Source of the DNA: Escherichia phage phAPEC8 | Reading direction: 5' to 3' (one strand) | Sequence record: NC_020079.1 | DNA length: 64,000 nt | Shown: piece after piece, positions 1-64,000 of the stretch | Position numbering within the stretch: the stretch's first letter is position 1 | How the letters are laid out: every line of letters begins with the position of its first letter | The notes under the pieces: generated by a model | What the model saw: the letters and a program-made list of their open reading frames with translations, nothing else | The model's database searches: none | What the model was told of the DNA's origin: nothing | Made by a program: the position numbers and the translations under genes

Positions 1-29
1 GGGCGCACCAAGCGCCCTTTCTTTTTATA
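1..29 (+). terminator. Rho-independent terminator (GGGCGCACCAAGCGCCC hairpin + T-run)
   Basis: GC stem-loop followed by TTTCTTTTT; identical copy at 5494-5520. Confidence 0.7.
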
Positions 30-47
30 TGTAGAGGATAAACAAAG

Positions 48-233
48 ATGACTTTAAGCGAGCTTAAAACAGCCTACAACGCAACGTTAAAAATAGCCGT
101 GCGTTACCGTGATGCGTATGGTTTTATCGCGCAGGGCGTGATCCTGGGCTTTTCTGACGATGGTTTGATCTATGTTGATGCACATCATAACAAGGTAAAA
201 CCTGAAAACGTCATTAGCATAAAATATCTTTAA
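48..233 (+). CDS. hypothetical small protein
   Basis: ATG ORF with upstream GAGGA SD-like sequence. Confidence 0.5.
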   Translation: MTLSELKTAYNATLKIAVRYRDAYGFIAQGVILGFSDDGLIYVDAHHNKVKPENVISIKYL

Positions 234-239
234 AAGTGG

Positions 240-268
240 TTGACACCATAACCGGACCTGTTAAACTG
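240..268 (+). promoter_or_regulatory. sigma70-like promoter (TTGACA, 17 bp, TAAACT) followed by GC hairpin
   Basis: -35/-10 hexamers read directly; GGGGAA..TTCCCC stem just downstream. Confidence 0.5.
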
Positions 269-318
269 TATTACATCAGGCGGGGAATAGTTCCCCACCA
301 TACAAAAAGGTAAATATC

Positions 319-525
319 ATGATCACAACAAAACAAGAAAAAATTATTACAGACATTGCCGCAGTAGCCGCTATTGCTATTATTGGTACCTACTATGACA
401 CCGCGCGTCCTTCCTCCTTGCATGAGGTCGCCGCCGTTGCATCAGTTGGCGTGCTGTTTTACGTTGGTAAACGCTATTTATCACCAATGATTAACAAGCT
501 GACACCGTGGAAAAATAAAGGTTGA
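319..525 (+). CDS. small hydrophobic (membrane) protein
   Basis: ORF; Ala/Ile/Val-rich stretches consistent with TM helices. Confidence 0.5.
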   Translation: MITTKQEKIITDIAAVAAIAIIGTYYDTARPSSLHEVAAVASVGVLFYVGKRYLSPMINKLTPWKNKG

Positions 526-576
526 TCCTGTTTTACATTGTGTTATAGTTATCGTGTAGGGCGGCAATGGTGCCGC
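522..576 (+). promoter_or_regulatory. promoter (TTGATC/TATAGT) plus conserved 5' hairpin GTAGGGCGGCAATGGTGCCGC
   Basis: hexamers with 16 bp spacer; 21-nt element repeated at 1787-1807 and 3202-3222. Confidence 0.55.
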
Positions 577-596
577 GCCCCTTTGAGGATGCAATC

Positions 597-881
597 ATGA
601 GTAAAGCTAACACCGTGCTAATGTTTTCCCTGATTAATGATCCCGCTTACTTGTCCAACATGACGCAGGAGGGTGACACATTAACGGCAACATTCACCAA
701 TAAGCTTGACCGAGTGATCATCATCTCACTGAAAACAGTTAGTAAAGGCTTTTACTCGTTAGCTTATCATTGGATCACCGATACCGATGAGACAAGCCAG
801 GACTATAGCGCCCCTTTCCCTGAATCAATGGCACGGGAGATCATCGCCGCCGTTGTAAATGATGGTTTGTTTACTGCATAA
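597..881 (+). CDS. hypothetical protein
   Basis: ORF; start moved to ATG 597 (GAGG SD) because track ATG 567 lies inside the 5' hairpin. Confidence 0.5.
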   Translation: MSKANTVLMFSLINDPAYLSNMTQEGDTLTATFTNKLDRVIIISLKTVSKGFYSLAYHWITDTDETSQDYSAPFPESMAREIIAAVVNDGLFTA

Positions 882-979
882 AATAATTCAGAAAAAGGCT
901 TGCAATCATTTTGGGATAATGTATATTTAATGCATAGGGCGGCGGGAATAGTTCCCAAAGCAAACGAGAGGATTACACG

Positions 980-1099
980 ATGAGCAAGTACACAGTAGAA
1001 TACACGGTAGAAAATCCGGCAGTATCCGAAGGTAAAAAGATGACATTTGCCATCAGTAAAATCGCTTTCGTTGTCACTATCTTATCAATCATCTTATAA
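980..1099 (+). CDS. small hydrophobic protein (39 aa)
   Basis: ATG ORF below track size cutoff, GAGAGG SD upstream, follows promoter+hairpin at 899-957. Confidence 0.4.
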   Translation: MSKYTVEYTVENPAVSEGKKMTFAISKIAFVVTILSIIL

Positions 1100-1109
1100 G
1101 GTGCATACC

Positions 1110-1271
1110 ATGAAAACAGCAGACATTATCAAAGAGATCGCCCTTGCCGCTGACGTTGAGATCGAGGAAGTGATCGCGCTCAATCTTACAGAAAACGATC
1201 TGCGCAACTATGAAGCGGAAAGCGTGAAAGCAAGCGGCGCGGTCCTGGCATATAATCCGGCTAACAAATAG
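1110..1271 (+). CDS. hypothetical small acidic protein
   Basis: internal ATG of track ORF 1047-1271 with AAGGTG SD. Confidence 0.45.
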   Translation: MKTADIIKEIALAADVEIEEVIALNLTENDLRNYEAESVKASGAVLAYNPANK

Positions 1272-1350
1272 TTTGACAAGCTGAATCAACCTGATAAGAT
1301 GTATCACATAGGGGCGACAAGCGCCCCGCCTAACAGAAGAGAGAAAAATC

Positions 1351-1629
1351 ATGACCATCGTTAAATTAACAACCGAAGAAATGAAAACAATGTTAACCAC
1401 TAATTTACAAAATTGGAAAATTGGTGTTGACGTTGAAACAGTGTGCAAGTTGAACGACAAACTAACACCGGACGACATTGAAACGATCATCCGTGCAGAT
1501 TTCTATGATGCTTTATACGATGATTCCACAGTCCTTGAAACGATGTTGGATAACGCTTGGATCAATCCCGATTTGGCGGCTTATGGTCATCTTGCCTTTG
1601 AAGCCATCCATAATGTTTATAATCGTTAA
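1351..1629 (+). CDS. hypothetical protein
   Basis: ORF after promoter (TTGACA 1272-1277) and GC hairpin; SD AGAGAGA. Confidence 0.55.
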   Translation: MTIVKLTTEEMKTMLTTNLQNWKIGVDVETVCKLNDKLTPDDIETIIRADFYDALYDDSTVLETMLDNAWINPDLAAYGHLAFEAIHNVYNR

Positions 1630-1639
1630 GGGGGATAAC

Positions 1640-1750
1640 ATGAATCCGAAAGATATGCAAGCATGGAAAGGGTACGACGATCTAAGCGCCTTGCGCAATA
1701 AGTCAAGCCGTAACCTTAGACGGTTGGAAGCAAAGAAAAAGAAAAAATAG
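1640..1750 (+). CDS. small basic protein (36 aa)
   Basis: ATG with strong SD AAGGGGGA; C-terminal part of track ORF 1478-1750. Confidence 0.4.
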   Translation: MNPKDMQAWKGYDDLSALRNKSSRNLRRLEAKKKKK

Positions 1751-1751
1751 T

Positions 1752-1807
1752 TTGACAAGTCCGCGTAGTCTGGTAATATGTATCTTGTAGGGCGGCAATG
1801 GTGCCGC
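1752..1807 (+). promoter_or_regulatory. promoter (TTGACA, 16 bp, TAATAT) plus conserved 5' hairpin GTAGGGCGGCAATGGTGCCGC
   Basis: hexamers and hairpin read directly. Confidence 0.6.
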
Positions 1808-1828
1808 TCACAAGAAGAGAGAAAAATC

Positions 1829-2113
1829 ATGAAAATCACAAAAAGCCTGACTAATTATGCAGCACGTCGCGGATTATGTTTAACCGTTGAAAACTTAGGG
1901 AAAGAAGACTTTTTGTGTTTTTGGGAGCTTGAAAATGATTGCGAATGGATGTTTTCTTATTCTATCTGCGAAGATCAAAACGGTTGTTTGTTAACCTGGC
2001 GCGGTAATATCTATTTACCGGAAGAAATTAAAGAAGAGCTACCAGGTACGATCATGACAGAGAGACAGCTTAAGGAAGTGATCAATTTTGTAGGGCAAAA
2101 CATTAAAAAATAA
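1829..2113 (+). CDS. hypothetical Cys-rich protein
   Basis: ATG with same leader (AGAAGAGAGAAAAATC) as gene at 1351. Confidence 0.5.
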   Translation: MKITKSLTNYAARRGLCLTVENLGKEDFLCFWELENDCEWMFSYSICEDQNGCLLTWRGNIYLPEEIKEELPGTIMTERQLKEVINFVGQNIKK

Positions 2114-2198
2114 TTTGACAGCAGGCAAACAACGTAGTAAAGTTTATTACATAGAGCGGCGGAATGGTCCACCGCTCACAACAGAAGAGAAACAAATC

Positions 2199-2369
2199 AT
2201 GATCCCGACTATGTTTTATGTATCGCGCAAAGGTCACAATATTTTTTGGTCTGAAGATTTAAATGAAGCTATGACGTTTGCCCGTGATCGTGTTGCTATC
2301 GGTGGCGTTAACATCACTGTAACCGATGAAAACGGTATTGAATACTATAACGGCGACGATGAAGAATAA
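2199..2369 (+). CDS. hypothetical small protein
   Basis: internal ATG of track ORF 2115-2369 after promoter/hairpin, conserved leader. Confidence 0.45.
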   Translation: MIPTMFYVSRKGHNIFWSEDLNEAMTFARDRVAIGGVNITVTDENGIEYYNGDDEE

Positions 2370-2446
2370 TTAATGAGGCGGGGGAGTATTCCCCGCCGTC
2401 AATAGGGCGGGGCAATAAGGCAACGCCCACTAATGAGGGTAAAATC

Positions 2447-2551
2447 ATGTTAGAGAAAATTTTCACGGTTGCAGTGGTTGGCCTGGCGTTATCGGTTGGA
2501 GTAGTTGCAACTATGGCTAACATGATCCTATCTTCCCACGGTATCGGTTAA
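2447..2551 (+). CDS. small hydrophobic peptide (34 aa)
   Basis: ATG ORF below cutoff; SD GAGGG; single TM-like segment. Confidence 0.35.
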   Translation: MLEKIFTVAVVGLALSVGVVATMANMILSSHGIG

Positions 2552-2561
2552 GGTGAAACAA

Positions 2562-2777
2562 ATGATCACGAACAAAACAGGCAAAACGGAATTTTTACGC
2601 GGCTTACAAGTTGGTAAACCTGAGATCTGGCATTGCACGAAGTCCGCGCATAACGAAATGAAAGATTTCACCGCTACTTTACAACGTGTTAAAATATCTA
2701 TTACGCAGAAAAAAGCCTTATTAGTAGTAGAAAACGAGATCCCGCAAACTATTATTATTGTCGAGCGTACAGCATGA
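2562..2777 (+). CDS. hypothetical protein
   Basis: track ORF 2553-2777; ATG 2562 preferred over GTG 2553. Confidence 0.45.
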   Translation: MITNKTGKTEFLRGLQVGKPEIWHCTKSAHNEMKDFTATLQRVKISITQKKALLVVENEIPQTIIIVERTA

Positions 2778-3160
2778 AAACAGAAATCATTATTGAAATC
2801 ATCAACGGCTATAAAGAAGCCTTTATTTTTGCTGAATCAGCAAGGGATCATGAAGGTAATTTTATTGATAACTTAGACGATTATGATTTTTCTCCTAGTG
2901 CGGATCAACGGATCGCCCAGGATGTAACAGCCTTTATTAATGCTAATCTTGCCGCTATCTCTGAGGCAATGAGCGACGGCGCAACAGCCAACCAGATCGG
3001 GAATGATTTACATTTTACCCGTAACAGTCACGGCGTAGGCTTTTGGGATCGCCCTGAAATATACACCACTAACACGGCGAACCGCCTAACCAATGCAGCT
3101 AAGTTTATGCCGAACGTGTCGGCTTACATTGGTGAAGATAATTTGATTTATATTGAATAA
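2774..3160 (+). CDS. hypothetical protein
   Basis: ORF, ATGA overlap with upstream gene. Confidence 0.5.
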   Translation: MKTEIIIEIINGYKEAFIFAESARDHEGNFIDNLDDYDFSPSADQRIAQDVTAFINANLAAISEAMSDGATANQIGNDLHFTRNSHGVGFWDRPEIYTTNTANRLTNAAKFMPNVSAYIGEDNLIYIE

Positions 3161-3166
3161 AAAGTA

Positions 3167-3222
3167 TTGACACAGATCGCCAGTGTGCTAATATTTACCA
3201 CGTAGGGCGGCAATGGTGCCGC
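3167..3222 (+). promoter_or_regulatory. promoter (TTGACA/TAATAT) plus conserved 5' hairpin GTAGGGCGGCAATGGTGCCGC
   Basis: third exact copy of the 21-nt hairpin element. Confidence 0.6.
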
Positions 3223-3241
3223 CGATAATGAGGAAAATAAA

Positions 3242-3541
3242 ATGGAAACTATCGCTATTGTTACCGTAGAAAAACTGGTTGTTGGTGATGTATTCGCGTT
3301 AATGGTACCTAACAGCAGCAAGCTGGGCGCTTATGAAGTGATGGATCATAAAAATGAATCATTTGGCGACGGTTGCACAATGGCGGTAAAATCCTTAAAG
3401 GATGGAATCATCCGTCAAGCTAATTGGCACAAAGGGAATCAAGTCGGATTAATATCAGCTAATTTCTTGCCAGAACAGCAAACGTTAGACCAACTATCAG
3501 GCGGTAAGACGTTAGCCGAACTACTGGAAACAGCGATCTAA
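3242..3541 (+). CDS. hypothetical protein
   Basis: ORF with SD GAGGAAAA. Confidence 0.55.
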   Translation: METIAIVTVEKLVVGDVFALMVPNSSKLGAYEVMDHKNESFGDGCTMAVKSLKDGIIRQANWHKGNQVGLISANFLPEQQTLDQLSGGKTLAELLETAI

Positions 3542-3585
3542 TCAACAAAGGGGCGGCAACGCCCCACATCAGAAAGGAAAAGATT

Positions 3586-3822
3586 ATGAGTATTGCAACA
3601 GTATTAACCGCCGTTAAAACCGCTGAATCATCCGGCTTGCATGTTGAGCTTATAGATCAACCAGGTGGCGATCTCCTTGTCCAGGTTTACCCGCCGAAAG
3701 TAGGGGATGATCATTATTGGTGTTATTCTGATACGTTCGAACAAGTAGACACGAAAGCGATCACAGCCTTTATTTTAAAAGCCGTTGAAGAAAATAACTT
3801 TCATTATAACATCAATCAATAA
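3586..3822 (+). CDS. hypothetical protein
   Basis: ORF preceded by GGGGCGGCAACGCCCC hairpin and A-rich SD. Confidence 0.5.
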   Translation: MSIATVLTAVKTAESSGLHVELIDQPGGDLLVQVYPPKVGDDHYWCYSDTFEQVDTKAITAFILKAVEENNFHYNINQ

Positions 3823-3876
3823 ACCATAAGCAGGGCGGTAACGCCCCATTAAACGCAATAGGAAGAGGATAGACGC

Positions 3877-4161
3877 ATGAAAAAGATGATCGCAGTAGTT
3901 GCCCTGGTTGTTGGTATTAACGCGCCTACACTGGCTAATGAGTTGCCAGAATCCATCACGCTAACCGACATCAACGCAGTGAATCGGATCGGTGTTAATT
4001 ATCGCCTATGCCTTGCCGCTAAAACTTTCCAGGACGGCACGACAGAGTACTACGGATTCGAGGGTATCCGCTGCGGTGAGCTTGCACGCGACCTTAAGGA
4101 AGATCCAGACCTTGAGGCCATACCGATGACCGTAAACGGTAAAGCCCACGTAAACCGCTAA
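3877..4161 (+). CDS. secreted/periplasmic small protein
   Basis: N-terminal signal-peptide-like MKKMIAVVALVVGINAPTLA. Confidence 0.55.
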   Translation: MKKMIAVVALVVGINAPTLANELPESITLTDINAVNRIGVNYRLCLAAKTFQDGTTEYYGFEGIRCGELARDLKEDPDLEAIPMTVNGKAHVNR

Positions 4162-4163
4162 CC

Positions 4164-4298
4164 ATGAGAAAGGTAATCATCACAATGGGGATCGTAGTAG
4201 CAACGCTGGCGCTTATCCCTTTCATGGTTGAACATGTGCTGATCAGTGTTGTCCTTGTAGTCAGTGACCTATTGGAAACGGTTGGCACCTGGTTTTAA
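4164..4298 (+). CDS. small membrane peptide (44 aa)
   Basis: ATG ORF below cutoff; hydrophobic; terminator-like hairpin + T-run at about 4307-4332. Confidence 0.35.
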   Translation: MRKVIITMGIVVATLALIPFMVEHVLISVVLVVSDLLETVGTWF

Positions 4299-4550
4299 GA
4301 TAATAAATAGGGCTTGCAATAGTCCTATTTTTTGTTATACTTGTTGAACGGGCGGCACCTGGGAGCAGGGGAAGATAATCACCGGAAGACTCCGCTATAT
4401 ATTGATAACTAACGCCTATCAAACAACAAAACATCAAAGTAACAAACTATCAAATCTTTACAATTCCACCTATTGACACCGGATCACGCTTACACTATTA
4501 TTTATCACGTAGGGCGAGCAATACAGCAAGCCCACAAAGAGGAAAATAAA

Positions 4551-4919
4551 ATGAGCAAATCAGCAATTAAAGCACTTGAAAAAGCACAAAAAGTGATCGC
4601 CACTTCCACCACTGGCACAAGTATTAATCTGGTCGCTTACTTGGAAGATGAAACTATCCGTAAAAATTGGCGTAATGCTGATTTACTGGCTTGCTTGTTG
4701 ATTAATAGTGTCGCTAATGCTTTCCAGTGTGAAACAGCCGAGAGCCTAGAACAAAACTTGTTCGATAATATGGACCAAGCAATTGAAACATATATCCAAT
4801 CTAATTTGGACAGCTGGAACAGTAAAACATGGCCTGACAGCTTACGCGATACAACTGATCAACTGATCCGCCTTGCCCTGATGGTTGAACGCGATAACGT
4901 TTACAACAGCACAAAGTAA
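4551..4919 (+). CDS. hypothetical protein
   Basis: internal ATG with SD AGAGGAAAA; track ATG 4473 lies inside the TTGACA promoter. Confidence 0.5.
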   Translation: MSKSAIKALEKAQKVIATSTTGTSINLVAYLEDETIRKNWRNADLLACLLINSVANAFQCETAESLEQNLFDNMDQAIETYIQSNLDSWNSKTWPDSLRDTTDQLIRLALMVERDNVYNSTK

Positions 4920-5058
4920 GATTATACAAGGGCGCACTAAGCGCCCTTTAACGTAAAGAAATGTAAATAATGCGCTATTCCCTATTGACAGGGGATCGGC
5001 GTTATATTATATTTAACTCACTGGCAGCAAACAACGAAACGAAACAAAGGACAACACC

Positions 5059-5478
5059 ATGAACATTAAATCAAATAATCCGGCTTACTCCTTCGATAAC
5101 GCTTTTTGTCACGGTAGCGCCGCCAAAGGCTTCGAAATCGATGGTAAATTGGTTATCGTGAACGTTGACGGGGAAGAGGTTGCAGTATATCCGGTAAACG
5201 ATGTTAAAAGCCGTTTACAATGCCGCATGGATGTTACCGCATATCAGCTTGATCCGATCCGTGTAGTTGCCCTGGTATTAGAGGAAGAGATCAAAGCAAT
5301 GCATCACAGCAATAAGTTTATTGGTGACGCGCAGGATAATATGAACGTTTGCCGCCATAAAGTTAATGAAGCACTGAAAGAATGCGGTTTTAAGGATCTG
5401 ATGATCAAACGTGATGAAAAATTCCGCTTTCGTAATGACCTGGCAAACCGGATCTACTCAATCTATGAAGCGTTATAA
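5059..5478 (+). CDS. hypothetical protein
   Basis: ORF after promoter TTGACA 4985-4990. Confidence 0.55.
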   Translation: MNIKSNNPAYSFDNAFCHGSAAKGFEIDGKLVIVNVDGEEVAVYPVNDVKSRLQCRMDVTAYQLDPIRVVALVLEEEIKAMHHSNKFIGDAQDNMNVCRHKVNEALKECGFKDLMIKRDEKFRFRNDLANRIYSIYEAL

Positions 5479-5493
5479 TTGACAACAAAACAA

Positions 5494-5520
5494 GGGGCGC
5501 ACCAAGCGCCCTTTCTTTTT
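5494..5520 (+). terminator. Rho-independent terminator, identical to 1-29
   Basis: GGGCGCACCAAGCGCCC + TTTCTTTTT. Confidence 0.7.
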
Positions 5521-7020
5521 GCCCGAACAATGTTGATAGCTTTCGCCTATGAAAAACCGACACAGAACAAAATTGAATAAATCGCGGTATCGAGCTAATC
5601 AACCATTAAACGAATAACCATACCTCCCAGGGTAACAGGCTGTTAGAGAGCCATTTAAAGCGGTTAAAATCGATCAACAACCAACAACAAACCATCAAAA
5701 ACACCCTTTTACCTCCTTTCTAGTGCAATGATAACCATTATCATCTATCCATGTTTATCTATGCAATATAAGTGCATAACTATAATGTTGATAATAGTTC
5801 GCAACAACTAACTAACCAACAACCTAAAACAATAAGCAAACTAATCATAATCAAAGGAATAATAGCAAGATGATTGATAACGACAAACAATCAAACCATG
5901 ATGAATACTAAGCAAGATAACGATAACACGACAAAACAACCAACTAACGAACAATAACAAACGAAACCATTAAAATAACAACTATTAGCAAAATAGTGCC
6001 TGAATGAAATCATTACAAAACGAATCATTCACAGGATCATCATTAGCACGCTATGCCGGACACATAGCGAGCTAATAATAAGCCAACTACACCCCAACAA
6101 TCATAACCATCGGTGATGGTTATTTCTTGTTACTGCGTAGCTTGCAATAATTGCAAGCGTAATTACGCTTACACTTATTGCGCTGGCTTATTATTAGCAT
6201 TATATGTAATTACCAAGATCATAACATTAGCGCAATAACAATAATCATTGTGGTAATTACAAGATGAGATCATTAGCAAGATGAATAATTGCACGTAGCA
6301 ACATGAGCGAATAGCGACAGGTTGCATAGTGTGCACATAGTGTATAAACATACAAGAAAATAAAGGCTAATCTTTTGGGGGCGAATACTATCGCGTAGCG
6401 ATATGTTGAGCACCTTCTCTTAAACGTAAATAAAATCAGAATAATCTTGATTTATTTTAGTTTTTATGTTAATAAACGTTTAAATAATAATCATTCTCAT
6501 ATAAATAATAGTCCGTTTGTCATGAGCGGGATTAGTTGACAGTGTTCCGTCATATGATGAAGTTGCCAACCCCTTGATAAATAAGCCTTTGTGTGATTTA
6601 TAATCAAGTGGCCCACCTTGTCGCTACGTTGGCATGAAGCTTGCATAAGTCATTGAATACGAATGATAATTATTCTCATTCGCATGATATTTGGGAATTG
6701 TCGCTGCGTGGACCTGACGGCCCGAAAATTCGCGTTAAGCACTTCTTACGTATACGCCATGATTTTTGCCATATGATATTGATTCTATTAGATATTCTTG
6801 CCATGATTGCCATGAAACAGGGTGTCCCGAAATAATCTCTCCCCGTAGATATTTTGGGTTACTTTTTATACAAGAGTGGGGTGTCAAAAATAATCGGTAT
6901 ATATGGGATAATTGATAGGAATCCCCTATGATAATTCGATTGTAATTCCCTAAGATTGATCGTATGATGTTGGTGATTGATGATTGCCATGAAAGATGGC
7001 TAACGATGAGAGGAGATTAT
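5521..7020. other. ORF-poor, A+C-skewed, palindrome-rich non-coding region
   Basis: no credible ORF; CAACAA-type low complexity; palindromes GCGTAATTACGC, TTGCAATAATTGCAA; repeated CATTAGCA and TTGCCATGA motifs. Confidence 0.6.
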
Positions 7021-7021
7021 C

Positions 7022-7366
7022 ATGCAAGAGAGTAAAAATGTTCCGTTGAGTAGTTTACGTCTAATGAAGTTTTACAAAGCTTGGCTTGCTGGTGAGGTAG
7101 AAGGTCACACAACGAGTGGCTTGTGCATATGTTTGATTAAGTATGTAGAGGGAACATATCCTGATGAACTGTTACCTCGTCTACAACAGGAGATGAAATC
7201 ACAGTTTATTGGTGCAGGACTGGATTACAATTTCCCGTTTAATGAAGGTGGTTATGAGGAATACACCTTCGAACATAAAAAACATATTTGCCATAAAAAC
7301 AAACATCGTATACAATGGGTGCTAGATAGAATTCAAGATTACGAAGGAGAGAAAAATGACAAATAG
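7022..7366 (+). CDS. paralog family A member 1 (FY..W / GLC / GL..PFN / R..WV.DR motifs)
   Basis: ORF with SD; shared motifs with six other ORFs. Confidence 0.6.
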   Translation: MQESKNVPLSSLRLMKFYKAWLAGEVEGHTTSGLCICLIKYVEGTYPDELLPRLQQEMKSQFIGAGLDYNFPFNEGGYEEYTFEHKKHICHKNKHRIQWVLDRIQDYEGEKNDK

Positions 7367-7724
7367 TATTCCGTTGAGCAGTGCAACATTGCTTCGCTTC
7401 TATAAAGCATGGATTGCCAACTATCCTGCAATGAATCGCACAACGAGTGGCTTATGTGGTTGTCTGGTAGATTATGTAGATGATTTTGTTGGTGAGACAA
7501 CTAGAGAAGAAGATAGAAGATGGCGGGATAGTTTGTTGGACCGTTTGAAATATGAAATGAGGAAACAATTTACATGTGCAGGGCTGGACTATAATCTTCC
7601 GTTCAATGCAGATTGCATGGATTACCTTTCAGAGTGTATAAACTTGGCGTGTCATACCAACACGTTACGTCTTCAATGGGTGAAAGACAGAATTGAAGAT
7701 GCAAATAATGCTTGCATTGAATAA
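7356..7724 (+). CDS. paralog family A member 2
   Basis: LLRFYKAWI, SGLCGCL, AGLDYNLPFN, RLQWVKDRI. Confidence 0.6.
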   Translation: MTNSIPLSSATLLRFYKAWIANYPAMNRTTSGLCGCLVDYVDDFVGETTREEDRRWRDSLLDRLKYEMRKQFTCAGLDYNLPFNADCMDYLSECINLACHTNTLRLQWVKDRIEDANNACIE

Positions 7725-7773
7725 AAATGTCTGTATAGTGGATGACATAACAGATAGCCAATGAGGAGATGAA

Positions 7774-7983
7774 ATGAAGAATTTGAAAACTGTCACAATG
7801 TTCTTGACTGATCCTACACGTGTGCAAGCACTGGCTAAAGCCAGCCGTGTAGCTGTAGAATTCCAAAACTTTAAGCCGTCCGTTGTGACAGGCAGTGAAA
7901 CGTGTGTTATCGATTTCATTAACGAATACTTCCGAGGGAATCCGGTTAGTCGTTACTTCATTAAGGGTCTGAAGGATGCATAA
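7774..7983 (+). CDS. hypothetical protein
   Basis: ORF with SD GAGGAG. Confidence 0.5.
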   Translation: MKNLKTVTMFLTDPTRVQALAKASRVAVEFQNFKPSVVTGSETCVIDFINEYFRGNPVSRYFIKGLKDA

Positions 7984-7984
7984 T

Positions 7985-8206
7985 ATGAAACGCATGAAAA
8001 TTCGTATTGAGAATGATGGTGGTTATAAAGGATTGGCACATGCAAAATTTCCACTTGTGTTGGAAGCTACGGTGGAATACAGTGGGCTTGCTCATGTGCG
8101 ATTCTCGAAGATGATGGAAGTGCAGGAATGGTTTTGGGACGAGATAGATGCACGAGAAGGAGAAGATTATGTTTTCTTTCCTCACGAATATAACATTGTC
8201 TATTAA
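7985..8206 (+). CDS. paralog family B member 1 (W.W..E...G.DYVFF motif)
   Basis: C-terminal motif shared with 11486-11707; second ATG chosen to avoid overlap. Confidence 0.5.
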   Translation: MKRMKIRIENDGGYKGLAHAKFPLVLEATVEYSGLAHVRFSKMMEVQEWFWDEIDAREGEDYVFFPHEYNIVY

Positions 8207-8209
8207 AGG

Positions 8210-8458
8210 TTGTGTGCAATGATCACACCACAACAGAATGAAGCCGCAATGGATCTTCTTGATAGTTTGTATTTCGATAATTGGTACTCTGAATGTGAAT
8301 GGATGAATATGCAAACTCTGAAAGAGAAGACAAAAGCGTTGATTACAGTAGATCAATTTCTTGCAGAGACGGAAAGAATGAATTATGATATGGCATCTCG
8401 CGCACGACGCGTTTCCATTTTCAATAAAATGTTAGCATTATGGGGAGGTAGAAAATGA
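8210..8458 (+). CDS. hypothetical protein
   Basis: ORF tiling. Confidence 0.5.
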   Translation: MCAMITPQQNEAAMDLLDSLYFDNWYSECEWMNMQTLKEKTKALITVDQFLAETERMNYDMASRARRVSIFNKMLALWGGRK

Positions 8459-8916
8459 GACAACTATCTATACTAGAAGCGCATGTGCAATGTGTTGTAG
8501 ATTATGTCAAAGAACACTCAAGTTTGTTGAATGTAACCTGTGCAGTGCAAAACGATGTAGGTATTGTCTGTGTGCAACATATCTTATCTGAAACTCGTTA
8601 TGAAGTATTTCGTGCCACGTTGTTTGGATGTGATCGAGTACATGTAAACTTCCTGGACTCCAATTATCGTTATGCTTTAGAAAATATTGATGATTATCTT
8701 CCTTGCTCTCCGACAGGATATGTAATGGTAACAGCAAACGAAGTAACGCCAAACAACAGTGAGCAGGAAGCTTTGTTACGGAAGAAAATACGCCAACTAC
8801 AAGTGTTGAATGAACTGAAAGAAGAGATTGAAAAAGAACTAAAAGAAGATTTTGGTATGCTTCCAAAAGACGCTTTGAAATGGTATGATGAACTAGGAGG
8901 AGAGAACAATGTTTAA
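8455..8916 (+). CDS. hypothetical protein
   Basis: ORF, ATGA overlap, SD GGGGAGG. Confidence 0.55.
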   Translation: MRQLSILEAHVQCVVDYVKEHSSLLNVTCAVQNDVGIVCVQHILSETRYEVFRATLFGCDRVHVNFLDSNYRYALENIDDYLPCSPTGYVMVTANEVTPNNSEQEALLRKKIRQLQVLNELKEEIEKELKEDFGMLPKDALKWYDELGGENNV

Positions 8917-9358
8917 AGAAGGTCATGTCTACCGTTTCCAGGATGAGGATTATATGCGATTATATTCTACCTTTGATAACAGCATTGCTGCTATCATTGG
9001 AGAGAATTTTTTCGAGGTGTTGAGCACTGATACAAATGGTAATATCTTGTCAATGGTTGTGATAGGTATGAGAGACGGTATTATCACTGCTGGTGATGGG
9101 GATCGTTACATAATCAATTCGGCTCATATAGATTATTTTGTTGACGGTGGTGGTCGTGGAAAACCTCAAGAAGAACCCGCAGTGAATTTTAAACACTATG
9201 CTATTGTTAAAGGTATGAATGTCCAACTGGTGTCACATTCTTACGAAGAGATCGCCACAGAAGCAAAAAAGATGAAGGAAGAATACCCAATTTCTACTGT
9301 TGAGATCTATGAGCGTATTGGTGTTGTTAGTATTGAGCCTACTGCGGTAATAAAATAA
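8909..9358 (+). CDS. hypothetical protein
   Basis: ORF, SD GGAGGAG. Confidence 0.55.
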   Translation: MFKEGHVYRFQDEDYMRLYSTFDNSIAAIIGENFFEVLSTDTNGNILSMVVIGMRDGIITAGDGDRYIINSAHIDYFVDGGGRGKPQEEPAVNFKHYAIVKGMNVQLVSHSYEEIATEAKKMKEEYPISTVEIYERIGVVSIEPTAVIK

Positions 9359-9367
9359 GGAGTTATT

Positions 9368-9805
9368 ATGTTCAAAGTTAATGCTGTTTACTGTTTCAAA
9401 AGTAAAGCTGCCTGTGAAGCTTTCTCTATGATCTCTGATGAAAATTTCAAAATGGCAGCTTTGATTGAAGGGTCTTGTTTCCGCGTCGAAGATGTTAGTG
9501 AATCAGGGTCTGTTTGCTCATTGACTTTATTGGACAGCGGGGATATTATTGAAGCTGGACAGTATCCGTTCAGAAGTTGGGAGATATTGTTAGCTCGCGG
9601 AGAGCGTAACTTTTTTATGTGTGTGTCTGCGGGGGAAGTTGTGAAAGAAACTAAGGATGTTTCTGTTTACAATTCTGAATTTATAAGTTATAGTGAGTAT
9701 CAACATCTGGAAGGCATTGTTGGTCACTTGTTATCTCTGATTGACGTTGAATGTGACCTGCCTGAATCATTGAAAGAAGAGTTGAAAGCATTAGATCTGT
9801 TATAA
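9368..9805 (+). CDS. hypothetical protein
   Basis: ORF, SD AAGGAG. Confidence 0.55.
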   Translation: MFKVNAVYCFKSKAACEAFSMISDENFKMAALIEGSCFRVEDVSESGSVCSLTLLDSGDIIEAGQYPFRSWEILLARGERNFFMCVSAGEVVKETKDVSVYNSEFISYSEYQHLEGIVGHLLSLIDVECDLPESLKEELKALDLL

Positions 9806-9832
9806 TGTTTCGCACAACGAAAGGAGAATAAG

Positions 9833-10132
9833 ATGAATCTGACCGAACAGTTACGCCGTATTGCAAAAGAAGCTTCCTTCAACTTCCCTGTTGAAGAAGT
9901 GATCGAGACATGTTTTGCTGAAGCACGAGCGGGAAACTCTTCAAGAAATTTCACGCCATCTGATTTTGGTCTGGATAATTCCCCTACCCACCCAGGGGAG
10001 ATCTACAATCAGGTGAAGTGGATGGATGAAGCAGTAGCAATTCTTCGTGAGCGTGGACTTATTGTTTATAAAGAAATGGATTTGAACGGAGCATACGAGT
10101 GGATCACTATTGATTGGTCGGAGGTGAAATGA
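9833..10132 (+). CDS. hypothetical protein
   Basis: ORF, SD AAGGAG. Confidence 0.55.
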   Translation: MNLTEQLRRIAKEASFNFPVEEVIETCFAEARAGNSSRNFTPSDFGLDNSPTHPGEIYNQVKWMDEAVAILRERGLIVYKEMDLNGAYEWITIDWSEVK

Positions 10133-10341
10133 TGGTTACTATTACATTGACAGTTACACAAGAGCAAGCAGAAGAATTGCGTGACGCAGTGGCATACATG
10201 GGACGTTCTTATTATATGCCTCATAAATCTCAAGATGTTTTTGCTACAGCCGTTGAGAAAGCTTTAAACAAATATCGAGAAACTCATGCCGTTCCTAAAG
10301 TATCAGCAGAAGAGTTTGGCACTTGGCACGAAGTTCACTAA
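10129..10341 (+). CDS. hypothetical protein
   Basis: ATG after GGAGGTG; track start 10114 is TTG. Confidence 0.5.
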   Translation: MMVTITLTVTQEQAEELRDAVAYMGRSYYMPHKSQDVFATAVEKALNKYRETHAVPKVSAEEFGTWHEVH

Positions 10342-10351
10342 GGAGGTTTCG

Positions 10352-10585
10352 ATGAAAGGTAACAAGATGAAAGTTAATCAGGTACCAAGCGCATACACTT
10401 TGTGGCTTGCGCGAGCGTTACACCAGACGATCAAAAACCCTAAGAAGCCAATGAAGAGCGGGAAGAAGTTTATGTCTAAGGGCAAAACAACCTTTGGCTT
10501 CACTCGTATGTCTGTTAAGATGAAAAGGCTGGGGTACAAGCCAAACTACGCTCGTTACCCTTCCGAATACAACTGGTTTGACTAA
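10352..10585 (+). CDS. small basic (Lys-rich) protein
   Basis: internal ATG with SD AAGGAGG. Confidence 0.5.
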   Translation: MKGNKMKVNQVPSAYTLWLARALHQTIKNPKKPMKSGKKFMSKGKTTFGFTRMSVKMKRLGYKPNYARYPSEYNWFD

Positions 10586-10598
10586 AAGGAGAAAGATT

Positions 10599-10775
10599 AT
10601 GGCTACTTTTCAACAATTGAAAGATGTTTCACGTTTAGTAAGAAAAATCCGAGAAGCAGACGCTGCTGTGCGGAATGCACTAACACCAGCAGAGCGTGAA
10701 GATCTTGAAGAGGAGGTGAAAACAGCCGAGAATGCTTTTGCTGTGTATCTTTCAACACTGCATACGGGAGGCTAA
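10599..10775 (+). CDS. hypothetical small protein
   Basis: ATG with SD AAGGAG. Confidence 0.5.
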   Translation: MATFQQLKDVSRLVRKIREADAAVRNALTPAEREDLEEEVKTAENAFAVYLSTLHTGG

Positions 10776-11090
10776 ATGTCAGAGGAACTTAAAGAATTTT
10801 ATCAAGCATATCATAACTGGCTGTTAGCTGGTGCTCCAGACAATAATCCTTTCTGGCATGATAAAGGTTTGTGCAGTTGCCTCTATCTTTGGTCTGGTGG
10901 TTATGATGATCTAAATTATGAAATGCAAATGCAATTCCGCGAAGCAGGATTGTCTGAAGAATACCCGTTTGATGACGGAGACTGGTTTAAATATGATTTT
11001 GCACAAAGAAACGGGCTATTGCATTTGAATGCTGCCCGTATAAAATGGGTAAAAGATCATGCTACACAGGAGGATGTGCAATGCCAATAG
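10776..11090 (+). CDS. paralog family A member 3
   Basis: EFYQAYHNWL, KGLCSCL, AGLSEEYPFD, RIKWVKDH. Confidence 0.6.
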   Translation: MSEELKEFYQAYHNWLLAGAPDNNPFWHDKGLCSCLYLWSGGYDDLNYEMQMQFREAGLSEEYPFDDGDWFKYDFAQRNGLLHLNAARIKWVKDHATQEDVQCQ

Positions 11091-11281
11091 TGTTTAGTTT
11101 CTTGGTAATTGTTATGGTTGTTCTTTTCGCGGCATGGCTTTGGGATTTTGACCCAGGAGCAGCGCAGCAAAGAGCTACAGACTGGAAAGAACAATGTATT
11201 GTGCTCAAACATGAACGAAATGCGGAGAAATTTCTTGACCTGGAGTGTGATCGCCTTGTAAGATACAAGCAAGATAAATAA
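11081..11281 (+). CDS. small membrane protein
   Basis: ATG with SD AGGAGG; N-terminal hydrophobic helix. Confidence 0.5.
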   Translation: MPIVFSFLVIVMVVLFAAWLWDFDPGAAQQRATDWKEQCIVLKHERNAEKFLDLECDRLVRYKQDK

Positions 11282-11295
11282 CCTTGAGGTGCAAA

Positions 11296-11484
11296 ATGAT
11301 AATTGAGATTAAACTTGAATATGCTGGGGCTGTTGCTCTGATCGCACAAATGCTTGGAGCAAAGATTGAAGAAGTGTATATCAATGCCTGGAGCGTAGAG
11401 ATTGATGTTCCTATGGACAACATTGCTAATCGCTTGCTGGTGGCAGAGTGTGAACGCACCAACATAATCTACAAAGGAGCATAA
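11296..11484 (+). CDS. hypothetical small protein
   Basis: ATG with SD GAGGTG. Confidence 0.45.
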   Translation: MIIEIKLEYAGAVALIAQMLGAKIEEVYINAWSVEIDVPMDNIANRLLVAECERTNIIYKGA

Positions 11485-11485
11485 T

Positions 11486-11707
11486 ATGAAAATTAGAGTT
11501 TGTGATGTATTGGGTTATGTTGGTTTTGAGAATGTTCAGATTCCTTTTATTGTTGAAGCACATCTTGTTAGTGATGATATGACAACATTCTTTGTTACGA
11601 TAGAAGAAATGTCCAAAGTTGAGGGATGGGAGTGGTTTGAAGAAGATGTTTGGGAAGGTTGTGATTACGTATTTTTCTCTGACGAAGTGAATGTTCTTTC
11701 GGAGTAG
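11486..11707 (+). CDS. paralog family B member 2
   Basis: EGWEWFEEDVWEGCDYVFFSDEVN matches 7985-8206 C-terminus. Confidence 0.5.
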   Translation: MKIRVCDVLGYVGFENVQIPFIVEAHLVSDDMTTFFVTIEEMSKVEGWEWFEEDVWEGCDYVFFSDEVNVLSE

Positions 11708-11709
11708 GT

Positions 11710-11916
11710 ATGTCTCGTTTTACAAAAGCAGTGTCCATATGTAAGAAACAGTATGAAAGTGATTACGGAATATTTAATATTCCAGCGGATCATACAGAGT
11801 ATTGTTCATGTGGTAGCAGAATGAAGAAAACAGTGATTTATGCGGATAATGGAGATGAACTTGTTCCGGTTATGGTTTGCAAAGCTTGTCATTCTGTTAA
11901 AACATTAAAAGCGTAA
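11710..11916 (+). CDS. small Cys-rich (zinc-ribbon-like) protein
   Basis: CSCGSR ... CKACH pairs. Confidence 0.45.
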   Translation: MSRFTKAVSICKKQYESDYGIFNIPADHTEYCSCGSRMKKTVIYADNGDELVPVMVCKACHSVKTLKA

Positions 11917-12011
11917 GGAGTCGGGACACCCGACGATTGGAGCTAAAAATTTTGCGTACAACCCTTTCCGCCCAACAGGGGCGCGTCGGGTAAATAAAGA
12001 GGAGAGTTTAT

Positions 12012-12410
12012 ATGAAAAAGATCATCGTAGGTTTATTGTTACTCATTGCATCACTCGGAACAGCAAATGCGTCTCAAGTTTATGAGTGTGTGTCAGAGGT
12101 GGTTGTTAAAAATCTGAAAGGTGAAGTGATTTCTGGTCCTAAGAAAATGGCTTCTGTTGTCATTAATAAAGATAACTCCTTTATCCTTAAAAATTCAGGT
12201 GGTGCTTTGATGAGTGGCATTCTGCAATACACAGGAGAAAAAAGTAAAGATGGTAGTGCTATGTATGGTTCACAACAGTTTATTGGCACTACTGAAGTTG
12301 TGATGATGCGCACAGAGTATCGAGACACTTTAGCTTGGTTTGCATTTCTAAAAAATGATAAAACAATAACGAATGTTCTTACTCTAGAAGCTGATTGTAC
12401 GCAACGATAA
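12012..12410 (+). CDS. secreted protein
   Basis: signal-peptide-like MKKIIVGLLLLIASLGTANA; SD AGAGGAGAG. Confidence 0.55.
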   Translation: MKKIIVGLLLLIASLGTANASQVYECVSEVVVKNLKGEVISGPKKMASVVINKDNSFILKNSGGALMSGILQYTGEKSKDGSAMYGSQQFIGTTEVVMMRTEYRDTLAWFAFLKNDKTITNVLTLEADCTQR

Positions 12411-12419
12411 GGGGGATTT

Positions 12420-12875
12420 ATGACTAAAATGAGACATTACGCTGTAAACTGCAACGATGCTTGGCGTTTGTGTCCTGATGATCCGACAGAAGGCACATTT
12501 GTAAGATATGAAGATTATAAAAAGTTATCGGATGCTGTAATCGCATTGTTAACTGATATCCGTTCACGTTATCCAGGACAAGATTTCACTTGCCCTCACA
12601 TCAAACTTCTTGCTTGCCTGGTAGAAGGTGAGAAAGAAGTGGAAGATGGCTTCAAGCGTGTAGAGTATCAAGGTGAAACTTTAGATGTTCCTGAATTTGT
12701 TAATTATATTGCAACAGATTCAAGTGGCGAGCGTTATGGTTACACTCATAAACCGGAGATTCCAGATTTCGCTTATGCGTGGCGTATTCCTTATGAAGTT
12801 TTTAATGTTGCAGATTGCTGGTATTTAGGAGAAGGAAACAACCTTAATTGGCGTGATTCCTTGGTTCAGGTTTAA
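12420..12875 (+). CDS. hypothetical protein
   Basis: ORF, SD AAGGGGGA. Confidence 0.55.
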   Translation: MTKMRHYAVNCNDAWRLCPDDPTEGTFVRYEDYKKLSDAVIALLTDIRSRYPGQDFTCPHIKLLACLVEGEKEVEDGFKRVEYQGETLDVPEFVNYIATDSSGERYGYTHKPEIPDFAYAWRIPYEVFNVADCWYLGEGNNLNWRDSLVQV

Positions 12876-12879
12876 CAAT

Positions 12880-13143
12880 ATGAAAGAGACATTACCAGCA
12901 GCATACCGTTTGAATGATGAACGTATTTGGGAGTGGACCGACGTTTCTTGTTTTTACCCTGAAATAGTTCAATATTGGCGAGCAAAAGGGTGTGTTGTAG
13001 TTATCAACCCATGTGGACCAGTGGATGAAGATTGCTTGTATCTCGATGGAAAGTGGCACAGTTATTGTCGCTGGCCTTTTGAGTGGATGTGTAAAGAAGA
13101 TCTCCCAGAGGGTTGGGAGTATCCAAAAGCAAATAGGAGATAA
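12880..13143 (+). CDS. hypothetical Cys/Trp-rich protein
   Basis: ATG 12880 avoids overlap; track start is GTG 12853. Confidence 0.45.
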   Translation: MKETLPAAYRLNDERIWEWTDVSCFYPEIVQYWRAKGCVVVINPCGPVDEDCLYLDGKWHSYCRWPFEWMCKEDLPEGWEYPKANRR

Positions 13144-13144
13144 T

Positions 13145-13507
13145 ATGTCTAAAGATTTTGTTGAAATGTTTGTCAAAGATGAAGAAACTGGTTTAGGCAC
13201 AGGTTTCATTTGTGAAGAAACCTTTAAACGTGAACAAGAAAAAGCTATTCTTATGCGAAACTATGATCACGCATTAGAACAATGGAAAAATGCAGAACAA
13301 AAATGCAAAAACCTTTATGCAGAAAATAGAAAACTACAAGATCAAATGGAGTTGTTAGCTATCAGTTTACGATCTCTCATTTTGGCTGTAGAAGATGGTT
13401 TTAAAAATCCAGATGGTTTTCCTGTGAGCGATATTGAACATGATTTGTATCTTGCTCGTGGTGCTTACTTCTATGTTAAACAGAAGTCTGTAGAAGGAGA
13501 GAAGTGA
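13145..13507 (+). CDS. hypothetical protein
   Basis: internal ATG with SD AATAGGAGA. Confidence 0.5.
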   Translation: MSKDFVEMFVKDEETGLGTGFICEETFKREQEKAILMRNYDHALEQWKNAEQKCKNLYAENRKLQDQMELLAISLRSLILAVEDGFKNPDGFPVSDIEHDLYLARGAYFYVKQKSVEGEK

Positions 13508-13704
13508 TGGAAGAAAAACTGGAACGTATTATCGAGTTAGCCATGTCTATTGGCTACGACGATTGTTTTCTCCAAACTATTGGAGAAACAGAGAACGATT
13601 ACGACTCTTGGGTGAAAGAGTTGGAAGAACTTAAAACTTCCTTGATTGCTGACTTTGCTGAAGCAGAGGATAAAGCAGATCGTTACAACTATCTGTGTCG
13701 ATAA
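13507..13704 (+). CDS. hypothetical small acidic protein
   Basis: ATG after SD GAAGGAGAG. Confidence 0.5.
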   Translation: MEEKLERIIELAMSIGYDDCFLQTIGETENDYDSWVKELEELKTSLIADFAEAEDKADRYNYLCR

Positions 13705-13766
13705 GCCTTGACATTTATTTTATGTATGGTATACATACATTATCAACGTGAGCAAGGTGGTGTAAT

Positions 13767-14039
13767 ATGAATAAAGATCGGTTTCTTTCTTTAGTCGCGG
13801 AAGCTCCTTTTGATGTTCTTGGGGTGAGATTATGGAAAGACAGAAACTATGGGTTAGATGTTCAAACATACTCTCTTTGGTTGGTTGGGGAACACAGCTT
13901 AGATGAAAGCTTGTGCATGGGTAGGGATTCTCGTTCCCTCTGTTTAAAGTTCAGAAGCTTAGAACGCGCAAACAAAGAGCAAGAAAAACTAACGAGGTGG
14001 CTAAATGAAAACAAGCGCAAGGTTGATGGAGTTTTATAA
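13767..14039 (+). CDS. hypothetical protein
   Basis: ORF after promoter TTGACA 13707-13712; SD AAGGTGG. Confidence 0.5.
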   Translation: MNKDRFLSLVAEAPFDVLGVRLWKDRNYGLDVQTYSLWLVGEHSLDESLCMGRDSRSLCLKFRSLERANKEQEKLTRWLNENKRKVDGVL

Positions 14040-14331
14040 AATTTATCTAGCATGGATTGATGTTGGTGCTCCTGATGGTAAACCTTTTCGGCGGGATTGC
14101 GGTTTGTGTGCCAACTTATTCGACTATGTGCACGCGGATGGCTACAATCCCCTTATAACAACCTTGTCAGATGAAATGCACGCACAGTTTTACCACAAAG
14201 GGTTGAGTCAAGAATTACCCTTCAATGAGAACTACGATGCATATGTCTTAGAATCAGATGCAGAGGTATGTCACCTGAATGTGGACAGGATTAATTGGGT
14301 AAGAGATCGTATTGCAGAGGAGGATGAATAA
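14005..14331 (+). CDS. paralog family A member 4
   Basis: MEFYKIYLAWI, CGLCANL, KGLSQELPFN, RINWVRDRI. Confidence 0.6.
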   Translation: MKTSARLMEFYKIYLAWIDVGAPDGKPFRRDCGLCANLFDYVHADGYNPLITTLSDEMHAQFYHKGLSQELPFNENYDAYVLESDAEVCHLNVDRINWVRDRIAEEDE

Positions 14332-14558
14332 TGTCGGATTATAACTGGTATGAACTTGAGGCTGTTTGTCAGTTTTATGACTCAATAGTTCTGCGTGATC
14401 CAATCTGTCAAGAATTGAGTCGCCGTGCAAGTGCATTGGCAATCCGTGTTAAAATAAACGGTTGGAACGCAGATTTGGAAAAAGAGTTGGAATTTCTCTT
14501 AGAAAACACGCGGGTCTTCCGCAAAGTGTTCCCTGAATGGTTTGAGATGGAAGAATGA
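14331..14558 (+). CDS. hypothetical protein
   Basis: ORF, SD GAGGAGG. Confidence 0.55.
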   Translation: MSDYNWYELEAVCQFYDSIVLRDPICQELSRRASALAIRVKINGWNADLEKELEFLLENTRVFRKVFPEWFEMEE

Positions 14559-14773
14559 TCATGTGGATTGTGCGTCTTAAGTATGATGGCAAGTTTCCGT
14601 GGGAGAAAGATGTTTGTGCTTGTGATTCGGCAGCACATGCCAAAGCAGCGGGTCAGGCAGTAGTTGACATGTATAACAACACTTCCGTTGATCCAGAAAT
14701 GGCAGGTGTTACAATGAGCATGTTCACTTACTATTCTTTTGAGGTTTACTATCATGAAGGAGAGTGGAAATGA
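14555..14773 (+). CDS. hypothetical protein
   Basis: ORF, overlaps neighbours by 4 nt. Confidence 0.5.
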   Translation: MIMWIVRLKYDGKFPWEKDVCACDSAAHAKAAGQAVVDMYNNTSVDPEMAGVTMSMFTYYSFEVYYHEGEWK

Positions 14774-15090
14774 GCGAAGAACTATTAACATTTTACCGCA
14801 CGTATTTGGCATGGTTGGAAGCTGGTGCTCCTGAAGGCGAACCGTTCACCCGTTGCACAGGTTTGTGCTCGAACCTCTATGATTTTTACGATATGGGTGA
14901 AAGCGAACGATACGAACCCGTACTGGATGAAATGCATGAGCAGTTCTACCACAAAGATTTGGTTATGGTGTTGCCTTTCAACAGTAATTTTGGAAAGTAC
15001 ACCTTAGAAGCGGAAAAAAGCCGTTGTCATTTGAATGTGGATCGTGTGAACTGGGTAAAAGAACGTGTAGCAGAAGAAATAAATAGTTGA
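14770..15090 (+). CDS. paralog family A member 5
   Basis: MSEELLTFYRTYLAWL, TGLCSNL, LPFN, RVNWVKERV; ATG chosen over GTG 14764. Confidence 0.6.
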   Translation: MSEELLTFYRTYLAWLEAGAPEGEPFTRCTGLCSNLYDFYDMGESERYEPVLDEMHEQFYHKDLVMVLPFNSNFGKYTLEAEKSRCHLNVDRVNWVKERVAEEINS

Positions 15091-15144
15091 CAGAAGGATC
15101 TGTCTTTGTCATAATCATCTCATCGAAACAAAGAGGAGAAAATC

Positions 15145-15699
15145 ATGAAAAAGTTTATTTGCACCCGTTCCACTAACAGTGATATCCTTGTAGGTAAGGT
15201 TATCAAAGGAGAACTCTTCCATGCAAACGGTAAGAAATATATTCTGCTGAAAGATTCTTTCAACGGGGAATATCCGCGCTGCACTTTCTTCAATTACAAC
15301 ACTCCATTTGCTTTAGAAGGAGATGCTTGGGACTGGGCTGAACTTCATCCTTTCTGTGAAGATGGACAGACAGAAGAGCAGGAAGAATCTACGGGAAGTT
15401 TACGTGATAAATTGCGTAATAAAGCACTGCAAGCAAATTCCCATTTTACTGAAATGGTAGACGCCGTTCTATTAGAGATTGAAGATTGTGCGGAACAAGG
15501 GAAGTTTGAAAAATACTTTGAACCTTCCAGTTTTGGTTTGTGCAATAACCCTTCTTCTTATGAACAGATAAGTGAACAGAAAAGAGGGGCAAATGTTGTA
15601 GCTACAATACTACGTGCAAAAGGTTTGGATGTAACATTGGCAACCGCAGAGCACAGTATTTTTGGGATTATCAAACACATCATTATTAGTTGGAACTAA
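15145..15699 (+). CDS. hypothetical protein
   Basis: ORF after promoter TTGACA(15087)/CATAAT with inverted repeat GACAG..CTGTC in the spacer. Confidence 0.55.
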   Translation: MKKFICTRSTNSDILVGKVIKGELFHANGKKYILLKDSFNGEYPRCTFFNYNTPFALEGDAWDWAELHPFCEDGQTEEQEESTGSLRDKLRNKALQANSHFTEMVDAVLLEIEDCAEQGKFEKYFEPSSFGLCNNPSSYEQISEQKRGANVVATILRAKGLDVTLATAEHSIFGIIKHIIISWN

Positions 15700-15709
15700 A
15701 GGAGAGAAT

Positions 15710-16009
15710 ATGCAAGTTGAAGACCTGATCCACATCCTGAATAAAGCCAAAGAGAAGGGTGCTATCAAAGACTGGAAACGTGAAACAAGTGAAGATTTAT
15801 CTCACTGTTGTCGAGAATTTTACATCGAAGGTATTGCTAACGATCATTATACTATTGAATGGTATATCAACTTAATGACTCTTAAGCACGGTTCGTTTGA
15901 GGTTTGGTTTGATGACATTGATGTAAATGGTTTTCATCCTGGCTATAAAATCGCTATGCAGTTATCTTATCGTAGAGAAGTTGTAGCACATTTAGGTTTA
16001 CATAACTAA
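15710..16009 (+). CDS. hypothetical protein
   Basis: ATG with SD AAGGAGAG. Confidence 0.5.
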   Translation: MQVEDLIHILNKAKEKGAIKDWKRETSEDLSHCCREFYIEGIANDHYTIEWYINLMTLKHGSFEVWFDDIDVNGFHPGYKIAMQLSYRREVVAHLGLHN

Positions 16010-16019
16010 GGAGAAAAGA

Positions 16020-16343
16020 ATGCAAGCAGTTGTTAACGAAGCTATTATGAACTTATCCTTCTTGTTAGCTGGTTTAGGAGGTGTCCTCATAGGTTTGGCT
16101 CTTATCTGGTGTATTCGTCGATTAATCGGGTACCGACAAAAAGGTGTTTCATGTTTTGTATCTTACAATTTTACAACTGCTTACAGCAATGAGGTTGGAT
16201 CTGGCAATGCTCAAGCATTTTTACCAACATATCCTCCTACGGTGGAAGATATTCGAAACTTGGAAGTAGAACTTATGGGACTAGGTGATAACTATACATC
16301 TCTAGTTATTCAAAATATTTTTCGACTAAAACAGGGGGAGTGA
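16020..16343 (+). CDS. membrane protein
   Basis: TM-like LSFLLAGLGGVLIGLALIWCI; SD AAGGAGAA. Confidence 0.55.
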   Translation: MQAVVNEAIMNLSFLLAGLGGVLIGLALIWCIRRLIGYRQKGVSCFVSYNFTTAYSNEVGSGNAQAFLPTYPPTVEDIRNLEVELMGLGDNYTSLVIQNIFRLKQGE

Positions 16344-16556
16344 ATGAAGGTACATTACCCTCATCCGTTTGATCCTAAAAACAAAGCCGTAATTCTTCGT
16401 CAGTGGCAACGGGTTTGTCGTACTAAATGTCCAATCAATAGCCCACACAATGTAGACAAGGACTATCTTGGGACATTTGTTGAATACACTTACATAGACA
16501 AAAACAAGCGTAAACAACATGTCGAGGAATACTGCTTAAGAGTAGAATGGCTGTAA
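16344..16556 (+). CDS. hypothetical small protein
   Basis: ORF, SD GGGGGAG. Confidence 0.5.
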   Translation: MKVHYPHPFDPKNKAVILRQWQRVCRTKCPINSPHNVDKDYLGTFVEYTYIDKNKRKQHVEEYCLRVEWL

Positions 16557-16626
16557 ATAATAAATACCTTGACAAGTGTTTATTCGTTTTGTAAAGTGAG
16601 AATACAGCAATGGTTTAGGAGTGGTT

Positions 16627-17298
16627 ATGAAAAAGTTTGTTGTTTACAGTCGTCTTTCTAAACAGAAAAAAGGTGAGGCACAATATGGTATGGAGAGCCA
16701 AGAGAATGATATCCGTTACTTCTTAGACTCTGTGCCTGATGCGGAAGTTATTGGTCAATTTTCTGAATACTATTCGGGTAAGGGCGATTGGAAGCAACGT
16801 AAGGAACTGGTTAAAGCGGTTGAAATGTGTAAAGCTACCGGAGCAACTTTATTGGTAGCTAAAGTTGACCGCTTGGGTCGTAACAACGCCTCCGTAGCAA
16901 CTCTTCTAGAGATGATCGATGTTAAGATAGCCATCATGCCAGACGCAGATAAAATGGTTATACAGCTTCTGTCTGTTCTGGCTGAACAAGAAGTTAGAGG
17001 TATTGCTGATCGTATTAAAAAGGGTCTTGCTGTAGCAAAAAGCAAAGGTGTTTTATTAGGCAGTGCTAATCCTAAAACTGCCGCTGCACGTAGAAAAGGG
17101 AAAATGGAATACAACTCTGTTAAAGCAGACGCTTTTGCAGAGACATTCCGTGAACGCTTGGAGATCCTTAGAGATTTAAATACACCTTACAAAACTATTG
17201 CTGAAAAATTCAATAGTAAGAAAATAGCAACAGCACGTGGTGGTAAATGGGATGCTAAAACTGTTTCTCGTTTGTGTGCCAGACTGAACATTAAATAG
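16627..17298 (+). CDS. small serine recombinase (resolvase/invertase family)
   Basis: YSRLS (Ser nucleophile context), LLVAKVDRLGRN, E-helix LSVLAEQEVRGIADR; own TTGACA promoter at 16571. Confidence 0.7.
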   Translation: MKKFVVYSRLSKQKKGEAQYGMESQENDIRYFLDSVPDAEVIGQFSEYYSGKGDWKQRKELVKAVEMCKATGATLLVAKVDRLGRNNASVATLLEMIDVKIAIMPDADKMVIQLLSVLAEQEVRGIADRIKKGLAVAKSKGVLLGSANPKTAAARRKGKMEYNSVKADAFAETFRERLEILRDLNTPYKTIAEKFNSKKIATARGGKWDAKTVSRLCARLNIK

Positions 17299-17306
17299 GA
17301 GAGGAT

Positions 17307-17729
17307 ATGAAACAAGAAAATGAATCTGTAGATCACTTAATCATGCTGTCAGCCCTTTTTGCCGGATGGGACGTATTTTTTGAAAATTTGTTCAATTCTT
17401 CTACAGATGGTTCCGATTTTATGCGCCAGTTTAAACGACGAACTGTTGAGGACTATGCTTTCTATTCAGGTCGGATTGAAAAAGGTTACGAAGATACAAA
17501 TACAACACTCACCATTAAAGTTTTAGATGTGATGTTTAGTGTTATAGATGCTATCGACGAAAGTCTTCCGATCCTAGACAATTGTAATACGAAAGCCTAT
17601 GTTTACAAAATAGCTCGTGCTTATGTGTCTGCAAACAGTTGTCTTCTTTCCACCCAGATTGCCGTGAACAATCTTGCCAACTTGTTTGATGAAGGAGAAA
17701 CTTTTTATGACAATCGATTTGAAGTGTAA
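17307..17729 (+). CDS. hypothetical protein
   Basis: ORF, SD TAGGAGAGG. Confidence 0.5.
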   Translation: MKQENESVDHLIMLSALFAGWDVFFENLFNSSTDGSDFMRQFKRRTVEDYAFYSGRIEKGYEDTNTTLTIKVLDVMFSVIDAIDESLPILDNCNTKAYVYKIARAYVSANSCLLSTQIAVNNLANLFDEGETFYDNRFEV

Positions 17730-18072
17730 GAGGATTCTTTTAGATTTCTATAATAATTGGTTAGAACACCTCCGTCTCTTTCCAAGAGAAAGTGGTTACG
17801 CTGATGTTGGCTTATGCCGAGGTCTGCGTATGTATATAAGTGATGAATTTCGGGCAGAGCATTCTTTAGCATATTCTGTTTATGGTATGCAATTAGCCAG
17901 TTTTGAAAACGCTGGCTTAGATACAACTTTCCCATTTAACACAGCAAAATCTTTTGATCAAGAGTGTAAGGAAAAACGTTGCATGTTTAATGAAAAACGT
18001 GTACAGTGGGTTAAGGATCGAGTTAAACAACTGGAACAAGAGTTGGATTTCTTCTATGATGAGGCAGAATAA
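17707..18072 (+). CDS. paralog family A member 6
   Basis: LLDFYNNWL, VGLCRGL, AGLDTTFPFN, RVQWVKDRV; ATG after GAAGGAGAA. Confidence 0.55.
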   Translation: MTIDLKCKRILLDFYNNWLEHLRLFPRESGYADVGLCRGLRMYISDEFRAEHSLAYSVYGMQLASFENAGLDTTFPFNTAKSFDQECKEKRCMFNEKRVQWVKDRVKQLEQELDFFYDEAE

Positions 18073-18344
18073 TGGATAGACAAACCTTAAAAACAATGGC
18101 AGATGCCACTAATTCCCCGTACTTTGAAAAAGTAAGTAAATTGGTAGCTCAAGCCGCAGAGGAAGGATATTATAACATAAACATCCATAACCCAAGTCTT
18201 ATACTAGAAATGCCAAGTGATAAGAAGATACAAGAGAGTATCTGTGAAGGTATTGTTAGTTACTGGCGCGAGCGTGGGTGTGGTGCAAACATGGCTTTAG
18301 ACAGTGCAAACATTGTAAGATATATAAATATTTCTTGGGGGTGA
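18072..18344 (+). CDS. hypothetical protein
   Basis: ORF tiling. Confidence 0.5.
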   Translation: MDRQTLKTMADATNSPYFEKVSKLVAQAAEEGYYNINIHNPSLILEMPSDKKIQESICEGIVSYWRERGCGANMALDSANIVRYINISWG

Positions 18345-18348
18345 TTTT

Positions 18349-18960
18349 ATGATTCAATGCACTCATATCCAAATTACTTGGAGAGATGAACTTTACCATT
18401 TGGGACAATTTACTGTAGGGGAAACATACCCTGTCATTAAACATAATCCTAACATCGCAAACTTTGATAGGATGGTTCTTGTTGAGGACGATCTGGGTCA
18501 AACTTATTCTTTAGATCTAAAATATCCGTTTTCTTACGGCTACGATTGGATCGTTACTTTTGAAGACGTGGAGGAAAATAAAACAATGAACGAAAAAAAT
18601 TCTTGGTATTATCGTTGTGAACTGCCGCCAGTAGGTGAAAAGGTTATCTTTGTTCCTGATTTGGAAAGATATTCTTGGGACAGTTCTTATTCTATTCCTA
18701 AAGAAGGCACCGAAGTTGAAGTTATTGCACATCGCACAACTTCGCATGGTAACGATGTAGCAGTTGTTTTCTGGGATGATGAAGGCGCTGCTTGTGCAGG
18801 TGGCTTTGTTGCAGGTAATTTTGAACCCCTGCCAGATCCTTTGAAGGAGGCAATTTTAGGCGTAGCTTCTTTTGGACTCTCTTACACATCTGCACAAGAG
18901 ATCGTAGAAGGTATTTTAAACGGTACCGTTCCAAACGAAATTTTTAAACAGATTAAATAA
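18349..18960 (+). CDS. hypothetical protein
   Basis: ORF, SD GGGGGTGA; hairpin CACCCCGTTCTGCGGGGTG + T-rich tract follows. Confidence 0.55.
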   Translation: MIQCTHIQITWRDELYHLGQFTVGETYPVIKHNPNIANFDRMVLVEDDLGQTYSLDLKYPFSYGYDWIVTFEDVEENKTMNEKNSWYYRCELPPVGEKVIFVPDLERYSWDSSYSIPKEGTEVEVIAHRTTSHGNDVAVVFWDDEGAACAGGFVAGNFEPLPDPLKEAILGVASFGLSYTSAQEIVEGILNGTVPNEIFKQIK

Positions 18961-19011
18961 TAGTTGCACCCCGTTCTGCGGGGTGTTATTGTATATGTAA
19001 AGGAGGCGCTA

Positions 19012-19350
19012 ATGTATTACACTGAAGACTACATATTGTATAACTTTTTTAAAGGTTGGTTGAAATGGGCGGAACAAGCTCCTGTCGGAGATTGTGTTTT
19101 TCCTTGGGATTCTCGTCAAGGCTTGTGTCGTTGTTTGGAAGATTGGCTTATAACCACAAACTACAATTCAGAAACTAAGAAATCTACATCAAACAGATTA
19201 AAAATGTTGTTTGAAGAAGATGGTTTAGATCCAATTTATCCTTTCGGTGAGGAAAGTTTCCACAATGGTCTTTTCCTTGGCACTCAACATTATGATAAAG
19301 ATCGTGTAGATTGGGTAAAAGAAAAGGTAGCACAGTATGAATGGGGTTAA
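19012..19350 (+). CDS. paralog family A member 7
   Basis: FFKGWLKW, QGLCRCL, DGLDPIYPFG, RVDWVKEKV; ATG after AAAGGAGG. Confidence 0.55.
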   Translation: MYYTEDYILYNFFKGWLKWAEQAPVGDCVFPWDSRQGLCRCLEDWLITTNYNSETKKSTSNRLKMLFEEDGLDPIYPFGEESFHNGLFLGTQHYDKDRVDWVKEKVAQYEWG

Positions 19351-19540
19351 GAATTATCACCGCTGGTTAGAAAGCTATCTTAAGAAATGTGAACTTGGTG
19401 TTCCAGGTTATACTTACGACACGGACGAGATTCTTGATGAAATGGAAGTTTGGTTTAAAGAGCCTCGTGAACTATTGGAAAACATTCTAATGGCTTGGGA
19501 TGGTACGGCACAAAGCATTGAAGGAGATAGAAATGAGTAA
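19337..19540 (+). CDS. hypothetical small protein
   Basis: ORF but no clear SD. Confidence 0.35.
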   Translation: MNGVKNYHRWLESYLKKCELGVPGYTYDTDEILDEMEVWFKEPRELLENILMAWDGTAQSIEGDRNE

Positions 19541-19667
19541 GAAATTGTTTAATATTCGTGAGAACCGTGATGGATCGTTCTCTGTAGTCAATGAGTTTAA
19601 CGTTTCGGTTGGGACTTTTATTACTAAACGTCAAGCAGAACAAGTAAGAGATACTTTAAACAAGTAA
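19533..19667 (+). CDS. small protein (44 aa)
   Basis: ATG ORF below cutoff, SD GAAGGAGA. Confidence 0.35.
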   Translation: MSKKLFNIRENRDGSFSVVNEFNVSVGTFITKRQAEQVRDTLNK

Positions 19668-19685
19668 ATTTTTAAGGGGGGACTT

Positions 19686-20105
19686 ATGTTAGGTAAGATC
19701 AAAGCTTTTTTCAAACGTATTGTTGAAGGAAGTCCAACAGAAGGTGCATTAGGAAGATCTCTAACAGGAGAACCGCTTGCCATAATTTCTATCAGTCGGT
19801 ATGGTGGATATTCAATTAAACAAACACCTTTAGGTATAGAAGGTAGTATGCTTTCTTGGACAATATCTCAAGTTGGTGATAACAGGCTTGCAGCTATAGC
19901 ATTGCTTCGTGGGGAGTATGACTATTGTTTATCAGCGCCTTGTAAAAAGCATCTCATAGAGCACATTAGAGACAGAGTAGAAAGAGAAGGCGGATACTTC
20001 TTCGAAACTAAGAGAAACGAACAAGGAACTCTTGACTTCACTAAGGTTTACTGGGACAATCATACTCGTCAAACTGTTGAACAACTTCTGGAGGAAAGAT
20101 GTTAA
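19686..20105 (+). CDS. hypothetical protein
   Basis: ORF, SD AAGGGGGGA. Confidence 0.55.
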   Translation: MLGKIKAFFKRIVEGSPTEGALGRSLTGEPLAIISISRYGGYSIKQTPLGIEGSMLSWTISQVGDNRLAAIALLRGEYDYCLSAPCKKHLIEHIRDRVEREGGYFFETKRNEQGTLDFTKVYWDNHTRQTVEQLLEERC

Positions 20106-20308
20106 AAGCTTTTGCTGTATACTCTACTGTAGGATTCTTTTATTGGATTATAGTTATTGTCGGGTGTTGGTTAGGTTCTTGTGTTGTGATGGGAGAATGG
20201 TTAACATACAATGTATTTGAATGGGATGTAGTTTGTAGATCATTACTTGTTATATGGACTGCTATTGTTTGTTGGATAACTGTTAGTCTAACATTGGATC
20301 TATACTGA
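20099..20308 (+). CDS. small membrane protein
   Basis: two hydrophobic helices; SD GGAGGAAAG. Confidence 0.5.
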   Translation: MLKAFAVYSTVGFFYWIIVIVGCWLGSCVVMGEWLTYNVFEWDVVCRSLLVIWTAIVCWITVSLTLDLY

Positions 20309-20309
20309 T

Positions 20310-20668
20310 TAATAGATGGTAGATAGATGATCATAGTTTATCTACCTTCACTTACGTTTCATACCTCACTATCGTGAGTAACATGAAACATTATTATATA
20401 GAAATCTACTACTCGCTATCGCTCGTAAACATATGTTTAGGGTACCATATTTTTTTGAAAAAGTCAATGCTGATTCACCTATCAATTATCTGTTTAAGAT
20501 AAGTCTTACCTATCAATCTAACTCTTAACTAGTATTGCACCTATAGTCAGACTATTCCTATAGTTATTAACCCTCTTCTTCTATAGAATGTAATTAGATC
20601 CTTGACAAACTCACAAAGCTTGTGTTACATTGTGTCTCACAAGTGAATAATACCGAACAGGAGGAAGA
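20310..20668. promoter_or_regulatory. intergenic regulatory region with nested hairpins, CCTAT(C/A)(A/G) direct repeats and TTGACA promoter (20602)
   Basis: GGTAGATA..TATCTACC and GTTTCAT..ATGAAAC inverted repeats; five CTATCA/CTATAG motifs. Confidence 0.45.
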
Positions 20669-20884
20669 ATGAGTTCCAATTTTCTATACAAAGCAAAAGA
20701 TTCACGAGATGGAGAGAACCATTGGTGGTTGATCACAGGAGATGGTGTTATCATCCTACCGTGGGACGGAGAGACAAAAGTTCAAATACTGGAGAAAGTA
20801 AAAGGTGTTAGTTTTAATGTTAGTCATGACATAACAACTTTCAAAGCTTTTGCTATGAATCCTAGTCTTGTTGCTGAATGGTAA
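20669..20884 (+). CDS. hypothetical protein
   Basis: ORF, SD CAGGAGGAAG. Confidence 0.55.
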   Translation: MSSNFLYKAKDSRDGENHWWLITGDGVIILPWDGETKVQILEKVKGVSFNVSHDITTFKAFAMNPSLVAEW

Positions 20885-20897
20885 TCCAGGAGAAAAT

Positions 20898-21116
20898 ATG
20901 ACTAAAATGTATGCAGCCGTTGATAAGCTGGATGGGTCTGATTCTGTTTTTATTTTGAATAAAATGGGTGTCTTAGTTTATGCCCGAACTTCTCAAAACA
21001 TAGAACACCAAGTGGAAGCAGCACAAATTTTAGAGCAAATAACCCCTCCATACCTATACTCAAATGTTGAGCGTTTTAACGATGCACTTGGTTTGACGTT
21101 AATAGCGGAATGGTAA
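20898..21116 (+). CDS. hypothetical protein
   Basis: ATG after CCAGGAGAAA; track start is TTG 20868. Confidence 0.5.
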   Translation: MTKMYAAVDKLDGSDSVFILNKMGVLVYARTSQNIEHQVEAAQILEQITPPYLYSNVERFNDALGLTLIAEW

Positions 21117-21118
21117 TA

Positions 21119-21316
21119 ATGGCGAAAATGTTGGAAATTGATAATGTCGTAACAATCACTACGTCCACACCTTGTTCTCCTATGCCTTGCCCCTATTGTG
21201 GTGGTGCAGGATATGTTATGGCGGATGTAGGTCAAATTTACGAGTGTAACCCGTGCAAAACCACAGGTTATATCCAAATAGAATCAGAGGAGAAACACTA
21301 TGAGCCAAAACACTAA
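21119..21316 (+). CDS. small zinc-binding protein
   Basis: CPYCGG ... CNPCKTTG pairs. Confidence 0.45.
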   Translation: MAKMLEIDNVVTITTSTPCSPMPCPYCGGAGYVMADVGQIYECNPCKTTGYIQIESEEKHYEPKH

Positions 21317-21749
21317 AGAAAAAGAAGTAATCACGGTAATCCGTCAGATGGAAGGTGCCGAAAACAATGCTTTTGTTACTAAAATTCTTCTTAATATCTT
21401 TGAAGATGTTATTTTAAACAATCCTGGTCATAAAGATTATCAGTATGATGTTATGATGGGGGCTTTGCTTGAGATTAACAAAAACACTTTTGCTGAATAT
21501 GAGCAACACATGCTTTTACCAGAGGAAGATCAGGATTATTTGTTATCTGGTGCTTTAAGTGCACAAGAAAATTTCTACCACGTTCTTAATATGGCTTATG
21601 CAGATGAACTTGCTGTCTCCCTTGAAGAGCGGATTCAAATGGTTCGTGACGTAATGAATGAACAAATCCAAGAAGTTGAAGATCTGGTAGCAGAGCCTTT
21701 AGCAGAAATTCGTGCAGCTATTGAAAAACAAAAAGGAACTCAATCATGA
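21300..21749 (+). CDS. hypothetical protein
   Basis: ORF, SD GAGGAGAAA. Confidence 0.55.
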   Translation: MSQNTKEKEVITVIRQMEGAENNAFVTKILLNIFEDVILNNPGHKDYQYDVMMGALLEINKNTFAEYEQHMLLPEEDQDYLLSGALSAQENFYHVLNMAYADELAVSLEERIQMVRDVMNEQIQEVEDLVAEPLAEIRAAIEKQKGTQS

Positions 21750-21913
21750 TGCAAGTAGGTGATGTGGTTTGTCTTAAAGGTGCAAACAAACAAATGACAG
21801 TAATAGAAAGTTATGGTGAATCTTGTAAAGTAACTTGGTTTGATGAAAACGGTGAGTTGCAACACGCTATATTCGATCAAAAAGCTTTGAGGAAGGTTGA
21901 AGAAAAAGAATGA
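21746..21913 (+). CDS. small protein (55 aa)
   Basis: ATG ORF below cutoff, ATGA overlap both sides. Confidence 0.4.
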   Translation: MMQVGDVVCLKGANKQMTVIESYGESCKVTWFDENGELQHAIFDQKALRKVEEKE

Positions 21914-22173
21914 GCCATCCATCAATATTTTTCTGTTTTGTAGATCTTGAAAACGAGTCTTTAATCGTTGATAGTGAGGGTTACTTCACTTATTGGGAAT
22001 CCGAGCACGAAACTATAAGTGTAGTGAAAGAAATTATGCAAACCAATCCAAATCTACCAGCGCATAAGTACGGTATTGCAAAAGTGTTTGTTACTAAAAC
22101 AGAGTACACAAAAGAGCGAAGCACTTTGTACCATAATATTGAAGTGATTCACTATTTCAAAGATGTTATTTAG
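21910..22173 (+). CDS. hypothetical protein
   Basis: ORF tiling. Confidence 0.5.
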   Translation: MSHPSIFFCFVDLENESLIVDSEGYFTYWESEHETISVVKEIMQTNPNLPAHKYGIAKVFVTKTEYTKERSTLYHNIEVIHYFKDVI

Positions 22174-22181
22174 GAGGTTAT

Positions 22182-22790
22182 ATGGAAGAGAAGATTTGGG
22201 ATGGTAAAGATCCTTTAGAAGTTGGACACGTAGCGCGTGTCAAAAAATCTACTACAGGTCCTGGTTTTTCTGGTTTGTATCATATACCAGAAGAAGGTCA
22301 GCACGTTACAATTTTGGCTCGTGACAAACAAAACGGAGCAACGCCTGTGTGGATTGTTCGTTGGTATGACAAAGATCTTAACATTTGCTTGTCACCTATT
22401 ATGGCTCATTTGCTGGAAGCCCCTTGCTCTGAAGAAGCTCTAATTTTTGTTTCGGCTTTTCAGAAAGCCACAGGTTTAACATTAGATGCAAAAGATGTGC
22501 AAAAAGCATTTGACATTATTCAGGAAGACAACGATACTACATCTAACGACGAACTGGTTGAAGTTACAATCTTATCTTCAGAAGATATCCGAGAGATTGA
22601 TAATTGTGATTTTCCAATCACATTTAAAATGTCGCAGAAAGACATACAGTCATCTGGAAGTTGTTTTGGTATACCTCGTTGGTTTTTTGATTCTATCAAA
22701 AATTCTACTACAGAGGGATCAGACTATGATCAAGATGACATGCTTTGGTTCTTAAAAAACAGAGAGATTGTTCTCTCACCACTTAAATAA
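22182..22790 (+). CDS. hypothetical protein
   Basis: ORF, SD TAGGAGG. Confidence 0.55.
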   Translation: MEEKIWDGKDPLEVGHVARVKKSTTGPGFSGLYHIPEEGQHVTILARDKQNGATPVWIVRWYDKDLNICLSPIMAHLLEAPCSEEALIFVSAFQKATGLTLDAKDVQKAFDIIQEDNDTTSNDELVEVTILSSEDIREIDNCDFPITFKMSQKDIQSSGSCFGIPRWFFDSIKNSTTEGSDYDQDDMLWFLKNREIVLSPLK

Positions 22791-22799
22791 GGAGAAATA

Positions 22800-22901
22800 A
22801 TGGTTTCATTTATCGTAGGTGTAGTTGTAGGCTATCTTATTAACAAATATCAAGACGTTATCACGGCAAAAGTAAAAGACATTTTAGACTCATCTAAATA
22901 A
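22800..22901 (+). CDS. small membrane peptide (33 aa)
   Basis: ATG after AAGGAGAAA; hydrophobic N-terminus. Confidence 0.35.
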   Translation: MVSFIVGVVVGYLINKYQDVITAKVKDILDSSK

Positions 22902-22953
22902 TCTATCAAAGCTGCATCTTCAATAGGTGCAGCCTTTTAAAAGGAGATATGGC

Positions 22954-23127
22954 ATGACTAAACGCACTGATTTTAAATGTATGCATTGTGGGAAATCTTT
23001 TGGGGATCATCAAGCTCGCACATTCAACTGTCCACGTAAAGGTCGCGGAAATTTTAAAGGTTTTAATCCCGCACATGTTTATTCTCCAGATTACGATAAG
23101 CCAGAAGAAGAAAAATTTGTTATTTAA
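22954..23127 (+). CDS. small zinc-finger protein
   Basis: CMHCG ... NCPRKGRG; SD AAAAGGAGA. Confidence 0.5.
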   Translation: MTKRTDFKCMHCGKSFGDHQARTFNCPRKGRGNFKGFNPAHVYSPDYDKPEEEKFVI

Positions 23128-23139
23128 TAAGGAGGTCAT

Positions 23140-23421
23140 ATGGAACTCGTTCAAGAATTGTATAATGCTTTAGGAGCAAAAGGAAAAGATTGGCCCGAAC
23201 ATGCGCTTATTGCTATAAGAGACTCCGATGGTGAGATTAAGTTTTCAAGCGTAAGTAAAGAGCACATCGTAGAAACAAAACTGGGTATTTACATGCGTGG
23301 AACTTATTGCTTATTCAACACCAGAATGGTAGAAGCTCCTGTTATCGAGGATGGAACAAAAGATTGCCCCACAATCGTAACAAAATCTGAATATGAGAAG
23401 TTTTTCTACGCTAAGGCTTGA
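23140..23421 (+). CDS. hypothetical protein
   Basis: ORF, SD TAAGGAGG. Confidence 0.55.
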   Translation: MELVQELYNALGAKGKDWPEHALIAIRDSDGEIKFSSVSKEHIVETKLGIYMRGTYCLFNTRMVEAPVIEDGTKDCPTIVTKSEYEKFFYAKA

Positions 23422-23455
23422 CACAGAAACAATACTATAGGATAGTGATCCTATC

Positions 23456-23490
23456 GTAGCAATAAAACCCGCTTCGGCGGGTTTTTTCAT
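23456..23490 (+). terminator. Rho-independent terminator
   Basis: AACCCGCTTCGGCGGGTT hairpin + TTTTTT. Confidence 0.7.
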
Positions 23491-23512
23491 ATCTGTAGCA
23501 ATAGGAGGTCGT

Positions 23513-23743
23513 GTGTTAAATAAAATCGAAGAAGGTTGTATGGCATTTTTGGTAGATAACCCGTTTCCCTTTATGGTTAAGGTCCATGTAGGAGAGTATT
23601 TAGGTTATGACGAATGGGATTGTAGTATCAATAGTGAAATGCACCACTACCAACCAACAATACTTAAGACGGATCAAATGGCGCGTATTACAGTAGAGGA
23701 TGAATTGATCATTGAGTTATACGAGAGAGCACTACACAAGTAA
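23513..23743 (+). CDS. hypothetical protein
   Basis: GTG start with SD AGGAGG. Confidence 0.45.
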   Translation: MLNKIEEGCMAFLVDNPFPFMVKVHVGEYLGYDEWDCSINSEMHHYQPTILKTDQMARITVEDELIIELYERALHK

Positions 23744-23780
23744 GCTAGAACCCACCTAAATCGAACAGAGACGCTCTAAA

Positions 23781-23812
23781 ATAGAAAAGGCACCCACTTG
23801 GGTGCCTTTGTT
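23781..23812. terminator. bidirectional terminator at convergent junction
   Basis: AGGCACCCACTTGGGTGCCT hairpin with T-rich tracts on both strands. Confidence 0.6.
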
Positions 23813-24085
23813 TTATTCTTCGTTAGATTGCGTTTCAGACGCGTTAAATTCGGTTTCAGTACAGCTTGCTAGGTAACTTATGTTTTGCATCACTACAACT
23901 ACAGGTGTTTGAAGTTTATCTTCTAGCCCAGCAGCCACTTGAGCCAAGGCGTTATCAATATTTGATTTCCTAACGCCTGTTCCATGCCCTGTTGCCAAGT
24001 AAAGATTACCTTCCCCTTTTTGTGTAGCATTGGCAAAGTAGTAAACGTAATGTGCAAGGTAGTAATCACGGATTTCTTCAGTCAT
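23813..24085 (-). CDS. hypothetical protein
   Basis: ORF with SD; preceded by cUUCGg-loop terminator of upstream gene. Confidence 0.5.
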   Translation of the reverse strand: MTEEIRDYYLAHYVYYFANATQKGEGNLYLATGHGTGVRKSNIDNALAQVAAGLEDKLQTPVVVVMQNISYLASCTETEFNASETQSNEE

Positions 24086-24128
24086 TTTATTCTCCTAATA
24101 AGAAAGGGGCCGAAGCCCCTTGAGTGGT

Positions 24129-24929
24129 TTATTTGTTTAAGTGGTCTTCGACCATTTTAATGAAACCTTCATTGCTGAAGGCTGTTGCAGCTTTTTCTCG
24201 GTAAACAAAAACTCCACGATCTTCATAGAGAAGTGTTTCTTCGTAATTAACTCCAGGGTTAACTACAACCATTTTTGTTCCGATGTTAAGAGCAGGAAAA
24301 AGCTCCCAGTTAAAATTGATAACTTGATTAGAGCAACCCACTACAATCACCATATCTTGAGCCGTCAAGCCGTCTAAGATGTGGTACATATCGTTATACA
24401 ATGGGGCAGTCTCCCCAAAGAACACTACATTGGGCTTCACATACTTGTAATCATCTACATCGATAGCAGCATAGCCAACATCTTTGATGATTCTATTGTC
24501 TACGATCACTTCAGGCAGGAAGCCGTGAACATGTAGAACATCTTCATGAACAACACCTGCTTGTTCCAGAAGATCATCTACGTTTGTCGTGATGTTGATA
24601 ACACGATCACAGCCGTACTCTTGGAACCACTCTGCGATCTGGTAATGCGCAGCGTTAGGAGACACACTATCCATCTCTACGCGACGTTTATTGTAGAAGT
24701 CATGAGTTTTACGGTAGAGGTTGTATCCCTCTGCATCTAATCCACCAACAGCGCCAGGAACACACTGTTCTTGCTGGTAGCCAGCACGGAAATTGAAAAT
24801 ATCGCACACTTCAGAAAGGTCGTATTCATCCCACAAAGCTTTCCCACTATCTGTATCAGTGCGGAAAGTACGTACACCGCTATCGGCGCTTAGACCCGCG
24901 CCGCTGATCACTATTAATCGTCTTGGCAT
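24129..24929 (-). CDS. SIR2-family (sirtuin-like) NAD-dependent protein, no zinc-ribbon module
   Basis: GAGLSADSGVRTFR, NAAHYQIAEW, NITTNVDDLLEQAG, HVHG, KPNVVFFGE, VVGCSNQV, VVVNP; no CxxC pairs. Confidence 0.75.
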   Translation of the reverse strand: MPRRLIVISGAGLSADSGVRTFRTDTDSGKALWDEYDLSEVCDIFNFRAGYQQEQCVPGAVGGLDAEGYNLYRKTHDFYNKRRVEMDSVSPNAAHYQIAEWFQEYGCDRVINITTNVDDLLEQAGVVHEDVLHVHGFLPEVIVDNRIIKDVGYAAIDVDDYKYVKPNVVFFGETAPLYNDMYHILDGLTAQDMVIVVGCSNQVINFNWELFPALNIGTKMVVVNPGVNYEETLLYEDRGVFVYREKAATAFSNEGFIKMVEDHLNK

Positions 24930-25417
24930 TCTTCCTCCTCATAATCATCATAATCTTCGTCATCCAAATCGTACACTTCGTCTTGAGAATAACTCACTTC
25001 AAAGTAAATATCAAACTCCGCAAACAAACGTAGAATGTTGGACATGCTGTAATAATTATCGTAGGCAGATTCAGCTTCATAGTAAACATAAAGCAAATGG
25101 TTAGCCTTATCATCTTCCAAATATTTCCCGTCTGCATACGCATAGTCTGCATATGCTTTACCTGCATCTTCCACAAGAGAACGATCAAGCAGAGTAGGAA
25201 ATGGTTTCTCTTTTTCTTTTAGTTTGCTCACCAACCAGTGTGCAATATCATGCCAATCTGCATCCTCTCCGCTGAAGCAGCTTGCGACTTCGCCAAACTT
25301 GGCATCTCCTAAGTCTCCGCTAATAGTGATCATGGTTGAACTATTGTAACCACAAGTCTCGCAATTTGAACAACTGTTGTGCACATGAATTTCTACTTGA
25401 AACATATTTCCTCCCAT
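24914..25417 (-). CDS. hypothetical protein with N-terminal Cys cluster and acidic C-terminus
   Basis: CSNCETCG; DD/EE-rich tail; overlaps SIR2 start by 16 nt. Confidence 0.5.
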   Translation of the reverse strand: MGGNMFQVEIHVHNSCSNCETCGYNSSTMITISGDLGDAKFGEVASCFSGEDADWHDIAHWLVSKLKEKEKPFPTLLDRSLVEDAGKAYADYAYADGKYLEDDKANHLLYVYYEAESAYDNYYSMSNILRLFAEFDIYFEVSYSQDEVYDLDDEDYDDYEEEECQDD

Positions 25418-25463
25418 AAAAGAAAAGCCCCCTGAAACAGGAGGCTTTGTTCAGATATCGGCA

Positions 25464-26117
25464 CTATATCAGACTTTCAAGGTATTTGTCAAGGGCTTCT
25501 TGATCACCTTGACAAACATAGCAACGGAAGTCTTGAGCCGAAGGTTGTTTATTTTCATCCCAGTCCCAATAAACATTACCCTTATAACGTGAACCAGGAA
25601 ACTCAAAAGAGGCTGTATGTGTAATGTATCCTGGGCCACCAGTGAAATCACAGAATGAGAATTGGGGGTATGCCGCCTTTACTGCCTCAATAAACCAAGC
25701 TTTACGATCTAAAGCTTCATTGATGCTATACGCATGTCTCTCCATTTCTTCCCACGTTTTCCAGACACTTCTCTCATCAGGAGAAAAGACAAGCCATTCT
25801 GGAAGGTACAGAGTGTCATAGTAATCATCATATTCGATCTCGGAGGCGCACGAAGCTGACTCCTCCAGTTTTGAGTAATCAAAAGCAGAATATACCCACC
25901 AACCATCTTCCAGTAACGCTTTGATAGGGACGAAGCCTTTATCAGCATATTGATCGAATTGTTTGACACGGTGGCTTGTGCAGTCTTCAAACTCACATTC
26001 TAAACGATATGCACCTTTTCGACGAGCCTCAAGACCGTGTGTACTGAAAATAACAACACTTCCTTCACCATCATTACGATCTACTTGATAAGCAACTACT
26101 GGTTTTGAATTTGACAT
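25464..26117 (-). CDS. hypothetical protein
   Basis: ORF tiling. Confidence 0.5.
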   Translation of the reverse strand: MSNSKPVVAYQVDRNDGEGSVVIFSTHGLEARRKGAYRLECEFEDCTSHRVKQFDQYADKGFVPIKALLEDGWWVYSAFDYSKLEESASCASEIEYDDYYDTLYLPEWLVFSPDERSVWKTWEEMERHAYSINEALDRKAWFIEAVKAAYPQFSFCDFTGGPGYITHTASFEFPGSRYKGNVYWDWDENKQPSAQDFRCYVCQGDQEALDKYLESLI

Positions 26118-26800
26118 TATTTCTCCTTATCTAGAAGATTGTTAGACAAAAACACTGCACGAGCAAAACCACGTGCGGTTAAGGATCTAAGTTGTTTTGT
26201 TTTTGCACTAGCTCCACCTAAGCTTTTCCAACCCCAGAAGCAGCCTATATGATCTACTGGTTTCTTCACTGGTTGAACAAAACCATTGCCGTGCCAAATA
26301 CAAGTTTTCTTTGTATACCCATCACGGGTAGGCATTTTAGGATGAAAGCTTCCTTCCTCTTCAAACAAATACCCACCATACTCATAAGGATCAAAGTAAA
26401 AATCGGGTTTACGCCATAAGGTTGAAAGTTTACCTACTGGGTTCTCAATCATCCAAGGAACATTATATTTGTTACCCAAAGCTTCCACTACACGAATATT
26501 AGCTAAAGCTTCATCTAGTTCCTCTGTGCTACGTTCGTGTTTGCTACCACTACCTGCTAACATAGTGCAAGGTGGAAATCCAAAAATAATATCGGGTTTA
26601 GGTATCCCATGATCTTCAGGGTTGAATGTAGAATCTATCCAGGCATTCACATAGGTTATGTTTGGGTGCTCCATCCTAACCTCGTATTTACCGTGATCCC
26701 CTTCATCAGCGTTTACACAAAAACACTTGTGACCTGCTTCGGCATAACGTAACACCATGATCCCAGATCCGTCAAACATAGACAAAACTGTTTTACTCAT
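26117..26800 (-). CDS. C5-cytosine methyltransferase-like protein
   Basis: FDGSG (motif I-like), GFPPCT (PC motif), ENP (ENV-like); start set at MSKT with SD GGAGGGG. Confidence 0.4.
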   Translation of the reverse strand: MSKTVLSMFDGSGIMVLRYAEAGHKCFCVNADEGDHGKYEVRMEHPNITYVNAWIDSTFNPEDHGIPKPDIIFGFPPCTMLAGSGSKHERSTEELDEALANIRVVEALGNKYNVPWMIENPVGKLSTLWRKPDFYFDPYEYGGYLFEEEGSFHPKMPTRDGYTKKTCIWHGNGFVQPVKKPVDHIGCFWGWKSLGGASAKTKQLRSLTARGFARAVFLSNNLLDKEK

Positions 26801-27206
26801 TACCCCTCCATTCAAGACAAGCCATAACTTTACGCCAATCACTTTCTGTAAGAAAAATCTCGTTTGCTTTCTTCCACAAATCTAAATCGTGAAGGGTTGG
26901 AATACGATATGTTAGTTCACAGAATCTATGCTCTTCTTCTGTAATATAACCAAAATGCAGAGCCACATCGTGAAACCAACACCAACCATGCATCTCTCGA
27001 ACAACATGGTCATGCTGAGACATTGTTTTATGCCGTAAACCTAACCAACAAGGAACAGATACTTTAGTAGTCTTTAATCTGTGATCAACAGTATTAGAGT
27101 ATTCAATAATAGCTGTCAGTTTCAATCGTGCTTTTTCTAAATCCTCATGGGTCACTTTGAAATAACTTTCTGAAAGATATCCACACATATTAATAACCTC
27201 CTTCAA
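26793..27206 (-). CDS. hypothetical protein
   Basis: ORF tiling. Confidence 0.5.
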   Translation of the reverse strand: MKEVINMCGYLSESYFKVTHEDLEKARLKLTAIIEYSNTVDHRLKTTKVSVPCWLGLRHKTMSQHDHVVREMHGWCWFHDVALHFGYITEEEHRFCELTYRIPTLHDLDLWKKANEIFLTESDWRKVMACLEWRGNE

Positions 27207-28131
27207 AAGGCTTAACTACATGTTGATTAGCTTTAAAACGTTCAACATAATCGTTTTCGCCCATGTTTTCATATAGCTTAGTAACAACATAAAAGTTTTC
27301 CCAAGCATATTCCCTAAACCAACCACTAGTGATGGATGTGCAGACTTTAGATAAAGCCATTATAAAACTTTGCTTAGGGGTTGGACCTCCGATCTCTTCA
27401 CCGAAAGGAATTTGTGAACGTTCCAAAGCCAAAACACACGCTTCTTCATAAACACCTAACAGGCGCACATGTTTTGGTTGAGCAAAAAACTTTTCTTTGC
27501 TGGTCATAACTTCACTTCCATCTTTCATATAAGATTTATATGCTGGAGCATCCATTACCGCGATTGCTTCATGGATAGAATCATGATCATAAACATACGG
27601 AACCTCATCACCTTTAAAGAAGTCTTTACTTTTTACGTTTAAGTTCGGATGAGAGTAAGTGTATGTTTCTTTCTCACGCAATTCATAAATACTCTTAAGA
27701 TTTTCTGGGATCTTTGCACCCAGTGACCGCATGAAATGAATATCTTTCATAGTTTTAAAGAAGTGAGGACTATCCTTTTTAAAACGATGACTCATTTTAA
27801 GAAGGTAGAGCACATCTAAAGGAGCAACAACATGTCCAGCGTAAGTTCGACGAACATCATCAGAACCTTCACAATAACTAATCAAAGCTTCTGTGCTATC
27901 TCCTTGAGAAGCAATATCATATTCCAAATGTGCACCAGCTATCATTTTGACATGGCCTTTGTTTCCTTTACGTTCTACAAGTTCAACAAACTCATCTTGA
28001 GAGAACATTTTTGATAATTCTTCCCACTCTTGTTCTGTACACAGGTAATCTAAATCTACACAAGGGCGATACAAGTCTTTTCCCATGTCCATAGCATGAA
28101 TTTGTAATGCACGGCTACCAATTAACACCAT
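27190..28131 (-). CDS. Pol-beta-superfamily nucleotidyltransferase-like protein
   Basis: N-terminal GS-x(n)-VDLD signature (IGSRALQ...CVDLDYL). Confidence 0.4.
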   Translation of the reverse strand: MVLIGSRALQIHAMDMGKDLYRPCVDLDYLCTEQEWEELSKMFSQDEFVELVERKGNKGHVKMIAGAHLEYDIASQGDSTEALISYCEGSDDVRRTYAGHVVAPLDVLYLLKMSHRFKKDSPHFFKTMKDIHFMRSLGAKIPENLKSIYELREKETYTYSHPNLNVKSKDFFKGDEVPYVYDHDSIHEAIAVMDAPAYKSYMKDGSEVMTSKEKFFAQPKHVRLLGVYEEACVLALERSQIPFGEEIGGPTPKQSFIMALSKVCTSITSGWFREYAWENFYVVTKLYENMGENDYVERFKANQHVVKPFEGGY

Positions 28132-28221
28132 AATATTTCTCCTCTATTGGTTGATAGGTTAAGTTTATCAAGCTTCCAGATTCCTGTCAATAAAAAACCC
28201 GCCGAAGCGGGTTATTATTTA

Positions 28222-28494
28222 CTAACACATTGAGGAAGAAGAGATCCAAACACCTCTTGTGGTTAAACCATTTTCATCCAACTCTACACCATAATCTTCA
28301 CAAATGAAATCAATATAGTGATCTGCGGCTGGCGTTCCTGTAGGGTAATAAGTTTCTCCGTTACCGTAGTCACCTATCCAAGCTTGTTCCTGAAACTGTT
28401 CACAAAGTTCTTCAATTTCCTTACGAAACTTTCTTTGTGCTTGTTCCATCTCTTTAACTTTCTTTTTTATCAGCAGTTCGCCTTCAGACTCCAC
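28222..28494 (-). CDS. acidic small protein, paralog 1 (C-terminal W-x-SSS-C)
   Basis: ends GVWISSSSMC; highly acidic. Confidence 0.5.
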   Translation of the reverse strand: MESEGELLIKKKVKEMEQAQRKFRKEIEELCEQFQEQAWIGDYGNGETYYPTGTPAADHYIDFICEDYGVELDENGLTTRGVWISSSSMC

Positions 28495-28503
28495 AATCTC
28501 TCC

Positions 28504-28764
28504 TTAACAGCTACTACTGTGCCAAACGCCTTGAGAATTAACGACGAAACCATCATCACCTTCACCATAACAAGAAGAGGATTGCCAATCTTCAAAACAG
28601 ATTGCGTCATCTTCTAAACTAAGACCAAAACCAGCATCTTCAGCTTCTTTTGTAAGTTCGTCCACTAAAGCCATAATAGCTTGGGCTTTTTCAGTTAATT
28701 CTTCAACATTACGATAACTCATTAGTATTTCTCCTCTGGTTGGAAAACGGAACGACATGCCCAC
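28504..28764 (-). CDS. acidic small protein, paralog 2
   Basis: ends QGVWHSSSC. Confidence 0.5.
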   Translation of the reverse strand: MGMSFRFPTRGEILMSYRNVEELTEKAQAIMALVDELTKEAEDAGFGLSLEDDAICFEDWQSSSCYGEGDDGFVVNSQGVWHSSSC

Positions 28765-29030
28765 ATAGAAGCTTCTTTCAACTTAGTCTTTGCTATTGAA
28801 ATTTGGTCAAGGCGGGTGGATATATTGGTAGACTCTTCCAAATCTTCACAATCATCCAGTTCAGTCCACAATTCAGACATTAGAGCATCAAAGATTAAGC
28901 CTAATCGAACTTCAGCATCTTTAAGAGCATTCACTTTACCAATTTTGTCATCGGTATGCGGTTTATAACCTTTGATATCTTCGATTCCCACTTTACCTCC
29001 TATTAACAACTTAAAGAAGATGGATGCCAA
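28722..29030 (-). CDS. hypothetical protein
   Basis: ORF; overlaps neighbour, start uncertain. Confidence 0.35.
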   Translation of the reverse strand: MASIFFKLLIGGKVGIEDIKGYKPHTDDKIGKVNALKDAEVRLGLIFDALMSELWTELDDCEDLEESTNISTRLDQISIAKTKLKEASMWACRSVFQPEEKY

Positions 29031-29200
29031 TTTGTTCCAGTATTCTCATTTTCATCTTCTGGATCATAATAACCACCCATCCCATATTCAGGGGAGAAAC
29101 TGAAACCTTCACCAGTCTCGTCTGCTAACTGCTCTGCTTCCGCTAAAGCCTCATAAGCTGCTTTTACGGCTTCTTCTACTGTTTTAAACTTGGTCGTCAT
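29003..29200 (-). CDS. acidic small protein, paralog 3
   Basis: ends NWHPSSLSC. Confidence 0.5.
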   Translation of the reverse strand: MTTKFKTVEEAVKAAYEALAEAEQLADETGEGFSFSPEYGMGGYYDPEDENENTGTNWHPSSLSC

Positions 29201-29474
29201 AAAATTTCTCCTCTCCTAAAGACATGTTGACATGAAATGCGCGGTATGTAAATTCGTTGTCCGTTGTGTTAGAATAAAACTCAAATTGAACAACACCATC
29301 TTGAGAAGACAGATACATGCCAATTTGAACTGTTCCTTCTGGTACTAGGTAAGCATACTCTGGACGTAGTGTTACATTGTAAAAATAAAGTTCCCCAACA
29401 CCCATTTCATCCCAAGCTTCCCAAGCGGTAACGAAGTTACTTTCAAAACTTGTTACTGATCTGAACTCTGCCAT
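29184..29474 (-). CDS. hypothetical protein
   Basis: ORF tiling. Confidence 0.5.
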   Translation of the reverse strand: MAEFRSVTSFESNFVTAWEAWDEMGVGELYFYNVTLRPEYAYLVPEGTVQIGMYLSSQDGVVQFEFYSNTTDNEFTYRAFHVNMSLGEEKFYDDQV

Positions 29475-29965
29475 AAAACCTCCTCAATCTTGTAGTTTGA
29501 CTCCATCTCCAACACATTTCCACGAACGTCTCTCCGAAGAAAGGCATAAGCTTTATTAGGTATTGTAGACTCATATTTAACCATATCTGGCACAGCAAAA
29601 GATACTACTACTCCTGCTGGGCTTCTGTCAAGAGCCTTATTAATATTTCTAAGGATATCGTTAGCCAAGATTTCTGCCAATTCTCCAAGAACGGTTTCGG
29701 TTATATCTTTATATCCCATTAAGTATTTGTTGATATCTTTCATCTCTGTATTGTTCAGAGTATAATCCAAAGGATAGAAATTCAAAGCGGAGTCACTTTT
29801 ATGTGTCCACATGAAATGCACCCGATCCGAGCAGAATCGTAACCCTCTTTGAAGAATATCTTCTACAACAGGTAGAATTTCTTTTGTCACATCATTAACC
29901 ATGTTGTAATCTAAGATTTCTGCCAAGTTTGTTCTTTGTTCACCACGTTTACGTTTAGGAATCAC
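29453..29965 (-). CDS. hypothetical protein
   Basis: ORF tiling. Confidence 0.5.
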   Translation of the reverse strand: MIPKRKRGEQRTNLAEILDYNMVNDVTKEILPVVEDILQRGLRFCSDRVHFMWTHKSDSALNFYPLDYTLNNTEMKDINKYLMGYKDITETVLGELAEILANDILRNINKALDRSPAGVVVSFAVPDMVKYESTIPNKAYAFLRRDVRGNVLEMESNYKIEEVLWQSSDQ

Positions 29966-30560
29966 TTGTTATTGCCCTCATTACCAAAGGTCGTAGAAAA
30001 TCGTAAATCTCTTGTTTTGTTTTCCCACGAATATTTAAACAAGGAACATTATTGGCTTTAGCTATCTTCCAAGCCGTAGCTGTTCCACCTTTTGCATCTC
30101 CATGTTTATCAGTATTAGCACAAGCCAACAAGAAACATGATGGAGCAGGATTCTCCAAATCTCTACCTAACACTTGATGCACATTACGTTGGTGCAATTT
30201 TCTAGCACCCTGCTTAAGCTTTTCATAGGCTGGGTGAACATCTTTGATCCATTGCACAGAGATAGCATAGTTCATTGTATCTGGTTTTGCAAGAACAATA
30301 ACATCCCCTGGAATCTGATTACCTTTGAAATTTTCCCAAGGAACATAAATCTCCTTGTTAGTAGGATTTTCAGACTCTTGGACACCTGTTTCAAAAGCAG
30401 AATCACTACCCTCTGCCTTCCCAGACCTTAATTTAAACCCAAGGTTTGAAAGCCATTTCCCTATGCCTACCATCAAAGCCCACTCTTCTTCGGATATGTC
30501 TCTACTTCCAACTCCCGTATAGAACAGTTCTGCCATAATCACCTCAACAAGTAATTTCAA
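29955..30560 (-). CDS. DprA/Smf-like (SLOG-superfamily) Rossmann-fold protein
   Basis: YTGVGSR ... SGKAEGSDSAFETG pattern. Confidence 0.45.
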   Translation of the reverse strand: MKLLVEVIMAELFYTGVGSRDISEEEWALMVGIGKWLSNLGFKLRSGKAEGSDSAFETGVQESENPTNKEIYVPWENFKGNQIPGDVIVLAKPDTMNYAISVQWIKDVHPAYEKLKQGARKLHQRNVHQVLGRDLENPAPSCFLLACANTDKHGDAKGGTATAWKIAKANNVPCLNIRGKTKQEIYDFLRPLVMRAITSDS

Positions 30561-30852
30561 AAGGTGTATACGGTTCCGTATTTCTCATGATCCAAGGACT
30601 GCTAGGATTGCTCGGATCATAAGGACCAAAAGGTTTTATGGTCGGTTGTGTTTCTTTCTTCTGAATCTCTTCAAAAATACGACGAAGTTCAGAATATTCT
30701 TGATCCACCATAAGATTCGGTGCATCTGATTCTACAGCTTGCAGGTTATCTTCCTTAAGAACAATCTCACGAACAAGATTAACATCTTCTGTTTCTAAGA
30801 TAACTTCTTTACGGATATTACCTACACTTTGAATAATTGTAATCTTATACAT
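30544..30852 (-). CDS. hypothetical protein
   Basis: ORF tiling. Confidence 0.5.
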   Translation of the reverse strand: MYKITIIQSVGNIRKEVILETEDVNLVREIVLKEDNLQAVESDAPNLMVDQEYSELRRIFEEIQKKETQPTIKPFGPYDPSNPSSPWIMRNTEPYTPFEITC

Positions 30853-31595
30853 TAATCCTCCTCAAGAGTTGAATAAAATTGAAGACCACCGTCCATATCG
30901 AAATAAGCAAATGTTAAGTTATTATTGAACACAGATCCAGTATCCATATAAACACGATTCGCATTGATAATAGGTGTTTTTACATAAGAGTGTCCATGAA
31001 ACACATAATCCACACCCATCACAACAGGAAGTTTCATTCCCTCTTTAGCACAGTCTACCATATCTCTGTCCCACATAAGTGCTTCAGCAAAACGGTTTTC
31101 CTGTGTTTTTGTCATCTTCGAAATGTATTCTGGGATATCTGTTACAGGGAGATATTCCAAAGAAGATGGATACCCACCATGAATAAACGCAAGTTTCATG
31201 CCTCTGTAGTTAACAATGAGAACAACAGGTAAATCTTCTGTCATCATTGCTAAGGCTGTAGCTCCTTCTTCACCACATTCTTCAAAGACCGTATATCCTC
31301 CATTTTGATACCAACACTCGTAGTAGCTACGATCTCCTTCCAGCATACCTTTAATCATCATGTCTTCATGATTGCCACGAATAGCGTAGCGATTGTGTTT
31401 ACGAGTAAATTCTAAAACACAACGAAAGTTTTGCTTTCCACGGTCAGTAAGATCTCCTAGAGATACAACCACATCTGTATCTCGGATACCTAACTTTGCC
31501 TTTCCTTTTTCATACAAATTATAACAACCGTGTAGATCTCCAATTATAAAAAGATCTTGATCGCTTTTAACAGTAATTTCTCTGTGTATGATCAC
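30852..31595 (-). CDS. Ser/Thr protein phosphatase (lambda PPase-like metallophosphatase)
   Basis: GDLHGCY, GDLTDRG, GNHEDMM, VFHGHS. Confidence 0.9.
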   Translation of the reverse strand: MIIHREITVKSDQDLFIIGDLHGCYNLYEKGKAKLGIRDTDVVVSLGDLTDRGKQNFRCVLEFTRKHNRYAIRGNHEDMMIKGMLEGDRSYYECWYQNGGYTVFEECGEEGATALAMMTEDLPVVLIVNYRGMKLAFIHGGYPSSLEYLPVTDIPEYISKMTKTQENRFAEALMWDRDMVDCAKEGMKLPVVMGVDYVFHGHSYVKTPIINANRVYMDTGSVFNNNLTFAYFDMDGGLQFYSTLEED

Positions 31596-31921
31596 TTATC
31601 CTCCTCAAAATCTAAGAAAATAAAAATATTCACCTTTCCTTCAATCTCTTGTTCTAAAACAAGATCGGCAAATTCTGCATAAGCTTTCTCTTCAACTTTT
31701 TCAATATGTTCTGCGGCATCTTTAAAAGGCGTATCCCCATCCACCTTTACTAATAAGAAAAGAGATCGCATTTCGACGTTTTTACTGTTACGAGGAAGGA
31801 AATCTACAGCTTCAACAATTCTCCAACCCAAATAGCCAGGGGTTTTATGAATCTCCCCTAAATACTTTTCTAAGATTTTACGACCCTCGTCGATAAGGGC
31901 TTGTTCTGTAGTAATTTCCAT
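31592..31921 (-). CDS. hypothetical protein
   Basis: ORF, ATGA overlap. Confidence 0.5.
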   Translation of the reverse strand: MEITTEQALIDEGRKILEKYLGEIHKTPGYLGWRIVEAVDFLPRNSKNVEMRSLFLLVKVDGDTPFKDAAEHIEKVEEKAYAEFADLVLEQEIEGKVNIFIFLDFEEDK

Positions 31922-31931
31922 TCCTTCCTCC

Positions 31932-32522
31932 TCAAATTATTAACGAAACCGCATGACTAAATCTTGGTTCAGATATAACCTCTGCTACAGTCACATATGT
32001 ATCGTGCAGCCAAAAAGATTCTACTCTACAAACACAAATACCGTTGATAATGAAATCTACACAGGCTTTATTATTTTCGCACACTTGTTGACTATAAACA
32101 ACCCCTAAAGAGTCATAAAGTGATCTCACTGTTGCTACCATTTCATCTGTTTCGTCTTCCTGTGAAACAAAGAAAACGAATACAGACAAGTTATTAGCGA
32201 AAGTATTGCTATTCTCTACTTCAACCGACTTACAAGGTAAAAAGGAGTAATATTTACCGTTAGGTATCAATTTCGCCTCAACCTGGTTAAGTATGCTTTG
32301 AGATGGTTTTGTTACATAAAAAAGATTTTCTGTTGGGTTTTCAACATTACTCCTTACTATGCAACGAGTGGGGTTCGAAGGATCAAAAACATGATCGAAA
32401 TCGACACACACAGGTAAGTTAACAACTTTAAACTTTTTGCTAAGAATGCTTACTGCTGTAAAAATCAAACCAGCATTTATTTTGCCAGTGAAAGTTGAAC
32501 GCATAACTACTCCTCGGATCAT
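31932..32522 (-). CDS. hypothetical protein
   Basis: ORF tiling. Confidence 0.5.
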   Translation of the reverse strand: MIRGVVMRSTFTGKINAGLIFTAVSILSKKFKVVNLPVCVDFDHVFDPSNPTRCIVRSNVENPTENLFYVTKPSQSILNQVEAKLIPNGKYYSFLPCKSVEVENSNTFANNLSVFVFFVSQEDETDEMVATVRSLYDSLGVVYSQQVCENNKACVDFIINGICVCRVESFWLHDTYVTVAEVISEPRFSHAVSLII

Positions 32523-32713
32523 TCTACCAAAGAGAATTCCGCCTCTTCCAGGTAGATTACAGACCTTGTTGCATGATATTTAACGCTCCAGAAATTACCT
32601 TCGCGCCGTAAAAGTATCTCATTCACATCAAGATTGCTTAGAAAAACCATATAACTTAAAGCTTGTTGACGCGTTGAGAATTGTTTCTCTAAAAGTTCTT
32701 CTCCGCTCTGCAT
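32519..32713 (-). CDS. hypothetical small protein
   Basis: ORF tiling. Confidence 0.45.
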   Translation of the reverse strand: MQSGEELLEKQFSTRQQALSYMVFLSNLDVNEILLRREGNFWSVKYHATRSVIYLEEAEFSLVE

Positions 32714-32758
32714 AATCCCTCCTTAAAATACTCCCTCCGAAAAGGGAGTATAAGTATA

Positions 32759-32962
32759 TCACGTAGTTGTTATGTTGTCTTCTTGGATTCTAGAATCCAC
32801 TTCTGCAAACATATCTTCTGCACTGTAATTATTTCCAGTCCAGCGTGATAAAAGGATAGCACCAATCTCTTTTGCATGAGATTCGGACTCCGCATAAACG
32901 TTAGTCCCAGTGTCACCTTTTTTCTTTTCATGTGCATAAATGCAGTAATAATTGTAAGCCAT
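32759..32962 (-). CDS. hypothetical small protein
   Basis: ORF tiling. Confidence 0.45.
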   Translation of the reverse strand: MAYNYYCIYAHEKKKGDTGTNVYAESESHAKEIGAILLSRWTGNNYSAEDMFAEVDSRIQEDNITTT

Positions 32963-33198
32963 TAATCTTCCCAGTCATTGCCCTCGGTAGAGTGAACTAA
33001 AGCTCGCACGATACCACCGTAATCTACTGCCTGATTTGCAGCATGTTCGGCATAAACTTCAATGGCTTTTTTGAAGAAAAGAGCAGTAGCTGCTTCAATA
33101 TTATCCATTTCGCCATCTACGTCAGTAGAAAGTGAAAGGTTGAGGCTTTCATCTACTTCATCAAAATCAATAGCCACTGTCATAATTAGTTTACCCAT
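32962..33198 (-). CDS. hypothetical small acidic protein
   Basis: ORF tiling. Confidence 0.45.
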   Translation of the reverse strand: MGKLIMTVAIDFDEVDESLNLSLSTDVDGEMDNIEAATALFFKKAIEVYAEHAANQAVDYGGIVRALVHSTEGNDWED

Positions 33199-33210
33199 AG
33201 TTCACACTCC

Positions 33211-33720
33211 TTAAACAAAATAAAATGGTTGAGAGAGGCCCAAACGATTCTTTGGGTCGTATACATACCAAGCGTATGCTGTCTTATCTGTTCCACCTGC
33301 AACAAACGAAGGCCGTTCTGAAAGGACTATAAGGTTTGTTGGTGGATTCTTTTGATGGAACTCTCGTCGTTTCTTTGACTCCAAGAAGCCCAACCGAAGA
33401 AGATAAATACAAACATCCGCCTCTTTTAAGCTCTTTTCCAAGAACTCCATTGCTAACTTAAATGGAGGATTTGTGATTATAATATCGGGACGATTTTCCC
33501 ATTTATGACTAAAATAATCTTTACCTTCTTCAAGTTCGCAATATTCTGAACCTTCAGGAAAATGGCGATAAATCGCTTCAGCTTCACCTCTACAAGGTTC
33601 TGCAAAAACCCAACCTTCTTCCTTTAGATTTTTGAAATCTATAACACTAAACAAACTATTGATTGCTTTTTGCGGTGTCGGATAATAATCGCTCGTTGGG
33701 CGATCATAATCTAATGCCAT
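33211..33720 (-). CDS. DNA N6-adenine methyltransferase-like protein
   Basis: DIIITNPPF motif IV; EPCRGEA motif I-like. Confidence 0.6.
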   Translation of the reverse strand: MALDYDRPTSDYYPTPQKAINSLFSVIDFKNLKEEGWVFAEPCRGEAEAIYRHFPEGSEYCELEEGKDYFSHKWENRPDIIITNPPFKLAMEFLEKSLKEADVCIYLLRLGFLESKKRREFHQKNPPTNLIVLSERPSFVAGGTDKTAYAWYVYDPKNRLGLSQPFYFV

Positions 33721-34138
33721 CTAAAATCTCCTCTTTTGTAATATTATCCAACTCTTTAAAGGATGAAATCTCGTTTAATAATCCTATTTGATCAGCTTCT
33801 AGAGGATAAGTGTTTTTATCTGTTTTTCTAGACAGGATATCTTCAACAAACTTATCAATAGCCAAAGAAGAATCATAAAATTTTAAAAGTTGGTAATCCA
33901 TAGGAGATATTTTGTCATCTCTTAGAAATATTTCTAACATGTTTTCAGGAGTATCGTGGTTTAGTTTATGTTCACCAAAAATATTAACTTCGTAAACATC
34001 TTTGCCAAACCAACGTTTCTTCTTTTCAACAGTATAGGTTTTTGCCACCAGACCATCTAAACAGTTTCTTGCCCTCTTACATGTTTGACGGTAAGAGTGG
34101 ATAGCGCCTTCAACAAACTTAGCAGGAACTTGTAACAT
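33704..34138 (-). CDS. hypothetical protein
   Basis: ORF; cUUCGg terminator downstream. Confidence 0.5.
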   Translation of the reverse strand: MLQVPAKFVEGAIHSYRQTCKRARNCLDGLVAKTYTVEKKKRWFGKDVYEVNIFGEHKLNHDTPENMLEIFLRDDKISPMDYQLLKFYDSSLAIDKFVEDILSRKTDKNTYPLEADQIGLLNEISSFKELDNITKEEILDGIRL

Positions 34139-34183
34139 TATTAATCTCCTATGTTTAAGAAATGCCCCCGAAGGGGCAGTTTG

Positions 34184-34876
34184 TTAAATAGCGGTTCCTT
34201 CGAAATCCGCCACATTTACGAGATTAATATTTTCAGATTTAGAAGTCAAGTTGTTTTCTGCAACAGATTTTTCTTCAGTATCCGCCTCGTTACCTGCCAC
34301 GTTACGAGGTTCTTCTTCACCGTAGGGATTACCGAATTTCAAAAGATTGATCAATTCTTCTTTGGAGAAGTTTTCTAAATCATCGTCTGTTAATTCAATA
34401 ATCTCGTCTTGTTCTTCAATAAATGTTTCACCACCAGAAAAAGCATCTCGCTTTTTAGCTACTTCCATAGCCTGTTCTGGTGTTGCCCCTGCATCAAGAG
34501 CAGCTAAAGCAAAGTCTGACCCACTTCCTACCGCATAATATTCTTCATCAATCGGATATGCACGTGTTGGGTTGTTACCTTCGTGCAGGAAAATACGTCC
34601 GTCTGGATGAACAACAAGTGCAATAAACTCTTCATCTTCTTTATCTGGATCAGAGTGAATCATCAAACCAGGGACAGCATCACGTGCTGCTTCGCACTGT
34701 AGATTTTGTTCAAACCATTGAAAGAAAGAAAGCACGGAGGTCAGACGACCAGCACCACCTACAAGGTAATCTCCAATTTTTCGGACCTTTTTGAAATTAA
34801 TAGAATCTACACGTCCACCAAAAGTTACCTTACCGTCACTCAAAATCTTATTTTTGGTTGCAATAATTGTCGTCAC
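34184..34876 (-). CDS. HslV-like N-terminal-threonine peptidase with acidic C-terminal extension
   Basis: MTTIIATKN..DGKVTFGG..KKVRK..YAVGSGSDFALAA parallels E. coli HslV; SD GAGGAGG. Confidence 0.65.
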   Translation of the reverse strand: MTTIIATKNKILSDGKVTFGGRVDSINFKKVRKIGDYLVGGAGRLTSVLSFFQWFEQNLQCEAARDAVPGLMIHSDPDKEDEEFIALVVHPDGRIFLHEGNNPTRAYPIDEEYYAVGSGSDFALAALDAGATPEQAMEVAKKRDAFSGGETFIEEQDEIIELTDDDLENFSKEELINLLKFGNPYGEEEPRNVAGNEADTEEKSVAENNLTSKSENINLVNVADFEGTAI

Positions 34877-35379
34877 TATTCTTCCTCCTCTGTTAATGTT
34901 TTAAGAACCGCTTTCCCGCCATTCACATATTTGCAGATGTATTCTATCGCACGTAGTGTCTCTTTGTCAACAAAAATTTGATCAGACGTTGCGAGCGGGT
35001 TATTAAGAAGATCACTGCAATCACGAACAAGCAGTGCTTTCTTATTAAACAAATTACTTAAGAACAGTAACTTCGCCTCTTCTTCTGTTATGTGCAGAAG
35101 GCTAGGATCGGAGCCAGCTATTCCTATTATACAATCAAACAAGCTTTCTTTACTATCAGAAAGTTCTTGAAAATGGTTTAAAAGCCAATCTTCTCCTAGA
35201 CACCAACATTTAAACATTTCCAGTTTATCTCGGAGGGTCATATTCTCTAAAGTAAGAGCAATCTCTTTTTCAATATGGTTTACACAAATTTGACGAAATT
35301 CGTTAGGTTTTACGAGTCCCGTTTGATAGCACTCATCTATACCGCTTCTTCCGATAGCTATTGTTGCTACACCCATCAA
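34876..35379 (-). CDS. hypothetical protein
   Basis: ORF tiling. Confidence 0.5.
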   Translation of the reverse strand: MMGVATIAIGRSGIDECYQTGLVKPNEFRQICVNHIEKEIALTLENMTLRDKLEMFKCWCLGEDWLLNHFQELSDSKESLFDCIIGIAGSDPSLLHITEEEAKLLFLSNLFNKKALLVRDCSDLLNNPLATSDQIFVDKETLRAIEYICKYVNGGKAVLKTLTEEEE

Positions 35380-35411
35380 TCCTCCTTATAAATGGCTTCC
35401 CTGCCATGTTA

Positions 35412-36170
35412 TTAAATAAACACTTCAGTAATCAGTTTAGACAAACGTCCACGTTTATTATCGTCCGTTGTCAGTTCAACGTATCCAATAAAATCTACAA
35501 TTGGCTCACGAACACCTTCTTCATTTTCTGGATATAAAAGTTCCAAAATTTGATGCAGACCATTGCTACGTTTTTTAATTGCATATGTCTGGCGAACATC
35601 GCCTAATACAATAACATGCGTATTAATACCTGCACGTTCAATAAGAAGTTTAAGTGTTTCTGTTGACATAAGTTGTGCTTCGTCAATAATGACGATTGTA
35701 TTATCCAGGGTGGCCCCCAACAAATAGTTAGGAATATTCAATTCGATCTTACCTGATCCAATATCGTTTTCCAATTTGTTGGCTGTCATGAATTGCTGGA
35801 AAATACGTTTTGTAGATTCATAGTGTGCTGCTAGTTTATCTGTTTTATCCCCAGACAAGAAACCAATCTGGTCATCTCCTACTTCAGTAGGGTTCTTGAT
35901 AAAAAGTAGTTTACGGAAGTCTCCTGAACGAAGCATCTGCAAAGCTTTCCATAAAGCAACAGAGGTTTTACCAGTCCCTGCCGGAGCATTTACAACAGTC
36001 AGATCATTCCAGATCATGCTTTGAACAATCTTATTTTGGTCCCCTTCAGGCATAAATTCATCTAAACGGTAATCGTCATTACCTACCGCTTTTGCTGCAT
36101 AACGGCTTTCAATCTTTGCTGAATTAGCCAATTTCTGCCGTTGTGTTTTAGCTGCGGTTTTATTTCCCAT
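35412..36170 (-). CDS. phoH: PhoH-like ATPase
   Basis: Walker A NAPAGTGKTS, Walker B VIIDEAQ; start moved to MGNK after terminator hairpin and SD. Confidence 0.85.
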   Translation of the reverse strand: MGNKTAAKTQRQKLANSAKIESRYAAKAVGNDDYRLDEFMPEGDQNKIVQSMIWNDLTVVNAPAGTGKTSVALWKALQMLRSGDFRKLLFIKNPTEVGDDQIGFLSGDKTDKLAAHYESTKRIFQQFMTANKLENDIGSGKIELNIPNYLLGATLDNTIVIIDEAQLMSTETLKLLIERAGINTHVIVLGDVRQTYAIKKRSNGLHQILELLYPENEEGVREPIVDFIGYVELTTDDNKRGRLSKLITEVFI

Positions 36171-36207
36171 AGTAGCACTCCTTTTAGAAGGGGCCGAAGC
36201 CCCTTTA

Positions 36208-36708
36208 TTAGTTGTAAGCATCTAAAGTTCCAGAAGTCAGAACTTTAATTACTCGTTCAGCACGGTTTGGCGTCTGGCTATACCATTGGCTTTTACGCAT
36301 GTTTTTACCTGCTTGAGTATAATATGCATTGCTGATTAAAGTCAAGCTATTTTGAAACCCTTCAGCACCTTTTAACCCCAACTGGAAAACCATGTTGATT
36401 ATTCCCAATTTACGAGTATCACTAACCTTATCATAGATTGGTGATAAGATAGCACTGTTTTTTATGTCTCTCTTCACTTTTGCAACATCGTCAGCAAAGA
36501 TTTGACGGGCTTCTTTTTCTGTGATAACTCCATTAGTCTTACGACCAAGAAGATTATCTAAGATTTGAATAGCCTTTGCTTTATCTTTTATTTTAGTCAG
36601 AAGGTGTCCTATGCCGACTGTCCAATAACCAAGATGGTCTTGATAAACAGTAAGCTTCAGTCCTTCATCGACTCGTAGCATATCAAACTCATCTACTACT
36701 TTAGCCAT
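36208..36708 (-). CDS. T4-type lysozyme (GH24 endolysin)
   Basis: RVDEGLKLTVYQDHLGYWTVGIGHLLTK, INMVFQLG, WYSQTPNRAERV collinear with T4 lysozyme. Confidence 0.95.
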   Translation of the reverse strand: MAKVVDEFDMLRVDEGLKLTVYQDHLGYWTVGIGHLLTKIKDKAKAIQILDNLLGRKTNGVITEKEARQIFADDVAKVKRDIKNSAILSPIYDKVSDTRKLGIINMVFQLGLKGAEGFQNSLTLISNAYYTQAGKNMRKSQWYSQTPNRAERVIKVLTSGTLDAYN

Positions 36709-36870
36709 TTACTTCCTATTCGTCGTCTCCTACTCCGTGATCCAACTCGTTAAACAACAGATGTTCTGGAGAAGTTTCACGTTTTGGTTTCGTTTTCTTT
36801 ATGTTGGACTTCAGCTCATTTGCCAAAGCACGAGAAAAGATCTTACGTTTCTGTTTACTTTTCATAATTG

Positions 36871-37131
36871 TTACTCCGCAATTTGAGCCATGAGATCACG
36901 CAGTTCGGTAAAACCGCCTACGTATGTTACCTCCCCGTTCACTTCAGACAGAATTTGTGGAAATGTGCGTGGAGGAACTCCGGTAAGATCAACAACTGTT
37001 TTAGTCATTGATTCTAAATCATAGTCTTGATCAAGACTTAAATATTCAAACTGTTTATTGCGCATGGTTAATAGTTGTTTTGACATTTCACAAAATTGAC
37101 AGTTAGGTTTACCAAAAATTACAAATTCCAT
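36871..37131 (-). CDS. glutaredoxin/NrdH-like redoxin
   Basis: 86 aa, N-terminal CQFC active-site motif. Confidence 0.6.
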   Translation of the reverse strand: MEFVIFGKPNCQFCEMSKQLLTMRNKQFEYLSLDQDYDLESMTKTVVDLTGVPPRTFPQILSEVNGEVTYVGGFTELRDLMAQIAE

Positions 37132-37973
37132 TACCTCTCCTTATTAAGTAATACTGCTAAAGACTGTTCAATACCTTTATTTAAATCTGATTTTGTAAGA
37201 TAGTGACTGGTTACTAGTTGTGACTTCATCGGACGTGCTGCTGGAGCATTATAGGTTGAAGCTGATACCGCCGATATCTTAACAGGTTCTGGCATCTGTG
37301 TCAAGATCTTTTCCGCAAACTCCGCCCAAGAAATAAGATGGCTTCCTGCAAAATGGTAAGTCTTAACAGACCTTGACCAACCTGTTCTTAATACTTCAAA
37401 AATAGCTTCTGCTAAATCTGGAGCATATGTTGGACAAGAGAACTGATCAGCAACAATAATAAAATCACGTTGTCCATCATTATAGCGAGACAACATGGTT
37501 TTTAGAAAGTTATTTCCAAATTCGCTATATACCGAGGCTGTTCGAATAATATATGCATTTGGGTTAACTCCTCGCACCATTTTTTCACCAAGTTCTTTCG
37601 TATACCCATAATTGTTTATTGGGTTAGGTGTAGTATCTTCAAAAATAGGATGAGAATAATTAAAAATATAGTCTGTAGAAATATGCACAAAATCAATTTT
37701 AAGTTTGCTGCACACTGCCGCAATATTTGCAGGTCCATACGCATTAACAGCCAAAGCAGTAGCAAAATCATGTTCTGCTTTATCTACAGCCGTATAAGCG
37801 GCGCAATTAATAACACCATCTACATAATCTTCAATAATAGCGTTTCGCACAGCTTCAAAATTTGTAATATCTACACGTTCTTTAGGATAAATTAAAGATA
37901 CATTTGAAGGAGCCACTTTACGTAAAGCTTGTCCCAGTTGTCCATTACCGCCCAATACCAGATATGTTAGCAT
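37131..37973 (-). CDS. rmlD: dTDP-4-dehydrorhamnose reductase
   Basis: N-terminal GGNGQLG Rossmann motif; size and operon context. Confidence 0.8.
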   Translation of the reverse strand: MLTYLVLGGNGQLGQALRKVAPSNVSLIYPKERVDITNFEAVRNAIIEDYVDGVINCAAYTAVDKAEHDFATALAVNAYGPANIAAVCSKLKIDFVHISTDYIFNYSHPIFEDTTPNPINNYGYTKELGEKMVRGVNPNAYIIRTASVYSEFGNNFLKTMLSRYNDGQRDFIIVADQFSCPTYAPDLAEAIFEVLRTGWSRSVKTYHFAGSHLISWAEFAEKILTQMPEPVKISAVSASTYNAPAARPMKSQLVTSHYLTKSDLNKGIEQSLAVLLNKER

Positions 37974-38533
37974 ACACCCTCGCTACGTAACTGTTGAAAA
38001 GATTTAGCCATTGCATCTTTTGTTGATAGAATAGGTTTAAAACCTTCGTCAAAAATCATATCGAAGCCCCAATCGATCCCTATATCAGGATCATCCCAAC
38101 GTAAACTTTGTTCACTAGAAGGGTCGTATGGAGTTGTGCATTTGTATTCAAAGATAGCATCCATACTCAAAACTATAAAACCATGAGCCAAACCAGGCGG
38201 AAGCCAAAACTGCGTATGGTGTCGTGCACGAAGAACAACACCGTCCCAAGCACCGTAAGTTGGACTATCTTTACGTAAATCTACAGCGAAATCCAATACT
38301 TCCCCACTTACACAACGAACTAGCTTACCTTGCGGGTTATTTGTTTGAAAGTGCATTCCTCGCAAAACACCGAAGTTTGATTTAGACATGTTATCTTGAA
38401 CGAAAGTTTGTCTACCAATAATATCTTCGTATTTTTGTTCATTATATGTTTCTAGAAAGAAACCACGATCATCTTTATAAACGTCTGGTTTGATAATTAC
38501 CGCACCTTCAATTTTTGTTTTTTCTACTTTCAT
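37967..38533 (-). CDS. rmlC: dTDP-4-dehydrorhamnose 3,5-epimerase
   Basis: [35 protein letters not shown]; start at internal ATG. Confidence 0.9.
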
Positions 38534-39408
38534 TTTCTCTCCGCTAATTTGAGTAGGTATTGCCCGTACTCTGTTTTCTTCAGTGAGTTTCCATGATACA
38601 CCAAAGTCTCTAAAGAAATCCACCCTTTTTTGAAAGCAATTTCTTCCAAGCACGCAATCTTCAATCCTTGACAGTTCTCAATAGTCTGCACGAATTGACC
38701 AGCTTCCATCAGACTGGCGTGTGTTCCTGTGTCAAGCCAAGTAAATCCTCGTCCGAGAACTTCCACTTGTAACTTCCTGTCTTCTAGGTAGCTGCGATTG
38801 ATATCAGTGATCTCCAGTTCTCCACGCGCGGAAGGGGTTACTTCTAATGCACGTTGAATAACAGAGTTATCATAGAAATACAAACCTGTGACAGCATAAT
38901 CTGATTTAGGATTTTCAGGTTTCTCTTCAATAGAAATAGCTTGACGATTACTCCCAAATTCAACCACACCGAATCGTTCAGGATCTTTCACCAAATACCC
39001 GAAAATACAAGCTCCGCCCCAAACATCTACCATCTCACTGGCGTTAATCAGTAGTTTACCAAAGCTTTGTCCGAAGAATAGGTTGTCACCTAAAATAAGA
39101 GCAACAGAGTCTTCTCCGATAAAATCTTTACCTATGATGAAAGCTTCCGCAAGACCTCGTGGCTCGGATTGGATTGCGTAAGTGAGTTTTATCCCAAACA
39201 TAGACCCATCTCCGAGAAGATACTCAAAGTCTTCCTGATCACCTGGTGTGGTGATGATTAAAATATCCTTAATGTCAGCCAACATCAATACCGATAAAGG
39301 GTAGTAGATCATGGGTTTGTCATACACAGGGAGCAATTGCTTGCTCACACTGCGTGTTACCGGATGAAGGCGGGTTCCACTTCCTCCCGCCAAAATAATA
39401 CCTTTCAT
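38530..39408 (-). CDS. rmlA: glucose-1-phosphate thymidylyltransferase
   Basis: [18 protein letters not shown]. Confidence 0.9.
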
Positions 39409-39416
39409 AACCCTCC

Positions 39417-40409
39417 TTAAATTTTCTCACTCCACCATTGAGGGTTGTTTAAGTACCATTCAATCGTTGAGTAGAGATCTTGTTCAAATGTAGAGTTTGC
39501 ACTCCAGCCCAGTTCAGACTCTATCTTAGAAGGATTGATTTCATAACGCAAGTCATGTCCTTTACGATCTTCAACAAAAGTTATCAAGTTGGAAGAAGGG
39601 TAGGTTACTGCTTCTGGATGTACAGTATCCATATAGTCACAAACCATATAGATGATCTCCATATTGGTTTTGGGATTACGTGTTCCAACATTATACGTTT
39701 GACCTGGTTCTCCACCTGTTGCCACTTGAAGAATAGCTCGCGCATGATCCTCAACAAAAAGCCAGTCTCGCACCTGGTCGCCTTTACCATACACCGGAAT
39801 CTCTTTATTCGTCAAGATACTTGTGATGATTTTTGGGATCAGCTTTTCTGGATGTTGATAAGGCCCAAAGTTATTGGAGCAGTTGGTTATCACAACAGGC
39901 AAATCGTAGGTGCGGTGCCAAGCTTTCACAAGATGGTCAGATGCTGCCTTAGACGCACTGTACGGGCTTGAAGGGGCATAAGCTGTCTCTTCGGTAAAGG
40001 GAACGCCAGAGTCTGCCATATCGCCGTACACTTCGTCTGTGGAGACGTGTACGAACATCTTCAGTTTATTTTTTGGGAGGAGCCTTGCAGCTTCCAATAA
40101 ATTGTATGTACCGATAATATTGGAGTCGATGAAAACTCGTGGATTCTTGATAGAATTATCCACATGACTTTCTGCCGCTAAGTGAATGATGAAGTCAGGA
40201 TTGCACTCTACTACTAAACTTTTGACCTGGGTTTCGTTTGCCAAATCTGTCATGCTTAGTTTAACGTGAGTGATATCGCCTACATTCTCAATATCTGCTG
40301 CATAGCCCATCTTATCAACGACAAAAACTTCGTTATTAGGATCTTGACAAAGAGAGCGCACCACGGCACTCCCAATAAAACCAAGACCACCTGTTACCAG
40401 ATAGCGCAT
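39417..40409 (-). CDS. rmlB: dTDP-glucose 4,6-dehydratase
   Basis: [16 protein letters not shown]; extended SDR fold. Confidence 0.9.
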
Positions 40410-40418
40410 CAGTTCTCC

Positions 40419-40745
40419 TTACCAGACATGTTGAGAAATAATAGTTTCCGTTTTAATGTTATATTTTTCAAGTAGCTTTGCATAGGCTTCTTTTGCATTC
40501 TCATTCAATTGCTCAAGATCTACAGCTATGCTTCCCTCTCCGCCTTCTAAATCAAGGCCATATATGCAATAAGACTCATCCGCATCGTAGAAAGGAGAGA
40601 TGCGGCTTAAGTCCAGACCTTCTTGTAAGAACCAGTTAAAATCTCCATCAAATTCTTCTTCAATTCTAGGATCTTCTCCTACAGCCTCTTCCCATTTATT
40701 AAAAGGTGCACCCTGTAACATACGCCATTCAATATCAATACCCAT
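40419..40745 (-). CDS. hypothetical acidic protein
   Basis: ORF tiling. Confidence 0.5.
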   Translation of the reverse strand: MGIDIEWRMLQGAPFNKWEEAVGEDPRIEEEFDGDFNWFLQEGLDLSRISPFYDADESYCIYGLDLEGGEGSIAVDLEQLNENAKEAYAKLLEKYNIKTETIISQHVW

Positions 40746-40899
40746 TTTTCATCTCCTCCTCTTCTTGAGCAGCTTTAATAATTGCTTCATAAATATCGTA
40801 AGCAATGCCTCCACAACATCTAGCTTCGAAAGCTATTGCTTCTGCAATGTGATCTGTTAATTCTCGTGGAATACGGACATACTCTTTTTCATTCTCCAT
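40735..40899 (-). CDS. hypothetical small protein
   Basis: ORF; start set at internal ATG. Confidence 0.4.
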   Translation of the reverse strand: MENEKEYVRIPRELTDHIAEAIAFEARCCGGIAYDIYEAIIKAAQEEEEMKNGY

Positions 40900-41035
40900 C
40901 TTCCACCTCTTCTTTTTCAAAGACTACTACTCGTCCCTCACCATGACAATTCAGGCAAGGAAATGTTACCATAATTTCCACTTCCATCTGTCCAGTCCCA
41001 CCGCACACAGGACAAAAAATAAGTTTTTCAGCCAT
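40889..41035 (-). CDS. small zinc-ribbon protein (48 aa)
   Basis: ATG ORF below cutoff; CPVCGG ... CLNCHG; TAATG coupling. Confidence 0.4.
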   Translation of the reverse strand: MAEKLIFCPVCGGTGQMEVEIMVTFPCLNCHGEGRVVVFEKEEVEDGE

Positions 41036-41244
41036 TATTCCTCCTTAATTATTTCAAACTTGGCAACACCATTTACAATAATATGACCACAAGACATAAC
41101 TCCTAGCCAAGGATCGCCGTTTTTCTTCAGGCGTTTACCGAATACATCACAAAAACCATTCTTCATTTCGGAGGCTTCATAAGAAGCCCCTTTATCAAAA
41201 ACGTCTTTGAATGTGTCGATTATACCAACACATCTCAAAATCAT
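41035..41244 (-). CDS. hypothetical small protein
   Basis: ORF tiling. Confidence 0.45.
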   Translation of the reverse strand: MILRCVGIIDTFKDVFDKGASYEASEMKNGFCDVFGKRLKKNGDPWLGVMSCGHIIVNGVAKFEIIKEE

Positions 41245-42329
41245 TAGAAGTCAAGCTCCTCATCATCAGAGAGATCTTTGTTAGCTGAATTCAATTTGTA
41301 ATTAGTTAACTGAATCTCTTGGGCTGCTGACTGAATCAAATCAGGATTCAACCATTTTTCCATCCAAGCTAAAGGACTATGTTTAGGTGCTTTAAACTTG
41401 GCTTTCATTTTCAATCGACGATAAATAGGAGCAGCATTGAAATAAACCCACTGTTTAGACAATTCGGCGTTAAGACCTACAATAAAACGACCTTCACTAA
41501 ACAGGTAGTCACACCACTGTTCCTCTTGTTCAACAACAGTGTCGAGGATCAAAGTCAACTCTTCAATATTGTCTTCGTAAATTTTACGCCAAATTGGGTC
41601 ATGCATCAATGCATCAATTACAGCATAATCCATCTTAACATGCAAGATTTCATCTAGCATAATTTTCTGGATCAGTTTACAAGCCCCAACAAACAGTTGT
41701 TGTTCTGCCATAGCAAAAGTAGCAGAGAAGGAAGATATAAACTGAATACCTTCTAATCCAATCAGGGCTACCATCCCTTTAAGAATCAACAATCGAAGTT
41801 CATCGTTAGCTTCAATCAATCCTAGAGCATACTTATGACCAGCTTCTTCCAACTGACCCATGATATCAGCAATGATACCCATACGATTGAAAATTTTATC
41901 ATTAACCATAATCTGATTGATGACTTCAATTGGATCTGGAGTACATTGGCGGATTATTTCAGAATACGTTAACGCATGGAGAACTTCCATTTCACTCTGC
42001 TTCATCATCATAGCACAGGCTTCATTGTTACTCAAGAATGGAGAGAACAAAGTGATGATTGATTTTGCAAGAGAATCATTTTCCCATTGGAACGATAAGT
42101 TTTTAATCATAACGTCATAGTTGTTTTTAGAACAAGCTACGAAATCTTTACGTGTCTGATCCAGATTAACTTCGTTTTCATCCCAATCTTGTGCTTTTTG
42201 AAGTTTGTAGAGTTTGTGCATTTCTGGATAAGTTACGTTAACAGAATCAAAGATCCCTAATTGCTCCCCCAAAAATACTGGATATTTCCCTGTCTTGTAA
42301 ACTTCGTTGTGTAAATTAATTGCTGCCAT
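41244..42329 (-). CDS. nrdB: ribonucleotide reductase class Ia small subunit
   Basis: two E..H iron-ligand motifs (EVLH, EILH); size and adjacency to nrdA. Confidence 0.85.
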   Translation of the reverse strand: MAAINLHNEVYKTGKYPVFLGEQLGIFDSVNVTYPEMHKLYKLQKAQDWDENEVNLDQTRKDFVACSKNNYDVMIKNLSFQWENDSLAKSIITLFSPFLSNNEACAMMMKQSEMEVLHALTYSEIIRQCTPDPIEVINQIMVNDKIFNRMGIIADIMGQLEEAGHKYALGLIEANDELRLLILKGMVALIGLEGIQFISSFSATFAMAEQQLFVGACKLIQKIMLDEILHVKMDYAVIDALMHDPIWRKIYEDNIEELTLILDTVVEQEEQWCDYLFSEGRFIVGLNAELSKQWVYFNAAPIYRRLKMKAKFKAPKHSPLAWMEKWLNPDLIQSAAQEIQLTNYKLNSANKDLSDDEELDF

Positions 42330-42654
42330 TTAAATCCTCCACTATTTCACAAAAACCTCTTAAGCTTAAAATATCTTCTTCCTCAAAATCATTGCTCCGG
42401 TAGAAAGCTTCCAGTGCTTCCCATACGCTTCTACCAAGTATAACAGTCACTGTTTCTTCACTTCTTGCCCTTATTATTGCGTAAGCCGTGGCTTCTGGAT
42501 AAAAAGATTCCCAAATCTGCATGTTAGCTATTTCAAGACCGCCAAGATAATGGTGACACCAAGTAGGGGTAAAATCTTCAGGGCGAATCAACAGAGGCTT
42601 AAACCCAGGTCGGTAGATTGGGGTTACTCCAGGTAAAACTATAAGTGTGCTCAT
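42316..42654 (-). CDS. hypothetical protein
   Basis: start at internal ATG after cUUCGg terminator and SD GAGGAGG. Confidence 0.45.
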   Translation of the reverse strand: MSTLIVLPGVTPIYRPGFKPLLIRPEDFTPTWCHHYLGGLEIANMQIWESFYPEATAYAIIRARSEETVTVILGRSVWEALEAFYRSNDFEEEDILSLRGFCEIVEDLNGSN

Positions 42655-42694
42655 AATCCTCCTCAATAAAAAGGGGCTGAAGCCCCTAGTTTCA

Positions 42695-44935
42695 TCACAT
42701 TTTGCAAGCTTCACAACCACCATCAGAATCTTCTTGTGCTAAAGAGTCTGCTGATTTTGTTCTACTGTTAAGGTAATACAATGACTTGCCACCAAGTCTA
42801 GCAAAATTCAGAATAAACTGCATCTCAGCTTTCACTGATAAACGTCCACCTACCAATTTAGAATAATCTAGCCAAGAATCACAAGAAATTCCTTGGTCCG
42901 TAAACTTGGTAAAGATACCATACATTTCTGCAAGATCTTTAGCCGGAGTGTCCCAGGCAGACTGGTAGAACATTTTCAGTTTTTCATAGTCTGGAACAAT
43001 AAATAATACACTACCTTTCTGACTTTGTTTATACATAATAGTATCACGAACAGGATACAGAGAGTTAGTAGTATTGCTTACCAAACTGCTGGACTCATTA
43101 GGTGCAATAGCAGCCAAGACACTGTTACGGATACCACCTTGTTCAATGATTTCAGCACGTAAGCCTTCCCAGTCCATTTTAAGATCAAAATTACCGATAC
43201 TATCTACTGTTTTAGCATAAGTGTCAATTGGTAGCCAACCTTGAGGCCATTTGGTCTTATCGATCCATTCTGCATTACCTTTTTCCTTAGCCAGACGCAG
43301 AGAGGCTTTTGCCAACCAAAAGTAATGACGTTCTGCAAGTTCATGCATTAATTTTTTAGCATAAGCGTCTGAATAATTTACAAAATTACTTGCCAAATAA
43401 TGCGCTAAGTTTGTAATGCCTACACCAATAGATCTACGTGCTTTAGCAGTTATTTCGTTATGTTTAAATGGATAATCCATTGTTTCAATAACGTTGTCAA
43501 TTGTCAATACAGTGTAGTATGCAACATCCTCATATTCTTCAGGTAAGACACGACCAGCAACAATAGAAGATAAGAAGCATAAAGCCAATTCTTGATTTTC
43601 TGTATTCTCACCAGTAAAGAGATCCGGCATACTGTGGAAAGCTTTAGTTGGTAAGAAGATCTCTTGACACAGGTTTGATTGATACACCGTATCCAGGAAA
43701 GGTGTATGGTTGTTAACGTTGTCAGCAAAGAACATGTAAATACGTCCTGTTTCTGCACGTTGAACAATAATCTCTGTCAGAAGATCACGAGCCTTAACAA
43801 ATTTTTTCTTAATGCGACGACGGCTTACTTTGTCATAAACTGCATCAAACTCTTCTTCACTTTTATACAAAGCTTCATAAAGTTCAGGAGCATCATCACA
43901 ACTAACTAACATCCAATCTTCGTTTTTTGCTGCTCGACGCAAGAACGAACGGTTAACAACAATAGAATAATCCAGTTTGTCTACTCGTTTATCTATAGGT
44001 GTTGTTGGATTCTTCAGTCGAATCAGATCGTCGAAGTCTGGTTCAAGTATGGTAAAGGTAACTGTAGCACTACCTCCACGGCTTGCTTGCTTCGAAGCTC
44101 CAACACTATCTTCCATCCATTTCAGATACGGAAGAAGACCACCATGAATAATACGATTATTCTTAACACCTTGACCTGTGGCACGAGTTTGAAGATTAAC
44201 ACCAATACCTGCGTTATTCAACGTATACTCATGAGCTAAGTAATTAGCAATGGCTAAAGACTCTGCCGTATCGTCTGCACGGAACAAACAACAAGACGCA
44301 CTTCCTTTGATTGGAGTTCGTAGAGTTGTCAGATACGGCGATGGCAGATTAATCTTAAGATCGCTAACATAAGTATAAAGTTTTTTAATATCTTCTATAC
44401 GGCGTTCTTTTGGTTGGATCTCCATAACCTTCATTGCGATACCAATGAAAAGAAACTGTGGAGACTCATGCACCACATCGTTTACTGCATCTCGAATAAG
44501 ATATTTATCTACCATCTGACGTAAAACAGAATAACCATAAGTTAGATTTTTATTATGCTTTACAATCTTACCGATTTCTTTGATCTCTTCATCAGTATAA
44601 TCCATTTTAGCCCAATGTCCACGTTCTACCATATCATGATAAAAGGTATTCAGTGAAGGGATACTGTGGTATCCCCCATGAGCCTGTTTGTAAATCATAC
44701 CCAGAAGAAGTCTTCCTGCCATATCACTGTAAGCTTGTGTTTTCTTGTCAATACACGCTGCAATCATTGCTTTATGCAGATCACGTGTAGACACACCGTC
44801 ATAACACCGCTTCACAGCTTCTAATTCAATTTCAGACCAGTTTAGTTTACCTGCTGCAAATTCAGACCACTTGCGAAGTTTTTCTGGATTAAACTCCTCT
44901 GTCTTACCGTTAGATTTAGTTACAAAACGAATCAA
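42695..44935 (-). CDS. nrdA: ribonucleotide reductase class Ia large subunit
   Basis: 746 aa with N-terminal ATP-cone; C-terminal Cys pair. Confidence 0.9.
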   Translation of the reverse strand: MIRFVTKSNGKTEEFNPEKLRKWSEFAAGKLNWSEIELEAVKRCYDGVSTRDLHKAMIAACIDKKTQAYSDMAGRLLLGMIYKQAHGGYHSIPSLNTFYHDMVERGHWAKMDYTDEEIKEIGKIVKHNKNLTYGYSVLRQMVDKYLIRDAVNDVVHESPQFLFIGIAMKVMEIQPKERRIEDIKKLYTYVSDLKINLPSPYLTTLRTPIKGSASCCLFRADDTAESLAIANYLAHEYTLNNAGIGVNLQTRATGQGVKNNRIIHGGLLPYLKWMEDSVGASKQASRGGSATVTFTILEPDFDDLIRLKNPTTPIDKRVDKLDYSIVVNRSFLRRAAKNEDWMLVSCDDAPELYEALYKSEEEFDAVYDKVSRRRIKKKFVKARDLLTEIIVQRAETGRIYMFFADNVNNHTPFLDTVYQSNLCQEIFLPTKAFHSMPDLFTGENTENQELALCFLSSIVAGRVLPEEYEDVAYYTVLTIDNVIETMDYPFKHNEITAKARRSIGVGITNLAHYLASNFVNYSDAYAKKLMHELAERHYFWLAKASLRLAKEKGNAEWIDKTKWPQGWLPIDTYAKTVDSIGNFDLKMDWEGLRAEIIEQGGIRNSVLAAIAPNESSSLVSNTTNSLYPVRDTIMYKQSQKGSVLFIVPDYEKLKMFYQSAWDTPAKDLAEMYGIFTKFTDQGISCDSWLDYSKLVGGRLSVKAEMQFILNFARLGGKSLYYLNSRTKSADSLAQEDSDGGCEACKM

Positions 44936-44951
44936 CTTCTCCTCCCTATTA

Positions 44952-45206
44952 TTAATGCATATTCAAAACATCTACATCATAACCGAACTTCATTTCATTA
45001 AAAAGTCCATTAGCATATAGAAAACCTTCAAAATGAGTTATGTCATCAAACCCTTTTGCTTTTGCTCGACGGTCTGCTTCTTGTCTTTTAGGAGATAAAC
45101 GTTTTGAAGTGTCTAGAATTACAGTTACATTACAACCAACAGTTTCATCAAAATAGACTTCGATTTCACAGCCTTCATATTTATTATCAGTCATTGTCCC
45201 TCTCAT
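44952..45206 (-). CDS. hypothetical small protein
   Basis: ORF tiling. Confidence 0.45.
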   Translation of the reverse strand: MRGTMTDNKYEGCEIEVYFDETVGCNVTVILDTSKRLSPKRQEADRRAKAKGFDDITHFEGFLYANGLFNEMKFGYDVDVLNMH

Positions 45207-45613
45207 TGATTAGTATCATCTGCTTTCGCAGGATCATAAGAGTTACCGAAATCATCCATCTTAATATGTGACGCACCCCAACCTGTAAATTCTTCATCAC
45301 CAAAATGAAAAATATCATTTTCTTGATAGATTCGTTTAAAACCACAATTAGGTGAAACAGGGAAAGTGAAAAGCGTTGTATTTGAAAACACTACTCGCTT
45401 ATCGTTATTGCTTCGGATATTCACATTACGCTCAACAGAATAGTGTGAATCTTCAGCCATACCCAGCATTACAAGCGACGCTCTAATAACAGCATTTTGT
45501 TTCTCGTGTGGGATATTGCCATTGTGTTTATTTGATTCTAGTTTCCAGATAGGGGTAGACATTACAGTAGACATGCTTACGGTAGCCCAAGTTGTAGTAT
45601 TTACTAATGACAT
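45203..45613 (-). CDS. hypothetical protein
   Basis: start at internal ATG with SD GAAGGAGAA. Confidence 0.45.
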   Translation of the reverse strand: MSLVNTTTWATVSMSTVMSTPIWKLESNKHNGNIPHEKQNAVIRASLVMLGMAEDSHYSVERNVNIRSNNDKRVVFSNTTLFTFPVSPNCGFKRIYQENDIFHFGDEEFTGWGASHIKMDDFGNSYDPAKADDTNQ

Positions 45614-45664
45614 ATTTTCTCCTTCATTTTGAATGGGAGGACTCACCTCCTCCCAGTATTGTGC

Positions 45665-45697
45665 TATATTATACTAAAACTAATACTAAAGTCAATA
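45665..45697 (-). promoter_or_regulatory. sigma70-like promoter (TTGACT, TATAAT) on minus strand
   Basis: consensus hexamers read on reverse complement. Confidence 0.5.
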
Positions 45698-45711
45698 ACT
45701 ATTTAAACAGA

Positions 45712-46710
45712 TCACCATTTAGTATGATTTGTTAAAAGTTGACGATGTTGAATCCAGCCTTTGAAATTGCCAGACCAAAACTTACCATTACGATCTACAT
45801 GGGTAATACCTGGTTCCCAAGAGTTAAAATCCCAAGGAGCATTGATAAACAAATCTTCAAAACAGTTCTCTCCATATTGTTCGCATGTTTCTTGAATTGG
45901 AGTGGCTTGATGTTCAAACGGAGAAGCATGAACCTTGCGCCCAGTCAGCAAACGACCATAGATATCTAAAGCTTTATCTTTAGTTGCATTTAAACGACGA
46001 TAGCTAACCTGTGCACAACATGAAGCTGAAATAGCTTTGGCTTCTTCCAAAGTAAGCACAACAACTTCTCCAGATTCATCTTGAACGTAGTATCCACCAA
46101 AAACAAAATGATCGTCACCTTCTGTGCCAATATTATCGTAGAAATGGTCTACATAAGGTGTGTGCCATTGCCCTGGTTTCAGCACTTCTGGTGTAGATCC
46201 TTCATACTCTTTGTGCATCTCTTTAGCCAAAGCTTCGATAGTAGGATCGGCTTCTTTGTCATCACGTAGCCACCAGAAATTTTCATATTCTGTTGCTGTC
46301 AGAACTGTTTTAATTCGTTGGAAAGGTTCCAGAAGACGGTTTGCAACTTGTTTGTGGTACCCTGCCAAAGAGAATTCTTCTGCAAAACGTGCTGCACTAA
46401 GCGCGGCAAGATCCCACCACTCTTGAGCAGTATAACCTGCATCAATAAGAGCGTCATGATCAACACCTTTATCCTGCATACCAGGTTGGTTAGCCCCAAA
46501 ACGATAAGGACGAGCAGGTTGATTTCGCACCATTTCAATCAGTGTTTTAACAGGTATAGCACGGCTAGAAGCAGCATTACGACTGAACAGGCGGTGAGTC
46601 ATCAATTCTGAATGAATAATACGTGGATATTCTAGTTCAAAAGTTACAATCTCTTTTCCGTCTTCAGTGATGGAATGCGCAATAATACTAGCCGAAATCT
46701 GTTTTGTCAT
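45712..46710 (-). CDS. thyX: flavin-dependent thymidylate synthase-like (ThyX family)
   Basis: ThyX-type signature THRLFSRNAASSRA; 332 aa, longer than typical. Confidence 0.65.
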   Translation of the reverse strand: MTKQISASIIAHSITEDGKEIVTFELEYPRIIHSELMTHRLFSRNAASSRAIPVKTLIEMVRNQPARPYRFGANQPGMQDKGVDHDALIDAGYTAQEWWDLAALSAARFAEEFSLAGYHKQVANRLLEPFQRIKTVLTATEYENFWWLRDDKEADPTIEALAKEMHKEYEGSTPEVLKPGQWHTPYVDHFYDNIGTEGDDHFVFGGYYVQDESGEVVVLTLEEAKAISASCCAQVSYRRLNATKDKALDIYGRLLTGRKVHASPFEHQATPIQETCEQYGENCFEDLFINAPWDFNSWEPGITHVDRNGKFWSGNFKGWIQHRQLLTNHTKW

Positions 46711-46719
46711 TTTTTCTCC

Positions 46720-47328
46720 TTAGTTTTTAAAATTGTTCAAAGTGTTAAAAACATCCAAACATGTTAGCCACTGATCTTCTAAACCTGTGATCACAACATT
46801 TGGTTTTTTCTTTAGTTCTTCTAGATGGTTATCTTTATAAGGCGTATTAAAATATATTTTAACCACTTCATCTGGAAAATATAGTAGGTTATCAGACCTG
46901 TCATCTATTGCTATATCACAAGGCAATAAGTATTTTTCTTTCGTAGCAAAAAAGCCGTTACCAGATCCTTTGCTAAAATCAATCGTATCTAACGTTCTTA
47001 AAACATGCTTATGTTTAGAACTTAAGTGACCACCTTTTGTCACACTTGCGATCAAAAGATTGCTACCTTTCCTTGAAACATACTTTAAGAAATCTGGCAT
47101 ACCTGGAACAAAACCCATTGTATCATAGAGATGAGGATTATCCAGAAATCCGTAAGGATCTATATTGAACTCCTCCCTGAAACCAGGAAAGTAGTTGGTA
47201 AGATCATAGTCTGCATTTTTTGTGAATGTGTCTATCTTAACACCAAGTCCACTAATCTTATTCAACCATTCTAACCAAGCAACATCTAATGGAGCCACAA
47301 CTAAATCCCAATCACATACTATCTGCAT
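46720..47328 (-). CDS. HAD-superfamily 5'(3')-deoxyribonucleotidase-like
   Basis: N-terminal DWDLV (DxD motif I). Confidence 0.45.
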   Translation of the reverse strand: MQIVCDWDLVVAPLDVAWLEWLNKISGLGVKIDTFTKNADYDLTNYFPGFREEFNIDPYGFLDNPHLYDTMGFVPGMPDFLKYVSRKGSNLLIASVTKGGHLSSKHKHVLRTLDTIDFSKGSGNGFFATKEKYLLPCDIAIDDRSDNLLYFPDEVVKIYFNTPYKDNHLEELKKKPNVVITGLEDQWLTCLDVFNTLNNFKN

Positions 47329-47364
47329 AAAACCTCCTCTCTCTTTTAGTATAGTTATCTTATA

Positions 47365-47940
47365 CTAACTTTCAATTTCCTGCAATAGGATTTTGACTAT
47401 TTGTTTGCGGCGTTTCGCTACTGTGCTTTCAGGTTCTATTTTACGCTTCTTCAACCAAGCTTTATCTTTCTTAGCTCTACACAAAGCTATTGCTTCTTTT
47501 TCAGCTTTCGCTTCTTCAAAAGATATACCTTGTTTATCTGCATAAGCAAGAATAGAGTTGCACAATTTACAAACCATTCGCAAATCTTCTTCTTTCACAT
47601 AGATCAAACGGAAAACAAAAAGGGGAATATCCTCAAAACATTGAAGTTGTTTTGCTGCGTGAATATGATCCACTTGGAAGTCTTTCATTCCTCCTCTGTG
47701 TCCACATATTTCGCACTCACAATTCCAAACTTGTTTTGGTTTTCCAGTTTTCTTGTCTATCATCACATTGCCGTCTTTATCTACACGATCAACTTTAAAA
47801 CGCCTTGCATTGATAACCTTAATTTTATTAGGGTGTCTCATCCATGCTTTTCTAAAACATCCCCTAAGATAAGTATAAAATTCAGCTTGTGTTTTCCAGG
47901 GTGTTCCTTCACCCCACATTATTTTTGGTTCACCTGCCAA
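47365..47940 (-). CDS. HNH endonuclease
   Basis: CECEICGH ... DHIHA ... CKLCN. Confidence 0.6.
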   Translation of the reverse strand: MAGEPKIMWGEGTPWKTQAEFYTYLRGCFRKAWMRHPNKIKVINARRFKVDRVDKDGNVMIDKKTGKPKQVWNCECEICGHRGGMKDFQVDHIHAAKQLQCFEDIPLFVFRLIYVKEEDLRMVCKLCNSILAYADKQGISFEEAKAEKEAIALCRAKKDKAWLKKRKIEPESTVAKRRKQIVKILLQEIES

Positions 47941-47980
47941 TATTGCTCACCTTTTTAGCTGTATATTCCCCTGGTGGGAT

Positions 47981-48010
47981 ATTGTGTTTAAAAAACAAAA
48001 GGCGGTCTAA
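47981..48010 (-). terminator. Rho-independent terminator
   Basis: GGCGG..CCGCC hairpin followed by T-run on minus strand. Confidence 0.5.
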
Positions 48011-48107
48011 CCCCGCCTTGCACATTGTTTCTGGAATAGTCAAAGTTAGTAAAAGTTTATCACCTTTTCGGTTGAATATTTTATAAACTTCTCCTGCTCC
48101 ATATTGT

Positions 48108-48509
48108 TTAGTATTGCTCGCCACTAATACGTTCCTTAAGTTGTTTAATAGCTTCGATTGCATCTACATAAGAAGAGTTATACATGTGTTTCAGTGCTAC
48201 TCGTACTAAAGGATCTTTTGTGAAGAAATCAATAAGAAGCATAGCTTGATCATGTTTAGCTGCATTTGTCATAGATGGATAATTTTCACGAACCATATAC
48301 GTGTTATTTTGCATAAGGGTTCTTTCTAGTTCAATACAATGAATAGCTTTATCTAGGTTAATCTGACGTTCACCTTTAATACGTGTTGCGTATTTTGCCA
48401 ATTTGCAAAAACAAGGTGTGCCACCAACCAAATAAGCTAGTTCAATAGGTTGCATTGCCATTTTTGTGTAGTGATCACCGTCAACCTGATTATCAAAAGC
48501 ATTAGACAT
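48108..48509 (-). CDS. hypothetical protein
   Basis: ORF tiling. Confidence 0.5.
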   Translation of the reverse strand: MSNAFDNQVDGDHYTKMAMQPIELAYLVGGTPCFCKLAKYATRIKGERQINLDKAIHCIELERTLMQNNTYMVRENYPSMTNAAKHDQAMLLIDFFTKDPLVRVALKHMYNSSYVDAIEAIKQLKERISGEQY

Positions 48510-48765
48510 AATTTTCCTCCTGAATTCCTACTGCACCTTCTTCTGGGTAGTCTGCATAATAAGCTACCCTACCTTGATAGATAACATCACCATCATTATT
48601 GTAGATTGCTGTATCTTCTTGAATTGTTATTTCAACATCAAGTAAATCTGGGTCTTTCTCGATGGTATAGTTCAAACCTAACATTTCAAACAGTTCGAAA
48701 ATTTCGTTACCTGTTAATGTAATGCTCATATTTCCTCCTTTTATTGTGGTTAGCAGAGTATACAC
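48502..48765 (-). CDS. hypothetical protein
   Basis: ORF tiling. Confidence 0.5.
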   Translation of the reverse strand: MYTLLTTIKGGNMSITLTGNEIFELFEMLGLNYTIEKDPDLLDVEITIQEDTAIYNNDGDVIYQGRVAYYADYPEEGAVGIQEENYV

Positions 48766-48815
48766 TAATATAAAATTTTTGTCAATAAAAAAGGGAGCAA
48801 TAAGCTCCCTGATTA

Positions 48816-49775
48816 TTAGATTCCAATAATAGTTGCTGCTCGTTTATCCTTGGATCTGGTGTTTGCTCTACTACGTGACAAACCGCCGCAAGATTCACAA
48901 CGAATGATATCGAAAGAACTTACCGCAGTGTGGTATTGTTTACCAGTAACAACGTGAACGTGATCACTGCCACAACGAGAACAACGGACCTTCTCATCTG
49001 GGTAATAAGCGGATAAGTTAGGATGCTGTGGAATCCACGGAAGGATTTTCATATACAAATCACGGAGTGAAACAACATCACCATCATTGTAAATCTGCAT
49101 ACGTTCAAAAGCATCACGATCACCTTCACAACATGCTTTCCATAAAGGGAATCCCTCGTTATCCAGTTTTTCACTTTCTGTTTCGAAATATGCTCCCATT
49201 TCTTTAAGGGAGTTGGAAGGAAGTGCAAATTGTTTCTTAGCTGCCTTCAATGTATCAACAACTACATAATTAGAAGGAGGAGCCATATCGTGATATGCAA
49301 ATCGTTGGTTAATGTATGCACGGTCAAACTTATACCCGTTGTGTGCCACAACTACATCTGCCTCATTCAGAAGGTTCCAAAGATCTTGGCAAAGCTCCCA
49401 ATCATCTGTATGATCAATATCAAAAAGAGGATAAGAAGACAAGTTCTTACCTTCCACTTCACCAGTATACAGGTCAGCAGAAGAGTAAGATAACAAATAA
49501 CCCCTACGAATTACTTGATCTGGAGAAATGAAGGCTTTGAATCGACGGAAAGTATATGCAATCTCTGGTGCAGTTTCAACATCAATAATTTTAATAACGG
49601 GTTGTTTCTTTTTAACTAGCTCTTGTTTACTTGCTCCAAATCGTGCAAGGAAATCGTTCACTGTGCTTTTTCTTGTTGGACTACCTAAAACAATTGCTGC
49701 AATATTACGAGAAGACATACCCTCTGCACTCATACTAAGGATATCTGCTTTCTGCTCTTCTGTTAATCTGCTCAC
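48816..49775 (-). CDS. DEDD-type 3'-5' exonuclease-like protein with N-terminal HTH and C-terminal zinc ribbon
   Basis: IIDVET (Exo I), VVVAHNGYKFD (Exo II), C-terminal CSRCG..CESCGG. Confidence 0.5.
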   Translation of the reverse strand: MSRLTEEQKADILSMSAEGMSSRNIAAIVLGSPTRKSTVNDFLARFGASKQELVKKKQPVIKIIDVETAPEIAYTFRRFKAFISPDQVIRRGYLLSYSSADLYTGEVEGKNLSSYPLFDIDHTDDWELCQDLWNLLNEADVVVAHNGYKFDRAYINQRFAYHDMAPPSNYVVVDTLKAAKKQFALPSNSLKEMGAYFETESEKLDNEGFPLWKACCEGDRDAFERMQIYNDGDVVSLRDLYMKILPWIPQHPNLSAYYPDEKVRCSRCGSDHVHVVTGKQYHTAVSSFDIIRCESCGGLSRSRANTRSKDKRAATIIGI

Positions 49776-50461
49776 TCTGCCTCCTGTTGTGAGATGTATG
49801 ACTGAAGCATACTCTCAAATGTTGTATCGTCATTATCCCAGCGTTTCATGTATACCAACTGGAAAATTGTTTCTATCCATTCATCTGTTGTCATATGGAC
49901 TTCTTCTCCATCCCAAGAAGTAAAATTAACACCATCTGGGAACCATGAGTAGTAAGTATCTTTAACTGTTTGGAAAAGTTCTGCTTGAGTTTTACAAGCT
50001 GAAAGAAGATTAAAACAAGTAATATCTCCGAACTTAATATCAAAATCTTGATAAGGTCGGATACTATCTGTTTTATCTCCCATTAGCATCTGATATGCTA
50101 ACCAGTAACTGCCCCAACCTTTAACTTCTTTCTTTTTACCTTTATCTACGATCCATATATCGCCAATAGACTCGTCAATAAGAATTATATCTGGATTTTT
50201 AAATACTCCATCCTCTTTGTAGAAATTAAAAAGGATACTAGGAGTATGTAAACTATCTTTATCTATAGATACTACGATATAAGAAAATTTACCCGTCCTT
50301 TTATAATCTTTATAACCTTGGAAACCATACTTCTCTAACTCATCATCAGCTTCTATTACAGTAACAACATCACCATTGTGGAACTCCACAAGATAATCTT
50401 TGGTTTCTGAAAGCTGAAGTGGTTTGATATCTAATCGTTCAGATTTATATTCTACAGGCAT
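49772..50461 (-). CDS. hypothetical protein; reading frame stays open upstream to 50902 with GVGKT P-loop-like motif
   Basis: ATG ORF; 147 in-frame sense codons upstream without ATG/GTG/TTG. Confidence 0.45.
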   Translation of the reverse strand: MPVEYKSERLDIKPLQLSETKDYLVEFHNGDVVTVIEADDELEKYGFQGYKDYKRTGKFSYIVVSIDKDSLHTPSILFNFYKEDGVFKNPDIILIDESIGDIWIVDKGKKKEVKGWGSYWLAYQMLMGDKTDSIRPYQDFDIKFGDITCFNLLSACKTQAELFQTVKDTYYSWFPDGVNFTSWDGEEVHMTTDEWIETIFQLVYMKRWDNDDTTFESMLQSYISQQEAE

Positions 50462-50902
50462 TTTGAAGGCGTGTCTGAAAGTTTTTCCTACGCCAATAAC
50501 TCCGCAATATTTTTCTAAACGTAGATGTTTTAGAATACCTAAGACTTTTGTTTTAGCTGCTTGGAAGGTGTGTCCGATATCTTCTGGCGGGTATTGCTTA
50601 TCAATGATTTCGAACTCTTCCTTTGTGAAGGGACGTTTGTTTTTGGAGGCTCTTTCTGCATTTGTATCTCCTAGCCAACCTCCAATTTTAGTCTTGCTTT
50701 TACCCCAAAACTCTGTCTTATTTTTAAATTCCTTTTGAGCACCTGAAGGGATGTGCTTCGCAATGATTGTTCTTTTCTCTAATGCAGACGCTGCTTGGAA
50801 AGCGATCTGATCATAATCAATTGCAGCTATTGTTTCTTCATTGACATATAAATGAAGATCTTCAGGTTTAATTAAAATATAACCGCTAATATTTCCCCCT
50901 AG

Positions 50903-51112
50903 TTATTCATCGTCATCCTCTGTTGAGAATGTTTTAGTATACGGACATTGACGACTTTTCGGGATTGCTATAACTTCATCTTGGTTAGCGTTAGAATAGT
51001 AGCAATATTTTGTATTGCCATTAACTTCAGAATCAGACAAGATTAAAGTAATTTGACCTGCTGCTACTGTGAAACTAAAAGCTAAAAGAACGACTGTCAG
51101 AATCTTTTTCAT
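50903..51112 (-). CDS. small secreted protein
   Basis: signal-peptide-like MKKILTVVLLAFSFTVAAG; two Cys. Confidence 0.5.
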   Translation of the reverse strand: MKKILTVVLLAFSFTVAAGQITLILSDSEVNGNTKYCYYSNANQDEVIAIPKSRQCPYTKTFSTEDDDE

Positions 51113-51184
51113 AACGCCTCCTAAAAAGCCTACCTCATTAAGTAGGTAGGCATAATATCATAACTAATCCCGCAAGTCAAGAAC

Positions 51185-52063
51185 TTATTTAAGGATTGTT
51201 GCTTTGGTTAAATCTTCCATCAGACCTCGAATCTCATTGAAGCACAGAAGGACTGAAGCTTCAATACTGCCTTCTTCGTCTGCAAAATATTTCGGAAAAC
51301 GTAGTTTAGAAAGTTTAAACTCTTTATCCACTACGAAATCTACAACACCGTCATATTCAAGACCGATTGCAACAACATCTTTACCATCTTCTTTTAGTTC
51401 GACAGCTTTAGACTCGTATAGGGATTCTTTACTCCAAACAACAACGCCCTCGCTATCCTCCATTTTGATATAATTTCCGAGAGTAATACGATCTGCTTCG
51501 TGATTCTCCAGCAATTCACCAAAACCTTTTACAATAGCTTCTTCATGCACACTAAAACCTACCGAAGGGAAAGTCCCCAGAACGGAACGGAGGAAAGAAG
51601 TAATCTCTTCTGCAACCTTTTTACTTCCATTAAGAACATAAAGAAGATTCGTAGTTTTATCCAAGACAACATAGTTAAAGAAATCTTCAGGTTCTGTTTC
51701 AGGCAATAGTGCAAATTCAATATCTTCCTTCATTGCTTTTACTACTTCTTTATCGACATAAAACTCTTTACCTTCGCTCTCCATGTCCTGACGCATTTCT
51801 TCTAGACGTTCATTCAGAATACGTTTAACTTTCTTTTTATCTACCTTCTTCACAGATTGACCTACATTAAGCAGTTCAAGATCTGAAAACTCTTTTACAA
51901 ATTTAGAGTCATCTTCGAAACGAACAAGACCGATAGTGTGTGACTGGGAGCCTTCTGCTGTTACAAATTCCAGAGGAATATCTGTAATGTTGTTAAGGGA
52001 TGCTACAGAAGCATTGTCACCAACAACCATAGGCAGAGCGGATTTAAAAGATTTTACAAACAT
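51185..52063 (-). CDS. RdgC-like recombination-associated protein
   Basis: FALLPETEPEDFFNYVVLDKTTNLLYV...LRSVLGTFPSV parallels E. coli RdgC. Confidence 0.6.
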   Translation of the reverse strand: MFVKSFKSALPMVVGDNASVASLNNITDIPLEFVTAEGSQSHTIGLVRFEDDSKFVKEFSDLELLNVGQSVKKVDKKKVKRILNERLEEMRQDMESEGKEFYVDKEVVKAMKEDIEFALLPETEPEDFFNYVVLDKTTNLLYVLNGSKKVAEEITSFLRSVLGTFPSVGFSVHEEAIVKGFGELLENHEADRITLGNYIKMEDSEGVVVWSKESLYESKAVELKEDGKDVVAIGLEYDGVVDFVVDKEFKLSKLRFPKYFADEEGSIEASVLLCFNEIRGLMEDLTKATILK

Positions 52064-52119
52064 GTTTCCTCCTATTTAATACATCTCACATTACCGCCCG
52101 TAAAGGGCGGCTTACAACA

Positions 52120-52845
52120 TTACTTGTTAATAATACCTGCAATATTAGGTTTGACAAAGGTCGATGGTTTCATGATCTTACCTTTATCATCAAAGAACAC
52201 ATACACTTTCTGTTTTTCATTATAAACAGCATGAACACCAGTGTATGCCCCTTCTGGACGATTGGCATTTCGTTCTTCAATTGCAGCGCATTCTTGTGCA
52301 ATGGCTGAATCGATATCCGAAGTTTTCCAAGTTTTCAGCAACTGTTGTTTAGTTGGATACTTGGAATCATTACTTTTCAATACCTCTTTAATAACTTTCT
52401 TTTCTGGATATTTTGAACGGATTAGAGTGTCACGAGACATACGCATAATACCAGCAGCCATTAGTGCCATTTGAACTGGCTCTGTAAATGTTTGTTCCAA
52501 AGCATCAAAATCAGTATACACAGTTGGAGTAAAAACATCGCCTACAGCATAGTCCAAGAAATTCATCGTATGTTCTTCACCAAAGAACATGTAAGTCAGA
52601 TAACTGGATACTACAAAAATATCCGCTGCTGCATCCAAGAGTTCTACATGATCGTTTACTTTCGCGGCTGTTTCATACTCTTTAAGCTCTTCACGAACGA
52701 ACCCGATTTGGGACATAAATAACTCTTGAGTGAATTCAGGTTGTTCACCACCTCGTGCTTTGGCATTCCAATCAATTACGTGCTTTGCTGCATTTTTGAA
52801 AAATTCAGTATCGAATTTAATATCTTTAAAAAAATTCTCGATCAT
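52120..52845 (-). CDS. MazG-like nucleotide pyrophosphohydrolase-like protein
   Basis: EELKEYETAA...ELLDAAADIFVV (ExxE...DxxD pattern). Confidence 0.4.
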   Translation of the reverse strand: MIENFFKDIKFDTEFFKNAAKHVIDWNAKARGGEQPEFTQELFMSQIGFVREELKEYETAAKVNDHVELLDAAADIFVVSSYLTYMFFGEEHTMNFLDYAVGDVFTPTVYTDFDALEQTFTEPVQMALMAAGIMRMSRDTLIRSKYPEKKVIKEVLKSNDSKYPTKQQLLKTWKTSDIDSAIAQECAAIEERNANRPEGAYTGVHAVYNEKQKVYVFFDDKGKIMKPSTFVKPNIAGIINK

Positions 52846-52854
52846 TATAACTCC

Positions 52855-53037
52855 TTATTTAAAATAGCTTTCTAGAAAGTTGCTAATATTTACTACAGAC
52901 TCACCCATGTAAATCCCTGCGAAACCGAAAACAAGCATACGTGGAATATTGAAATACCATTTATCTGCCGGAAAAGATGCCAGAATTACAATAGCAATTG
53001 CTATCAACATCATAAGAATTGTTGCTAAAATTATCAT
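52855..53037 (-). CDS. small membrane protein
   Basis: two hydrophobic helices. Confidence 0.45.
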   Translation of the reverse strand: MIILATILMMLIAIAIVILASFPADKWYFNIPRMLVFGFAGIYMGESVVNISNFLESYFK

Positions 53038-53090
53038 AAAAATGCCTCCAGGTATTTTTCACAATGATAAGCTAAGAACATTTTTCCTCC

Positions 53091-54218
53091 TTATTCTGCT
53101 GGTTCCCAAGTGCCTGGGATCATTTCTCGAATACGAACACCAACAGGTTTTGTTGGAATACCTTCATCTGAAAATTCTTCATACTCTATTTCAACGAACT
53201 GATTAATCAAGGTAGAAGCATTCTCTGCTTTACGATAATTGATAGTCTCATGAGCATCTTTACGCATTAAGAATTCGACTACTTTACCATTTTCCATCTC
53301 GCCTGTCAACACTCCATCACCATTTTTATCACTTTTTGAATTTATTACTTTAACTTCAAGCGTATGACGAGGCTTACGTTTAATAACATCATAAGAACGT
53401 TTATCAAATTCGTAAACTCCGTGAGCATTACGATATACTACACCTTCAGCTTTCTCAAGTAAAGCTTTTTCATAGAAAGCATCAAACTGTTCTTGGTTTT
53501 CAATATACTCTGTATGAACTACACAAATAAGCTCATCAAGACCATAATCCTCCACTACTGCCTTAAGAGCAGTAAGAACATCAACACGTTTTTCAAACGG
53601 TAGATCTGGAACTGGAATATCGTATACGTAATAGTTCAGCAAAGGTGTATTTGCATTATGCTTCTTCCAGGCACTGTTAATTTGTTGTAGACTAAGGACA
53701 CCTAACCCAGCAAACACTTCACCATCAAGAGGATGACCAACAACTTCACTAATAAAGTTTGGAATACCTTTCCAATGAGGTGGCAGGTTATACACTTCCC
53801 CAGCTTTTGATAAACACTCCCCTTTCATGTTAATCATAGAACGTAACCCGTTCAGTTTGTATTGTGCATAACCAGGGAACACAACCCTTTCAGGATAATC
53901 TTTATAATCCTGGCATTTCATTGGTGTGGAAGGAACATGGTTTTCAGCTTCTTCTTTTGTTTTATAATAGCCATTCTTTAACTGTTTTGTCCATTTGGCA
54001 AAAGCTTCAAGTTCAGCTTGTTCTTCCGGTGTTGTTTCATTGGAACGACCAATGTTTTTTGCTTCTGCTGTATAAGATTTTTCTGTGATTTTTCCACCTA
54101 CCCTTCCATGAGCTACAGTAACAACTGCACCATCTGTATACACTGTCCACTGTTTAAGTTTTCCTTTTGAATCTTTACCATACAGCGTTTGATTTGTTTG
54201 TTGCATTAGTCCTCCCAT
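53091..54218 (-). CDS. nucleotidyltransferase-superfamily ligase-like protein (DNA or RNA ligase)
   Basis: motif I-like YKLNGLR (KxNG rather than KxDG). Confidence 0.4.
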   Translation of the reverse strand: MGGLMQQTNQTLYGKDSKGKLKQWTVYTDGAVVTVAHGRVGGKITEKSYTAEAKNIGRSNETTPEEQAELEAFAKWTKQLKNGYYKTKEEAENHVPSTPMKCQDYKDYPERVVFPGYAQYKLNGLRSMINMKGECLSKAGEVYNLPPHWKGIPNFISEVVGHPLDGEVFAGLGVLSLQQINSAWKKHNANTPLLNYYVYDIPVPDLPFEKRVDVLTALKAVVEDYGLDELICVVHTEYIENQEQFDAFYEKALLEKAEGVVYRNAHGVYEFDKRSYDVIKRKPRHTLEVKVINSKSDKNGDGVLTGEMENGKVVEFLMRKDAHETINYRKAENASTLINQFVEIEYEEFSDEGIPTKPVGVRIREMIPGTWEPAE

Positions 54219-54538
54219 TTAAAAACTGAAATTTTCAATCTGTTACACACTTCATCCAAATCTGCGTCGAGTAACGTTGTAGATGTTGCCAACATATAAT
54301 CAATGCTTGTGAAACCTTGCCCTTTGGCATAGTCAAACATATCTTCATACATATCTTCTTCAGTCCCGAAACAGAAGTCACCCAAATGCCACATCTTGAC
54401 ACCTGGACTCGTAGCGCATTTATTCCATGCTTCGATCAGTGCTTCTGTCATGTGGTCCATATCTTCCCACGGTCGATATTCAGGAGCAAACTCTCGTATA
54501 CGTTTGTGCATAAAATGCAAATCACTTGTAATAAACAT
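54206..54538 (-). CDS. hypothetical protein
   Basis: ORF; DLH and GD motifs only. Confidence 0.4.
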   Translation of the reverse strand: MFITSDLHFMHKRIREFAPEYRPWEDMDHMTEALIEAWNKCATSPGVKMWHLGDFCFGTEEDMYEDMFDYAKGQGFTSIDYMLATSTTLLDADLDEVCNRLKISVFKWED

Positions 54539-54894
54539 TAGTATAATCCCTCGCTAAATAGGTCACGATCATGACCATTACGTTCGTAGTCAATCTGGTC
54601 TGCGTGTTTTGCAATAATGTATGCATCTTCACGACTCCACCAATTGTAGTATTGATCAATAAAACCTTGATTGTTTGGAAGACAATGCACTTTATCAAGC
54701 ACACCTGCTTCTTTCAATACATTCAACTGTGTAGATAATACAGGATTTGCATGTCGAACACAAGGAATAATTAACTCTTCACCATTATTCAAAATATACT
54801 TATTCGCAGCACAGACTATAACACGTTGCGCATAATGACCCTCACCAATCCAGGTAAGAGGCTGGTAACAAATGTTGTTTTCAATACCACTCAT
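54538..54894 (-). CDS. hypothetical protein
   Basis: ORF tiling. Confidence 0.45.
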   Translation of the reverse strand: MSGIENNICYQPLTWIGEGHYAQRVIVCAANKYILNNGEELIIPCVRHANPVLSTQLNVLKEAGVLDKVHCLPNNQGFIDQYYNWWSREDAYIIAKHADQIDYERNGHDRDLFSEGLY

Positions 54895-55053
54895 TGTTTC
54901 CTAATCCTCCTCTCTTAAGTTATCCTCTAAAAAGCTAGTATCTGGAAGTAAAAGATCATTACTTGTGTCGGGCCAACCCTCTTCTTCTCGGTAGATAAAG
55001 TAACCTTCGTCCTCTTCTTGTTCTGACCAAACCGAATGATGCATGTTCTCTCC

Positions 55054-55398
55054 TTAATAGTGCACACGAATCATTTTAATACCATAACGCAGCATGGATT
55101 CTTTTGCAAGCATGAATTTATCCCCAGCGGCGGGATTAGAAGTATGCACGAAAATGGTAGGTGAACCAAAGCAAGGTTTACCAAACGCCAGAAGTTCTTC
55201 CAGGTACAGGAAAACATCATACCCATCTTGGTCTGACTCCATACCTAAATCATTGTCAAAAGACCACTCGGTTACTCTTCGATACAGTTTAGCAGGATCA
55301 TTAAGAAAAGCCATAGCTTCTTGTGACGTTTTAAACCAAATTGCATCTTCCTGTCCATAGTCGGCTGGGTTCCGCATATCATCTATCCAAACTTTCAT
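55054..55398 (-). CDS. hypothetical protein
   Basis: ORF tiling. Confidence 0.45.
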   Translation of the reverse strand: MKVWIDDMRNPADYGQEDAIWFKTSQEAMAFLNDPAKLYRRVTEWSFDNDLGMESDQDGYDVFLYLEELLAFGKPCFGSPTIFVHTSNPAAGDKFMLAKESMLRYGIKMIRVHY

Positions 55399-55408
55399 AT
55401 AACCTCCT

Positions 55409-55879
55409 CTAAGCTGGCATGATTAAAAAAGAACTCTCCACTTCAAAATGCCAATCCTCCACAAGCCCTGATTCCCAGTCCTTCTCTTCGTGGAAGGAAC
55501 AGATCCAACGGTACATTCCTGGCGGTGTATTCTCCACATCTTCCGGCAACCCATAATCCAAGGCTGTCTTGCCATTCTCTGTAAAACCAGGGTGGAGATT
55601 AGGAGCTTTCAGTACAGAAACCATACCTCCAACATCCACAGCTACGATCCACTCTGTCATGTATGGGCTGTCATATTGAGGCTCATCAGAACCTACCTCA
55701 ACAGCCTCTGTGCGTAAGATGATAATAGGCTGCTCTGTGATTGGGGCTTTGACAATATAACCGTGGTCCTCAAAAAGATCGATAACCTCGAACTCATCGC
55801 CGTTTTCGACACCATAGCTCTTATTCAAAGAGATAAACTTCGGGTTATCATCATAAGCTTTAGTTACTTTAATTCTCAT
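55409..55879 (-). CDS. hypothetical protein
   Basis: ORF tiling. Confidence 0.5.
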   Translation of the reverse strand: MRIKVTKAYDDNPKFISLNKSYGVENGDEFEVIDLFEDHGYIVKAPITEQPIIILRTEAVEVGSDEPQYDSPYMTEWIVAVDVGGMVSVLKAPNLHPGFTENGKTALDYGLPEDVENTPPGMYRWICSFHEEKDWESGLVEDWHFEVESSFLIMPA

Positions 55880-56100
55880 TTTCCCTCCTTCACTTTAACC
55901 TCAAATTCTACAGGCTTACCCTCAATGTAAAAACACTGATACTCTGCCTTATCATCCTCATCACGAGGCCAAGTTACCAAGGAGTTATAGCAATCTTCTG
56001 GTGCTTTGAAGATGGTTTTAGTCTCCATAGTAACATTCCCATTAAGTGTTGCCAATACCACCCACCCAGCTACAGGGATCATAGTGCCTCCACTTTCCAC
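55876..56100 (-). CDS. hypothetical small protein
   Basis: ORF, ATGA overlap. Confidence 0.45.
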   Translation of the reverse strand: MESGGTMIPVAGWVVLATLNGNVTMETKTIFKAPEDCYNSLVTWPRDEDDKAEYQCFYIEGKPVEFEVKVKEGK

Positions 56101-56261
56101 GTTTTACCCTTATCAACCAAGGTCTTTGCTACAGCATACTCCTTCCCATTAACAAGGAAATAATAAACTATAAAAGATTTCCCGATTGTTACTGTCTTAG
56201 TAACCTCTACACGTTTAACACCTTGCATGTATTTTGCCTTACCGGAATAGAGTAAAATCAT
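56079..56261 (-). CDS. hypothetical small protein
   Basis: ORF tiling. Confidence 0.4.
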   Translation of the reverse strand: MILLYSGKAKYMQGVKRVEVTKTVTIGKSFIVYYFLVNGKEYAVAKTLVDKGKTWKVEAL

Positions 56262-56539
56262 TTTGCATTCCTCTTGTTGTTGATAACATCCATAGCAGTA
56301 TATGGTTTATTAGTGCCATGATACTCTAGAATCATTGGAGAGCCTTCTTGCACTACTTCAAAAATACCATAAACAGAACTTTCAGCAAATACCATTTGCT
56401 TCGTTCCTTCATCGTTTACAACGAGAGAAAACTTCTTACCTGTCCCGTTGAGGATCTCGTATTTCTTGCCAGCAGTGAATAATCCAGAGTACCACTCACT
56501 ATCTGTTGCTTTTACACACTTCAGGAAAGTCTTGATCAT
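56258..56539 (-). CDS. hypothetical protein
   Basis: ORF tiling. Confidence 0.45.
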   Translation of the reverse strand: MIKTFLKCVKATDSEWYSGLFTAGKKYEILNGTGKKFSLVVNDEGTKQMVFAESSVYGIFEVVQEGSPMILEYHGTNKPYTAMDVINNKRNAK

Positions 56540-56889
56540 TTCTTTTTGCTCCTCTTCTTAGATTTATCATACAAACCTAACACAGCAGCCTCTTTTGCAC
56601 AAGTAGGGACTGAAGTCATTCCTCTTCGCTTTGCATCGGGCAGGTTGAGCGTCCACCATCCGAACCAGTAGATTTGGTCTTCCGTGAGTGGTTCAGCCAT
56701 TGGATCTGCCTCCTGCTTCTCAAGACGTTGCAACGCTTCTTCAATCTTCTCAATTGGTGTGTCAAAGACGAATGCCTCCGTATCAAACTTATCTTTCTTA
56801 GGAACTGATTTGGCTACTTTGAGAACCTCGTTTTTCGGTTTCTTAGTAACGTTCTTTGGCTTTGATAACTTCTTCGGTGTTTTCGCCAC
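56536..56889 (-). CDS. Lys-rich basic protein
   Basis: N-terminal KKxxK repeats. Confidence 0.45.
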   Translation of the reverse strand: MAKTPKKLSKPKNVTKKPKNEVLKVAKSVPKKDKFDTEAFVFDTPIEKIEEALQRLEKQEADPMAEPLTEDQIYWFGWWTLNLPDAKRRGMTSVPTCAKEAAVLGLYDKSKKRSKKK

Positions 56890-57082
56890 TTACTACCTCC
56901 ATACGATCTAAAAAGTCATTCACAAATCTCCAATAACGTTGACCTGTTCTAAGATCTTCATAGATAACAACAGGATCAAACACTTTAGATATTCCGGCAG
57001 GTTTTGGAAATTCCACGACCGTATATAAGCCACCTTTTGATACACAAGAATAGGTTACACCTGTAATTGGATATTTGCTCAT
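56843..57082 (-). CDS. hypothetical small protein
   Basis: ORF; 47 nt overlap with downstream gene. Confidence 0.4.
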   Translation of the reverse strand: MSKYPITGVTYSCVSKGGLYTVVEFPKPAGISKVFDPVVIYEDLRTGQRYWRFVNDFLDRMEVVSGENTEEVIKAKERY

Positions 57083-57273
57083 TTCTTTACGTACTCCATG
57101 ATTGGGGTATGGTCGCCAGTGAGCGTCACACGGTTGTAGGAAACGTTTTGTGTCTTCAACGTCTCAACCCATTCCAGGAAATGTTCTTTCGCTTCTGTGT
57201 AGTTCTGGGTGCCTTTAACAACATGAATATCATCCAGGGTGACACGGAATACCATTTGAATAACGTCTTTCAT
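57079..57273 (-). CDS. hypothetical small protein
   Basis: ORF tiling. Confidence 0.4.
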   Translation of the reverse strand: MKDVIQMVFRVTLDDIHVVKGTQNYTEAKEHFLEWVETLKTQNVSYNRVTLTGDHTPIMEYVKK

Positions 57274-57386
57274 TTCTTACCTCCTTTGTTGTCAAAATAG
57301 CTTACCAGAACATCGTGAACCACACAAATGGCAAAAATCAGAACAATTGTTGCCAGGATTGGGTTCTCACTAATTAGTGCTATCAT
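57270..57386 (-). CDS. small membrane peptide (38 aa)
   Basis: internal ATG with SD GGAGG; hydrophobic core. Confidence 0.35.
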   Translation of the reverse strand: MIALISENPILATIVLIFAICVVHDVLVSYFDNKGGKK

Positions 57387-57693
57387 CTTTAACCACCTCC
57401 AATTGCCTTTCGAGTTTGACTCTGTTTGAGAACTGATAATGACACAACTTACATTGCATGTCAACAATCTGATCGTGATTTAACCCTACAATTTTAACTT
57501 CCTTTGCACCATCCCACTCCAAATACTCAAAGCCATCCAAATGATTACTCTTGTCCAACAGGAATGCTATCTGCTGCCATTCAATCTGAATGTCATTTAA
57601 ATGATATGCTGCACAGAAGATATCCTCATAGTAAAAGACGATCATTGTCATTGCTTCGTCCAGCACAACTACTTCTTGTCTTGTAAATCTCAT
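57370..57693 (-). CDS. hypothetical protein
   Basis: first gene of minus block; SD GGAGG. Confidence 0.5.
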   Translation of the reverse strand: MRFTRQEVVVLDEAMTMIVFYYEDIFCAAYHLNDIQIEWQQIAFLLDKSNHLDGFEYLEWDGAKEVKIVGLNHDQIVDMQCKLCHYQFSNRVKLERQLEVVKDDSTN

Positions 57694-57699
57694 TCTAGC

Positions 57700-58164
57700 C
57701 TCCTAAACGCGTCTCTGACGCACTTTTTATATATAAGATGATAAATCACCTTACCTAGTAAGTAAGCTTGCTCTACGAGCCTCTTATGAAGCTTAAGTTA
57801 TACTATTGCTACCTGTTTAAGCAAGGTTTTGCACACAGAAAATAATTTTTAATAAAACTCTTGACTTTTGTGTTCGAAGTATGCTACCCTAGAAATCTAT
57901 TAACGAGCGCAGCGAGTTAAGGTTTTAGGTTGTTGATGTAGTACTCTGTACTAAAGCACTGTACTCCGTACTAGATTAATAATTATTAAATATTAATAAA
58001 TAATTATTAGATCTAACAAACAGGTACAGTGTATCAGAACTGGTACGTACATATCAACTTCTATCAATTAAAAAATAAAATAATAAATTATTATAAATAA
58101 TACTTGATCTATAAATCAGTATGAAGTACAGTACGTAACATCTTAACAAGAATGGAGGTGTGCA
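57700..58164. promoter_or_regulatory. divergent intergenic control region with GTAC-containing repeats and AT-rich palindromes
   Basis: TGTACT/AGTACAG half-sites about 8 times; TAATAATTATTAAATATTAATAAATAATTATTA; minus-strand TTGCTT/TATAAC promoter. Confidence 0.5.
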
Positions 58165-58350
58165 ATGATTAGTGAGAATCCGTGCAAATGGCATCATGTG
58201 CCTATTAAAGATTGTATGTCTTGTAATCCACGTTCTATTTATAACATTGCATCTTATGATGATGACAATGTGTTAGACGATGATGAAGGCTGGGAGGATT
58301 TAGATTGGACTGGTTATGAAACCAAAAAGGATAAAATTATTCCTAGTTGA
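58165..58350 (+). CDS. hypothetical small acidic protein
   Basis: ORF, SD GGAGGTG. Confidence 0.5.
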   Translation: MISENPCKWHHVPIKDCMSCNPRSIYNIASYDDDNVLDDDEGWEDLDWTGYETKKDKIIPS

Positions 58351-58387
58351 CTTAAGATATCCTTCGTGCTAAACTAGAAGTGAGGAG

Positions 58388-58639
58388 ATGCCGATCACTC
58401 CCCATTTGGGGTTCGAAGGATATATGCAAAATAGCTTTTATTTTAGGTGCCGTGCTTGTAATAGGCATTTGACAAACCACTCCAGACGTGATAAAAATGG
58501 AGTCATCAAGGAATCAGACCTCTGTTCTATTTGCACAGGTTTGGCTTTTGATGATAGTCCCGAAAGGGTTTATCAGCATCAATGTATAACAGACGTTCTC
58601 GTGTCAAACTTGGTAGAGGACGAACAACTAACAGATTAG
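58388..58639 (+). CDS. small zinc-finger protein
   Basis: CRACN ... CSICTG pairs; SD GAGGAGA. Confidence 0.5.
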   Translation: MPITPHLGFEGYMQNSFYFRCRACNRHLTNHSRRDKNGVIKESDLCSICTGLAFDDSPERVYQHQCITDVLVSNLVEDEQLTD

Positions 58640-58647
58640 GAGGAACA

Positions 58648-58896
58648 ATGTCTCTATTAGAAAAACACGTGTTTGAAGATGGTAACGGCAATGCAGTTTT
58701 TCTTTTCCATCCAGAAAAATACACATCTGAAAACAATGGTACAACTTCTATTGTAATCACTAAAGATGTTAAAGTTATTGATTTCTTGGCTCTGATGCGA
58801 GAGATGGATCTTGAAATTAATACTTTTAACGCAGAAGCTTTGGTTGTTGCTCTTCTGGAAAAGAAAGATAGTGAAGAAGTAGCAGAATATGCTTAA
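58648..58896 (+). CDS. hypothetical protein
   Basis: internal ATG with SD TAGGAGGAA. Confidence 0.5.
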   Translation: MSLLEKHVFEDGNGNAVFLFHPEKYTSENNGTTSIVITKDVKVIDFLALMREMDLEINTFNAEALVVALLEKKDSEEVAEYA

Positions 58897-58903
58897 ATAA
58901 CTA

Positions 58904-58938
58904 TTGACAAACGTATCCTTCATATGTTAGGATACGTT
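58904..58938 (+). promoter_or_regulatory. promoter (TTGACA) overlapped by 9-bp inverted repeat AACGTATCC..GGATACGTT
   Basis: hexamer and palindrome read directly. Confidence 0.5.
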
Positions 58939-59142
58939 CATCAAGTGTGGTAACAGGGTCGTTGACTTTTGTTAAGAGGGGCTTGCACTGCGGTAGTGTT
59001 AGAGACTACTTCTTCAGAGGTTAGCTACCAAAGAGGAAAAGGAATAGTCTCGGCTCAAGAACTTTTACGCTGAAAGTTGGGCTTGGTCTTAGAGAATGTA
59101 GCGGTTCTCTACAATCGTCAGCGTCTCTGTTACCACATTTAT

Positions 59143-59214
59143 GGCCCTGTAGCTCAATGGGAGAGCTGTCGGCTCATAACCGATAGGTAGCTGGATCGAA
59201 ACCAGCCAGGGCCA
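59143..59214 (+). tRNA. tRNA-Met (anticodon CAT)
   Basis: manual cloverleaf: acceptor GGCCCTG/CAGGGCC, loop CTCATAA, T-loop GATCGAA, CCA encoded. Confidence 0.75.
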
Positions 59215-59219
59215 CCAAC

Positions 59220-59291
59220 GTCTTTATGGTGTAATGGATAGCACAGGAGTCTTCTAAACTCTTAGTCAAGGTTCGATTCCTTGTAAAGACA
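59220..59291 (+). tRNA. tRNA-Arg (anticodon TCT)
   Basis: acceptor GTCTTTA/TAAAGAC, loop CTTCTAA, T-loop TTCGATT. Confidence 0.7.
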
Positions 59292-59528
59292 CCAGAACAT
59301 TTTAACATGAATTAGCTCAAGTGATTTGAACCCACTACTGATCATGGTGGCAGAGAATGAGGCAAGTATGTCAGACATTATAAACAAAGGCCACGGTTAC
59401 ATTAGAAGACATAAATGCTCGAAGAGCACCGTTCGTGGAGAACGGGGGTTGGTGGAGTCACCATTCATGGTAAAATGTTTTAAAAAACTATTGACAACTA
59501 ACATTATTTTATGTTAGATTATAAGTAT

Positions 59529-59616
59529 GGAAGGGCAAATCGACGTGGCGACGAAAACGGTCTTGAAAACCGCCGAGCTTGAAAGAGCCTTGGGAGTTCG
59601 ACTCTCCCTCCTTCCG
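59529..59616 (+). tRNA. tRNA-Ser (anticodon TGA), type II
   Basis: long variable arm; loop CTTGAAA; T arm GGGAG-TTCGACT-CTCCC. Confidence 0.7.
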
Positions 59617-59623
59617 CCAGATT

Positions 59624-59706
59624 GGTAGATTGGTGAAATGGTAGCCACGACAGTTTGCTAAACTGTAGTCGGAAACGGCGTGTAGGTTCGAGTCCTACAT
59701 CTACCG
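59624..59706 (+). tRNA. tRNA-Ser (anticodon GCT), type II
   Basis: acceptor GGTAGAT/ATCTACC; stem ACAGT/ACTGT loop TTGCTAA; long variable arm. Confidence 0.7.
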
Positions 59707-59836
59707 CCAAGTTGTTTTTAATGTAGCGTTGCGGCTACTTACTTTAGCAGAGTAAATCTTCGGCAAGTGGCGGTAACCACTTTACCGATACCGCATAGTC
59801 AGTAAGGCGAATACTGGCTACTTTAAAAACAATTTT

Positions 59837-59917
59837 GTGAGATTGGCAGAGTGGTCGATTGCGGGGGACTGTAAATCCCTTCTGAAAGGCGCGGTGGTTC
59901 GAATCCATCATCTCACA
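59837..59917 (+). tRNA. tRNA-Tyr (anticodon GTA), type II
   Basis: acceptor GTGAGAT/ATCTCAC; loop CTGTAAA; long variable arm. Confidence 0.7.
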
Positions 59918-59926
59918 CCAAATTAA

Positions 59927-60009
59927 GATGAGTTGGCTGAATGGTTTAAGCGGCGGACTGTTAATCCGTGTTCGAAAGAACGATATAGGTTCAAATCCTA
60001 TACTCATCG
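59927..60009 (+). tRNA. tRNA-Asn-like (anticodon GTT) with 15-nt variable arm
   Basis: anticodon arm GCGGA-CTGTTAA-TCCGT matches E. coli tRNA-Asn; extra GTTC-GAAA-GAAC hairpin in variable region. Confidence 0.55.
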
Positions 60010-60019
60010 CCAGAATTAT

Positions 60020-60096
60020 GGACTTGTAGAGTTAAGGTAAACCCCCAGTCGCCAAGAGGCTTCTGGAATTGCAGGTATCGAATCCTGCCGAGTCCC
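60020..60096 (+). tRNA. tRNA-like element, non-canonical, anticodon unresolved
   Basis: 7-bp acceptor GGACTTG/CGAGTCC and T-arm-like GCAGG..CCTGC, but no canonical anticodon arm and 8-nt T-loop. Confidence 0.3.
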
Positions 60097-60102
60097 AGCT
60101 TT

Positions 60103-60174
60103 GCTCCTATAGTATAATGGCTATTACAACGGTTTTGTAATCCGTGGATCTCTGTTCGATTCAGAGTGGGAGCA
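60103..60174 (+). tRNA. tRNA-Thr (anticodon TGT)
   Basis: acceptor GCTCCTA/TGGGAGC; loop TTTGTAA; T arm CTCTG-TTCGATT-CAGAG. Confidence 0.65.
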
Positions 60175-60452
60175 CCAACACAACATTAAGGGCACTGTGA
60201 TTGATCGTCGTATCCTGTGCACAAGGTCTGTTCGAAAGACAGTGTTCTTAGTATTGTGTTGATCACACAAAAAGAGTTACCTGAAACTTGACCGGAGTAG
60301 GGTTGGATGGGGCAAAAGAAGAAGCGGCTCTCCCATCGACAGCAACGAAGAATAATATTTGACTTTGGTTTTGTATTATTTTAAGTTAGCTTACCGAACG
60401 TAGGGCTAGTCACCCAACGGGATACTCGTCACTGTCCCACTCAATAAAACTA

Positions 60453-60483
60453 TTGACAACCAATAGTAAAATGTAGTATAGTA
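60453..60483 (+). promoter_or_regulatory. promoter (AACTATTGACAA ... TAGTAT) upstream of tRNA-Gly
   Basis: -35 TTGACA, 16 bp spacer, -10-like hexamer. Confidence 0.5.
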
Positions 60484-60493
60484 AAGATGTAGG

Positions 60494-60564
60494 GCGTTCT
60501 TGGTGTAGCGGTAGCATTCCGTCCTTCCAAGTCGGCGGCACGAGTTCGATCCTCGTAGAACGCT
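60494..60564 (+). tRNA. tRNA-Gly (anticodon TCC)
   Basis: acceptor GCGTTCT/AGAACGC; D-loop AGCGGTAG; loop CTTCCAA; T arm ACGAG-TTCGATC-CTCGT. Confidence 0.7.
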
Positions 60565-60666
60565 CCAAATTATTTAATAAAGGGTTGCCAGAAAACTTTC
60601 TCTTTTACTCATGGTTTTCTCCTTCTCTCACACCTCTTCTGGTTGCCCTTCATTAAATGATTTATT

Positions 60667-60739
60667 GGTTTGTAGTGTAGTCCGGTAGCACACGACACTT
60701 TGACTGTCGTAGGTTTGGTTCAAATCCAGACAGACCAGC
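60667..60739 (+). tRNA. tRNA-Gln (anticodon TTG)
   Basis: acceptor TGGTTTG/CAGACCA; stem CGACA/TGTCG loop CTTTGAC. Confidence 0.7.
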
Positions 60740-60834
60740 CATATAACAAAGGTGAGTCACTACCTCAAGTGTGAAGTTAAAAACGAGGAGCCGCCGAACA
60801 CTTTCTTTTGCGGCGTACCTTTAGAATGTTATGA

Positions 60835-60908
60835 CGGAATTTAGCTCAGTTTGGTAGAGTGTACGCTTTGGGAGCGTATTGTCGCAGGTTCGAATCCTGC
60901 AATTCCGA
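60835..60908 (+). tRNA. tRNA-Pro (anticodon TGG)
   Basis: acceptor CGGAATT/AATTCCG; D arm TAGCTCAGTTTGGTAGAG; loop TTTGGGA; T arm GCAGG-TTCGAAT-CCTGC. Confidence 0.8.
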
Positions 60909-60917
60909 CCAATTAAA

Positions 60918-60988
60918 TGTTTCGTAGTTCAATGGTAGAACCCACGACTGATAATCGTGAGATACAAGTTCGATTCTTGTCGAAACAA
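60918..60988 (+). tRNA. tRNA-Ile (anticodon GAT)
   Basis: acceptor TGTTTCG/CGAAACA; stem CACGA/TCGTG loop CTGATAA. Confidence 0.75.
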
Positions 60989-60993
60989 CCAGT

Positions 60994-61062
60994 TTCCCGT
61001 TAGACTTACAGGATAAGAGTTCCACAATTTATTGTGACGCTGGTTCGAATCCAGCACGGGAT
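60994..61062 (+). tRNA. degenerate tRNA-like element (possible tRNA pseudogene)
   Basis: 6-bp acceptor TCCCGT/ACGGGA and canonical T arm GCTGG-TTCGAAT-CCAGC, but anticodon region is a palindrome with no 7-nt loop. Confidence 0.3.
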
Positions 61063-61069
61063 ACATAAT

Positions 61070-61145
61070 AGCGGGATAGAGGAGTCTGGTCGTCCTCGCC
61101 AGTTTCATATGCTGGAGATCATTGGTTCAAATCCAATTCCCGCCT
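61070..61145 (+). tRNA. tRNA with CAT anticodon (Met, initiator or Ile-lysidine)
   Basis: D arm GAGG..CCTC; stem CCAGT/GCTGG loop TTCATAT; A1-C72 mismatch. Confidence 0.6.
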
Positions 61146-61355
61146 CCAAATATCGCTTGCCAGCGGTATCTTTGAAGACCTTGCCTGGTTCCTTCTAAGA
61201 TGGAGGGGTGCGACTCCTTAACGCACAATTATAATAAAGCATTTCAAATTAACAGTATTTATTAGCCTCCTTATTGGAGGCTTTTTGCTATCTATTGAAT
61301 AAAACTTGACTTATTATTTTTTATATGTTAAGATAAAGTTTAGGAGGATTTTATT

Positions 61356-61652
61356 ATGCCTAAACTAAAACGTGGTCGTGGAAGACCAACAGCCGAAATG
61401 CAACAGATTTACGCAATGGATGCGGCGCAAGCAAGTGTAAAAGAATTATTTGCAGAGCATTATTTAGAAGCTATGCGGTATATTGTTGAACTTGTTAATG
61501 ATAAGGATGCAGCAAAACCTCTCCGCTTCCAAGCAGCTAAAGCTATTAAAGAGCAAGTAGAAGAATGGTTAGAAGAACATTATGAAGCTATGGAAGAAGA
61601 AACCCCTGCCGTGCAGAATACAGATGACGTTCCTAAAAAGATCGTAATCTAA
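61356..61652 (+). CDS. hypothetical protein with N-terminal AT-hook-like motif
   Basis: KRGRGRP motif; promoter TTGACT at 61306; SD AGGAGG. Confidence 0.5.
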   Translation: MPKLKRGRGRPTAEMQQIYAMDAAQASVKELFAEHYLEAMRYIVELVNDKDAAKPLRFQAAKAIKEQVEEWLEEHYEAMEEETPAVQNTDDVPKKIVI

Positions 61653-61699
61653 TCCCTCTCCTCTCTTGGGGCTTTGCCCCTCCTCCTTGTTATTTTTAA

Positions 61700-61735
61700 C
61701 ACCCCTCTCCGAAAGGTTAGGGGCTTTTTTATTTT
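61700..61735 (+). terminator. Rho-independent terminator
   Basis: CCCCTCTCCGAAAGGTTAGGGG hairpin + TTTTTTATTTTT. Confidence 0.6.
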
Positions 61736-61814
61736 TAATGCTTGCAATTATATATCATTTTGTGATAAGATCAGATATGAGGAGGATAAAATATGCGCAA
61801 TTTTGTAGTTAAAA

Positions 61815-62030
61815 ATGATTTTAACCGTTCTTCTTATCATAAAGATAAAAAGAATGATTACACACGGGCTTGGAACTTGGAGGAAGAACTTTATGATGAC
61901 AGAGAAGACTTGGGAAGAGATCCTAGCGGAGGCTCAACCAATGGAAGTGAAGAAGATAGTTAACAACGCCCCTTCTCTTCCTAAAATAAAATTTTATGAG
62001 AAAGTAGAAGATAATGAATCTAAAGACTAA
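61815..62030 (+). CDS. hypothetical small protein (frame and start uncertain)
   Basis: track ORF; competing 59-aa ORF 61793-61969 in another frame has the stronger SD. Confidence 0.3.
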   Translation: MILTVLLIIKIKRMITHGLGTWRKNFMMTEKTWEEILAEAQPMEVKKIVNNAPSLPKIKFYEKVEDNESKD

Positions 62031-62406
62031 AACTGTATTAAGTTTTGTTTTAATTGTTGTTCTTATTCTTGCCGGAATGTTTGCTTATAACAAGATACGT
62101 GAGTCTGGCTACAAAGATGGTGTTGCCTATCAAACGCAAGTATATCAAGCAGCCCAAGCAAAAGCAAAACAAGATTTTGATGTTCTTCAAAAAAGAGCAG
62201 ATGAAGAAAGAGCATTATTAAATACTCAAATAAACAACTTGTCTAAAAACAATGCACAATTAAAAGCAGATTTAGAGAAGAAGAAACAAACGATCAATGA
62301 GGATACAACGAATTATGCAAAAACTAATTCTGGCAGTATGTCTTGCTTTGCCCCTAATGATGACGGGTTGTTCATCATCAACAAAAGTTTCCCCAGTTCT
62401 TATTGA
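62014..62406 (+). CDS. i-spanin (Rz-like) candidate
   Basis: N-terminal TM helix then Gln/Ala/Lys-rich coiled-coil-like region; overlaps lipoprotein ORF. Confidence 0.5.
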   Translation: MNLKTKTVLSFVLIVVLILAGMFAYNKIRESGYKDGVAYQTQVYQAAQAKAKQDFDVLQKRADEERALLNTQINNLSKNNAQLKADLEKKKQTINEDTTNYAKTNSGSMSCFAPNDDGLFIINKSFPSSY

Positions 62407-62641
62407 TGAGTGTAAGGCTGTAGCCATAGAAAAGGTTAAAGGTCCAGATTCGGACTTGATGGATAAAGTATCGACACCTGTGCCATACACTAAAAATCAA
62501 ATTGCAAAAGGGGTTAGTAGATCTGAAGTTGTTAACAACCAAACTCAAAACAATGCTCTTTGGGAGCAAGATAGACGAAAGGTTCTAGGTTTACAAACAT
62601 ATATTAAAACACTGCAAGAAAAAGGTATTATTGCTGAATAA
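62315..62641 (+). CDS. o-spanin (Rz1-like) lipoprotein candidate
   Basis: lipobox-like LMMTGC after hydrophobic signal; +1 frame overlap with i-spanin. Confidence 0.5.
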   Translation: MQKLILAVCLALPLMMTGCSSSTKVSPVLIDECKAVAIEKVKGPDSDLMDKVSTPVPYTKNQIAKGVSRSEVVNNQTQNNALWEQDRRKVLGLQTYIKTLQEKGIIAE

Positions 62642-62650
62642 GGAGGGAAT

Positions 62651-64000
62651 GTGGCAAAGAAAAAGGCAGCAGGTAGTTTAGCTGGAGTAGATATTGAAGT
62701 AAAGGCTCAACCAGGTAAACAGACTCTTGCAATGGATTTAATGCCAGAAGTTATGATTTATGGTGGTGCCGCTGGATGTGTTTCTGCTGAAACGGAATAT
62801 CTTACAAAAGATGGTTGGAGGCAGATTAGTGAATATTCGGGAGAGGATATTTACCAATACAATCCTAAGAATAAGCGTTTAGAATTGGTAACACCTTATT
62901 TTGTAGAATATGATTTAAATGGAGATAACCTATACAGAATAACAAATGGTGTAGGATTGTTCCAAGAACTTAGTATGGAACACCGTTTTGTATTCTATAA
63001 GAAAAAGAAATCAAAGAAACATTTCGAGATTCTTGTAGGAGATCTTATTGCATTACAGCAAATAGGAAAACCCCTGCGAGGTTATGTAGAAAATCCATTC
63101 GGTAAACGTGTTCCTTTTAACATACCTGGTAAAAAGAGCACTTACTTAAAAATACACGAGGTTATTTCAACAGATGATAAGAAATATTGTTTTGAGACTC
63201 CAAGCAGCTATATTGTCTTTAGACGTGGCGATCACTGCTTCGTTACTGGGAATAGCGGCAAGTCTCGTCTGCTATTGCTGAAAGCTTTAAAATACGCCTA
63301 CAAAGACCCTTTGTTTGGTGGAATACTTTTCCGTAAGAACACCACTGCTCACCGTAAACCAGGTGGTCTGTTTACAGAAGCAAAACGTTTGTATCTTCCT
63401 TTACAACCACACGTAAAAGAAAGTACAATGGATATCATTTTTGAAGCCACTGGTGGTGGAACCCTCAAATTTGACCATTTGGAAAATGATAACGTAACAG
63501 CAGAAACAAACCATCAGGGTACACAGTATTCAATGGTAGGTTTTGACGAGTTAACCCACTTCACACAATATGAAATGCTCTATCTTCTGGGACGTATGCG
63601 TTCAGAGTCAGAAACAAGTTTCATGTTGTGCACATGTAACCCTGACGCAGATAGTTGGGTTTTGAATTGGGTGTTACCTTATCTTGATGAGGGTGGTTAT
63701 CCTAGAGAAGATATGTGTGGTAAACAAAAATATTTCATCATTGTTAACGATGAACCTGTTTTTGCTGACACACCTGAAGAACTGAAAGAAAAATATCCAG
63801 AGAACTGTTTCATGGAAAACCCTAATACAGGGGAGACAGTTGTTATTGAACCACAAACTTTCGTATTTATTGGTGGGACAATATTTGATAACCCAGAACT
63901 CATTAGGCTTAACCCTAATTACTTAGCACAGCTTAAATCACAAACAGCTATCAAAAGAGCACAGCTTCTGGACGGTTGTTGGTTTGCACGTATCCAGAAA
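62651..64000 (+). CDS. terL: terminase large subunit-like P-loop ATPase (runs off window end), interrupted by mini-intein
   Basis: GTG start after SD AGGAGGG; Walker B MVGFDELTHF; canonical Walker A GAAGSGKS only if 62777-63253 is removed. Confidence 0.55.
   Translation, partial: MAKKKAAGSLAGVDIEVKAQPGKQTLAMDLMPEVMIYGGAAGCVSAETEYLTKDGWRQISEYSGEDIYQYNPKNKRLELVTPYFVEYDLNGDNLYRITNGVGLFQELSMEHRFVFYKKKKSKKHFEILVGDLIALQQIGKPLRGYVENPFGKRVPFNIPGKKSTYLKIHEVISTDDKKYCFETPSSYIVFRRGDHCFVTGNSGKSRLLLLKALKYAYKDPLFGGILFRKNTTAHRKPGGLFTEAKRLYLPLQPHVKESTMDIIFEATGGGTLKFDHLENDNVTAETNHQGTQYSMVGFDELTHFTQYEMLYLLGRMRSESETSFMLCTCNPDADSWVLNWVLPYLDEGGYPREDMCGKQKYFIIVNDEPVFADTPEELKEKYPENCFMENPNTGETVVIEPQTFVFIGGTIFDNPELIRLNPNYLAQLKSQTAIKRAQLLDGCWFARIQK
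62777..63253 (+). mobile_element. mini-intein (159 aa) in terminase P-loop
   Basis: starts CVSAETEY (block A-like), SMEH (block B-like), ends ...FVTGN before Ser +1; no endonuclease domain. Confidence 0.5.

Follow-up and report, generated by a model that had tools for sequence, protein, structure and literature searches.

Two small ORFs lying 3.3 kb apart on one strand and in one block of the genome of Escherichia phage phAPEC8 code for proteins with related C-terminal ends (copies A and B; Table 1). They raise the question of whether they are true paralogs, whether they were duplicated where they now lie, and what their products may do for the phage. The DNA analyzed, called here the window, was a stretch of 64,000 nucleotides of record NC_020079.1. 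The genome is 97.7% identical to ESCO37/REC, of the genus Phapecoctavirus (phAPEC8-like E. coli myophages).

Table 1. Features of the two genes in the window.
Feature	Coordinates	Strand	Description
Copy A	7985..8206	+	73-aa acidic protein, pI 5.25; PHROG 15322, A subtype
Copy B	11486..11707	+	Strongly acidic 73-aa protein (pI 4.05; net charge ~-14); PHROG 15322, B subtype
Translation-initiation region of A	7971..7984	+	gaaGGAtGCATAAT preceding ATG; overlap with the upstream gene's TAA stop
Translation-initiation region of B	11474..11485	+	aaGGAGCATAAT preceding ATG; overlap with the upstream gene's TAA stop

Both ORFs are present as originally predicted, each with 73 codons plus the stop, and the C-terminal strings quoted for them were correct, being followed before the stop by IVY in A and by VLSE in B. 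Other in-frame ATGs for A occur at 7976 and 7994; the start at 7985 is backed by a ribosome-binding site and spacer common to copy B and alia gp129. The initiation region of B equals that of A and is near-identical to that of alia gp129, and the window has just two occurrences of the 13-mer GCATAATATGAAA, at 7978 and 11479. In phAPEC8_ev052, copy A is annotated as a CDS of equal length. The dN/dS ratios between orthologues were 0.130 for B versus phiWec190, 0.125 for A versus phiWec190 (57 codons) and 0.354 for A versus alia. Since these values (0.13–0.35) are well below 1, A and B can be taken as real coding genes under purifying selection.

The homology of A and B was borne out by BLASTP (26/71 identical residues, 37% identity, E=3e-14) and by comparison with shuffled controls, with a Smith-Waterman score of 115 (z=17.7) versus a mean of 26, a standard deviation of 5 and a maximum of 60 in the shuffles, none of which, out of 5000, scored as high. 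The shared C-terminal motif exists, but the similarity is not confined to it: when each half was aligned alone against shuffles, the z-scores were 9.2 for the N-terminal and 9.4 for the C-terminal half, so the homology is full-length and the pair truly paralogous. The motif string first given for the pair does correspond to a pattern common to A and B, but as written its spacing was one position too short. The corrected motif is W-x-W-x-E-x-D-x-x-E-G-x-D-Y-V-F-F-x-x-E-x-N, with 13 of its 22 positions identical in both copies. The search for further members that had been proposed found none: there was no third copy in six-frame translations of the window by pair HMM, phmmer or family-level HMMs, and the whole genome of the close relative 536P1 contained two orthologues and no further copy, which makes exactly two family copies per genome.

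Concerning the family to which they belong, A and B matched PHROG 15322 over almost their whole length (A, E=7.9e-42, residues 4–73 on profile positions 1–72 of 73; B, E=3.2e-44, residues 1–73 on positions 1–73) and PHROG 13367 more weakly (A, E=2.2e-8, only the N-terminal 47 residues; B, E=2.3e-7, full length). Among the diverse relatives scanned, all 43 matched PHROG 15322 and 41 matched PHROG 13367 (best E=6.8e-31). By these profile matches, PHROG 13367 is a sister family and not the home family of A and B. In a search of 1.84 billion proteins, the wider family comprised 49 representatives at E<=1e-3, with the signature MKI+L..GGY.GL..V.FPV.VEA...V......G.....Y.F...E.EV over a domain of ~70 residues. 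This domain may stand alone, occur twice in tandem or be joined to a helical C-terminal module of ~55 residues; in many representatives it is N-terminal to the conserved module, which ends in KMIEEGV, and some contain two domains. In P0022, an A-side and a B-side domain are fused in one chain. The helical module of the fused relatives is absent from the window and from 536P1, and among cultured phages it was found in four Klebsiella phage records only. In family searches it gave just DUF7438, below threshold (E=0.0036, 18 bits with a cut-off of 25), and against the PDB only designed coiled coils.

The family resides in accessory small-gene regions of Enterobacterales phages, including large lytic myophages, phages of ~43–49 kb and lambdoid prophages. 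Its genomic contexts include the nin region after O/P in a Pantoea prophage, the exo-int region in a Providencia prophage, the early operon of ~43-kb PolA phages, with a Tad2-like gene adjoining, and, for one distant member, a small-gene island between the terminase and portal genes; no neighbour recurred across these contexts. Copy B is nearly universal in Phapecoctavirus. Orthologues of B at >=60% identity occur in 68 phage records, versus 53 phage records with the A-type. At locus A, the copy number in relatives is 0, 1 or 2: copy A is precisely deleted in phage 3A1_SA_NWU (window positions 7980–8213 are missing), frameshifted in some relatives, and doubled in ZCKP1, which carries two tandem A-type copies. 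Copy A is accessory in character and dispensable in natural isolates, and the copies of the family behave as cassettes of one gene each that phages gain, lose and exchange.

The original prediction held that the block had been built by repeated duplication of small genes. Large lytic phages commonly contain blocks with many small paralogous genes without assigned function, and, besides A and B, this block contains a seven-member family (family A of the window, PHROG 2510), the pair 9833/15145 and the remote tandem pair 8909/9368. These paralog sets, together with the copy-number change at locus A, indicate that gene families have shaped the block, and to that extent the prediction stands. Promoter-like sites (38 versus 31.2, sd 5.6, in shuffles) and terminator-like sites (11 versus 6.6, sd 2.7) were near expectation between 5 and 16 kb, and Rfam returned a tRNA cluster far off and nothing else. 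Repeats in the ORF-poor region upstream were unremarkable.

A duplication of A and B within this genome or genus is not supported. The position of both copies in one block and on one strand, their identical ribosome-binding site, spacer and start context, elsewhere absent from the window, and the further paralog sets of the block are what such a local duplication would leave, and the adjoining A-type copies of ZCKP1 indicate that local duplication happens at locus A. However, the ZCKP1 tandem copies are themselves saturated at synonymous sites, as are A and B (pS = 0.85), and A and B were sisters in 0 of 200 NJ bootstraps. Nor are they each other's closest relatives: A is 66% identical to P0010, 50–66% to metagenomic proteins and 51% to alia gp129, compared to only 37% with B; outside the genus, B is closest to the N-terminal domains of the two-domain proteins P0009 (56%), P0011 (46%) and P0031 (45%). 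The sister genus Justusliebigvirus has a single copy of A-type (51% identical to A, 34% to B), and the present NJ tree points to proteins of other genera between A and B. A segmental duplication of two genes was also considered and rejected: the upstream ORFs 7774–7983 and 11284–11484 are dissimilar and fall in different PHROGs, so no multi-gene segment was copied. That the copies are never sisters, are saturated at synonymous sites and have closer foreign relatives implies a split older than the genus or an exchange between phages, and duplication inside the Phapecoctavirus lineage is improbable. An old duplication followed by birth-and-death turnover, or the uptake of one copy from another phage, would both fit better. 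In the latter case, one copy, most likely B, would have been recombined in from a phage lineage with the two-domain form and would then have lost the helical C-terminal module, the pair not being a duplication product of this lineage. This agrees with the nature of B's closest relatives outside the genus, with the restriction of the B-type among cultured phages to Phapecoctavirus while the A-type is also found in Justusliebigvirus, and with the mosaic character of the region, where the identity of ZCKP1 to the window is ~98% around B and falls to 70–77% around A, and where gene-sized indels occur. Sequences of 70 residues, however, cannot separate acquisition from ancient duplication with differential loss. 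Being short, they gave only moderate bootstrap support to the subclades (43–55%), and common descent within the subfamily would account more readily for the initiation region that A, B and alia gp129 share. We therefore consider the uptake of B a possibility well short of an even chance.

The AlphaFold model of copy B was confident (pLDDT 95.1, pTM 0.82) when built on a 53-sequence alignment, which was needed for this result, as an alignment of six sequences gave a pLDDT of 43. The model contains strands at residues 2–5, 21–24, 34–37, 61–64 and 68–72 and a short helix at 39–42. The domain is confidently predicted to have five strands in a small beta-barrel, probably of SH3-like type. The loop after strand 1 (GGY-G...FP) is long and conserved, and a second long loop, before strand 4, holds the W-x-W...EG motif. 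When the model was compared with solved structures, every score was below significance.

In no resource did we find an annotated or experimental function for any member. In Pfam, which includes SH3, KOW and LSM profiles, A, B and the 43 relatives had no family match at E<=0.1, scattered chance hits aside; NCBIfam gave no family match, and the PADLOC-DB defence-protein models none at E<=1. A sequence-profile search of the PDB returned only chance matches to haemagglutinin (E ~0.8), and the literature contained nothing on the PHROG identifiers, on the peptide strings, or on Phapecoctavirus transcriptomics or anti-defence.

It can be said with near certainty that A and B are real Phapecoctavirus genes, that they are anciently diverged paralogs of PHROG 15322/13367 coding for an acidic, predicted SH3-like domain, and that they undergo cassette turnover. 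Their likeliest function, that of small protein-binding modules acting on a host or defence protein, is proposed much more tentatively, while the description and the binder role, taken together as the best overall explanation, have a little better than an even chance of being right. Under this proposal, each copy would act during infection as a small stoichiometric module, sequestering a host or defence protein or inhibiting it, and A and B, having diverged, would have different partners or work as a pair. The P0022 fusion is a weak hint that both subtypes can act together. A more elaborate version, rather unlikely in our judgement, is that this SH3-like phage domain, undescribed and absent from Pfam, is a modular binder for counter-defence or host takeover whose A- and B-types operate jointly, either in a heterodimer or by holding a single target like two arms, and that it is split into two genes in Phapecoctavirus. 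Joint action is suggested by the natural fusions (P0022), in which a domain of the A subtype and one of the B subtype are linked to a common helical module of possible effector or oligomerisation function.

Small barrels of this kind (KOW, Sm/Hfq, OapB) may also bind RNA or DNA, so that A and B could modulate transcription or translation in host or phage, and in one relative the neighbouring genes are annotated as goF-like 'mRNA metabolism modulators'. The family is, however, strongly acidic, with 17 D+E versus 3 K+R in B and a median pI of 4.44 across 46 stand-alone members, which favours protein binding over nucleic-acid binding. Moreover, its alignments show no conserved basic patch, and the fold scores do not reach significance for these barrels either, all of which leaves a nucleic-acid-binding role quite improbable. 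Even less credible is an accessory role in the virion or its assembly, e.g. as small decoration, chaperone or scaffolding-type barrels, which would suit the distant member found between terminase and portal genes. A and B themselves lie in a long run of small genes without assigned function, all on one strand, where no structural-gene family was detected among the ten neighbours scanned; other members occupy nin, exo-int and replication-proximal regions, and copy A is dispensable in natural isolates.

As a genome feature, a pair such as A and B is routine for large lytic phages, and neither protein is new to the databases: >100 deposited phage genomes contain them as hypothetical proteins, and they have their place in the PHROG clusters. 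The PHROG entries are supplemented here by a predicted fold, by domain architectures and by the division into A and B subtypes. With the family signature, and with natural isolates in which copy A is knocked out or varies in number, these make a functional test cheap.

Compared to the PHROG 2510 family of the same window, the A/B family is alike in having diverged copies dispersed in one same-strand block, but it has two copies per genome versus seven in the window, and its members are spread more widely across unrelated phage types. By predicted fold, it can be likened to the SH3-like small beta-barrels (SH3, KOW, the C-terminal domain of retroviral integrase, PsaE and OapB). Concerning function, several phage proteins of small size and acidic character, such as T7 Gp2, Ocr, Tad2 and the anti-CRISPRs, inhibit host or defence proteins. 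A and B differ from them in having no sequence match in the family libraries searched and no fold match to solved structures, the PDB sequence and fold searches having returned no anti-defence protein, and near-universality in the genus, as in copy B, is less usual among strain-specific counter-defence genes. The neighbourhood support for counter-defence consists of the single Tad2-like gene adjoining distant members. On the other hand, A and B resemble these inhibitors by analogy in size (~70 aa), in acidity and in their location in an accessory or early array, and their family does so in its presence/absence polymorphism among close relatives and its cassette-like turnover. Should the family indeed bind a host or defence protein, its SH3-like scaffold would join the known folds of phage inhibitors.

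Copies A and B form an ordinary, ancient paralog pair, belonging to an accessory phage family that is uncharacterised but already catalogued. Both ORFs were found on the plus strand where the original prediction had placed them, and the C-terminal strings quoted for each are correct. The C-terminal motif described for the pair is indeed common to both, with a spacing that had been written one spacer short; it reads W-x-W-x-E-x-D-x-x-E-G-x-D-Y-V-F-F-x-x-E-x-N. The similarity spans the whole length of the proteins (BLASTP, 37% identity over 71 residues, E=3e-14). The Smith-Waterman score was 115, against a mean of 26 (sd 5, maximum 60) in 5000 shuffles (z=17.7), and the N-terminal and C-terminal halves tested separately gave z values of 9.2 and 9.4. 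As the score is well above the shuffled controls, the pair is real.

Features of the window considered in this analysis
Feature	Position	Strand	Remarks
Copy A	7985-8206	+	73 codons; protein MKRMKIRIENDGGYKGLAHAKFPLVLEATVEYSGLAHVRFSKMMEVQEWFWDEIDAREGEDYVFFPHEYNIVY
Copy B	11486-11707	+	73 codons; protein MKIRVCDVLGYVGFENVQIPFIVEAHLVSDDMTTFFVTIEEMSKVEGWEWFEEDVWEGCDYVFFSDEVNVLSE
Antisense ORF	7961-8356	-	131 aa; covers all of copy A
'Family A' paralog	7022-7366	+	
'Family A' paralog	7356-7724	+	
'Family A' paralog	10776-11090	+	
'Family A' paralog	14005-14331	+	
'Family A' paralog	14764-15090	+	
'Family A' paralog	17674-18072	+	
'Family A' paralog	18964-19350	+	
Paralog pair, shorter member	9833-10132	+	99 aa; 32% identity to longer member, E=3e-8
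Paralog pair, longer member	15145-15699	+	184 aa
Adjacent remote paralog, upstream	8909-9358	+	matches phrog_3710
Adjacent remote paralog, downstream	9368-9805	+	matches phrog_3710
Terminator-like hairpin	5492-5514		strong
ORF-poor stretch	~5515-7020		~1.5 kb, immediately ahead of the small-gene block
Three dTDP-sugar pathway-like ORFs	37967-40409	-	by eye; putative RmlC-, RmlA- and RmlB-like
Segment with RmlA-/RmlB-like ORFs	38542-40414		1.9 kb
tRNA cluster	59143-61145	+	11 genes; Rfam RF00005, 50-72 bits

Over 7000-12000, identity to Escherichia phages vB_EcoM_ESCO37 and REC is 97.7%, and 122 phage records match, almost all phAPEC8-like; the relatives are classified in Stephanstirmvirinae, genus Phapecoctavirus. 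In phAPEC8_ev052 both copies are annotated at the same length, as hypothetical proteins. Relative to the phiWec190 orthologues, dN/dS was 0.13 for B (dS 1.47) and 0.125 for A (57 codons), while A compared with ZCKP1 copy 1 and with the Justusliebigvirus phage alia gave 0.30-0.35. These low ratios between orthologues show A and B to be coding sequences under purifying selection. The antisense ORF across copy A was held to be spurious because the substitution pattern fits the plus-strand frame. The copies have in common an initiation context, GGA(T)GCATAAT-ATG-AAA, which overlaps the TAA with which the gene upstream ends; its 13-mer GCATAATATGAAA is confined to these two sites in 64 kb. The start context of alia gp129, an A-type copy, is nearly identical (GGAGCATAAC ahead of ATGAAA). 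The shared context places the start of A at 7985.

Neither copy was matched by Pfam, NCBIfam or PADLOC. Both give an end-to-end match to PHROG 15322 (function unknown) and a weaker one to PHROG 13367. When 1.84 billion representative proteins were searched with a profile, 49 scored E<=1e-3, including P0042 and P0054, which were judged to be spurious repeat proteins. The alignments define a domain of ~70 residues, MKI+L..GGY.GL..V.FPV.VEA....V......G......Y.F...E.EV, in which P20 is invariant and V37, Y61, F63 and E67 nearly so. From the motif noted originally, Y-x-F and the following E are kept family-wide, and W-x-W is a subfamily-level trait, replaced by C-E-I in the phiWec190 orthologue of B. 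The domain occurs alone, as a tandem of two (P0033, P0035), followed by a linker and a conserved helical C-terminal module of ~55 residues (P0009, P0013, P0018, P0021 and others), or as two domains plus that module (P0022). The module, with the pattern R-K-x-x-L-x-x-L-[IV]-x-x-Y-G ... E-I-x-K-M-I-E-E-G-V, has no significant Pfam or PDB match and is absent from the window and from Phapecoctavirus 536P1. No literature on the family was found.

A structure model of B built from a 53-sequence alignment reached pLDDT 95.1 and pTM 0.82 (a shallow alignment gave only pLDDT 43), with predicted strands at 2-5, 21-24, 34-37, 61-64 and 68-72 and a short helix at 39-42. A Foldseek search of the PDB was in agreement, with SH3 domains among the hits at a sub-significant E>=0.42. 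Among predicted viral structures, those matching best (TM 0.7-0.83) were all uncharacterised small proteins, from ZCKP1, RB49, Merlin, VpV262, T1-like and other phages. The fold class is thus predicted to be SH3-like by topology, without a close solved relative.

Six-frame translations of the window gave no third member, whether searched with a pair HMM, with phmmer, or with HMMs of the family (53 sequences) or of the domain only (~95 sequences), and the complete 536P1 genome (149,471 bp) has exactly the two orthologues. Among the phage records listed by tblastn, each had at most two places, except ZCKP1 with three; copies of at least 60% identity occurred in 53 records for the A type versus 68 for the B type. 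Justusliebigvirus has a single copy, of A type (52% identity to A, 33-39% to B).

The proposal that the early block was built by repeated duplication of small genes is partly supported: A and B are true paralogs, and a recent duplication in situ is not supported. In a neighbour-joining analysis of 42 domain sequences with 200 bootstraps, A and B were sisters in 0/200, and their synonymous sites are saturated (pS 0.85). A grouped with P0010 (71%) and more loosely (43-47%) with ZCKP1 copies 1 and 2, alia gp129, P0014 and P0012; B grouped with P0003 (91%) and more loosely (43-55%) with the N-terminal domains of the two-domain proteins P0009 and P0031. The genes flanking A have no homology to those flanking B, so no segment of several genes was copied. 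Among relatives, locus A is unstable: it is cleanly missing in vB_EcoM_3A1_SA_NWU (window 7980-8213), frameshifted in others (P0006-P0008), and occupied in Klebsiella phage ZCKP1 by two adjacent, deeply diverged A-type genes. Identity of ZCKP1 to the window is ~98% near B and just 70-77% near A, so the region is mosaic. The history of the pair appears to be one of long-term birth-and-death turnover with exchange of single-gene cassettes. B may derive from an ancient duplication or from import out of a lineage of the two-domain form, origins that 70-residue sequences do not separate. A metagenomic protein of 141 aa, P0025, is a chimera of an A-like N-terminus (to ...VEGWF) and the C-terminal 60 residues of a homologue of ORF 8909-9358; it corresponds to window ~7976-8140 joined to ~9170-9358, which points to a ~1 kb deletion variant in some relative.

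Concerning the rest of the window, all ten neighbouring genes scanned match PHROGs of unknown function. 'Family A', not to be confused with copy A, has at least seven paralogs (pairwise E 5e-41 to 3e-5), and the one scanned (7022-7366) matches PHROG 2510, also of unknown function. The shorter member of another pair aligns to the C-terminal 100 residues of the longer one. The adjacent remote paralogs align over their N-terminal 85 residues (BLASTP E=7e-4); the corresponding genes of phAPEC8_ev052 carry the annotations 'goF mRNA metabolism modulator of RB69' and 'RNA metabolism moderator of RB51', respectively. The ORF-poor stretch, preceded by the hairpin, has unremarkable repeats and no Rfam match; alia (L002 1855-3676) and ZCKP1 (L009 9644-11186) have similar gaps, free of annotation, ahead of their homologous blocks. 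The segment with RmlA-/RmlB-like ORFs has no counterpart in 536P1, elsewhere ~98-99% identical.

Distant members were located in the nin region of a Pantoea lambdoid prophage, just past the O/P replication genes; between recombination genes and integrase in a Providencia prophage; in the early operon of ~43-kb PolA phages; in a small-gene island of a 49-kb phage; and in a 153-kb metagenomic phage, with two two-domain members one gene apart. These contexts have no recurring neighbour. In the PolA phage contigs L007 and L008, a Tad2-like gene (anti-Thoeris family, PF11195; 5690-5953 and 2229-2492, respectively) lies immediately upstream of the distant member, and the syntenic phage L013 has no such gene at that spot.

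As to function, a tentative and rather doubtful inference is that the family is a putative stoichiometric protein-binding module aimed at a host or defence protein. The predicted barrel is small and acidic, rich in aromatic residues, and has two conserved loops; these properties, the accessory placement, the natural dispensability of one copy and the cassette turnover all fit such a module. In P0022, one domain is nearest the P0029/P0016/P0021 group, on B's side of the tree, and the other is nearest the A-side group P0012/P0019/P0018, a weak hint that the two subtypes might act together. KOW and Sm barrels typically bind nucleic acids, the alternative role here; the acidity of the family proteins (pI 5.25 for A; 4.05 for B, with a net charge of ~-14; median 4.44 for 46 stand-alone members) speaks against binding of the KOW/Sm type.

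Follow-up and report, generated by a model that had tools for sequence, protein, structure and literature searches.

What does a small serine recombinase do in a phage without lysogeny? The question is raised by an open reading frame (ORF) in a 64,000-nucleotide stretch of Escherichia phage phAPEC8 (NC_020079.1), hereafter called the window. The source is a Phapecoctavirus, a virulent phAPEC8-like myovirus of ∼150 kb in the subfamily Stephanstirmvirinae, and the window is 96 to 99% identical to dozens of GenBank records. The first-pass annotation of this DNA had taken the phage to be virulent, which agrees with the description of the genus as strictly lytic (PMC10282059). When a candidate for phage therapy carries a recombinase gene, a risk of lysogeny is routinely flagged, and here such a gene is fixed across a subfamily of strictly lytic coliphages. 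As judged from sequence comparisons, its product is conserved and appears to be catalytically intact and neither an integrase nor an invertase, which narrows the question.

The gene is an ordinary member of a known superfamily and is already annotated in public records, under the labels "resolvase" (ESCO13 and Ro121lw), "serine recombinase," "DNA invertase" (phi92 gene 053), and "recombinase family protein." Several records misname it "methionine ABC transporter ATP-binding protein," a misannotation that has been propagated. A single sentence in PMC10282059 speculates that the resolvase keeps concatemers as single genomes. According to PMC10269720, no recombinase was predicted in ESCO5 and ESCO37; contrary to that statement, the records of these phages encode a 100%-identical protein or cover the recombinase region at 98.7% nucleotide identity. 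In the searchable literature, we found no experiment on any member of the family.

The recombinase gene is intact and under strong purifying selection

The ORF opens with an ATG at 16627 and closes with a stop codon at 17296 to 17298 on the plus strand; this and the other features of the locus are collected in Table 1. It had been described as an ORF of 224 amino acids (aa), and while the ORF is real, that count includes the stop codon and the protein has 223 aa. The resolvase/invertase motifs on which the family assignment had been based were all present, with YSRLS at residues 7 to 11, VAKVDRLGRN at residues 77 to 86, and an E-helix in the structural model. The Pfam Resolvase domain (PF00239) matched residues 5 to 142 with an E value of 5e-18 and a score of 66 bits (cutoff, 23.3), and PHROG 125, "DNA invertase," matched with an E value of 3e-32, an integrase PHROG family matching more weakly. 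An AlphaFold model built with 54 homologues (pLDDT 88) consists of a mixed alpha/beta catalytic core, a long E-helix at residues 109 to 139, and a four-helix C terminus, and its top fold matches in the PDB were Sin, gamma-delta resolvase, TP901-1, and Bxb1.

Table 1. Coordinates of features in the 64,000-nucleotide window and promoters of homologous genes
Feature	Position	Strand	Basis or sequence
Small serine recombinase gene	16627..17298	+	ORF, PF00239, PHROG 125, homologues, codon selection
Catalytic domain, residues 1-105 (R9, nucleophile S11, D81/R82/R85)	16627..16941	+	PF00239, invariant residues, fold matches
E-helix, residues 109-139, oligomerization and strand exchange	16951..17043	+	AlphaFold secondary structure; alignment to Tn3/gamma-delta helix E
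Predicted C-terminal four-helix DNA-binding domain, residues 149-219; helix-turn-helix (HTH)	17071..17283	+	Weak PF07508 match, profile alignments, fold match of the model
Sigma-70-type promoter-like site, A/T-rich stretch before it	16569..16597	+	TTGACA-17 nt-TAAAGT; hexamer scan and conservation
Predicted ribosome-binding site, 5 nt before the ATG	16617..16621	+	AGGAG, read from the sequence
Empty ancestral gp054/gp052 junction	32714..32758	-	Only a terminator-like hairpin, 32730-32749
phi92 promoter			TTGACT-17-CATACT
L006 and Klebsiella phage promoter			TTGACA-17-CATACT
Vibrio 1.170.O promoter			TTGACA-17-TAGAAT
ICP1 promoter			TTGACA-16-TATTCT
ESCO13, L005, and phiWec186 promoter			TTGACA-18-TAAAAT

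Eight residues (Y7, R9, S11, Q25, R58, D81, R82, and R85) are invariant in the 54 family members, which reach down to ∼30% identity. Compared with the window, the gene of Ro121lw carries 13 synonymous and that of ESCO13 12 synonymous differences, with no nonsynonymous difference in either, and dN/dS against a 75%-identical homologue was ∼0.17. The ORF is thus an intact gene under strong purifying selection. The invariance of the catalytic residues across the family, together with the restriction to synonymous changes, further suggests that catalysis, and not DNA binding alone, has been retained. This bears on the idea that the protein is a domesticated regulator of transcription or replication that binds DNA without recombining it. 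Such a binder would fit the failure to find partner sites in the window and in ESCO13, and the dyad-rich element that lies over the gene's own −35 hexamer in Rhodobacterales (see below) resembles an operator, but full conservation of the catalytic residues, the serine nucleophile included, is unexpected if catalysis can be dispensed with, and we regard this explanation as very unlikely.

One allele departs from the pattern. The gene of phage Schickermooser, alone among 63 records, carries ∼6 small deletions totaling 19 nt, the first of which shifts the frame just past the Ser11 codon. If real, this allele may mean that the gene is dispensable for plaque formation; alternatively, it may be an assembly artifact.

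A promoter-like site is conserved with the gene

The gene had also been credited with its own TTGACA promoter, and the 70-bp gap upstream of the ORF indeed contains a sigma-70-type promoter-like site together with the AGGAG sequence. A hexamer scan by itself was at chance level (26 sites between 13 and 21 kb, against 21.4 ± 4.6 expected), so it is conservation across phages, and not the scan, that makes the promoter credible. In divergent homologues, from phi92-like, Klebsiella, Vibrio, and ICP1 phages as well as alphaproteobacterial prophages, a sigma-70-like −35/−10 pair keeps its spacing from the start codon, and the −10 element ends 25 to 40 nt before the ATG in every phage compared. An exact TTGACA was present at −75 to −40 in 43 of 164 related loci, versus 2 of 164 in a control interval. 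The ESCO13 and L005 copies of the promoter have diverged and retain both hexamers. Within the phi92-type group the hexamers are conserved and the spacer varies freely, which points to a promoter-like element rather than a protein-binding dyad. From these comparisons, the recombinase gene appears to travel with its own host-type promoter.

In the window, the gene belongs to a block of small, rightward-reading genes that opens immediately after the left terminal repeat and is rich in sigma-70-type promoters (position 1 of phi92 corresponds to about position 6409 of the window). This layout and the type of promoter suggest that the recombinase is produced early in infection. The neighboring genes matched only PHROGs of unknown function and DUF7202 and gave no functional clue to the recombinase.

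The predicted C-terminal domain appears to be of the integrase type

The part of the protein that follows the E-helix differs from that of classical small serine recombinases. In a Pfam search, HTH_7 (PF02796) gave no match in the recombinase at an E value of ≤0.1, and the "Recombinase" domain (PF07508) matched residues 187 to 216 weakly (E = 0.003, below the cutoff). When the family profile was compared with solved structures, the best match was Gin (E = 1.6e-17), with Tn3 and gamma-delta resolvases also strong; these matches cover the catalytic domain/E-helix part only, and alignments to Bxb1 and SPbeta, both large serine integrases, extend to residues 202 to 216. The isolated C-terminal domain model (pLDDT 84) also had Bxb1 as its best match, with an rmsd of 2.1 Å over 57 columns and a probability of 0.85, a weak match given its E value of ∼0.4. 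The family shares a conserved C-terminal motif, IAxxLNxxGxxTxRGxxWxxxxVxR, which we take to be the hallmark of the first HTH in the "recombinase domain" of large serine recombinases.

None of the curated models to which the protein was compared claimed it. Scores were far under the cutoffs of the NCBIfam models for YneB (32 bits versus 175), XisF (27 versus 375), Mpi (NF009949; 22.6 versus 272), and CcrB (17.5 versus 900), and PADLOC returned no match. The N-terminal MerR-like HTH of IS607-type serine transposases is absent, the catalytic domain beginning at residue 2. The earlier judgment that the protein is too small for a large serine integrase holds at 223 aa. We regard the protein as a small serine recombinase with a predicted integrase-type DNA-binding motif and without the zinc ribbon and coiled coil, and the subfamily to which it belongs is distinct, mostly phage-borne, and uncharacterized.

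The promoter and gene occupy two positions in the subfamily

A recombinase of at least 99% identity was found in 61 phage records. Identity was 74 to 80% in a few divergent members, 55 to 58% in phi92-like (Justusliebigvirus) and Klebsiella relatives, 35 to 39% in Vibrio phages of 134 to 140 kb, and 30% in ICP1, where a homologue is found in only some isolates, within a variable region. Essentially every Phapecoctavirus or phi92-like genome has the unit of promoter and gene, in one of two different places. In phi92, alia, Serratia KKP_3264, Klebsiella phi1_175008, and IMG/VR relatives, it lies exactly between the homologues of gp054 and gp052. The window counterparts of these genes are at 32759 to 32962 (gp054) and 32519 to 32713 (gp052; BLASTP E = 2e-8), and the junction between them is empty (Table 1). 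It sits in a leftward module that encodes PhoH, an HslV-like protein, a DNA methyltransferase, a NinI phosphatase, and a DprA-like protein. In more distant lineages (35 to 49% identity), the recombinase gene is likewise in the PhoH/methyltransferase/DprA-like module, adjoining the methyltransferase or the DprA-like gene, and it has diverged about as far as its module neighbors, which is consistent with long vertical descent within the module. Since this position is shared across distant lineages, the phi92-type arrangement is ancestral and the placement in the early block of Phapecoctavirus derived.

What moved was the promoter and ORF alone, and the next gene starts 8 to 9 bp past the stop codon in both contexts. 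Within Phapecoctavirus, the upstream neighbor of the recombinase gene differs between genomes of the window type and those of the ESCO13 type, and similarity, ∼60% over the promoter, jumps to 98% once the ATG is reached. We read the ESCO13 joint as ordinary mosaicism, the likely product of homologous exchange through the conserved 5′ coding end.

These boundaries raise the possibility that the unit is a selfish mobile cassette whose promoter and gene move themselves between intergenic positions or phage genomes, with little or no benefit to the phage. Its precise edges at two locations within one subfamily would fit, as would the varied contexts in Vibrio phages, ICP1, and prophages, always with a promoter of its own, and the natural null allele that Schickermooser may hold. 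However, the two insertion contexts share no terminal repeats or common end motifs, and only a single relocation is seen in the whole subfamily, the ESCO13 joint being explained by homologous exchange. Fixation in essentially every Phapecoctavirus/phi92-like genome, with zero nonsynonymous change among the window, Ro121lw, and ESCO13, also sits poorly with a gene of little use, and we consider a selfish cassette improbable.

Inverted crossover sites and inversion isomers were not found

The first-pass annotation had offered an inversion switch as one possible function, beside the resolution of replication dimers and a domesticated mobile-element gene, either of which may apply, and had noted that no att-like repeats flank the gene. 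The observation on repeats stands: direct or inverted repeats around the recombinase gene did not exceed chance. Across the whole window, the only notable inverted repeat was a perfect 22-nt pair at 23466 to 23487 and 28192 to 28213, and a self-BLAST of the complete genome of the closely related phage ESCO13, run as a search for inverted-repeat crossover sites, likewise returned only a 22-nt terminator hairpin pair. We rejected the 22-nt pair in the window as crossover sites, since it represents one bidirectional terminator hairpin that occurs once on each strand, and the 4.7 kb separating its copies are never inverted in other genomes.

Isomers were sought in five 25-kb stretches that contain every tail-fiber gene and together cover ∼125 of the 150 kb, namely, ESCO13 75 to 100 kb (baseplate and tail fibers), 100 to 125 kb, and 124 to 149 kb and window 1 to 25 and 25 to 50 kb, with ESCO13 46 to 75 kb left out. 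No inversion isomer was found in them: each record had one collinear place per stretch, among the ∼40 to 60 Phapecoctavirus records listed for each. Collinearity broke only where the end of a record split a match and in the WPEC records, which are rearranged. In WPEC1, WPEC2, WPEC4, and WPEC6, the recombinase region is inverted or displaced relative to the tail genes, and site-specific inversion was considered and rejected as the cause, as the junctions in WPEC6 lie inside genes, show 2 to 4 nt of microhomology, and are accompanied by tiny ORFs typical of an indel-rich assembly. These rearrangements are misassembly or illegitimate recombination.

These results bear most directly on a DNA invertase running a phase-variable switch of tail fibers or a promoter, as Gin does in Mu and Cin in P1. 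The name "DNA invertase" in PHROG 125 and several GenBank records speaks for this function, and so does Gin as the best solved-structure match of the family profile, which concerns the catalytic domain only. Against it, ESCO13 has no inverted repeat longer than the 22 nt of the terminator hairpin, the tail-fiber region and the four other stretches are collinear, HTH_7 is missing, the Mpi model scores 23 bits versus 272, and bacterial homologues lack adjacent inverted repeats. The inversion-switch reading is largely refuted, and we see hardly any prospect that it is correct.

Several other elements were considered as sites. A 26-bp imperfect palindrome, AATAAATACCTTGACAAGTGTTTATT, lies over the −35 hexamer (16559 to 16584) and was examined for a function in crossover or as an operator. 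The window has no second copy of the palindrome, and ESCO13, L005, and phiWec186 share only the promoter hexamers and lack its right arm; it was rejected as a chance occurrence. Among noncoding blocks conserved between the window and phi92, the only strong one (∼8393 to 8500, 97% identical) comprises a terminator, a 5′ untranslated region, and the start of a near-identical gene, with no dyad. A palindromic element beside the terminal repeat (6071 to 6198) was also set aside as a target: it has an odd center and long-range stems with compensatory changes, for which a folded nucleic acid is the better fit, and no link to the recombinase was found. A res-like region with multiple subsites is absent next to the gene; in the 57 to 70 bp upstream, only the promoter hexamers are conserved among phi92-like phages, L006, and Klebsiella phages. 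The DNA further upstream of the promoter is coding, and the gap downstream is only 8 to 9 bp. In all, no candidate recombination site was found in the window or in the ESCO13 genome.

Direct terminal repeats of 342 to 343 bp are annotated for phi92 and BME3. With such repeats, any site inside the repeat would be present as two directly repeated copies on each incoming genome, a possible substrate for the enzyme.

Bacterial homologues lie in prophage-like islands

Homologues of 35 to 41% identity are common in Alphaproteobacteria, where they are found in prophage-like islands that carry their own tyrosine integrase 2 to 6 genes away (32 loci) and terminase, primase, and exonuclease genes. Other bacterial homologues lie at prophage ends beside tail or baseplate genes, and one adjoins a large serine integrase. 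The presence of separate integrases suggests that integration of these elements does not fall to the small recombinase. Beside the homologues that neighbor tail or baseplate genes (in Pseudomonas aeruginosa and one further contig), no convincing inverted repeats were found.

Upstream of the Rhodobacterales genes we found a conserved element of the form GT(T/A)(A/G)CA-N2-3-CACAAC-N3-4-CGTTGACATTTGCAAC, in which GTTG...CAAC dyads overlap the −35 hexamer and the 16-nt core, CGTTGACATTTGCAAC, lies at −58 to −72. A second copy of the core was absent from nearly all Rhodobacterales loci (±8 kb, up to 3 mismatches). The layout of the element suits an operator or a lone res-like site and does not suit an invertible segment, and the coliphage group has no conserved counterpart of it. 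A CACAAC...TTGACA sequence upstream of the L006 and Klebsiella phage genes had looked like a motif of the Rhodobacterales type and was rejected, as it belongs to the preceding gene, whose 3′ coding end (…ITTT*) it forms.

Possible roles of the recombinase

Serine recombinases bind dyad sites as dimers, and two bound sites synapse as a tetramer in which the serines attack all four strands; the 2-nt staggered breaks are held by 5′-phosphoserine links while one half rotates by 180 degrees, and the ends are then religated. If the phage protein follows its family, its dimers would bind a short dyad site, two bound sites would synapse as a tetramer, and Ser11 would cut all four strands via 5′-phosphoserine links before a 180-degree rotation and rejoining. 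We further propose, as the most tentative of these steps, that the enzyme would act in early infection, at a site elsewhere on the phage DNA that is single-copy or degenerate. A site elsewhere is suggested by the movement of the gene without flanking DNA and by the lack of an inverted-repeat pair or isomer. The outcome would be deletion or resolution, or cyclization, of multimeric or terminally repeated replicative forms, rather than inversion, and the recombinase would probably be a dispensable accessory function.

Neither inverted sites nor isomers were found, the alphaproteobacterial branch has one upstream element, the gene has long resided in a DNA-metabolism module, and its expression is predicted to be of the early type. 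Taken together, these points make the resolution or cyclization of replicative forms, through an early-acting recombinase and one single-copy or degenerate phage site, the best explanation that we can offer, and we favor it with somewhat less than even confidence. Some observations stand against it or qualify it. No recombination site was identified, and no res-like site adjoins the gene. Why a phage whose terminal repeats are short would require a resolvase is not obvious. The patchy occurrence in ICP1 and the frameshift in Schickermooser, moreover, speak against the necessity of the enzyme and would make it dispensable at best.

A different target is conceivable. The enzyme could be directed at the host or a competitor, acting early on the chromosome, a prophage or satellite, or a coinfecting phage, and rearranging, excising, or breaking that DNA for takeover or counterdefense. 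In favor of such a task are the accessory, early-type character of the cassette, its own promoter, its setting among small genes without known function, its sporadic presence in the variable early region of ICP1 and at prophage ends, and the failure to find a cognate site on the phage genome (window and ESCO13); small serine recombinases have also been linked statistically to mobile defense genes of bacteria (PMC13552941). On the other hand, PADLOC did not match the protein, and its long vertical retention in a DNA-metabolism module fits transactions of the phage's own DNA at least equally well. We hold a host-directed enzyme to be unlikely, if worth considering.

More broadly, and as a conjecture in which we place little confidence, the family could represent "mini" serine recombinases that are widespread as a class, each made of a catalytic domain and only the first HTH of the integrase-type recombinase domain. 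Virulent phages would deploy them early, either to use one simple site for cyclizing or monomerizing the terminally repeated phage DNA or to rearrange the DNA of the host or a rival element as counterdefense. If such a class exists, genome engineering would gain a compact recombinase whose sites are simple; a phage enzyme acting on a simple single site would be among the smallest recombinases with an integrase-type DNA-binding motif.

Comparison with known recombination systems

Small serine recombinases have been described as markers of mobile defense islands, where they lie beside accessory genes that they have been suggested to mobilize (Andersen et al. 2026, PMC13552941). Those enzymes are bacterial and chromosomal, unlike the phage recombinase, which has no PADLOC match and is surrounded by phage genes of unknown function.

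The Tn3 and gamma-delta resolvases and Sin share with the phage protein the catalytic fold and residues, the E-helix, and the size (∼190 to 220 aa), and they gave the best single-protein sequence matches among solved structures and the best fold matches. They are also often self-contained units with a promoter that overlaps their site. The phage recombinase differs from them in having neither an adjacent res-like region nor HTH_7, in being two residues shorter in the loop before helix E, and in being encoded by a virulent phage rather than a transposon or plasmid.

Gin of Mu, Cin of P1, and Hin are likewise small serine recombinases; the group includes phage-encoded enzymes, Gin was the top PDB match of the profile, and the same label is used in several records of the phage gene. 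Unlike these invertases, the phage recombinase is associated with no invertible segment, inverted crossover sites, or isomers among related genomes, and its DNA-binding domain is different. That domain instead recalls the integrases of Bxb1, phiC31, A118, and SPbeta, as its C-terminal HTH motif resembles the start of their recombinase domain. Large serine integrases (more than ∼400 aa) possess a zinc ribbon and coiled coil that set attP/attB choice and directionality. The phage protein, at 223 aa, lacks these parts and the rest of the recombinase domain, and its gene has no flanking att-like repeats and resides in a phage without lysogeny.

For the role that we propose, resolution or cyclization through a single site, the closest analogy is the Cre-loxP system of P1, in which one site per genome suffices for the recombinase to cyclize terminally redundant DNA and to resolve dimers. 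Cre differs in being a tyrosine recombinase of a temperate phage, it is unrelated in sequence, and a lox-like site was not found in the phAPEC8-like phage; the analogy between the two enzymes is one of function only.

Probable genome ends and structured elements of the terminal region

Several alignments bear on where the phage genome begins and ends. Positions 25-93 of the left annotated terminal repeat of phi92 (DTR-L), a phage of another genus, align with window 6433-6499, the terminal repeat of the phi92-like phage BME3 corresponds to about window 6468-6809, and many Phapecoctavirus entries start their record at window 6409 or 6662. On these sequence comparisons, window ~6409-6809 is probably the direct terminal repeat and genome end of the phage, in which case the window would run across the point where the genome's right end meets its left end.

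The non-coding sequence of this region contains a nested inverted-repeat element, in which inner hairpins are enclosed by the outer stem GCTAATAATAAGCCA / TGGCTTATTATTAGC. As ssDNA it folds much more strongly than shuffled controls do (z = -7.9), and BME3 carries two copies of it, with compensatory changes in the stems. An Rfam search with the element returned no match; an origin, a packaging element and a small RNA are possible identities for it. The terminal-repeat region lies directly downstream of it. The same non-coding region holds three copies of the dyad AATGATAAT(T/C)ATT(C/A)TCAT, similar copies of which are also found in the BME3 terminal repeat. The dyads appear to resemble the E. 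coli Fur box (GATAATGATAATCATTATC).

Coordinates of repeated and structured features
Feature	Position	Location
Nested inverted-repeat element	window 6071-6198	within non-coding region 5520-7020
Dyad copies	window 5727-5744, 6483-6500, 6662-6679	terminal non-coding region
phrog_2510 paralogues	window 14005-14331, 14764-15090, 17674-18072, 18964-19350	surrounding the recombinase gene
Terminator hairpin copies	window 23466-23487, 28192-28213	opposite strands
Rhodobacterales upstream element	-58 to -72 from recombinase start	

Recombinase alleles, annotation and surrounding sequence

Among 63 records, a multiply deleted recombinase allele was found once, in Schickermooser (NC_048196 11303-11952, L175). 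About six short deletions, which together take out 19 nt, destroy the reading frame immediately 3' of the codon for the nucleophile Ser11, and the annotation shows just a C-terminal ORF of 129 aa. This is a natural null allele or else the product of sequencing error. The recombinase gene carries the label 'methionine ABC transporter ATP-binding protein' in several GenBank records, among them LR597654, MW175890, MT496970 and OR062529, evidently a misannotation copied from one record to another.

Four paralogues of phrog_2510, a family of small proteins of unknown function, share the C-terminal motif NVDR.NWV..R. Self-BLAST of the ESCO13 genome revealed a perfect 100-bp tandem duplication at 11414-11612 (L166), in the variable region 5' of the recombinase. 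Window ~8393-8500 and phi92 637-745 share about 97% identity across the two genera, far above the genome average. The block takes in a terminator, plus the 5' UTR and opening part of the first early gene, and so close a match suggests that this gene was exchanged recently.

Rhodobacterales loci, L091-L136 among them, share a conserved element ahead of the recombinase gene, GT(T/A)(A/G)CA-N2-3-CACAAC-N3-4-CGTTGACATTTGCAAC, whose GTTG…CAAC dyads cover the -35 hexamer. At nearly all loci, no second good copy of its 16-nt core was found within +/-8 kb. In this branch of the family, the element could serve as an operator or as a recombination site.

Inverted repeats, rearranged maps and cassette-like repeats

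Identical copies of a 22-nt terminator hairpin, AACCCGCTTCGGCGGGTTTTTT, bracket a 4.7-kb segment with Sir2-like and methyltransferase genes; no inversion of this segment was seen across related genomes. Gene order is rearranged in WPEC1, 2, 4 and 6 (155-161 kb) relative to all other Phapecoctavirus; the WPEC6 locus examined was PV763039, 1-50000 (L180). In one example the sequence corresponding to ESCO13 12.9-36.6 kb is inverted and now follows 60.1 kb. The breakpoints fall within genes and show 2-4 nt of microhomology; tiny ORFs are abundant in the rearranged sequence, which looks like misassembly or illegitimate recombination.

In the far early region, window ~1-5520 (ESCO13 139-149.8 kb), a promoter-plus-stem-loop unit (…TAATATTTACCACGTAGGGCGGCAATGGTGCCGC…) is repeated about ten times in direct orientation. 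These copies separate very small genes. Promoter/stem-loop cassettes mediate gene shuffling in T4-type phages, and the unit repeated here appears reminiscent of them.

Follow-up and report, generated by a model that had tools for sequence, protein, structure and literature searches.

The DNA analysed here, referred to as the window, is a stretch of 64,000 nucleotides from Escherichia phage phAPEC8 (NC_020079.1). Small rightward genes occupy 6.6-23.7 kb and leftward genes 23.8-57.7 kb, and a tRNA cluster comes next. Among the rightward genes, a non-coding gap of 360 bp is flanked by ORF 20099-20308 and ORF 20669-20884. An earlier note had described in this gap a hairpin (H1), a second, nested hairpin (H2), copies of CCTATCA and CCTATAG and a TTGACA promoter, and all of these were found at the places it had given. 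In a DNA search, positions 19000-22000 of the window matched 61 phage genomes over at least 80% of their length. The records that matched this segment at 95-99% identity numbered 63, and all were phAPEC8-like Escherichia phages (Phapecoctavirus, Stephanstirmvirinae). Rfam 15 at gathering thresholds returned 11 tRNAs and otherwise no match in the whole window. GC skew and cumulative skew mirrored only the gene orientation across the window. In the early region of the phage, which is virulent, a 225-aa ORF at 16621-17298 (+) carried a serine-recombinase N-terminal domain (Resolvase, PF00239; E = 5e-18).

Alignment of close relatives showed that the part of the gap under constraint within Phapecoctavirus is 20318-20517, which was nearly invariant. 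Sensitive DNA searches found 83% identity to the phiWec188 type for 20318-20524, 79% identity to about 56 Justusliebigvirus genomes for 20375-20471 and 85% identity to Citrobacter phage Tr1 for 20409-20468. With Tr1 as the query, Klebsiella phage FKP3, the Pseudomonas-isolated phage PsgM04F and a second EmilieFrey site were added. Conservation beyond the genus was confined to 20375-20471. The flanking genes across the cross-genus loci were mostly non-homologous or shared only 37-47% protein identity, and because they are mostly unrelated between loci, the conserved stretch is kept in its own right. The strongest feature of the gap had been missed by the earlier note: a minus-strand promoter followed by a hairpin box (20408-20467). 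This cassette alone within the gap is conserved across genera.

The promoter of this cassette (promoter A) has the sigma-70-type layout TTGACT-N17-TGGTACCCT on the minus strand (20467..20439), with a conserved -35 element TTGACT at 20467..20462, a 17-nt spacer and an extended -10 element TGG-TACCCT at 20447..20439. It matched TTGACT-N14-TGnTAnnnT exactly, with a profile E-value of 1e-17. Sites of the class TTGAC(T/A)-N14-TGnTAnnnT were about five times over-represented in the window (13 found versus 2.65 expected), and they are probably the phage's main host-polymerase promoter class. The other sites of the class point with the local genes (e.g. 51152-51180 (-), 58347-58375 (+) and 61306-61334 (+)), whereas promoter A points the opposite way. 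From sigma-70 geometry, the leftward start is predicted at about 20432 (+/-2).

Zero substitutions were found genus-wide in the hexamers of promoter A or in the box. The blocks conserved on the minus strand were TTGAC(T/A), a spacer of 17-18 nt, TG(C)TACCCTA, 8-15 variable nt and the box CGAGCG-N1-2-AGCGAG; the spacer sequences differed between paralogs and the length of 17-18 nt was kept. Most of the 20 module sequences had TTGAC(T/A) at -35, the exceptions being Tr1 (TTGATT), the A copies of EmilieFrey and FKP3 (both TTTTAC) and the viral contig L279, which had no -35. The -10 element TG(G/C)TACCCT was present in all members, with T-12, A-11 and T-7 kept. TACCCT agrees with TATAAT at three of six positions, the key ones at -12, -11 and -7, a count that weighs against the promoter reading. 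Two further leads were considered and not retained, a sigma-S-like reading of GCTACCCTAA and a likeness of AGCGATAGCGAG to the RfaH ops element; the latter fails in 13-nt variants of the box.

The box begins about 12 nt beyond the -10 element of promoter A, and within the window the box and the TGnTACCCTA -10 element always occurred together, never apart. CGAGCG-N1-2-AGCGAG was invariant in 18 distinct family members. In the gap the box CGAGCGATAGCGAG lies at 20425..20412 within a hairpin at 20409..20428 (-), UUA-CGAGC-GAUA-GCGAG-UAG, which would occupy about +5 to +24 of the predicted transcript. The stem comprises 3-7 flanking pairs (three in promoter A's copy), a C-G pair, tandem G.A/A.G, a G-C and a C-G pair and then the loop; the loops across members were GAA, GCA, GAUA, GGGA, GAAA and GUAA, that of copy A being a GNNA loop. 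Among the 18 distinct members, 83% of cells were paired compared with 26-45% with a slid partner, and covariation was 0.368 compared with at most 0.12, the slid-partner control being inflated because the hairpin was derived from the same sequences; none of 500 shuffles reached the observed score. The three flanking pairs alternate between AU, UA, CG and UG, and chromosomal copies of the cassette added later still fit the structure. The 15 G.U cells favor the promoter-sense strand, since the opposite strand would have A.C mismatches in their place.

This strand asymmetry bears on whether the functional product is instead made from the plus strand, either as a 39-aa protein (20383-20502, a homolog of phAPEC8_0059) or as a structured RNA or a terminator whose end would be the T-run 20450-20456. 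Several records, among them ASO2A and phAPEC8 (gp0059), annotate the ORF, a run of seven T follows the palindrome at the predicted start, the terminator scan reported a hairpin and T-run on the anti-promoter strand of a second cassette copy (copy B, below), and the plus strand folds well (z = -3.5). However, the 39-aa frame is broken by stop codons in phiWec188, Tr1, EmilieFrey and FKP3, and the mini-ORF is therefore probably an annotation artefact. Besides the A.C mismatches, the box stem on the plus strand would hold C.U/U.C in place of G.A/A.G, the T-run in copy A lies about 10 nt from any hairpin, the RNA would be antisense to genes at copy B, and Rfam 15 gave no match for 20200-20750 at E <= 10. 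We regard a plus-strand product as highly improbable. A 64-aa ORF on the minus strand (20140-20334) was likewise discarded, as its frame is shifted by an 8-nt indel in phiWec188 and a conserved plus-strand ORF for a membrane protein overlaps it.

H1 (20318..20346, +) begins 10 nt past the stop codon of ORF 20099-20308. It is an inverted repeat with an 8-bp stem, formed by GGTAGATA (20318-20325) and TATCTACC (20339-20346), and a loop of 13 nt; it was nearly invariant in 7 close relatives and was retained in phiWec188. In the 99%-identical phage ASO2A, the equivalent site carries an annotation as a rho-independent terminator (TransTermHP, WebGeSTer). In our terminator scan H1 was flagged on neither strand because its 13-nt loop exceeds the limit of 8 and its T-tract is weak; three of the eight stem pairs are G-C, and the tail reads TTCACTT. 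H1 is likely the hairpin at which the upstream rightward operon stops or has its 3' end. H2 (20356..20389, -) falls within the stretch that promoter A is predicted to transcribe leftward. It is a nested hairpin with an outer stem, GTTTCAT (20356-20362) with ATGAAAC (20383-20389), and an inner stem, CTCAC (20365-20369) with GTGAG (20374-20378), closed by a GATA loop. In phiWec188 the outer stem is ATTGC/GCAAT, where two positions are altered on both sides in a compensatory manner, and in other genera a different hairpin occupies the position of H2. The stretch of 134 nt that holds H1 and H2 folded better than shuffled sequences on both strands (z = -2.4 and -3.5), the value of -3.5 being that of the plus strand. 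On the minus strand no good U-tract follows H1 or H2, so a discrete small RNA from promoter A is not assured.

At the downstream end of the gap, the rightward promoter (20602..20631, +) consists of TTGACA, an 18-nt spacer, TG and TACATT, with 10 of 12 matches in the promoter scan, and a ribosome-binding site AGGAGG at 20659-20664 (+) precedes ORF 20669-20884. Both hexamers were invariant in 7 close relatives. By inspection, the promoter-like site that precedes the downstream gene of phiWec188, TTGTAA-17-TATACT, is a different one and not homologous.

Between the two promoters, CCTATCA occurs at 20478 and 20509, CCTATAG at 20540 and 20557 and a looser fifth copy, TCTATAG, at 20580. The earlier note had counted these as five repeats of one motif, CCTATMR, and had suggested an iteron-like regulator site. 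Over the whole window CCTATMR was not enriched (17 found versus 23 expected). The local clustering is non-random, as four same-strand copies within 100 bp were seen in none of 300 Markov simulations, in which the maximum was 2. The five repeats are nevertheless of two kinds. One kind is a pair of direct ACCTATCAAT repeats that lie 31 bp apart, at 20477-20486 and 20508-20517; both were invariant in 7 close relatives and in phiWec188/PsgM04F, with variable flanking bases. Their centres fall at about -50 and -81 relative to the promoter A start, three helical turns from each other. The CCTATAGT and TCTATAGAA copies, on the other hand, vary within the genus. They lie in the most variable stretch of the gap within the genus (20519-20600), a poorly conserved spacer that holds both copies of the direct repeat CCTATAGT (20540-20547 and 20557-20564), TCTATAGAA and an inverted repeat, the palindrome TTCTATAGAA (20579-20588). 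Positions 20542, 20558, 20562, 20581 and 20583 were variable among close relatives; in phiWec188 the segment 20540-20588 could not be aligned, and the CCTATAGT and TCTATAGAA copies were missing. 

A related motif, (T/C)(G/A)ATAGG, the reverse complement of CCTATCA, stands 10 nt upstream of the -35 element in four of five type-A lineages (window type, phiWec, Tr1 and FKP3). The A copy of EmilieFrey has CAATCGG at that site, with a CTATCAAT motif nearby in the opposite orientation. In the other genera the CCTATCA-type motif was single or inverted, and (T/C)(G/A)ATAGG was absent from the B and C copies of the cassette, which carry A/T-rich, UP-like tracts upstream instead. Three further ideas were tried and discarded: CTATCAAT as an IHF site fitted the consensus poorly by inspection, a plus-strand promoter before each ACCTATCAAT copy showed no convincing -35 by inspection, and CTATC clustering as a link between box, H2 and repeats was marginal (reached in 7 of 200 simulations). 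Elsewhere in the window, the gap 6836-7021 contains an imperfect CCTATCA-type palindrome, ATTGATAGGAATCCCCTATGATAAT, at around 6900-6940 near a promoter (-), and ACCTATCAAC lies at the predicted start of a terminator-promoter unit, TTGACA-N-TGATAAACT, at 28190..28162 (-).

We consider it improbable that the main functional element is an iteron-like or operator array formed by the CCTAT(C/A)(A/G) repeats, with the hairpins marking only a transcript boundary. Such an array would agree with the clustering, with the invariance of the two ACCTATCAAT copies across genomes of 83% identity, with the presence of a related motif in either orientation at all type-A loci, and with similar motifs near other promoters (the palindrome at about 6905-6935 and ACCTATCAAC at 28190). 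Yet conservation is limited to two of the five copies, the CCTATAG copies change within the genus and are lost in phiWec188, the number and orientation of the motif vary from genus to genus, it is missing from cassette copies B and C, the wider CTATC clustering is marginal, the IHF consensus is fitted poorly, and the strongest cross-genus conservation lies beside the repeats and not within them. An iteron region would be expected to hold at least three regular conserved repeats, an initiator gene and an A/T-rich unwinding element, a combination that the gap lacks. No replication-initiator gene was identified near the gap, where Pfam gave no family for four flanking ORFs. The iteron-like site of the earlier note thus reduces to two conserved 10-bp copies that form no array. 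The ACCTATCAAT pair is better described as upstream elements of the leftward promoter and as candidate regulator binding sites.

The other suggestion of the earlier note, a transcription boundary, proved reasonable in view of the terminator annotation of H1 in ASO2A and the conserved rightward promoter before the next gene. We hold, with rather more confidence than doubt, that the gap is a back-to-back promoter junction, a compound transcription junction whose conserved core is a portable promoter-plus-hairpin cassette. At such a junction, H1 would end the incoming rightward operon, and host RNA polymerase with a sigma-70-family factor would start leftward at about 20432. The leftward transcript would carry the box hairpin at its extreme 5' end, continue through H2 and then meet H1. 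Because the minus strand has no good U-tract, its product could be either a non-coding RNA of about 90-125 nt or, if unstopped, a longer antisense RNA against the rightward early genes. A DNA-binding protein at the ACCTATCAAT pair (about -50/-81) might tune promoter A, and the TTGACA promoter at 20602 would restart rightward transcription of ORF 20669-20884 and the genes that follow. Between genera the body of the putative leftward RNA was not conserved, and this speaks against a base-pairing sRNA built on a conserved scaffold.

A profile search (nhmmer) found three paralogous copies of the cassette per phage genome, copies A, B and C, and the same set was present in Justusliebigvirus, phiWec-type and FKP3-like genomes. 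Copy A is the one in the gap; in all the genera it points against the genes on either side, with no ORF downstream. Copy B is outside the window (136.83-136.89 kb in ASO2A) and is co-directional with a downstream leftward block that includes replication genes (DNA polymerase, primase/helicase); B copies in general lie just upstream of genes and in the same direction. Copy C was found at about 57860-57920 (+; nhmmer E = 5e-7), with TTGACT at 57861-57866, TGC-TACCCT at 57882-57890 and an exact box match, CGAGCGCAGCGAG, at 57904-57916 with TTAA/TTAA flanks. It is conserved in Phapecoctavirus and phiWec188. It lies in the gap 57694-58164 and faces the ORFs from 58165 and the tRNA cluster 59143-61148; because this gap is divergent, the gene context of copy C fits either strand. 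The same gap holds repeated GTACT motifs and long A/T-only tandem repeats (about 57975-58010 and 58070-58100), the first of which is annotated as 'repeat_region' in phage anhysbys, and the nieznany record starts inside the gap and matches it twice. A DNA unwinding region, an end of the genome or a break point of the assembly are possible explanations for this gap.

Database matches of other kinds were also obtained. Type-B cassettes were matched in the 'Proteobacteria bacterium' MAG contig JAEZZU010000022.1 (L290) and in a contig of a Lysobacteraceae isolate, JAPMLR010000069.1 (L297). Both agree with the Phapecoctavirus type-B region over about 140 nt, with a single-base deletion in one of them, and they look like phage sequence inside bacterial assemblies. 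An 84-kb viral contig without a close relative among phage records (L279, IMGVR_UViG_3300037840_000216) contains TGTGCTACCCTAA and a box at about 5851-5881 (-). The box is part of a perfect GAAA hairpin extended by 7 bp, TCCTATC...GATAGGA, and there is no recognisable -35; the element could be a remote member of the family, or the match could be due to chance. In the environmental IMG/VR viral contigs L043, L045 and L125-L144, TACCCTA-TCCCCCCCAA-CGAGCGAAGCGAG occurs within long inverted repeats together with tandem CGAGCG(A/G)AGC units. These contigs were picked up through the construction of the search pattern and have no -35; their element is probably unrelated and perhaps a terminal repeat.

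The segment between the -10 element and the box is 8-15 nt long and variable in sequence, and many members, though not all, form small GAA-loop inverted repeats there. In copy A this AT-rich segment (20426..20439) is an inverted repeat in the form of a perfect palindrome, TAAACATATGTTTA. Inverted repeats that overlap the start would not be contained wholly in the RNA, and together with the GNA/GNNA loops they hint at a role for single-stranded DNA. Such loops are typical of stable DNA mini-hairpins, as reportedly described by Hirao et al. We also weighed a transcription-primed replication origin of the kind found at T4 ori(uvsY)/ori(34) or in T7. The promoter would make a primer RNA or R-loop, GNA/GNNA mini-hairpins on the displaced non-template DNA would load the phage helicase-primase, and islands (below) would copy the cassette to be replicated during infection; at a dedicated origin, the orientation of copy A relative to the genes would be irrelevant. 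Copy A, with no downstream gene and set against transcription in every genus, would suit this role, as would the several copies per genome and the small inverted repeats that span the predicted start and can be folded there only by DNA. A/T-rich stretches follow several cassettes (tandem AT repeats after copy C, and stretches after the A copies of FKP3 and EmilieFrey), the islands with cassettes encode a primase-type protein, and the cores GCGAAGC and GCGAAAGC equal classic stable DNA mini-hairpins. Copy A in the window, however, is followed by AT-rich sequence for only about 20 nt, the GC skew shows no shift at 20.4 kb beyond the gene orientation that it follows, and neither an iteron array nor an initiator gene was found beside the cassette or in the island leaders. 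B copies, and probably C, occupy the sites expected of ordinary operon promoters, and G.U pairs suit RNA no less than DNA. We judge an origin to be unlikely.

The box hairpin is better seen as the signature of a promoter class within the transcription junction, where it would most likely dock or stabilise something on the nascent RNA or on the displaced non-template strand. If it is such an element, the three phage transcripts and an island operon would respond to the same phage- or host-encoded factor. As to function, we infer either a regulatory leader or a replication primer.

When bacterial genomes were scanned, complete cassettes turned up in an uncultured MAG and on contigs from the chromosomes of Citrobacter sp. 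OP27, Scandinavium and Buttiauxella. The carriers are small integrative elements, here called islands, and the cassette stands at the head of their main operon. About 28 chance matches were expected by estimate in the scan of bacterial contigs, and only those with profile support were retained; the first scans of broad collections had been dominated by chance 15-16-mer matches, which were filtered out. The island copies are at 4709-4790 in L278, 4089-4131 in L292, 5331-5393 in L291, 5109-5152 in L303, 2940-3002 in L308 and 7340-7396 in L293. Their identity to phage copies was 60-77% over about 72 nt, and they carry a second covarying hairpin with a GAA/GAAA loop. The islands have a common order of tyrosine integrase, cassette, a leader of 700-900 nt, small ORFs and a DUF5906/primase-type protein. 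The cassette of L278 adjoins a P4-type integrase that is 92% identical to that of P4, and endonuclease VII was detected in both islands with scanned proteins (L278 and L292). No tRNA gene was found next to the islands within the loci examined, the island leaders contained no iteron array and no initiator gene, and neither the phage nor the island version of the cassette was present in 5,426 complete E. coli genomes.

An unregulated strong promoter would be abnormal for the replication genes of an integrated element, so the adoption of the cassette by islands suggests that it responds to a factor present during infection. The islands may be satellites of Stephanstirmvirinae phages. Only tentatively, and with more doubt than belief, we put forward a fuller scenario in which the TGCTACCCTA promoter and the CGAGCG-loop-AGCGAG hairpin form an undescribed Stephanstirmvirinae control or priming signal that is read by a dedicated factor. 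Islands of Citrobacter, Buttiauxella, Scandinavium and Klebsiella-type hosts would have copied the signal to sense or exploit infection, and hence would be satellites of virulent phi92/phAPEC8-like phages; copy A would yield a decoy or primer RNA and not an mRNA. In the literature searched, no description of the cassette was found, and for promoters, transcriptomes and satellites of Stephanstirmvirinae only genome descriptions were found.

Several known systems resemble parts of this arrangement. Lambda oop, like P22 sar, is a short non-coding RNA that has a promoter of its own and runs against a unidirectional phage operon. It shares with copy A a sigma-70-type promoter that opposes co-directional genes, the lack of a downstream ORF, hairpins within about 100 nt and a position just past the 3' end of the upstream gene. 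Unlike copy A, however, it overlaps its target gene cII and has a good terminator, whereas copy A has a poor U-tract and an upstream gene that lacks conservation between genera; what is conserved here is the promoter plus the first ~25 nt, common to two mRNA-type copies, and the leftward RNA is a predicted one. The lambda nut (boxA, boxB) and HK022 put sites are leader RNA elements downstream of a few promoters that modify RNA polymerase. As with the cassette, there are few copies per genome, placed directly after a promoter that heads a long, terminator-rich unit, and a small covarying hairpin with a GNRA-like loop is present. In contrast to these sites, the cassette has no boxA-like sequence by inspection, no N-, Q- or put-type function was identified, its hairpin lies at about +5 to +24 and theirs further downstream, and copy A has no operon to antiterminate.

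At T4 ori(uvsY)/ori(34) and the T7 primary origin, transcripts from promoters prime replication. These origins share with the cassette a promoter followed by A/T-rich DNA, several occurrences per genome and the double use of some as gene promoters; the T4 origins differ in having MotA-dependent middle promoters and no common downstream box, and the GC skew is uninformative here. The late promoters of P4 mimic those of P2, a case of a satellite copying control sequences of its helper phage. Similarly, the islands are integrase- and primase-type elements that carry a cis element homologous to one of a phage family, but their presumed helpers are virulent, and the common element is a promoter core with a start-site hairpin and not an upstream activator site. 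Full membership of the cassette was established for none of the oop, nut/put, T4/T7 origin and P4/P2 classes.

At the level of annotation, the ORF carried in many records as a homolog of phAPEC8_0059 is probably not a gene. Phapecoctavirus and Justusliebigvirus phages have been widely isolated for therapy against E. coli and Klebsiella, and a cis-element that is present in three copies and across genera offers a handle on the organisation of transcription or the start of replication in these 150-kb phages. The cassette provides a specific sequence for reporter, pull-down and origin-mapping work. The cassettes in islands point to a possible helper-satellite relationship that involves virulent phages; if confirmed, this link would bear on the outcomes of phage therapy and on how satellites recognise their helpers.

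Follow-up and report, generated by a model that had tools for sequence, protein, structure and literature searches.

The closest described relative of the protein studied here is the 'Dcm-like C5 cytosine methyltransferase' of phage KarlJaspers (Bas06), which is encoded by a gene of 711 bp, and its counterpart in phage K42, a phage 95% identical to the BASEL phage KarlJaspers/Bas06 (10.1101/2023.08.16.553469). All mutants of K42 that escaped retron Ec86 (4/4) were lesioned in, or just upstream of, the 711-bp dcm gene, expression of this gene caused growth arrest in retron-bearing cells only, and 34 of the 35 Ec86-sensitive phages carry such a Dcm (10.1101/2023.08.16.553469). LC-MS detected high 5mC in the msDNA of cells expressing K42 dcm, and K42 Dcm C82A/E128A/K175A/K176A was inactive, the evidence here being a quadruple mutant and over-expression (10.1101/2023.08.16.553469). 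The host used, MG1655, has a dcm gene of its own, yet its control msDNA was low in 5mC and the retron was silent (10.1101/2023.08.16.553469). The CCWGG target given in the retron study was assumed from the enzyme's name, its sole support being msDNA stem mutations that abolish defence (10.1101/2023.08.16.553469). The published version carries the title 'DNA methylation activates retron Ec86 filaments for antiphage defense', under which later papers cite it.

More distant are canonical enzymes such as M.HhaI and M.HaeIII (PF00145), the CCWGG-specific enzymes E. coli Dcm, whose name is used in several phage annotations, and M.EcoRII, and the catalytic domains of mammalian DNMT3A and DNMT3B. The DNMT3 enzymes have regulatory PWWP/ADD domains and separate motifs IX and X, and they form an oligomer with DNMT3L.

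The window, a stretch of 64,000 nucleotides from Escherichia phage phAPEC8 (NC_020079.1), encodes a protein of 227 aa that is 50% identical to KarlJaspers Dcm (E 1e-71, window residues 5-220). The two belong to the same family and share its architecture (236 aa in K42/KarlJaspers), including the PCT, ENP and [Y/F]xKKT motifs and a C-terminal RSLTPRGFARAVF, but K42 and KarlJaspers are 51-kb siphoviruses of the Drexlerviridae, whereas the window comes from a Phapecoctavirus myovirus of about 150 kb. Residues C82, E128, K175 and K176 of K42 Dcm align to C78, E119, K164 and K165 of the window protein. With 50% identity and these four residues kept, the window protein is a clear member of a family that has an active representative. 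It is very probably an active, stand-alone, AdoMet-dependent DNA cytosine-C5 methyltransferase of the short phage 'Dcm-like' family, although we infer both its own activity and its biological role. A preliminary description had suggested that it may be a minimal orphan DNA methyltransferase, and the evidence agrees: the fold and catalytic residues match, there is no conserved partner, and a 50%-identical homologue makes 5mC in vivo.

Gene, start site and family

The gene and its ribosome-binding site are placed as follows:

26117..26800, minus strand: complete ORF of the predicted short C5-cytosine DNA methyltransferase, 227 aa plus a TAA stop, from the ORF list
26803..26809, minus strand: Shine-Dalgarno sequence GGAGGGG, read from the sequence, 5' of the ATG at 26798-26800

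The ORF had already been described at this position without a strand, and the ORF list places it on the minus strand. Its start codon is the ATG at 26798-26800, and homologues begin at the same residue. A longer form starting from a GTG at 26842 is unlikely, because both the Shine-Dalgarno sequence and the homologues' starts fit the ATG at 26800. At the other end, the stop codon and the ATG of the following gene overlap (TAATG, 26115-26119), and the start of the gene overlaps the end of the upstream gene. The methyltransferase gene is therefore part of a tightly packed minus-strand block.

Over the 6 kb surrounding the gene, identity is 99% with Dompiswa phage TSP7_1 and 93-99% with many Phapecoctavirus (phAPEC8-like) coliphages, which measure about 150 kb. 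At 100% identity, the protein itself matches YP_009986795.1 from phage ukendt, a RefSeq 'DNA methyltransferase' with the note 'Dcm'. Identical GenBank/RefSeq proteins carry the labels "DNA methyltransferase" or "Dcm", most other records mark the gene as hypothetical, and methyltransferases were already listed for the ukendt phage cluster in the paper describing it (10.1101/2020.01.19.911818). The window gene should be annotated as a minus-strand gene for an orphan DNA cytosine-C5 methyltransferase that belongs to the short phage family.

This family is large and uniform. In a phage-specific library, the protein matched phrog_757 ('DNA methyltransferase') at E 1.8e-84 over residues 1-225. At least 870 homologues have lengths of 215-245 aa, and many of them share at least 60% identity though they come from very different phages. 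A library clustered at 50% gave 1888 representatives at E ≤1e-3, and the best 150 of these 1888 were short in nearly every case (about 90-350 aa), apart from two longer fusions. Of 50,697 phage records, 1486 (about 3%) contain homologues of about 200-260 aa, the phage groups including Drexlerviridae, Webervirus, Jersey-like phages, Dhillonvirus and Vequintavirus. The window protein is thus an ordinary member of a common, annotated, partly characterised and already known phage family. It is also an example of a very abundant phage enzyme which is routinely labelled 'Dcm' and lacks the domain that normally reads the DNA sequence.

General libraries recognise the protein poorly. PF00145 scored 11.6 bits (E 0.18), under its 22-bit cut-off, and covered residues 4-92 only, i.e., motifs I-IV. 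An NCBIfam search with the window protein gave no match, and PADLOC gave only weak matches to type II or orphan methyltransferases (E 1e-4). In sequence searches of the PDB, matches covered motifs I-IV and got no further than E 0.07-0.16, whether the query was the protein or the family profile; M.HaeIII was the top match for the protein (E 0.08). Alignments by hhalign to single sequences were similarly weak (E 0.039 for E. coli Dcm, E 0.024 for M.HhaI).

Active site and predicted fold

The catalytic elements are listed here in the order of the protein:

26762..26776, minus strand: motif I FDGSG, residues 9-13, putative AdoMet-binding glycine loop, paired by hhalign with FAGLGG of M.HhaI
26564..26581, minus strand: motif IV GFPPCT, residues 74-79, codons GGA TTT CCA CCT TGC ACT
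26567-26569, minus strand: codon of Cys78, the predicted catalytic nucleophile, aligned with Cys81 of M.HhaI and Cys82 of KarlJaspers/K42 Dcm
26438..26446, minus strand: motif VI ENP, residues 119-121, paired with ENV 119-121 of M.HhaI; Glu119 corresponds to E128 of K42 Dcm and presumably donates the proton to cytosine N3
26303..26317, minus strand: motif VIII-like strand YTKKT, residues 162-166, a putative assignment made without a significant alignment

To place these motifs, we used profile-profile alignment against a canonical set consisting of M.HhaI, six phage C5-methyltransferases and E. coli Dcm; the M.HhaI sequence was written from recall and then confirmed against the PDB (752 bits, 1-327/327). 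Aligning the short family with this set by hhalign gave E 1.8e-4 over 120 columns, with window residues 1-127 lying on M.HhaI 10-127. In this alignment P77-C78 pairs with P80-C81, G85 with G88, E119-N120-P121 with E119-N120-V121, and N30 with E40 of motif II. Cys78 does not fall outside a methyltransferase active site, for the residue opposite it is the M.HhaI nucleophile Cys81. Motifs I, IV and VI are thus collinear in the window protein and in M.HhaI/M.HaeIII, with equal distances between them in both. The catalytic-domain fold is the same. E. coli Dcm and M.EcoRII likewise share catalytic motifs I-VI. Beyond motif VI, YTKKT (162-166) occupies the same position as QKRER (161-165) of M.HhaI, at a distance from ENP equal to that between QxRxR and ENV. 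The correspondence of YTKKT to QxRxR rests on a structural superposition by the K42 authors (10.1101/2023.08.16.553469).

FDGSG, GFPPCT and ENP are located where the preliminary description had put them, and they are not chance resemblances, as their residues are invariant in homologues. Among 43 close homologues the invariant positions are D10-G13, P76, C78, T79, E119, N120, P121, K164, T166 and much of the C-terminus, N220 among them. When the comparison is widened to 63 members with identities down to about 32%, C78, G85, E119, P121, P138, Y162, W169 and P177 are still invariant, and conservation is at least 90% at T79, N120, K164, T166, R205, S206, G211 and A215. The replacement of PCQ by PCT, also noted earlier, is borne out: Cys78 is followed by Thr79, not Gln. 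Because Thr79 is at least 90% conserved across those 63 sequences, PCT reads as a signature of the family and not as decay or a lesion.

The window protein has PCT, ENP and YTKKT where canonical enzymes have PCQ, ENV and QxRxR. These non-canonical motifs, the score under the Pfam threshold, the missing recognition domain and the apparent lack of a separate motif X are what one might expect of a catalytically dead methyltransferase-like factor that binds DNA or AdoMet, e.g., as a decoy or regulator. We give that reading very little credence, since hundreds of diverged sequences show no change in the nucleophile Cys, the motif VI Glu or the glycine loop, and since a homologue that has these variant motifs too is active.

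In the AlphaFold model, which is confident (pLDDT 89.4, pTM 0.88), strands and helices alternate as in class I methyltransferases, with a predicted strand (4-8) before FDGSG and another (71-74) before the Pro-Cys motif. A Foldseek search with this model gave DNMT3A/B catalytic domains for every one of the top 50 matches (E 4e-8 to 2e-6), and bacterial C5-methyltransferases came next. A viral structure library returned models of phage 'DNA-cytosine methylase' proteins from the same family, with TM scores of 0.93-0.80. By its predicted structure, the short family is nearer to DNMT3 than to Dcm-like enzymes. The DNMT3A/DNMT3B catalytic domains (PDB 6u8p, 8eih, 2qrv) are only 14-20% identical to the window protein, and the relation is one of structural resemblance, not membership.

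DNMT2 has the fold and motifs of a DNA methyltransferase but acts on tRNA, so the window protein could, by analogy, be a cytosine-C5 methyltransferase of RNA (e.g., tRNA). We consider this very unlikely: the K42 homologue raised 5mC in the DNA part of msDNA, and in both structure searches DNMT3A/B and bacterial DNA methyltransferases outscored DNMT2.

C-terminal region

The remainder of the protein holds two further features:

26189..26302, minus strand: short basic spacer, residues 167-204, where a target-recognition domain would otherwise lie, defined by its length and charge
26150..26188, minus strand: C-terminal helix RSLTARGFARAVF, residues 205-217, motif IX-like (RxLTPRE) and running into GxAxAV

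Canonical enzymes such as M.HhaI and M.HaeIII are about 290-380 aa long, and at 227 aa the window protein has no small domain. Motif VIII and the motif-IX-like RSLT (205) are only 38-39 residues apart. In the short family the median length of this spacer is 39 aa (35-46), in contrast to 76-165 aa in seven canonical enzymes. The earlier statement that the protein has no obvious target-recognition domain is therefore correct. A CCWGG-type recognition domain is likewise absent, as the spacer leaves no room for one; nothing in the short family corresponds to the recognition domain of Dcm, and the hhalign alignment with E. coli Dcm ends at motif VI.

The stretch between RSLT and the C-terminus is about 21 residues long, compared with about 50-56 in canonical enzymes, so a separate motif X helix is improbable. 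When the C-terminal halves were aligned by hhalign, RSLTARGFARAVF came to lie opposite RKLTPRE of motif IX, with a weak E of 0.12. We infer that the window protein ends in a compressed motif IX/X region. The GxAxAV tail of RSLTARGFARAVF is also reminiscent of motif X (GNAV).

The C-terminal region is strongly basic: its 61 aa have a pI of 10.1, whereas the first 166 aa have a pI of 5.2. Such a basic tail fits nucleic-acid binding. This bears on a further suggestion of the preliminary description, that the protein might be a pyrimidine-C5-modifying enzyme acting on nucleotides, i.e., one that modifies free pyrimidine nucleotides ahead of their incorporation into DNA. Only the small size and the missing DNA-recognition domain speak for this, and we find it barely credible. 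The characterised homologue works on a polymer, msDNA, the best structural matches all act on DNA (or on tRNA, in the case of DNMT2), and a strongly basic C-terminal third is what nucleic-acid binders have. Known enzymes that act at C5 at the nucleotide level have the thymidylate-synthase fold.

Restriction data point the same way. Vequintavirinae and their relatives, including Phapecoctavirus, are exceptionally sensitive to restriction-modification (BASEL, PMC8594841), which argues against bulk base replacement in these phages and hence against modification at the nucleotide level. In the same collection, methyltransferase genes had no simple link to restriction resistance (PMC8594841).

Genomic context, mechanism and target specificity

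The gene's neighbours in the window are a 313-aa DUF7277/DUF7275 protein, proteins of 137, 217 and 167 aa with no known function, and Sir2. These turn up again in just 2-5 of 80 viral loci, always in large-phage relatives, and the commonest neighbour clusters (at most 39 of the 80 loci) are confined to one group of closely related phages of about 50 kb. Across the 80 viral loci there was no conserved neighbour and no restriction-enzyme partner. The enzyme is therefore an orphan. We also considered a recognition subunit encoded separately in trans, and rejected it because no neighbour is conserved in the 80 loci. A restriction-modification pair was rejected for the two cellular copies examined, from Bdellovibrio and Serratia: both sit in prophage replication modules, and no nuclease was recognised alongside them.

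The preliminary description had placed the gene next to an N6-adenine methyltransferase-like gene at 33211-33720. That gene is real: the ORF is amino-methyltransferase-like, with YYPTPQ, EPCRGEA and NPPF motifs and a match to phrog_799 at E 8e-59. It is not adjacent, however, as 6.4 kb and about 16 annotated genes lie between the two.

Genomic context also bears on what the enzyme transfers. A group other than methyl could be put on cytosine C5; the phage enzyme CmoX, for example, transfers carboxymethyl from carboxy-SAM, and a similar reaction here would be the first step of a hypermodification. The type of activity that CmoX has depends on the residue at the position of M.HhaI N304, which is Arg, and goes together with phage CmoA and amide-ligase genes (PMC12783734). 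In the window protein, R214 is not conserved across the wider family. A CmoX-like reading is highly improbable, because 5mC was found for the K42 homologue and the RefSeq annotation of the 18 kb around the gene contains neither CmoA nor a ligase nor any other modification gene. The high restriction sensitivity of the relatives also stands against it, and in the structure search CmoX scored no better than ordinary methyltransferases.

For methyl transfer to DNA, canonical C5-methyltransferase chemistry suggests the following steps. The FDGSG loop and Asn30 would hold AdoMet, while Cys78 in the PC loop would attack C6 of a flipped-out cytosine and Glu119 would protonate N3. The methyl group would then pass to C5, and beta-elimination would free the enzyme. 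The basic C-terminal 60 residues may replace the missing target-recognition domain in contacting DNA. During infection, phage DNA would be methylated, and host DNA incidentally. The likeliest purpose would be to blunt some host restriction enzymes, and, as a side effect, the phage would be making a protein of the type to which retron Ec86 (Eco1) responds via msDNA methylation.

We found no measured recognition sequence or phage methylome for the short family in the literature, and a site-frequency analysis of the window did not reveal a methylation target. CCWGG is neither avoided nor enriched (74 sites, O/E 0.98) and is thus uninformative. Several other sites are avoided in the window: GGCC (O/E 0.29), GTAC (0.37) and CCGG (0.46), as well as CTGCAG (0 sites against 11 expected) and GGATCC (0 against 10). 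The avoidance of GGCC, CCGG and GTAC suggests that these sites are unprotected by methylation, which makes broad protective methylation unlikely.

A tentative reading, which we put forward as possible but short of an even chance, is that the short family is not a CCWGG Dcm but a minimal C5-methyltransferase without a target-recognition domain. It would have a fold nearest to that of DNMT3, fused motifs IX and X, and a target that is relaxed, very short or structure-dependent. A structure-dependent target would here mean single-stranded or hairpin DNA, e.g., msDNA or replication intermediates. If true, this would explain three things: why retron Ec86 stays silent in a dcm-positive host but is triggered by the phage enzyme, why over-expression is toxic, and why the gene fails to predict restriction resistance. 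Establishing the specificity of the short family would also clarify how retron Ec86 separates phage from host methylation. In practical terms, the window gene is a predicted trigger for defences of the retron Ec86/Eco1 type, which matters when Phapecoctavirus phages are chosen for therapy or for host range.

Target sequence of the phage enzyme

The retron Ec86 study ascribed CCWGG specificity to the phage enzyme, the Dcm-like protein of phage K42 and a homologue of the C5-methyltransferase described here (bioRxiv 10.1101/2023.08.16.553469). Its assays were done in E. coli MG1655, a strain with a dcm gene of its own (b1961), yet control msDNA from this host contained little 5-methylcytosine and there was no auto-activation. 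The true target of the phage enzyme may differ from that of host Dcm.

We compared observed and expected site counts (O/E) across the whole 64-kb window, where several restriction sites are strongly avoided, while GATC (O/E 1.0) and CCWGG (O/E 0.98) are not.

Restriction sites avoided in the 64-kb window
CTGCAG: 0 observed, 11.2 expected
GGATCC: 0 observed, 10.1 expected
TCCGGA: 0 observed, 8.0 expected
GGCC: O/E 0.29
GTAC: O/E 0.37
CCGG: O/E 0.46
CTAG: O/E 0.53

Gene block and second methyltransferase-like ORF

The C5-methyltransferase belongs to a gene block (window 24129-28131, (-) strand), listed here in block order together with a second ORF of interest.

27190-28131, (-), DUF7277/DUF7275 protein
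26117-26800, (-), C5-methyltransferase
25464-26117, (-), 217-aa phrog_8514 protein, its start overlapping the C5-methyltransferase stop
24129-24929, (-), Sir2-family protein
33211-33720, (-), amino-methyltransferase-like ORF, 169 aa (motifs and phrog_799 match)

Five diverged large-phage contigs, with methyltransferases at only 64-94% identity, retain the gene order of the block; most other phages carrying the methyltransferase are without the block. Either a functional module or plain synteny could account for this.

The ORF at 33211-33720 contains YYPTPQ, AEPCRGEA and IIITNPPF, the last being amino-methyltransferase motif IV. It has no Pfam match but matches phrog_799 ("DNA methyltransferase", E 8e-59) at profile positions 206-373 of 458 only. 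The ORF probably encodes a tiny N6-adenine (or N4-cytosine) methyltransferase, in which case the phage would have two orphan methyltransferases with ~6.4 kb between them.

Fusions and "Campylobacter phage" records

In two very large BFVD proteins from uncultured Caudovirales, A0A6J5SE15 (1397 aa) and A0A6J5NPY6 (1126 aa), the short methyltransferase fold is one domain (25-28% identity, TM 0.63-0.65). The annotation of one of them reads "Helicase/UvrB, N-terminal"; the module thus occurs in fusion with other domains as well, in one case of helicase type.

Copies of the C5-methyltransferase also occur in 36 records labelled "Campylobacter phage", including MG065635 (Campylobacter phage C12, 137.6 kb), MG065685 (A112a) and about 34 more. 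These copies show the level of identity seen with Vequintavirus or Drexlerviridae phages of E. coli; five "Campylobacter phage" records matched the window DNA by megablast. The records carrying the methyltransferase appear to be coliphage genomes whose host is wrongly labelled.
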